Assembly (NCBI GenBank): GCA_048882505.1
Contig: JBHLRO010000038.1
Coordinates: 1 to 21,293 of the forward strand
Length of the DNA: 21,293 nt
From: Candidatus Thorarchaeota archaeon
GTDB taxonomy: Archaea > Asgardarchaeota > Heimdallarchaeia > Hodarchaeales > Hodarchaeaceae
Direction: 5' to 3'
Shown here piece after piece: positions 1-21,293 of this stretch; the stretch's first letter is position 1; each line of letters opens with the position of its first letter. The notes beneath the pieces were generated by a model. That model was not told where the DNA came from. It did no database searches and worked only from the letters and a program-made list of their open reading frames with translations. Both the position numbers and the translations under genes were made by a program.

Positions 1-2089
1 ATCCGTTCATGCACGTCAGAACTTACCTGACAAGGCATATGGCTACCTTAAGAGAGTTATAGTTACTCCCGCAGTTTAGCAGGGCTTAGGCCCGTTGGAC
101 CGAGCTTTCACGACCTGCCACTGTGCAGGATTCACACTGCGTTCACATCCTTTCGGACTAGCGCACTGCTATGTTTTTAGTAAACAGTTCGCCGCCCCTG
201 GTCTCTGCGAGGTGCGGGTGCCAGGGTTGCTGGCGCCACACCCATCCCTTATTCCGAGGGTACGAGACGATTTTGCCGAATTCCCTTAGGAGAATAACCT
301 CGAACACGCCTTGGGCTACTCACCCAGCACTCCTGTGTCGGTTCTGGGTACGAGCATGCGGAATCCGTCCGCGCGGCGTTTTCACGGGCGCGTCGACTTG
401 GCTGTAGCCGTCACTATTGGCAGCCTATTCCTTGATTCGCCTGGTTCTCAGCTTGACGCTACTTCCCAGGTTTCGCAAGTTAAGTAAGGTGGGGACCTTA
501 CACAACGTATCGGCGCGCGTCGGCCGTGCGGCCTCTGTCGCCATCGCATCCGCATGGTACGGGAATATAAACCCGTTTCCCTTTCGTGAAAGGCAGGTTA
601 AGCCTTCACTTAGGATCGACTTACCCTGGTCTGACGACCATTGACCAGGAACCCTAGTGCTTTCGGCGGAATGGATTCTCACCATTCTTTGCTGCATACT
701 ACTACTGGGATCTACAGTATTGGTTGGTCCAGAGGACATTTCTGCCCGCCTTCTATCCAGCCAACACGCCTGCATACCAGATTATGAGGGGACATACTCT
801 GGGGTATCGGGAGATAGGCTTAGCCCCGTCCATTTTCAGCGCGGTCAAACTTAACCGGTGAGCTGTTACGCACTCCTTAGACGATGGGAGCTTCTATTCC
901 TACGTTCCGGCTGTCTTCGTCCAGCCACAGCCTTCTGTTTAACACTTAGCCTACATTTAGGGCCCTTAACCCCAGGCTCGGTTGTTCCCGTTTCGGCTAT
1001 GGGGCTTACCCCCATATGCCCGTTTGCCGAGGTCAACATAGTCACCGCATTCGAAGTTTGAAAGGGGCCCAGAGATTTTACTCTCCAGGTGGCCCAATCC
1101 GGGCTCTACCACGGCGACCTACTCACTCGACACTGGACTATGGTCCACTTCTGCAGGAACCAGCTATCACCCGACTAGATTGGTCTTTTGCCCCTTCACG
1201 CAAGTCATAACGGCCAGTTGCACTTGAGCTCGTATTCGGCCCTCCAACAGGGTTTCCCCTGCCTTCAGCCTGCTCACGCGAAGATCGTCGGGTTTCTGGT
1301 ATTACCCCGGTGACTCCACGCCCTTTCAGACGTCGCACCTGGTCTGCCGAGGCAGGGTATGTGCGGTTGCTTTCGCTGCGGTTGCGTGGGGGAACCACTT
1401 AACCTTGCCACCGAGATAAACTCCCCAGCCCGTGTTTCGAGACGGAGGGGCCAACACCGCTCACCTTTTGTCAGCCTTCTCGTCGCCGAGAGGGCTTTCC
1501 AAGAGGTTCGAAGCTTTCGTGCTGGCCACGTCTATAACCATGCAATTTCAGGGTCTTTTCACCAGGATCGCTCCTTACTTTTCACCGTTCACTCACGTTA
1601 CTGTGCGCTATCGGTCACGGGGTGTATTTAGGGTTGGCGGTCACTGCCCGCCGGGTTCACGCGGAATATCCAATCCACGCTACTCGGGAGGTCTCCTACG
1701 GCTGGGGGCGTTACGTCTACGGGACTATCACCCTCTACGGTGCGGCTTTCCAGAGGTCTTTGACTTCCGACCACAGTCGATATGGAGGTCCCCAACACCA
1801 CATTTCCTGGCCATTACTGGCAGGATTCGGTTTGCCCTGATCCCATTTCACTCGCCGTTACTAAGGGAATCGCAATTGCTTTCTTTTCCACCGCCTAATA
1901 GGATGTTTCCATTCAGCGGGTTGCCTTACCTGACGGTATGACACCATCTATTAGATGCTGCCGGGAGGTCCCATTCGGAGATCCGCGGGTCTCAGTCTAC
2001 GTGCGACTCACCGCGGCATATCGCAGCTTGTCACGTCCTTCATCGGCACCCGTGCCCAGGCATCCATTGCATGGCGTAGTAGCTTGCTG
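1..2089 (-). rRNA. rrl: 23S (LSU) rRNA gene, 5' portion; continues beyond the left edge of the window
   Basis: The reverse complement contains conserved LSU segments: the 5' end 'AAGCTACTACGCCATGCAATGGATGCCTGGGC...GATGAAGGACGTG', the GTPase centre 'TAGAAGC...TAAGGAGTGCGTAACAGCTCAC', and the H69-H71 region 'GGGAGTAACTATAACTCTCTTAAGGTAGCC'. The 5' end is placed by alignment from memory to the bacterial/archaeal consensus (+/- a few nt). No intron was seen. Confidence 0.98.
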
Positions 2090-2465
2090 GTTTACTGAGA
2101 GCAGTCCTCTTTCGCCTAGTATTAGGATTCGAACAATCGATTGAGGATTTAGAGTGGGGAGGAATCGATCTGATGTCTGTACGCTGTTAAGACAATGGTC
2201 AGGGGATGATCGAAAAAAGAGAATTCCCGTCGCCAGGACGACCGCACCCGACTATTCGCCCACGACTGACGCCGTGGGGTACTTGGTATCGAAGTGGATA
2301 CAGGATGCTCCAGCTACGCTTGACCCACGCTTTAGGGAGAACGTTTCCTAACCGCTGGGGGGTTGTGAGGGGAATGTGCGGATCAGTGGAACCCGTCGTG
2401 TCCTCACCGTGACGAGGGGTTGCGGTTCCGCAGGGATATAAGCAGATAAGCTGGAACCAATCCCC

Positions 2466-2473
2466 TATTTAAA
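2466..2473 (-). promoter_or_regulatory. TATA box (TTTAAATA), probable promoter of the 23S rRNA precursor
   Basis: Perfect match to the archaeal TTTAWATA consensus on the - strand, about 380 nt upstream of the mature 23S 5' end and followed by a structured GC-rich leader. A weaker TTATAT lies at 2436-2441. Confidence 0.6.
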
Positions 2474-2802
2474 CCCTACTAGCGGAGGCCAAAGACCAAG
2501 TTAGTAGAATGAAAAGAGAGGAATGAAAGGGTTATAGGGGAATAGGAGAGGCGGGGAGGATAGGATCAAGGGCGGATGTGATTACTGGTAAAGAGGTTTA
2601 GGGGGAGTAGAATTGATACTTCTGAGGAAATCAGGGAGGAATAAGGTCATTCGATGGGTGGCAGGGTTCTAATTTGTCAAAAACACCAGAAGCGATGATT
2701 TCGAAATTCGACTTTAATTTTTAATGCAGTATATCTAAAGCAACTCACGTCCGATTCCTGGGATGAATCATCAGGAAGGTAAAAACTGGAAAAACAGAAA
2801 AG

Positions 2803-2985
2803 GTGACGAAAACGAAATTTGTTTGTCAGGAATGCGACCATGAACAGGCCGTTCCCATGCATTGTGGTAAGCCAATGCACATTGAAGTAGTGGAAGGAAA
2901 TGAAATGCTGGTCTGTTGGATGGGGCCTGGGTGTGGAAAGCAAGCCATACCTGTCCATCACGAAAATCCTATGAAATTGGTGTGA
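2803..2985 (+). CDS. Small Cys/His-rich putative metal-binding protein with two internal repeats (60 aa, GTG start)
   Basis: FVCQECDHEQAVPMHCGKPM and LVCWMGPGCGKQAIPVHHENPM are two copies of a C-x2-5-C...P-x-H-C/H-x2-P-M motif, resembling desulforedoxin or zinc-ribbon motifs. It lies 32 nt upstream of the ABC ATPase. Confidence 0.75.
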   Translation: MTKTKFVCQECDHEQAVPMHCGKPMHIEVVEGNEMLVCWMGPGCGKQAIPVHHENPMKLV

Positions 2986-3017
2986 CACAGCTACTGCAAC
3001 AAAGGAGTCATCCCTAT

Positions 3018-3680
3018 ATGATATCAGGCGAGGCCAACCCAGTCCTTGAAGCCACAGGCTTAAATTTTTCCTATAACAAAAAACAAGACCTAATCAAAGG
3101 TCTGGATATTCGGGTCATGCCTGGAGAAATCGTGGGAATTTCCGGGGAAAATGGGAGTGGAAAATCCACTCTACTTAAACTCTTGGTGGGTCTACTTAAA
3201 CCTCAAGGAGGAGCATTGGAGAAGAGTGGGAGAATTGGATATTCTCCCCAGGAACTCTTGCTTTTCGAAAATTTGACGATATTAGAGAATTTCAGGGTGT
3301 TTGGCAAGGGTATGGGTTTGAAACAAACCGAGATTGACCATGAGGTCGACCAAATCCTGCAACAGCTCCACTATTCCCGCTACAAAAATACGCTCGTAAA
3401 AAACCTGAGCGGAGGAACTGCCCAGAAAGCGAATTTTGGGATCTCATTGTTAGGTGATCCAACGGTTTTGATCCTTGATGAACCGTATCAAGGGATGGAT
3501 TACGCCTCATTCAGTGCTTTTTGGGACTTACAGTACGAACTCCGCAAGAAAGGGAAAGCAATAGTTATCGTGTCCCATCTGATAGAGGATAAAACCAAGT
3601 TTACCAGATCATTGCATTTGATTAATGGTAGGCTTCAAACATGTCCCCAAAGGGAATGTCCGATGTGTGCTGGGAAGTAA
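3018..3680 (+). CDS. ABC transporter ATP-binding protein (ABC-2/DrrA-like exporter)
   Basis: Walker A GENGSGKST, signature LSGG, Walker B ILDEP and H-loop VSH are present. The start is reassigned to ATG 3018 because the track's 2916 start overlaps the miniprotein. Confidence 0.95.
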   Translation: MISGEANPVLEATGLNFSYNKKQDLIKGLDIRVMPGEIVGISGENGSGKSTLLKLLVGLLKPQGGALEKSGRIGYSPQELLLFENLTILENFRVFGKGMGLKQTEIDHEVDQILQQLHYSRYKNTLVKNLSGGTAQKANFGISLLGDPTVLILDEPYQGMDYASFSAFWDLQYELRKKGKAIVIVSHLIEDKTKFTRSLHLINGRLQTCPQRECPMCAGK

Positions 3681-3687
3681 AGCGAGT

Positions 3688-4470
3688 ATGGCAAGCGGCA
3701 TCCTGATTATAGCTAAAGCGGTATTAAAAACAATGGTGCGGCAAAAATCGATTATATTTAGTTGCTTCATATTGCCGATTTTGACGATTTGGTCGATATG
3801 GTGGATTACAGCAGATGTACTAATGATTTTCAATCTTGAGAATGGTCAAGAAATATCCGCTACAATGATTAATGTACACATTGTAACTGGAGGATTAACG
3901 GCAGTAGCGATAACAGCTGGTCTTTTTGGCTTTATAATTACCGCCGATAGTCGCAGACTGGCAGATCGACTTCGGCTTGTAGGTTATCGACTGTCTACAA
4001 TTAACCTTGGATGGTTTGCCGCCTTGTTGGTTGTATTATTAATCTCCGCGATTGTTGCCTCGGTATTGACCATTGTATTGTATGAACCAGTTTCCGTGAT
4101 AGGGGTGGTATGTGCAATTGTCTTAACCACAATTGTCTATGCAGCTTTTGGGTATTTTCTCGGTATTCTTTATCCCAAAGTGATGGAGGGAACTTTAATT
4201 GTATTATTGGTGTCATTCATTGACCTGATGCTGCTCAGCAATCCGATGGGAGAAAGCTTATACCTGGTTTCTTGGACCAAATATCTTCCTGGATTTTGGC
4301 CAACCCAAATGGTATTGGAAACAGCTTTCATTGGCATTTCAGCAGAAATTCTTATTCAGATTGGATTTATTCTGAGTTATTGTATTATACTAATCCTTTC
4401 GGCTCAATTCCTTCGATTTTTGACAGAAAGCTATGTCTGGAATATTATGAGAAGAGGTGCTAGAACTTGA
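3688..4470 (+). CDS. ABC-2 type exporter permease
   Basis: About six hydrophobic segments in an ABC-2 layout. ATG 3688 lies 7 nt after the ATPase stop. Confidence 0.85.
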   Translation: MASGILIIAKAVLKTMVRQKSIIFSCFILPILTIWSIWWITADVLMIFNLENGQEISATMINVHIVTGGLTAVAITAGLFGFIITADSRRLADRLRLVGYRLSTINLGWFAALLVVLLISAIVASVLTIVLYEPVSVIGVVCAIVLTTIVYAAFGYFLGILYPKVMEGTLIVLLVSFIDLMLLSNPMGESLYLVSWTKYLPGFWPTQMVLETAFIGISAEILIQIGFILSYCIILILSAQFLRFLTESYVWNIMRRGART

Positions 4471-5213
4471 GTACTGTTATCAACTTAAGTGCGGGGATTG
4501 TGAAGAATTTCGCTCGCGAAAAAGCCATTGTACTTTTGCTGCTCATGTTCCCTATTTTAATGGTTATCATGGCAGTTGCCAGTGCTCCTGACTCCATGGT
4601 TCCATTAGAACTTGATGACACGTTAGTATTACCCCCTCCCAGTGGAGAAGAGGTTGCAGTTATTCTTTACTCTATAACCGCTCTTGTGTTTGTAACTTCA
4701 ATCACCAGCTTCTTCGTGAGTTTTCAATTGCGCTCAGTTGTTCCTAGACTCCGTATCCTGGGGTACTCAAATTTCAAAATTATCGCATCTTTCGTGCTAG
4801 TTGTAGTTCTGATTAGTGCTCTTTCAACAATCGCTATCACAATCGTTGGAACACAGTGGGTTTCTCCAATAGATTGGGGAGGATATATATTCTCCCTATT
4901 TGCAGGAGCGATCATCTTTTCCACAATTGGCCTCATAGTCGCGGAGCTTGTCGACTCAAAAGAACTCGGGCTCTATCTGATCCTAACTCTAGGTGCAATT
5001 GACACGGGTTTCTTAGAAAATCCGATATATTCGCAACGATACAATGACCCAGGATTAGCAATTATGCCCGGGAACGTACCTATTCACATGCTACTTCGAG
5101 CCTCATTTGAAACAAGTAAATCTTGGATGGTAGGCTTGCAAGCGATTGTTCTCTATGAAATATTTCTCATTGGGATCTATTTAGTGGTCAAGCGTCTATT
5201 TCGATCGTCCTAA
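4467..5213 (+). CDS. ABC-2 type exporter permease (second subunit)
   Basis: Multi-TM protein resembling the preceding permease. Its TTG start overlaps the upstream TGA stop (TTGA), indicating translational coupling. Confidence 0.85.
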   Translation: MSTVINLSAGIVKNFAREKAIVLLLLMFPILMVIMAVASAPDSMVPLELDDTLVLPPPSGEEVAVILYSITALVFVTSITSFFVSFQLRSVVPRLRILGYSNFKIIASFVLVVVLISALSTIAITIVGTQWVSPIDWGGYIFSLFAGAIIFSTIGLIVAELVDSKELGLYLILTLGAIDTGFLENPIYSQRYNDPGLAIMPGNVPIHMLLRASFETSKSWMVGLQAIVLYEIFLIGIYLVVKRLFRSS

Positions 5214-5231
5214 GGAAGGAATTGGTAGCGA

Positions 5232-5265
5232 TTTCTTTCTTTTAAATAACCTCCTTTAGTTTTTT
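5232..5265 (+). terminator. Oligo-T tracts, putative archaeal terminator of the ABC operon
   Basis: TTTCTTTCTTTT and TTTTTT tracts 20-50 nt after the stop codon at 5213. Confidence 0.4.
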
Positions 5266-5749
5266 AATCGGGATCTCAAAAGGATTTGGAGAATTCGCAA
5301 TCTGTGGATTAACGTACTAAGAATAATCGTAGAATAGCAGTCCATGGAGAAATTAGAGCCTGTAGGACATGTATGGATGCGCGTGGACTGTCGCGCCTTC
5401 CTCTTCCAGAAGGGGTTAAGCGAGGCACAATGGAGGAATTAACGAGTCGGATTCTTGTTAGCGAGAAAGTAATCACCGTCTAATTAGGAATAAGAATCAG
5501 TAATTTCCTCTTTATTTGTCTGATATGGCACCTTGGTGCCATCGGGCGGGCAGCTCGCTGGAACAGTTTCCAGCGACGAGGTGGTTGTTTGAGGAGCTGT
5601 TCGCTTGGTGTGGGGTATTGGGGAACATTGTGTGATGACATTAAACGCAGCCAGAAAAAGATAGGGGGGAATAAAAGGGATGAGGAACTGAGAAAAAGGT
5701 AGGGAAAAGAATCACCAGATAGGGACTGGGAATGAAGGAGAAAGCAAGG

Positions 5750-6160
5750 TTAGGGGGGGATAATATTCCATTTTTTGGCCCAATCATCCAGCTGTTTAAA
5801 GCTGTGGACGAGTTCGATGCCTTTGAGACTCAGGGAATAAACCACTTTTGGGGGAATTTCGTTAAATTGGGTTCTATGGATAATGCCGTATTTTCTTAAC
5901 TCTCGAAGCCGTTTAGCGAGGGTACGGGGGCTGATATCGCCGCATTTCTTGTTTAGTTCATTGAACCGTAATGATTCATGAAAACCCAAACTGCGGAGAA
6001 TTATCAGGGTCCATTTTCTGCTAAGAATTTCGATAACTTCGGTGATCCCGCAGGGCTCTTCTTCGAAAGGTTCTTCAGACGGAAGATGGGGGGTTGAAGA
6101 TTCAGGAGGCTCGGATTTGGAGGAACTAGTGGAAACGTCTCGTGCCATATTACGGGGCAT
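5750..6160 (-). CDS. HxlR/DUF24-family winged-helix transcriptional regulator
   Basis: Motifs C-GITEVIEILSRKWTLIIL, LRFNEL, ISPRTLAKRLREL and EIPPKVVYSLS..G are present. The N-terminal Cys is in the position of the YodB/HypR/QsrR sensor cysteine. The start may be 6148 instead. Confidence 0.93.
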   Translation of the reverse strand: MPRNMARDVSTSSSKSEPPESSTPHLPSEEPFEEEPCGITEVIEILSRKWTLIILRSLGFHESLRFNELNKKCGDISPRTLAKRLRELRKYGIIHRTQFNEIPPKVVYSLSLKGIELVHSFKQLDDWAKKWNIIPP

Positions 6161-6214
6161 CCATTTACTTTTTGGGAAAATAGTTGCTTCAGCAGAAGAT
6201 ACTTACTACAATGC

Positions 6215-6236
6215 TATACTCTGTACAGTATATAAA
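6215..6236. promoter_or_regulatory. Palindromic operator candidate TATACT-N6-AGTATA overlapping a TATA element in the hxlR/doxX divergent region
   Basis: Perfect 6-bp inverted repeat (6215-6220 / 6227-6232) abutting TATATAAA (6229-6236). A second inverted repeat, CAGTT-N6-AACTG (6268-6283), covers another TTTATAA. Confidence 0.5.
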
Positions 6237-6301
6237 CTTTCTATAGTGGGATTGAAATACTAGATATCAGTTTTTTATAACTGGTGGTAGGTGAAAATGG
6301 T

Positions 6302-6715
6302 ATGGCAGATCCATTATATGCAATCATCTTTTTGATTGGGCGAATAATAGTTGGAGCGTTCTACCTGTATAATGCTTGGAATCATTTCAAGAATGTGAGC
6401 ATGTTACAGGGTTATGCAGGGTCAAAAGGGGTTCCATCACCAAGGTTGGCGGTGCAGTTCACAGGACTGTTATTGGCCATTGCGGGAATTACCTTTATTT
6501 TAGGAGTTTTCCCAGAAATTGGAGTACTAAGTCTCGTAGCGTTCTTTGTCCCCGTGAATCTCATGATGCATAACTTCTGGGCAATAGAAGATGCGCAAAT
6601 GAAGGCCGCGGAAAGAGTTCAATTTATGAAGAACCTGGCATTGTTGGGATCGGCATTAATGTTTCTAGCGGTTCCAACACCTTGGAGTTACAGTTTGTTG
6701 AATCTCGGGCCATAA
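6302..6715 (+). CDS. DoxX-family membrane protein (putative quinone/electrophile stress)
   Basis: LIGRIIVG...AWNHF, HNFW and QFMKNLALLG are DoxX motifs, and there are four TM segments. The start is reassigned to ATG 6302. Confidence 0.92.
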   Translation: MADPLYAIIFLIGRIIVGAFYLYNAWNHFKNVSMLQGYAGSKGVPSPRLAVQFTGLLLAIAGITFILGVFPEIGVLSLVAFFVPVNLMMHNFWAIEDAQMKAAERVQFMKNLALLGSALMFLAVPTPWSYSLLNLGP

Positions 6716-7086
6716 GTTTCGTGAATAAAAGGGACAACTCGCCAATCAAAAACAACCTATTAATGGGCGAATCTTTCCCTCCTGAGCTCAGTGACTATTA
6801 CCCTCAGAACAGATGGAGGGTGCCCATTTTCATTCTTTTTTCTATATCCTGAATGGAGAGAAATCATAGAAGGGGATGAAGCTTCGAAAAAAAGAGAAAA
6901 AATCGCGTGATGCATATGGGGCTACGGCTAAGCAGCTAGATACATCAAGCGGGTGACCACGGATTGTGTTAGGTAGTTGGATTTTCCGCTATAAAGTTAG
7001 TTATCATCTGCGCCTACGAGGTTCAATACTCACTTCATAAATCGCCAAGCCTTTTTATGCCACCCAGGATCCAGGACAGGTATCGT

Positions 7087-8445
7087 ATGAAAATTCAGAA
7101 CATCCGTGACCTGATCTATCAGGCGAAATATCAAGAAGCGTTATCACAAATAGAAGAATTAGACCCTAAGGCGGAGGCGATGGGACTATTACTCAAAAGT
7201 CGGATTTTTGTCTTGCGGGAAGAATATCAGCAGGCGATTAGGGCGGCAAATGAAGCTTTTCAGAAGAACAAGGGGATAGGGGATAGGTACCAGGATTTGG
7301 GGGCTGTAGTGATGAAGAGTTATGCCTTATACCGTTTTGGTAAAGTTACTGAAGCCTCTGAGCTGCTTGAGGAGGGTCAGGAATTACTTGGCTCGTTAGA
7401 GAATGGAAAAGAATGGGAATGTCTCCTATATGACGTAAAAGCCCGGGTTTGCTGGACCTTGGGAGATCTCAACCAGGCGCTGTTATTTTCATATAAATCC
7501 CTAGCAGCTGCGGAGGAATTCAAGGATAAATTTCAAATTGCGGAGTCTTTTTCACTGGTGGGCCTGATGCATCGGTCACGGGGGGAGCTTGATCAGTCAA
7601 TATCATATTTAGACCGGGCATTTTCCTTGGCGCGGGAGGCAGGATACCGTTATCTTGAAAGTTATTCGCGACATGTGATCGGGGTTACCTATTTTTATCA
7701 AGGTGATTATGCTAACGCCTTGAGCTCCTTTGAACAGTGTATGACCATTGATGAAGAAGATGACAAATATGATCAGATATCTTGCAGTCTATTTCACATG
7801 GTTCTCACTAGTCTGGAGATGGGGGAAAGAGATCAAGCGCAGGTTTACTTGAAAAAGCTTGAGGAAGTGAAACGAAACAAAGGTTCCGACAATCGTTACA
7901 TCGATCTACGGCAAAGATTGGCATATGCGTTGGTATTGAAAAATGGCCGCCGTCTAAAAGACAAGACTGATGCACAACGAATCCTTGAGGAAATCATCCA
8001 CGAAGAAATCATCTTACATGATCTCTCAATCTATGCGATGGTGAATCTTTGCGAGTTATTGCTTGACGAATTATCTCTCTATGGAGAACCTGAGGTTCTA
8101 ACAGAGGCGGAAAACCTTTCGACCAAAATTCACGGGATTGCCCAGGAGCAAAAATCTTTTTCCTTGGCGGTGGAGGCGCTACTACTTCTTTCGCGGTTTG
8201 CGTTAATCCGAGGTAATATAACACGGACAGATACCCTTCTTGCACAGGCGGAGTCTATCACGACAGAACAGAATTTAAGAAAATTAGCTGAAAAGGTTAT
8301 GGATGATCAAACCGTCCTCAAGGAAATGTTGGAAAAATCTGAAGAAATGCTGTCAAAAGGAGCGTCCATTCATGAACGGATGAAGGCCGTCCGATTAAAT
8401 GAATATATTGCCCGAATGAAAAATATTGTTCGTACTCATGGGTAG
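7087..8445 (+). CDS. Tetratricopeptide-repeat (TPR) protein
   Basis: Consecutive ~40-aa TPR-like helical pairs (e.g. LGDLNQALLFSYKSLAAAEE, RGELDQSISYLDRAFSLARE, QGDYANALSSFEQCMTIDEE) followed by a helical C-terminal region (NLCELLLDEL). The start is either 7057 or 7087. Confidence 0.88.
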   Translation: MKIQNIRDLIYQAKYQEALSQIEELDPKAEAMGLLLKSRIFVLREEYQQAIRAANEAFQKNKGIGDRYQDLGAVVMKSYALYRFGKVTEASELLEEGQELLGSLENGKEWECLLYDVKARVCWTLGDLNQALLFSYKSLAAAEEFKDKFQIAESFSLVGLMHRSRGELDQSISYLDRAFSLAREAGYRYLESYSRHVIGVTYFYQGDYANALSSFEQCMTIDEEDDKYDQISCSLFHMVLTSLEMGERDQAQVYLKKLEEVKRNKGSDNRYIDLRQRLAYALVLKNGRRLKDKTDAQRILEEIIHEEIILHDLSIYAMVNLCELLLDELSLYGEPEVLTEAENLSTKIHGIAQEQKSFSLAVEALLLLSRFALIRGNITRTDTLLAQAESITTEQNLRKLAEKVMDDQTVLKEMLEKSEEMLSKGASIHERMKAVRLNEYIARMKNIVRTHG

Positions 8446-8583
8446 TCTCCGACAGAGACCTCCCGTAGATCGAAATCATTGGTGGTTATATAGAAGGATG
8501 GGGATGGAGTAATAGTGATTAGCGCTTGAATTGAACTACTTTCACCCTCCTGCGGGAGTAAGTGTGTGGAGAACTAGTCAGCA

Positions 8584-9489
8584 ATGGAAATTGCAGAGAA
8601 AGCTGGAAGGTTGGTGACAGATTTTGTAGCTAGTCTGGAGGATCATCCAAATGGGGCCGAATTAATCACATTAGTAGAAAGGGTATTGGCAGCCGAGGGT
8701 CAAAAAGTGGATCCCGCGGTGATCGCCAATTTGAAGCAGCTGAGTAATAACAATCTCGCGCTGCTGGTAGATTTCTGGATTTTGAGGGGACATATAATGA
8801 GAGAAGAGGGACATGAACAAGCGGCGTTTAAAACGTTTATGGAAGCGACCCAATGGGAGCCAAGAAATCTGGGTACATGGATGCGATTAGTCGATATATT
8901 TATTGACGGGAATGAGCTGCTTAAGGCCATGTTTGTTCTTCAACAGGCCCAAGAAATGCTGGGCATGGATAATCGTCTACAGGAGGTAATGGCACAGATA
9001 GAGGGGCACGTACGGGCTGGGTTAAGTCATCCCCCGGGGATAGATGCGAAGTCGAAACCAGAGGTATCATCGGTACCAGTACCTACCCTCGAGGAGTCCC
9101 ACCAACCAAGGGGGGTAGTCAAAGGGTTGCAGGTTGCGGATGGAACGGTGGCTCCAGGGGGGAGTAGAATGGATCTGCGGAAAGATGTGGAGGTTGACAA
9201 GGTCTGGGAGTTGGCACTGGAATGTTATGAAGGCGCCCAGGGAGAAAATCTAGTCTATCGACATGCCTTTGTTCATTATGCTCATGCCACAGTTAGAAAG
9301 CTTTTAGGGATCGAGGGAAAGTTTGCAGATGAGCTAGAACGGAAAGTGGCACAGTTTGGGTTGTTTAACAAGAAAAATTTTTTCAAGTGGCTCAACCATC
9401 TGCGGAACAAGGTTTCTCATGAGGACTACATGCCGACCCCGGAGGAGATCAGGCGAGTGTACGCAGAGGTGAGTGCCCTAGTTGGCTAG
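8584..9489 (+). CDS. TPR + C-terminal HEPN-like domain protein (putative RNase)
   Basis: A TPR pair (GHIMREEGHEQAAFKTFMEATQWEPRNLGTWMRL), a low-complexity linker, then a helical domain with an R-x4-H motif, LRNKVSH (R...H at 9403-9420), followed by PTPEEIRR. Confidence 0.7.
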   Translation: MEIAEKAGRLVTDFVASLEDHPNGAELITLVERVLAAEGQKVDPAVIANLKQLSNNNLALLVDFWILRGHIMREEGHEQAAFKTFMEATQWEPRNLGTWMRLVDIFIDGNELLKAMFVLQQAQEMLGMDNRLQEVMAQIEGHVRAGLSHPPGIDAKSKPEVSSVPVPTLEESHQPRGVVKGLQVADGTVAPGGSRMDLRKDVEVDKVWELALECYEGAQGENLVYRHAFVHYAHATVRKLLGIEGKFADELERKVAQFGLFNKKNFFKWLNHLRNKVSHEDYMPTPEEIRRVYAEVSALVG

Positions 9490-9501
9490 GGAAGAACGAT
9501 T

Positions 9502-10368
9502 CTATTGAGGTACAATAGTGATGTCGTCAGCAAAATGCTCGATCCCTGCGGCTACGGTCTTAATAATTCGTTTTTTGATGGTACTAATTTTAAAGTGGGG
9601 AAAAGACCCAGAGATGATATTTTTGACGTTTTGATACCAATCCTGAGGATTTCGGTTACTACTGAGGCCATGGGCATGGATGGTTCCCCCGCGGGTTTGA
9701 CGAAGGGATGAAAGGGCATTGATAAAGTGCGCGGAGTCGAGGTCAAAGTATCCCATAATAACACGATCCGCCCAATCGACGGGGGTAGCGATACGATTGT
9801 CGCCACAAACAGCGTAGTAACGATCGGTCAGGTGGTTCATTTGGATGTTTTTGGCCAGATAAGTACAGGCAAGTGGATTGATATCAATACCTAGGACTTT
9901 CACTGTCGGAGTATGAACTGCAAGGGGAATTGAGAGATTTCCTACACAGGCAAACATGTCTATGACATGTTCGTGAGGTTGAGACGCGTGGATTAGATGG
10001 AGCCGTTCCGCGTGGTTGCCACTTGAAAAGGTCAATCGGAGGGCATCGAGCATGAATGTACAATGAAGTTCTTTATGGACGGTGACAGTCTGGGGATCCC
10101 CAGCCAGCACCTCATAATCCGGGGTTCGCGTCTGCTGGGTCGTGATTCCTATCTTATGGGCCATGGTCGATAGTTCAGGGAGGTGTTTAAGGTAAGTTTT
10201 CCCGATTATCTGTTTCCAGGGGTAAAGACGGGGATCTAGGGTAAGAATTCCGACATGACCAATCCGCTTCCACCCTTGTGGTAGAAGGTCAATAAGGGGG
10301 AGGGGAATGAGATTTTGAACCAGAATATCGTTCAGAATGAGCTCAAAAGGGGGCCGAGAGCGGCTCAA
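9502..10368 (-). CDS. Trm5/TYW2 (Taw2)-family SAM-dependent tRNA modification enzyme
   Basis: [26 protein letters not shown] motif [15 protein letters not shown] and ADRVIMGY are characteristic of the Met-10+/TYW2 family. The TTG start overlaps the rps14 stop (TTGA). Confidence 0.88.
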
Positions 10369-10523
10369 TATTTCTTAAATCCTAGTTCTGGAGCAATTTC
10401 ACGAATACATCGGCGGCAGATATAGAGGCCATATTTGCGGATAACTGCTCTATGAGTTTTACAGCGCCGACAGGTGCGGGTTCCGCGTCCGAAAGGCTTT
10501 TTTGTACGAAGGTTCTGTGTCAT
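10365..10523 (-). CDS. rps14: 30S ribosomal protein S14 (uS14, zinc-binding type); absent from the ORF track
   Basis: Manual translation gives [52 protein letters not shown] (52 aa) with two CxxC motifs, in the canonical position after rpl5. Confidence 0.96.
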
Positions 10524-10528
10524 GTGGC

Positions 10529-11140
10529 TCACTCAACTTCTAGGTTATATTCATGCTTGAAAAAAGCTACACTTTCTTCTTTAGTTAATTTATGACGAGT
10601 AGATATTTTTTTGGACTTGATCCGACGGAGTTTGTTTCGGTAACCAGGACGGCCCATAACAATTGTAGTATTGAAACCATGGACACCAATTTGAGGATCA
10701 TACTTGATATCGGGGAGTTTAAGGTGTTCATCTATGCCAAAGGAGAGGTTCCCATAACGATCGAAGTTTCCCGCAGTGACCTTTTCTTCAACTGCATAGA
10801 AGGCCTTTTTGAGAAAAGCTTGGGCCAATTCGCCGCGCAAGGTAGTGAAAACGCCAATCGGTTCGTGTTTGCGGATACCAAAACCCCGAACAGATTCTTT
10901 GGCTCGACCTTCAGCGGGGACCTGGTTAGTGATTTGTTGGCAAAGAGTTCTGGCTTTTTCCAAATCGGGACCCGATCTTCCCACTGCAAAGTTGACGGAG
11001 ACTTTTTGGATGCGGGGTTTTCGCATAGGCTTGGTTTTCCATAACTCTAGGAATGACTGTTCGGTCTCGGTAAGTTGAACGGGAGGACGTTCTTCTTGTT
11101 CACGAGATTTTCGGCGTCGGAGTCTCAATCTATTGCTCAT
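10529..11140 (-). CDS. rpl5: 50S ribosomal protein L5 (uL5)
   Basis: [42 protein letters not shown] and YDPQIGVHG motifs. Confidence 0.97.
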
Positions 11141-11912
11141 CGGTATTGGATTCTCCTTCGGTGGCTATGGGGGAAAGATCAATAATTGGAGTTTTCTGGC
11201 CAATAATGAAAATATGGTTATCTGTGGTCTTGATGGGTCCTTCTTCCGTGTTGAGGGTAACAATTCGATTTTTTCTTCCCAATTGCGTCTCGATATCGCT
11301 TATTTCTCCGCTCAATCCGACATTGTGCCCTCCAATAACTAGTCCCAAGTTTCCTTCAGAAAAAGGGAAATGTTCTTCAATTTCTTTGGTTTCCAGGTTA
11401 AAAAGGATGGTGTTTTTGGGAGAGATTTCTTGGACGGGTGGTCCACCTTTGGTTGTAGGATCGATAAGGAGAGTTCGTCCATCGTGAAAAGCCAATTGAA
11501 TAAGCCCGCCGCGGACAGTTTTTTTCTTCTCAACCCGAAGGGGTTTCCGAGATGCCTGCTCAGAGGATATGGGATGGAGCATGAGACGACGTTTACCGCG
11601 GTAGGGGATCAGACGATAATATTCATTAGCTACGGTGATTTCTAGGGTATCCAGTAATCCTACTTGAGATTTATAGCTTGTCCTGACCTGGCCATCAACT
11701 TTAATGATCTCTCTCTTTAGGATTTTTTTTACTTCCGACAGGGTCTTGGCATACCCAAGGATTTCTCGGAGAATAATCCCCAGAGGTAGAGAAAACTCAT
11801 TCCGTTTTCCTGGCAAGGGTCGAACGGTAAAGACACCGTGTTTGCGGGCAATCGAGTAAGTGATAGGAGCGTTCAATCGTTTTTTATGTCGTGAAATGCC
11901 TTTACTTCCCAT
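11130..11912 (-). CDS. rps4e: 30S ribosomal protein S4e (eS4)
   Basis: MGSKGISRHKKRLNAP, PLGIILREILGYAKT, KVDGQVR and QLAFHDGR motifs. Confidence 0.97.
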   Translation of the reverse strand: MGSKGISRHKKRLNAPITYSIARKHGVFTVRPLPGKRNEFSLPLGIILREILGYAKTLSEVKKILKREIIKVDGQVRTSYKSQVGLLDTLEITVANEYYRLIPYRGKRRLMLHPISSEQASRKPLRVEKKKTVRGGLIQLAFHDGRTLLIDPTTKGGPPVQEISPKNTILFNLETKEIEEHFPFSEGNLGLVIGGHNVGLSGEISDIETQLGRKNRIVTLNTEEGPIKTTDNHIFIIGQKTPIIDLSPIATEGESNTDEQ

Positions 11913-11926
11913 GATAGTTCAGTCCG

Positions 11927-12409
11927 TTACTCTTCCTCCAGGGAAAGGTCTTCTAGATCGTCATCCAGTTCCTCGGAGATTTCTTCAATTTCTTCCTCTT
12001 CTTCTTCTGGTTCAAGGATATCTTCCAGTTCCACCTCAACGGTGGTTTTGGCTCGACGTTCAAGGATCGCCTTCCTTGAGCGATCGACCTTGCCAAACCG
12101 ACGGATGACTACTTGGGATGAATGAACGGGATAAAAGATCTTGGATTTGTCCGCTTTCTCACGAGAGATCCCATCAATCTCCAAGCGTTTGGTTTTATAG
12201 TTGGCAGTAAGCACTTTACCTTCAGTTCCAATAAAGTCTCCCGCTGCTACATATACAGTGTCACCACGACGCACAGGTAGGTTTTTAACCTTGTATTTTT
12301 TTTGTAAATCTTTAGATAGACGAACGGACATATAACGATGTCGCCGAAAGCTGTCCTCGGCATAGGAACGTTTGCGGTTTTTCCGTGGATCGCGTGTCTT
12401 AGAGCCCAT
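11927..12409 (-). CDS. rpl24: 50S ribosomal protein L24 (uL24) with acidic C-terminal tail
   Basis: PRKNRKR, MSVRLSKDL, LPVRRGDTV (KOW) and PVHSSQVVI motifs. The start is reassigned to ATG 12409. Confidence 0.96.
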   Translation of the reverse strand: MGSKTRDPRKNRKRSYAEDSFRRHRYMSVRLSKDLQKKYKVKNLPVRRGDTVYVAAGDFIGTEGKVLTANYKTKRLEIDGISREKADKSKIFYPVHSSQVVIRRFGKVDRSRKAILERRAKTTVEVELEDILEPEEEEEEIEEISEELDDDLEDLSLEEE

Positions 12410-12425
12410 GGTTATTTCACTCTCG

Positions 12426-12842
12426 TTAGGCAATTATCCGAGCGGCGCTGGCGATACGGGGCCAAGAATCGGCTGCTTCCTTTGAAACAGCCCCTCGGAT
12501 TTCAGTCCCACGGGGTTCTCCATTTTCATTCGTTACAACAATGGCATTATCTTCAAAGTGAACCCAGCTCCCGTCAGCTCGTTTGTAGGGTTTTTTTTGT
12601 CTTATTACAACTCCGTGTACGATTTGTCGGCGTAATTTTGGAGTGCCCTTTTTGACACTACAGACGATAAGGTCGCCCACTTTAGCCGCGGGTTGTCTTC
12701 GTAGACGGGTTTTATGCCCTTTAACACTAATAACCTCGACAATTCGAGCTCCAGAGTTATCAGCGACTTGGACTCTTGCCCCAGTAGGTAATGCCCGTGT
12801 GATACGACGAGTTACTAATCGAAGGGCTTTACGTTTTTTCAT
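12426..12842 (-). CDS. rpl14: 50S ribosomal protein L14 (uL14)
   Basis: VADNSGA, VGDLIVCSVKKG, RADGSWVHFEDNAIVV and RGTEIRGAV motifs. Confidence 0.98.
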   Translation of the reverse strand: MKKRKALRLVTRRITRALPTGARVQVADNSGARIVEVISVKGHKTRLRRQPAAKVGDLIVCSVKKGTPKLRRQIVHGVVIRQKKPYKRADGSWVHFEDNAIVVTNENGEPRGTEIRGAVSKEAADSWPRIASAARIIA

Positions 12843-12846
12843 GAGG

Positions 12847-13191
12847 TCAGTCTCCTGCTTCTATCTTTTCGATGACAACGAAAGAGACAGTTTTTGCCAA
12901 GGGTCGGCATTCGCCTATCCGGACTCGATCCCCCACTTTGGCATCAATACAGGGGGGATTATGAGCGTGAAAGCGAGTGGTGGATCCGGCATATCGTTTG
13001 TATTTTCTCACCAGCTCTAGTCGGGACTGTTTAACGGTTACGGTTTTATCCATCTTATCTGAAATGACTTCGGTTTCCATGAATCGGCCACGAACTGACA
13101 AAGTACCGTGAAACGGGCAGTTGTTATCATCACAGGTTCTCTTAGGAGAGGGGGCGACTCCTATGTGTCGGGAATACTTCTTTTTTACCAT
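12847..13191 (-). CDS. rps17: 30S ribosomal protein S17 (uS17)
   Basis: CDDNNCPFHGTLSVRG, KMDKTVTV, HAHNPPC and GECRPLAKT motifs. ATG 13191 overlaps the rpp29 stop. Confidence 0.97.
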   Translation of the reverse strand: MVKKKYSRHIGVAPSPKRTCDDNNCPFHGTLSVRGRFMETEVISDKMDKTVTVKQSRLELVRKYKRYAGSTTRFHAHNPPCIDAKVGDRVRIGECRPLAKTVSFVVIEKIEAGD

Positions 13192-13475
13192 TGACGTTTC
13201 GTCCATGTTTTGATTCGATCTTCGGGTCGGCCTTTCATTACTTTGCCATCGATTTCATAGATATGATCATTATATGCAATTCGGAGGACTATTTGATGTT
13301 TGGGGAAGATTTTAATGCCATTAGGGGTTTTTAATTGCAACGTATGCTTTGTTTCTTTCCAGATGATTCCAGTGATTTTTTGGTTTCCATAGAAGATTTC
13401 ACAATGTTTGCCGAGAAGGCGAATTTTCGTAATATTGCTTGGTTTTGCCACTCGAAGGTCATTAACGGGCGTCAT
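13185..13475 (-). CDS. rnp1: Ribonuclease P protein subunit Rpp29 (Pop4/RNP1)
   Basis: GIIWKETKHT, G-IKIFPK and IDGKVMKGRPEDRIK motifs, in the canonical position between rpl29 and rps17. The start is reassigned to ATG 13475. Confidence 0.9.
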   Translation of the reverse strand: MTPVNDLRVAKPSNITKIRLLGKHCEIFYGNQKITGIIWKETKHTLQLKTPNGIKIFPKHQIVLRIAYNDHIYEIDGKVMKGRPEDRIKTWTKRQW

Positions 13476-13665
13476 TTTCTTCTTTTCCAATTGTATGAAG
13501 GCGGGCAATAGTCTGTCTTAGCAGCCGAACTCGTCCAGCCGATTCAATTGACCCCGATTTAGCTTTACCTTTTACTGCTAGTAATTCGGTCTTTAATTCC
13601 GTGATCTTCTTCTGACGATCTTGAGGGCTCATTTTCCGGATTTGTGATTTACGTAAGATAGCCAT
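13462..13665 (-). CDS. rpl29: 50S ribosomal protein L29 (uL29)
   Basis: MAILRKSQIRKMS...ELKTEL...GRVRLLRQTIARLHT, directly after rps3. Confidence 0.95.
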   Translation of the reverse strand: MAILRKSQIRKMSPQDRQKKITELKTELLAVKGKAKSGSIESAGRVRLLRQTIARLHTIGKEENDAR

Positions 13666-13670
13666 ATGAT

Positions 13671-14522
13671 TCAGTCCTCCTTATCAAAATCCGATGCCTG
13701 TAGCAGATCCTTATTTTTCTCCGGTTCCGATGTGTCAGGACCGATGGCTTCTTCCTCGGAGGATGGTTTGGATTCTTCTACTTTTCCAGAGGCTTCTTCT
13801 GCTGGTGGGGCCCCCAGTTCTTCAAGGATTTCGGATTCGGTTTCAATTTCCTGCTCCTCTTCTTCTGGTTCTATCTCTTCAGCCTCTACTTCTTCTGGTT
13901 TTTCTTCGGCCTTTGGAGGAGCAAACACATCATAAACGATCTCAGCGTCGTCAGGCAAAGTTGCATCTGGTTGCATGATTTTGACATGAACGCCAATGAC
14001 CCCTTGTTTTAAGGTGACTTCCATGACCGAGCTGTCAACAAATTTCTCGGCGGGTTCTCCACACTTGGCTACAAAACCATCTCGAAAGACCTCAGCTCGA
14101 GCCCGTTGTGAGGTTAATTTTCCTTTGATGGTGATTTCACAACCTCGTGCATTAGCGCCCATTATACGCCGAACCAAGGCATAGCCTGCGCGTCGGAAGT
14201 GAAAGCCTTTTTGAATTTGGGAAATTAAACGTCCTGCCATCACGCGAGAATTAAGATGGGGGTTTTCCAAATCACGGACTTCGAGCTGAGGGGTCTCCAA
14301 TCCATAAACATGCTCTAGAATGTCTGTAATTTTTCGAACATTCCGTCCACGTCTTCCGATCACAATCCCTAACCGAACTGCATGGATAACGACTCTATGG
14401 CCCATGGGAGTCTTGTGGATCTCGATTTTACCCTGACCTGCGAGCTTTAGTTCGTCATTGAGGTACTCCATCACTTGTACATACTGCAGATTTTTGTGAA
14501 TGAAATTTTTCTGCGCTGCCAT
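13671..14522 (-). CDS. rps3: 30S ribosomal protein S3 (uS3) with long acidic C-terminal extension
   Basis: KTPMG, GIVIGRRG, FRRAGY, ARGCEITIKGKL and KQGVIGVHVKIM motifs, plus a ~80-aa Glu-rich tail. Confidence 0.97.
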   Translation of the reverse strand: MAAQKNFIHKNLQYVQVMEYLNDELKLAGQGKIEIHKTPMGHRVVIHAVRLGIVIGRRGRNVRKITDILEHVYGLETPQLEVRDLENPHLNSRVMAGRLISQIQKGFHFRRAGYALVRRIMGANARGCEITIKGKLTSQRARAEVFRDGFVAKCGEPAEKFVDSSVMEVTLKQGVIGVHVKIMQPDATLPDDAEIVYDVFAPPKAEEKPEEVEAEEIEPEEEEQEIETESEILEELGAPPAEEASGKVEESKPSSEEEAIGPDTSEPEKNKDLLQASDFDKED

Positions 14523-14526
14523 AAGC

Positions 14527-14988
14527 TCATTCCTCGGTTAATACAACTTCCACATGAGTTAGGGTTTTGTTACTAGGGGAGGTGCGTCCATGCGCCCGAG
14601 GAGTATAACCTCGAATTTTGCGGCCACGTAAGGCAGCGATATGTGAGATACGGAGGCGGCTGACCTCAAGGCCCTTGAAAGAGGCGTTTTGCTCTGCGCT
14701 TTCAAGCAGGCGTAAAATTTCGTAAGATGCTTTTTGCGGATAGCGACCGGCCGGCCATTTCGATAGATCATTACGATGGGGGACCTTTTTTCGATAACGG
14801 CGGAAGGGGATACTGCGTTTCTTGTCAAGAACCGCTTCTAGGTATTCTTGGGCTGTTTCTAGGTATTTCCCTTTGATTTCATGACAAATCTCCCGAGCAT
14901 GTTTCGGGGAGATGCGCAGATTGCGGCCGCAACTGACAGCAGTACGGTCGGGATCTAGGCCATAGACTGATAATTTGTATTTAGGCAT
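14527..14988 (-). CDS. rpl22: 50S ribosomal protein L22 (uL22), intact copy; the first ~18-20 codons are probably supplied by the island
   Basis: GRNLRISPKHAREIC, IPFRRY, GRYPQKA and PRAHGR motifs. The start is reassigned to ATG 14988. Confidence 0.97.
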   Translation of the reverse strand: MPKYKLSVYGLDPDRTAVSCGRNLRISPKHAREICHEIKGKYLETAQEYLEAVLDKKRSIPFRRYRKKVPHRNDLSKWPAGRYPQKASYEILRLLESAEQNASFKGLEVSRLRISHIAALRGRKIRGYTPRAHGRTSPSNKTLTHVEVVLTEE

Positions 14989-15015
14989 AAGGAGTACCAA
15001 ATAACCAATAAATAG

Positions 15016-15023
15016 TTTTTATA
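15016..15023 (-). promoter_or_regulatory. TATA box (TATAAAAA) for the rpl22-rps14-taw2 operon
   Basis: Lies 28-35 nt upstream of the rpl22 ATG, consistent with a short-leader archaeal transcript. An imperfect palindrome GACATTTAATAACTGTC (15033-15049) is just upstream. Confidence 0.6.
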
Positions 15024-15216
15024 CTAGATTGGGACATTTAATAACTGTCAGCTAAACCAATAAATGATAGTGGTTATCTTAGGCATATTCTAATTCACTT
15101 TAAAGTAAACACCTTTTAACAAAAACTTTGGTAAAACGGGCTCGAACGACCAGATAGTGGAACAACGGTGGGTTATTTCCAGTGTGCTGAGTATAGGTAG
15201 TGAGTTTGTACTCTGC

Positions 15217-15242
15217 AAAAAAAAGGAGACTTCCCTTCTCCT
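15217..15242 (-). terminator. Hairpin + U8 intrinsic-type terminator
   Basis: The - strand reads AGGAGA-AGGGAAG-TCTCCT followed by a T-run (A-run at 15217-15224 on +). Confidence 0.5.
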
Positions 15243-15372
15243 AATGTCCATTCCAGACGATCTTTCTTCCTTCCGTTGGCATCTTTCTACGAACCAAATA
15301 CCCTCACGGGTATTTCGGCTTCTGAATACCTAGATGGGTTTTCGCTTGTATATCTCACAAACGGGTCGATTT

Positions 15373-15590
15373 TCCCTCGGTAAACTTGGAAAATACGTCT
15401 GAGGGGCAGGAGACTCCCCCGTTTTGCCGTGTTCACGCACCCCCCATGAAATCCTCGAGGCGCGTAACGGGGGCAGGCCGTGGGTTTTCGGCCCAAAAAT
15501 CCGCGTCCCTCGGTGAAATGTTTTCGAAGCGTAACGGGGACGGTGGAGTGCCCCGTTGACTTTTTTCGGATTTCCCCCCGAGGAACCTTT
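15373..15590. repeat. Degenerate ~67-bp tandem repeat array (about 3.3 units), non-coding
   Basis: TCCCTCGGT at 15373/15506, GGGGCAGG at 15403/15470, GCGTAACGGGG at 15462/15529 and CCCCGTT at 15417/15551; C-runs begin at 15374, 15440, 15507 and 15574. Confidence 0.65.
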
Positions 15591-15790
15591 TCATGTTACC
15601 TATAAAAACTACCAGATTTCAATGAAATGTTTAAGATTGATTTTGTAGATAACCAAAATTTGCGTCTTTGGTTTTGGGGGTCTTGCGTAATAATCAACAA
15701 GGAGTTTAAACCTATTCATTTGGAAAATCACATACGAAAACTTCTTTCCTCGTTGTGAACAGGGAAGAATCCATTGGTAGGTTCTCCCTG

Positions 15791-15990
15791 CTAATTTGGT
15801 TTCTCTAATACTATGATTGACGTTTGAACATCAGTTCCGCTAGCAGAAACGCTCCGGATGGAACCTCTTCGGTTTTAGTACAATATCTTTCTAGGAGTTC
15901 TGTAAAGAATCGTCTGTCTTTCCTCCGTGAATGCTTACTCAGTAATAGTCCGCTGGGCAGAATTACTACTAGTATTCCCCCCTTTAAAAG
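15791..15990 (-). pseudogene. Frameshifted fragment of an N6-adenine DNA methyltransferase (C-terminal motif region)
   Basis: Reads LLKGGILVVILPSGLLLSKHSRRKDRRFFTELLERYCTKTEEVPSGAF, then after a 1-nt loss near 15847 continues (S)ASGTDVQTSIIVLEKPN*. This matches the 'GG.L..ILP.G...LP.GAF..SGT.V.T.I.VL.K' pattern of N6-MTases. There is an in-frame stop upstream and no NPPY/F motif was found. Confidence 0.6.
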
Positions 15991-16134
15991 AGAAGATCCT
16001 CTGGAGCGTCTTCATTCCCTTATAAACCTATCAGCGCCATGCTTGGGATGGACACACTTCGTGTCTCAATCCCCATTTATAATGTACCCGCATTAGTTCC
16101 TCTTTTAACTTATTGTCTTCCGGAAGACATTCCT

Positions 16135-19100
16135 ATGGCACTTGATAGATCTAAAACATACTATGTCGCACTTTGCGTCTTTCTTGTCGTTGGTGGGCTG
16201 GCCACCGCATATAGTACGGGGCGGGAAGTCCAACTCATACCCCACAACCCGAAAAGAACCCCTGATAAAGTCGTGGCCTACCTCAACAGCTACCTGAACG
16301 AAAAAGTGAACCCCACTACCCTGTCAGATGTCTTGGTGACCCAGTACATCGAACATCCGCACGAAGCTACGGATGTTATGCCTCTCTATCCCACTCAGTC
16401 CATCGTTCAAGAATATTTCCTTGTCAATTGTTCCCTCACGGAGATCGAATTCTATTTAGTGCCAGGAGAAGACCCTATTGGAACAGATGTCGGGATTTCC
16501 ATCTATACCAAACCAACCAACGATTCTGTATGGCGATTAGAGCGCTATCAACCTGTCTCTACACGAGGTCTTGAAAGTACCTCCCAACACATAATCATTG
16601 AGGCCCCCCGCATCACCGTGGGGCACGAAGGAACATATCTACGAGTGATGATCACTAACTTCGGGGATGAGAATTCCGATGTTGTATATGTCCCCTTACA
16701 TCGGAATTTTAACGAAAAAATAACGTTTTCGGGAATTAACACCGCGGTAGACACTGACATGGGGATTTTTCTGACGATTAAGAATCGTTTTCGGAAACTG
16801 TATGGCTATCGTTATTTTGCTGTCTATGAGCCCGGTGACGGTGTGCAATTCTATAGAAGTATGTATCGGACAGATCAGAAAGGGACACCGTCAGTGAAAT
16901 CATCTGAAGTGATCGCGCTTTTTGATGATCTCACCTTACTGCGGAAGGATAGCATTTACGAACCATACATTGAATTTGAAAGCCCTCTGGAAATGTTCTT
17001 ACCCCGTGAAATTAAGGAATCAAATCTCGTACAACACGTTTATCGTATACTGAAGGGTATACCTGGAATCGGGGCACTCTTCCAGTACAAACCCACCCCA
17101 GTAGTTTATTCAATGGGTACTAGTACGGTGCATAAAGAGGATGAGACTTTTTTGACATTTACGGATCGGCTGATACGACAAGCACAAAGTGATATCAATT
17201 TTATCTCAGTTCCTGTCCTCAAAACGTTAAATCTTGGAAGAGAAGACGGGGTACTCTCACTCGAGGAAAAAATTAATCGGTTAGACTCTTTTGAAAAACA
17301 CTTTGTATCTGTGTATAATGAACTCGAATCCCAATTCACATACGAAATGAATGACATAAGTCCGACCCAAATCGAGCTAACGAAGACGGACGAGCGGGGA
17401 AAGTTACTCTCGAAATGGTATTTCGATTTATCCCGCTCCCTTGACGAGATGGTCAGCGAAATTTCCGTCCTCGATTTGACGCAGAGTGTAACCCGCATTA
17501 GTTTTCTCAGTTTGCTCAATACTCTCAATAGCCAGTATTTTTCCAGCAAAGAACGAGGAACGAGCGCAACTCAAGAAATAGGGCGAAGAGAACACTTTCA
17601 CTTGGTTAGTCAGGCTAGTACGTTAAATTTCAACCATTTAACCAAACTTATGGCAGATGTGGCCAAGCCTGAATTCCTCTCAGATAACGTCACAATCCTT
17701 TCCAACCCCAATAATGGCACTTTTATGGTCATTGATGGGACAGGTAAAATCGTTCAGGAATTCATGTTGGCAGGTAGTTCAGAGTACTTCGGAATCTCGA
17801 ATCCATTGGTACCCAGTCAGGAAAACCGTCTCCAGATGTGGCTTGCAAAGACTTTTGGCCCGTGGGCGAATCTGCAAGTCCCAGACAAACGTCCAGCGGA
17901 CACTTGGAGTACTACCCTTTATTCGATGGATGAAGAACGGGACGAAAATGATTATTGGACCCCTCTAATTAATTATTCGCGCCCCCTGGCCCTATCCCCT
18001 GGCGGGGTCGGTACGACATCTCGTGGTTGGTATGCGGGTAATCGTATTTATGATTATAGTTCCTCTGTCCCCAATTGGGAAGACGTTTCCGATGTTGATT
18101 GGGATACCGCTGGGGTGACGTGGAGTTACGGATCCACTGCCAGTGACGACCTAAAAATCCAAGGCGGGGATACGGGGTATTGGACTGGTAACATTAATGG
18201 CCACTTTATGGACAACAATGGATGGCTCATGCTCGACTTGGGTGATGAGCTCCCCGAGACTACTCATTGGAAAGTCAGTTTCGATATCAAAAAAGATGAG
18301 TGGCCGCCTCTTGGGTCTGGTGCGAAGCAAGGGGATTATATTAGTGGGAGTTGGGTAGAATCGGGCCTGGGTGTACATTTGACCGATGACGTGGGAATCT
18401 TAGAGTTGATGACCCGCAATGGCACGTATTCCAATGACATTGAGTTCTGGCTTCCCTTACAATTTGGTGATGGGGAGCTTCTCTCCGATGGGTACACCTC
18501 CTTCATTGTGTATGACCCTCGATTTAATTATAATTACACCCGCTATAATGATGTTTTTAATGCGGGTCTGCCTGGTGCTGAGCAATTATGGCATTGGGCA
18601 GGTGGGACACTCAATGGAGATGGACTTGCACGATATTTCCATGAAATGACGTATCCCCACGAAGATCCCAGTGGTCTGGGCGTGTTAAAACTGACTCCAG
18701 ACCAATGGTACCATATTGACATTTATTATGACGAATACAGTCATATGTTAACTATCCTAGTAGATAATCGTGTCGTCTTATCGAGTCTCTACATGCCTCC
18801 CCTGGTGAGCGGGTCTCGGTTTGAGAATATATGGTTCTATAATTTCGGTAGAGATACGAGCGTCATTAGTAACTTATACATCACGGACGCGGTTCCCTCC
18901 ATTATGCCTTTTACCACATCTGTGGCGGATGTGGGAAGAATCACAGGGTACCTCCCTGGGGGAGGAGATGATAAGGGTCTCGATTTGACGGGGGCGGTCA
19001 TTCCCTATTGGAATACGGATCCCCTCTGGCCTACACAAGGGAAGCAACAATCTGACGGCATTATTACCACTATTGGGCAGTCGATCCAGATGGGACAGGG

Positions 19101-21228
19101 AGCCATGGATCATATATATTGGATTGACATGAATTCCAACGGTATTGGAGAGTCTGGGGAATATTACTTGGGTGATTTTCTCTTCCAAGGCAAAGAATCA
19201 GTCATTTCCTCACAGTATCTCGAAGGGGGATCGACATCGTACTCTGGGCTGTTGCCGCTGCAAAGTACATCTACTGCAAATCTCCTCAGTCCCCAAGGTT
19301 ATAATTTTACTTTCATGGACTATACTGTGGGGATGGGTGAAATTGACGCAGGAACTGGACCCCGAAAATACCCAGCGGGTACCCGAGACTATTCCAAGAT
19401 CGTAGAGTGGGACGAATTTGAATTCCTCCTCCGATCCCTGCTCATCACTGATTATGACTATACTACCACGGATCTTGAATACCCCTCGAATGGCTCCTCC
19501 CCGTGGATAGGGCCACAACATCATGAAGTTTTGTGGGGTGACGCTGTCCAAGACTTCTTTACGCATACCAGCGGCGGGCAAATTCAGGTGGACAACCTTG
19601 ATGGCTGGGGGATGGTGTTGGCAAGCTTGGTATCAATACTCGATGCGGCCTCGGTCTATAAAGTTTCCCCGTATTGGGATCGCTCCGTGGATTATCCCAG
19701 CCTCGAGCTAGATCAAACTGGAACCGCATTTACAGATAGTACAGATTTTTGGGGGTTCCAGGATGCTAGTCTCACCACGGATCGATATTGGACGCCAGGT
19801 TACGCTGGGGTCACTTCATTCACGAGTGGGGGTGAAGTGGGACTCTCCTCATTTTATTCCGCTGATGCCTCAGAGAATACAACATACGGGGGACGTAAGT
19901 GGTATTTTTATGGGTTAGATACTGCGGAAAGTGGCGCTTATAAATTATCTCTTGCAGATCTTACTGATCCGCAATATAACGCGCTTACTCGGTTTGAGAA
20001 TGTCACCTCCCTTTCCGATCAGCGCATTATCGTCCAAGGTATTCGTCATTTTTCATATCTGGATCCAACAACCGAACTCGTGGATTATGAGACCTATTCA
20101 TTACAGTTGGCATCTTTGGATTTAGACGGCGACCAAAACCTCGAAACGATTGTGGTTCCTGCCCGATGGAACACAACCACAACGGATGGAGTTGCCACCA
20201 CTACGACGTTGGATCAGATCTACGATGATCCCTCAGACCTTTTTGTGAAATTGATTGATGAGGACGGTTCTGGTGTCTTCGAACGATATGAAAAGGGACC
20301 ATTAGGGAGGTATTTGGCCCCCGATTACATGGTCGGGAATGCCATGAATTGGATTCAATTAGACCAAGCTGAGCGCCCCTCCGATTCCCTGGGCTGGCTT
20401 ATGGAGTCGTTAAGCGGAATTATGATGGGTTTCTTAGAAACCCTCCCTGTCCTTTCAGATATTTTTGATCTGATCGTCCAAACGCTTACGTGGGGTGTGG
20501 TGGAAATTCTCGGTCTGGGCCTATCCCTTCTCCATTTGTTGTGGGATCCAATCGTACTAATGATCTTGACCAGAAGTACCTTGGTGATCGACCACATCGT
20601 ATACGAGGGGGAAATCGATTCCCGCGATGGAACCGAGAAGGATGACGGGCGGCAACGGATTGATGCCGCTGGCAATCCCTCCTCAACAGGCCAATATAGT
20701 CGGAGTTGGGGGATCAAGGGAAATGGTTTGGATGACACCTACGATCAAAACGTTATCAGCTATCTTCGCATGCTAGACCAGCTCATTGTCGCCATTCAAG
20801 ATTTCATCCAGGATGGTCACAGCGAATTCCTTGGTGGAAACGCCAATGAAGGGGTCATGGCCCTCAAAGAGGTCTTTGCTCGTGCTTATCAACAGCTCGA
20901 TCCCAATATTGAGATATCTGATTGGAAAGATATTCTTCATGGTGAATATCCTGGCAACGTGGATCTGTCGCCAGCGGTTGTTACTTCTACGGTTGAGAAT
21001 ATCATGGAGACGGGGGCGCCAGGAACATATGATGATGATCTGAAAAACCTACTACAGTGGTTGACGGATACGAATACTCAGATACAAGCTACCAAACGAC
21101 GTTCACACACCAAGACGATTGGGGGCGAACAAGACGAGAAGAAAGACCTAGCGGGTTCTGAGGGCCAACTTACCAAACGGCGGGTTCTGAGGGCCGCGAC
21201 CGCGGTTCGATCTGGGTCTAGGCCATAG
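16135..21228 (+). CDS. Giant predicted secreted/membrane-anchored glycoprotein (~1697 aa) with a LamG/ConA-like beta-sandwich and Ca-binding-like motifs; C-terminus possibly truncated
   Basis: Uninterrupted ORF. The start is reassigned to MALDRSKTYYVALCVFLVVGGLATAYS (signal/anchor). It has at least a dozen N-x-S/T sequons, a LamG-like LTPDQWYHIDIYYD...LTILVDN segment, DxDxDG-like motifs (DMNSNG, DLDGDQ, DEDGSG) and a hydrophobic stretch at about 20389-20586. Confidence 0.8.
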   Translation: MALDRSKTYYVALCVFLVVGGLATAYSTGREVQLIPHNPKRTPDKVVAYLNSYLNEKVNPTTLSDVLVTQYIEHPHEATDVMPLYPTQSIVQEYFLVNCSLTEIEFYLVPGEDPIGTDVGISIYTKPTNDSVWRLERYQPVSTRGLESTSQHIIIEAPRITVGHEGTYLRVMITNFGDENSDVVYVPLHRNFNEKITFSGINTAVDTDMGIFLTIKNRFRKLYGYRYFAVYEPGDGVQFYRSMYRTDQKGTPSVKSSEVIALFDDLTLLRKDSIYEPYIEFESPLEMFLPREIKESNLVQHVYRILKGIPGIGALFQYKPTPVVYSMGTSTVHKEDETFLTFTDRLIRQAQSDINFISVPVLKTLNLGREDGVLSLEEKINRLDSFEKHFVSVYNELESQFTYEMNDISPTQIELTKTDERGKLLSKWYFDLSRSLDEMVSEISVLDLTQSVTRISFLSLLNTLNSQYFSSKERGTSATQEIGRREHFHLVSQASTLNFNHLTKLMADVAKPEFLSDNVTILSNPNNGTFMVIDGTGKIVQEFMLAGSSEYFGISNPLVPSQENRLQMWLAKTFGPWANLQVPDKRPADTWSTTLYSMDEERDENDYWTPLINYSRPLALSPGGVGTTSRGWYAGNRIYDYSSSVPNWEDVSDVDWDTAGVTWSYGSTASDDLKIQGGDTGYWTGNINGHFMDNNGWLMLDLGDELPETTHWKVSFDIKKDEWPPLGSGAKQGDYISGSWVESGLGVHLTDDVGILELMTRNGTYSNDIEFWLPLQFGDGELLSDGYTSFIVYDPRFNYNYTRYNDVFNAGLPGAEQLWHWAGGTLNGDGLARYFHEMTYPHEDPSGLGVLKLTPDQWYHIDIYYDEYSHMLTILVDNRVVLSSLYMPPLVSGSRFENIWFYNFGRDTSVISNLYITDAVPSIMPFTTSVADVGRITGYLPGGGDDKGLDLTGAVIPYWNTDPLWPTQGKQQSDGIITTIGQSIQMGQGAMDHIYWIDMNSNGIGESGEYYLGDFLFQGKESVISSQYLEGGSTSYSGLLPLQSTSTANLLSPQGYNFTFMDYTVGMGEIDAGTGPRKYPAGTRDYSKIVEWDEFEFLLRSLLITDYDYTTTDLEYPSNGSSPWIGPQHHEVLWGDAVQDFFTHTSGGQIQVDNLDGWGMVLASLVSILDAASVYKVSPYWDRSVDYPSLELDQTGTAFTDSTDFWGFQDASLTTDRYWTPGYAGVTSFTSGGEVGLSSFYSADASENTTYGGRKWYFYGLDTAESGAYKLSLADLTDPQYNALTRFENVTSLSDQRIIVQGIRHFSYLDPTTELVDYETYSLQLASLDLDGDQNLETIVVPARWNTTTTDGVATTTTLDQIYDDPSDLFVKLIDEDGSGVFERYEKGPLGRYLAPDYMVGNAMNWIQLDQAERPSDSLGWLMESLSGIMMGFLETLPVLSDIFDLIVQTLTWGVVEILGLGLSLLHLLWDPIVLMILTRSTLVIDHIVYEGEIDSRDGTEKDDGRQRIDAAGNPSSTGQYSRSWGIKGNGLDDTYDQNVISYLRMLDQLIVAIQDFIQDGHSEFLGGNANEGVMALKEVFARAYQQLDPNIEISDWKDILHGEYPGNVDLSPAVVTSTVENIMETGAPGTYDDDLKNLLQWLTDTNTQIQATKRRSHTKTIGGEQDEKKDLAGSEGQLTKRRVLRAATAVRSGSRP
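21151..21195. repeat. 16-bp perfect direct repeat GCGGGTTCTGAGGGCC (x2) at the island's right junction
   Basis: Copies at 21151-21166 and 21180-21195, separated by 13 nt. The second copy overlaps the end of the rpl22 remnant. Confidence 0.9.
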
Positions 21229-21251
21229 ACAGATAACTTATAACTGGGCAA
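21195..21251 (-). pseudogene. rpl22: Orphaned 5' fragment of rpl22 (TTG start; L/M-PSYKLSVYGLDPDRTAVA)
   Basis: Matches the intact rpl22 N-terminus MPKYKLSVYGLDPDRTAVS: 41/54 nt are identical over codons 1-18, with 10 synonymous third-position differences and one amino-acid change after the start codon. Similarity ends abruptly after codon 18-20. Confidence 0.9.
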
Positions 21252-21293
21252 TCTGGAATCAACTATCTACATTACTATGTGTTTTTCTATAAT

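Follow-up and report, generated by a model that had tools for sequence, protein, structure and literature searches.

A genuine insertion of about 6.3 kb lies inside the essential ribosomal protein gene rpl22 of a Heimdall-group Asgard archaeon, and the locus is a presence/absence polymorphism with about half of the population carrying the filled allele. The insertion has supplied the gene with a new start, which was shown by comparison of the two copies and their relatives to be the rpl22 allele of another lineage. The window analysed here, 21,293 nt long, is the whole of contig C38 of a 4.3-Mb genome (94.5% complete). Its last 77 nt overlap exactly with the end of contig C26, so that the extension to the right advised by the initial annotation leads to rps19. 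The contig break at position 21217 implies a third allele. The features discussed below are collected in Table 1.

Table 1. Features at the interrupted rpl22 locus (positions in the window; a point marks features without strand)
Feature	Position	Strand	Remarks
Working rpl22 (uL22, 153 aa), chimera	14527..14988	-	Pfam Ribosomal_L22
Insertion	14929..21195	.	6,267 nt; carried by part of the population
TATA-box-like TATAAAAA	15016..15023	-	28-35 nt 5' of the island-borne ATG; sequence reading
Hairpin GGAGA..TCTCC, then T8	15217..15242	-	sequence reading
Repeated element, ~190 nt, nested conserved helices	15412..15600	.	blastn
Cargo ORF, 1,729 aa	16039..21228	+	probable start M33 at 16135
Junction patchwork	21151..21195	.	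16-mer GCGGGTTCTGAGGGCC twice: 21151-21166, 21180-21195
Orphan, the native rpl22 start	21196..21251	-	TTG start; codons 1 to 19 and two thirds of the next; native position
Native rpl22 upstream region	21252..21293	-	TATA-like ATTATAGAAAAA at 21282-21293; continues on C26

The empty allele was found in public assemblies of three runs from two studies (X1, X2 and X3). In these molecules position 14928 is joined to 21196 through TGTG, which reads CACA in the gene sense, and the insertion stands in place of these four bases. The joint, GTC GCC ACA GGC CGC AAT (V-A-T-G-R-N), recovers an rpl22 sequence identical to that of the closest relative. The initial annotation had called for a search for such empty sites, and the search succeeded, although the joint it predicted was V-A-A-G-R-N; its estimate of a 6.2-kb accessory region within rpl22 was also sound, while its limits of 14932-21251 had to be redrawn. 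The filled allele is present in the source run as well, at about 55% of the local depth: a single 6,327-nt unitig (14899-21225) covers both junctions at a depth of 19.5, against about 35 in the flanks. The filled right junction was recovered from two runs and the left one from one run (X1). The two alleles have identical flanks for at least 1.6 kb to one side of the site and 7.7 kb to the other, and eight relatives in the genus have no insertion between rps19 and rpl22.

The interruption falls between codon 19/20 and codon 21, and the working gene is accordingly built of two parts, with codons 1-20 (14929-14988) borne by the island and codons 21-153 (14527-14928) native. The two parts are joined in register, and the length of uL22 is unchanged; the protein gives a full-length match to Ribosomal_L22 (PF00237, E 7.6e-28, residues 21-151) and is 91% identical to the uL22 of the relative G016. 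The initial annotation had placed the two same-strand copies of the rpl22 5' end correctly on the minus strand at 14988-14935 (working) and 21251-21198 (orphan), and a repeat search returns one direct repeat of 53 nt with 77% identity and a distance of 6,263 nt. The orphan is the sole second rpl22-like stretch in the genome (blastn E 2e-4; protein E 1.1e-4), and the homology between the two starts extends to codon 20. From GGCCGCAAT onward the working gene tracks G016 with about 90% nucleotide identity for its remainder, but only 39 of its first 60 nt agree with G016. The native start, rebuilt with the four bases that are missing from the filled allele, matches G016 at 54 of 60 positions and other members of the genus at 41-45, and the island-borne start agrees with the native one at 41 of 60. 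The 60 nt upstream of the orphan are also nearly identical to G016. Since G016 resembles the orphan along with the stretch upstream of it, and not the working start, the orphan is the native start; one unitig (depth 35, zero differences) carries this side for both alleles.

Over codons 2-18 the island and native copies differ by 10 synonymous and two non-synonymous nucleotides, the latter amounting to one amino-acid change (pS 0.76 against pN 0.053, Fisher p ~1e-6). Both copies have the lineage-specific residues L6, Y9 and P13, and at codons 19-20 all six bases differ. The view that the native 5' end was displaced and the gene completed by a different allele under protein-level selection, as the initial annotation had proposed, is thus borne out.

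The island region 5' of the working gene shows no similarity to the sequence upstream of the native start. It holds a candidate promoter, TATAAAAA, from which rpl22 and the ten genes behind it (rps3, rpl29, rnp1, rps17, rpl14, rpl24, rps4e, rpl5, rps14 and taw2, by Pfam) would now be transcribed. The native promoter and start would be left stranded, facing the 3' end of the cargo gene, and the terminator-like hairpin and T8 run inside the island is predicted to halt transcripts that come from them. Beyond the orphan, the overlap of C38 with C26 places a divergent rps19 at 245 nt from the orphan start, a distance also found in G016. Divergent transcription of rps19 and rpl22 is the native state in this genus, and the arrangement of the empty allele is that of all relatives; this explains why no rps19 tail was seen 5' of the orphan, and the synteny with G016 rules out the suggestion that the orphan belongs to a second element in tandem. 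The rps19-rpl22 spacers of relatives match the island at the rpl22 start only, and no relic of rps19 in the island is among the matches listed.

The cargo of the island is predicted to be one gene for a membrane-anchored protein of about 1,700 residues from a lineage-specific family, with an N-terminal hydrophobic anchor, a hydrophobic stretch at about residues 1475-1510 and a tail of about 200 residues. Its ORF takes the final 10 codons and the stop from native DNA, where it runs antisense to the orphan, and the end of the insert is close to the natural end of the gene. No Pfam or NCBIfam family matches the ORF, the scores in the ESM Atlas are at noise level, and its profile has no match in viral contigs. 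A search of 1.84 billion representatives returned only seven matches. The paralogues are confined to this genome, one of them being the first 1,574 residues of a 14,729-aa ORF, and the sole homologue from outside, P0004 on a Logan contig, is in surroundings without gene-end duplication. The fold predicted for residues 620-1000 from an alignment of three sequences has a mean pLDDT of 36, too low to be of use. The repeated element has two further copies in the genome (C14:3801-4000 and C35:775-985, with blastn identities of 79% and 72%) and a consensus fold of conserved stems with a variable loop; it has no match in Rfam and was not found in 21 other genomes of the genus. Scans of the island for tRNA genes and Rfam families found none, the window as a whole has no tRNA gene, and small ORFs in the 1-kb non-coding part of the island match no family.

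The two junctions have only GC-GGCC in common. At the far junction, the second copy of GCGGGTTCTGAGGGCC adjoins the joint; this 16-mer is found nowhere else in the genome, and since its two copies are in different frames of the cargo ORF, which reads across the patchwork, the repeat is a duplication at the DNA level. A block of 14 identical nucleotides between the two rpl22 starts ends 21 nt from the junction. As a crossover core it was rejected, because native sequence continues in the orphan for another 21 nt and the joint of the empty allele is at codon 20. The insert has no recombinase gene, and instead of an identical core with conservative exchange there is CACA between the common prefix and suffix; this test is not absolute, as one extra deletion step would rescue it. 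Nothing here shows rpl22 to be the attB of an integrase-type element, as had been supposed in the initial annotation. LAGLIDADG, HNH and GIY-YIG domains have no match in the insert, and no relic of the genome's own LAGLIDADG protein, encoded at C2:361757-363406, was found in the island. Terminal inverted repeats are lacking at 14929/21195, and four target bases were lost with none duplicated, unlike the pattern of DDE transposons, insertion sequences or casposons. Aloposons are not matched either, as there is one 1,729-aa ORF, no tRNA gene in the window and no ATPase gene.

We favor, with a probability of roughly 0.55, the reading that the insert is an "end-swap cassette" from a related lineage, brought in by break repair and not self-integrating. 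This reading is based on the lack of recombinase, nuclease, terminal inverted repeats and core, the loss of four bases, and the patchwork at the far junction. Entry would have been through one break in rpl22. Homology would have guided the joint on the gene side, which would account for its exact register, and the far joint would be illegitimate, with four target bases gone, GC/GGCC microhomology, the duplicated 16-mer as filler and the cargo ORF running across. Entry could have been by homology-facilitated illegitimate recombination or by one-ended invasion followed by end joining; it could also have been the copying of a ready-made cassette into a broken empty site, in the style of homing-endonuclease cassettes. 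The insert encodes no enzyme for any of these routes. Homology-facilitated illegitimate recombination was reportedly described by de Vries and Wackernagel in 2002 in naturally transformable bacteria, with a segment of donor origin as the anchor. The rpl22 insert is like it in having one homology joint, one microhomology joint and a loss of recipient bases, but its anchor side shows nothing recognisable as donor sequence.

The segment probably came from an unsampled close relative, because the foreign start is diverged to the degree of other species in the genus and both the cargo family and the repeat are confined to the lineage of this genome. As for the donor itself, the V-S-C-G-R-N allele occurs in none of 400 Asgard genomes, and neither the island-type start pattern nor the native 35-mer has a match in JGI metagenome contigs. 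Some points speak against break repair. A conservative exchange at GGCC could have been followed by deletion of the four bases from the dead orphan, and a recombinase would then be compatible with the junctions. An insert that ends near the end of its cargo gene looks more like a defined unit than the product of a random break, and the recurrence of this layout at several loci of the genome points to a systematic mechanism and not to one-off accidents. A recombinase acting on GTCGCCACAGGCCGC would speak against the break-repair reading.

Such a recombinase belongs to the alternative that we consider unlikely but still worth weighing, a cis-mobilisable CIME-like element whose attP would include the rpl22 5' copy and whose recombinase would be encoded elsewhere. 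It would fit an insertion at one site, precise and in register, with the flanks native up to both junctions, and a compact insert that finishes at the cargo gene end. GC-GGCC is common to both junctions, the repetition of the GGCC-bearing 16-mer 29 nt inside resembles a protein-binding site, and a TFB gene of the same genome with four successive orphan 3' ends behind it has the appearance of an integration hot spot. However, the insert itself is without a recombinase, and the genome has one match to PF00589 (tyrosine recombinase) and none to PF00239 (serine recombinase). In the empty site, four bases separate the prefix from the suffix, and the sole identical block is off the junction. No circular junction is present in the unitigs, although contigs can miss rare forms, and the island unitig of the source run continues unbroken into both flanks. 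Among 31 related genomes covered by a uL22 search, eight of them read across the locus, none has such an element at rpl22, and the absence of the V-S-C-G-R-N start from the Asgard genomes counts against it as well.

An old duplication in place is considerably less probable. Here the rpl22 start would have been duplicated when the cargo was inserted, and the two alleles kept as a long-lived balanced polymorphism in which the working copy drifts silently and recombination holds the orphan identical to the empty allele. Homogenisation of the flanks by recombination is possible, so their identity gives no date; L6, Y9 and P13 are common to both copies, and the 14-nt block suggests gene conversion between them. 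The duplication would have to far predate the split of G000 and G016, though, because the silent sites are saturated against a difference of about 10% between these two genomes, yet G016 and all other relatives examined have the empty form only, and the complete mismatch at codons 19-20 also goes against it. The last alternative, an assembly artefact with a contig end fusing two strains or species, draws on the position of the orphan 42 nt from the contig end and on the many k=77 end overlaps in the assembly. It can practically be dismissed: one unitig runs through both junctions, the right junction is repeated in a second run, and the empty path forms a clean bubble on the shared flanks. The chimeric contig end that the initial annotation wished to see checked is not there.

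Housekeeping genes that are interrupted and given a replacement end are well known. SXT/R391 ICEs do so at the 5' end of prfC, and e14/phage 21 do the same at the 3' end of icd, there with many silent differences; these elements are moved by integrases, have an identical att core and can be excised. For the rpl22 insert, none of integrase mediation, att core and excision was found. A closer likeness is seen in the mORF hybrid genes of fungal mitochondria, atp6 of Allomyces macrogynus and atp6, atp9, cox2 and nad3 of Glomus, where an insert with a foreign in-register gene end leaves the native end as an orphan (PMC3630166). The rpl22 locus has this layout, and its filled and empty alleles have the same flanks. 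In the mORF case the native end shares about 91% identity with the close relative and the inserted end about 64% with the native one, mostly with silent changes (PMC3630166), the values here being 90% and 68%. There, however, 3' ends are replaced and a LAGLIDADG or GIY-YIG endonuclease moves the element (PMC3630166), whereas the rpl22 insert replaces the 5' end and promoter, has a 5-kb membrane-protein gene as cargo and lacks an endonuclease. In Thaumarchaeota, 68 integrated elements (39 in tRNA genes, 15 intergenic, 14 in 3'-distal parts of genes) have integrases or casposases and short att or target-site-duplication repeats (PMC6563490). They include archaeal insertions in protein-coding genes that were likewise checked against empty sites in relatives, and no 5'-end, promoter or ribosomal-gene case is among those listed (PMC6563490). 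The aloposons of Heimdallarchaeum are also mobile DNA of the Heimdall group with giant genes as chief cargo; they have tandem genes for 3,000-6,000 aa, four conserved genes upstream, among them that of a MinD/ParA ATPase, and integration in tRNA genes (PMC8813620), none of which is seen in the rpl22 insert. The replacement of gene ends is a trick already known in bacteria and fungal mitochondria, and the rpl22 insert is without an enzyme gene that explains its arrival.

More cargo flanked by diverged gene-end copies is found elsewhere in the genome. At the 3' end of an aldehyde dehydrogenase gene there is a LAGLIDADG homing endonuclease gene in the same layout, and G016 is empty there; a 745-aa gene is followed by a cassette, and TFB by its four orphan ends. 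The other islands have no unknown protein family in common. It is a tentative and rather doubtful idea that the Heimdall group acquires genes in general through such cassettes in conserved gene ends without integrases, each cassette bringing a replacement end (at rpl22 even the promoter of a ribosomal operon), a process which would be driven by a trans-acting nuclease or by recombination at the homologous gene end. If it is true, the rpl22 island and the aldehyde dehydrogenase, 745-aa-gene and TFB loci would be products of one process.

The locus carries a warning, as ribosomal marker genes can be chimeric and sites of this kind break assemblies. In a close relative of eukaryotes, horizontally acquired DNA can take the place of the promoter and start of an essential ribosomal operon and persist in about half of a natural population, presumably with the operon still functional in the filled allele. 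The read-supported polymorphism offers a handle on the uptake of foreign genes by Asgard archaea where no known integrase is involved.

The sole long direct repeat in the region is formed by two starts of rpl22 (53 nt, 77% identity). One belongs to the full-length working gene and the other, the orphan, is stranded beyond a segment made up of about 1 kb devoid of credible ORFs and a single 1,729-aa ORF on the plus strand. The genome (83 contigs, 4.3 Mb, 94.5% complete), whose contig C38 makes up the entire window, contains no further rpl22-like stretches. Downstream of the working gene follow, in order, rps3, rpl29, the RNase P protein Rpp29, rps17, rpl14, rpl24, rps4e, rpl5, rps14 and a Taw2/Trm5-type methyltransferase.

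Comparison with relatives, which the initial annotation had suggested as the way to recognize the host allele, gives a clear answer. Together with the 60 nt upstream, the orphan is nearly identical to the rpl22 start of the closest relative G016, a Candidatus Heimdallarchaeota MAG, including its TTG start codon. Beyond codon 20 the working gene has about 90% identity to G016, whereas the first 60 nt of the gene equal the native start at 41/60 positions and the starts of eight genus members at 35-43/60. The native start scores 54/60 against G016 and 41-45/60 against other genus members, and the working start is therefore as distant as another species of the genus. Judged by these identities, the orphan is evidently the native start and the start of the working gene is foreign. 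Silent sites between the two are saturated (pS 0.76, pN 0.05), which bears out the earlier proposal that each copy evolved as a functional uL22 start. The 20 foreign codons continue in register into native codon 21, and the length of uL22 stays at 153 aa.

Public assemblies of four runs were placed on 14000-21293. Contigs with the empty site, which the initial annotation had recommended looking for, occur in three runs from two studies; they join 14928 to 21196 through four bases, TGTG on the plus strand, and the limits of the insert are 14929-21195 (6,267 nt). In gene sense this allele reads GTC GCC ACA GGC CGC AAT, identical to G016. Since its four bases are missing from the filled allele, it represents the state before invasion, as opposed to the outcome of an excision. 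In the probable source run, the insert with 30 nt of each flank forms a single 6,327-nt unitig at depth 19.5; the flanking unitigs, at a depth of about 35, are free of differences, and a short empty-site unitig has a depth of 9. The filled right junction and cargo pieces are present in a second run, and a third, from the other study, has the empty site and one cargo piece. With empty and filled contigs on flanks without differences, the locus is a real presence/absence polymorphism.

A chimeric contig end was considered and rejected, given that the final 77 nt of contigs C38 and C26 are exact reverse complements of each other and that the resulting rps19 order is the native one seen in relatives; there are 44 end overlaps of this kind, at k=77, in the assembly. 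C26 terminates in rps19, which points away from the orphan across a 245-nt spacer. The two genes are adjacent and divergent, with nothing intervening, in 8/8 genus relatives compared, and G016 (uL22 91% identical) has a spacer of the same 245 nt. The ribosomal operon is thus natively split between rps19 and rpl22, one of the options raised at the outset, and this is why no rps19 tail lies upstream of the orphan. It is also observed that C26 stops, and the shared k=77 vertex begins, at 21217, the last base of a 14-nt block common to both rpl22 starts. A break exactly at the end of this block would imply a third allele differing at 21216, which could be either the empty allele with an SNP or a product of recombination between the two blocks; the block itself may be a conversion patch.

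Features of the rpl22 locus and of other loci in the genome (positions on C38 unless another contig is named)
Feature	Position	Strand	Remarks
Working rpl22, full gene	14527-14988	-	Product uL22, 153 aa
Promoter-like TATAAAAA	28-35 nt upstream of ATG		Putative promoter, read from sequence
Hairpin then T8	15217-15242	-	Putative terminator
Repeated ~190-nt element	15412-15600; C14:3801-4000; C35:775-985		Conserved nested helices
Orphan	21251-21196	-	Repeat of first 18-20 rpl22 codons
14,729-aa single open frame	C14:6854-51040	-	First 1,574 residues homologous to cargo protein
TFB locus L040	C11:49077-62841		Four diverged orphan copies of last ~20 codons plus ~50 nt downstream
745-aa gene locus L038	C2:115799-119929		Last ~20 codons repeated around 1.84-kb insert
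Aldehyde dehydrogenase locus L034	C2:360202-363650		Last ~125 nt present twice around free-standing 550-aa HTH-LAGLIDADG endonuclease gene

The cargo protein has a hydrophobic anchor at its N-terminus and another hydrophobic stretch around residues 1475-1510; it matches no known family in Pfam or NCBIfam, and fold prediction gave no usable fold. Its paralogues are confined to this genome, one being the opening of the giant frame on C14. Searches found one homologue outside the genome among 5.8 billion clusters and seven hits among 1.84 billion representatives. The cargo stop codon falls inside the orphan, on the opposite strand. In the filled allele the native promoter and start open a 57-aa ORF (21078-21251, minus strand), in which 18 uL22 residues lead into sequence antisense to the cargo. 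Transcripts from this stranded promoter would extend antisense into the cargo gene, and the hairpin with its T8 run would halt them. The ~190-nt element (stems CCCUCGG / GAAAU / AACGGGG..CCCCGUU, plus a variable loop) may be a structured RNA or a regulatory site; it has two further copies in this genome, is found in 0/21 other genus genomes and has no Rfam match. At both other sites it sits between a conserved 329-aa gene without known family and a gene for a beta-helix secreted protein.

How the insert arrived may be read from its two joints. The gene-side joint lies at the homologous position, in frame. At the far joint four target bases were lost and only GC and GGCC are common; the terminal 16-mer is repeated 29 nt inside, read in another frame, and the cargo ORF continues 10 codons into native DNA. 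This joint looks illegitimate. We propose that a single break would have let in foreign DNA of a close, unsampled relative, with homology directing the joint on the gene side and end joining closing the other. Alternatively, a cassette that already existed may have been copied into an empty site that had broken. A trans-acting recombinase is possible too, because the identical sequence would result from conservative exchange at GGCC and a later loss of four bases from the dead orphan, but no recombinase was found in the insert, and the whole genome yields one tyrosine-recombinase hit and zero serine-recombinase matches. Nor does the insert show a nuclease, terminal inverted repeats or a target duplication. 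Of the integrative element with rpl22 as attB that had been envisaged, the displaced native 5' end and the foreign restoring allele therefore stand; the integrase-type element is not supported.

A genome-wide scan for short, orphaned duplicates of gene ends close to the gene concerned found the rpl22 case again, along with about 20 further ones. At L034 the gene for a multi-HTH LAGLIDADG endonuclease interrupts an aldehyde dehydrogenase gene at its 3' end; the working gene-end is foreign, the orphan is native, and G016 has the empty site. The L038 insert carries one 492-aa ORF with a weak PMT_2 match, G016 is again empty, and the orphan with its downstream sequence is the native copy. The array following the TFB gene (L040) holds a heavy-metal P-type ATPase, an AhpC-like protein, a solute-binding protein and unknowns between its orphans; no integrase was found in it, and G016 is without 7.9 kb of it. 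From these three cases, cargo flanked by diverged gene-end copies is recurrent in this genome.

Inserted elements known to replace a gene end include SXT in prfC and e14/phage 21 in icd. Further examples are mORFs, the mobile ORFs of fungal mitochondria (PMC3630166), whose layout is shared by L034, a mORF-type cassette in an Asgard archaeon. For archaeal elements the reported sites are tRNA genes, intergenic regions and 3'-distal parts of genes (PMC6563490), and for Heimdall aloposons they are tRNA genes (PMC8813620). What is new at rpl22 is that a ribosomal protein gene has had its 5' end and candidate promoter swapped, that the host is an Asgard archaeon, that the cargo is a large gene in an insert encoding no mobility enzyme, and that filled and empty alleles are documented within one population.
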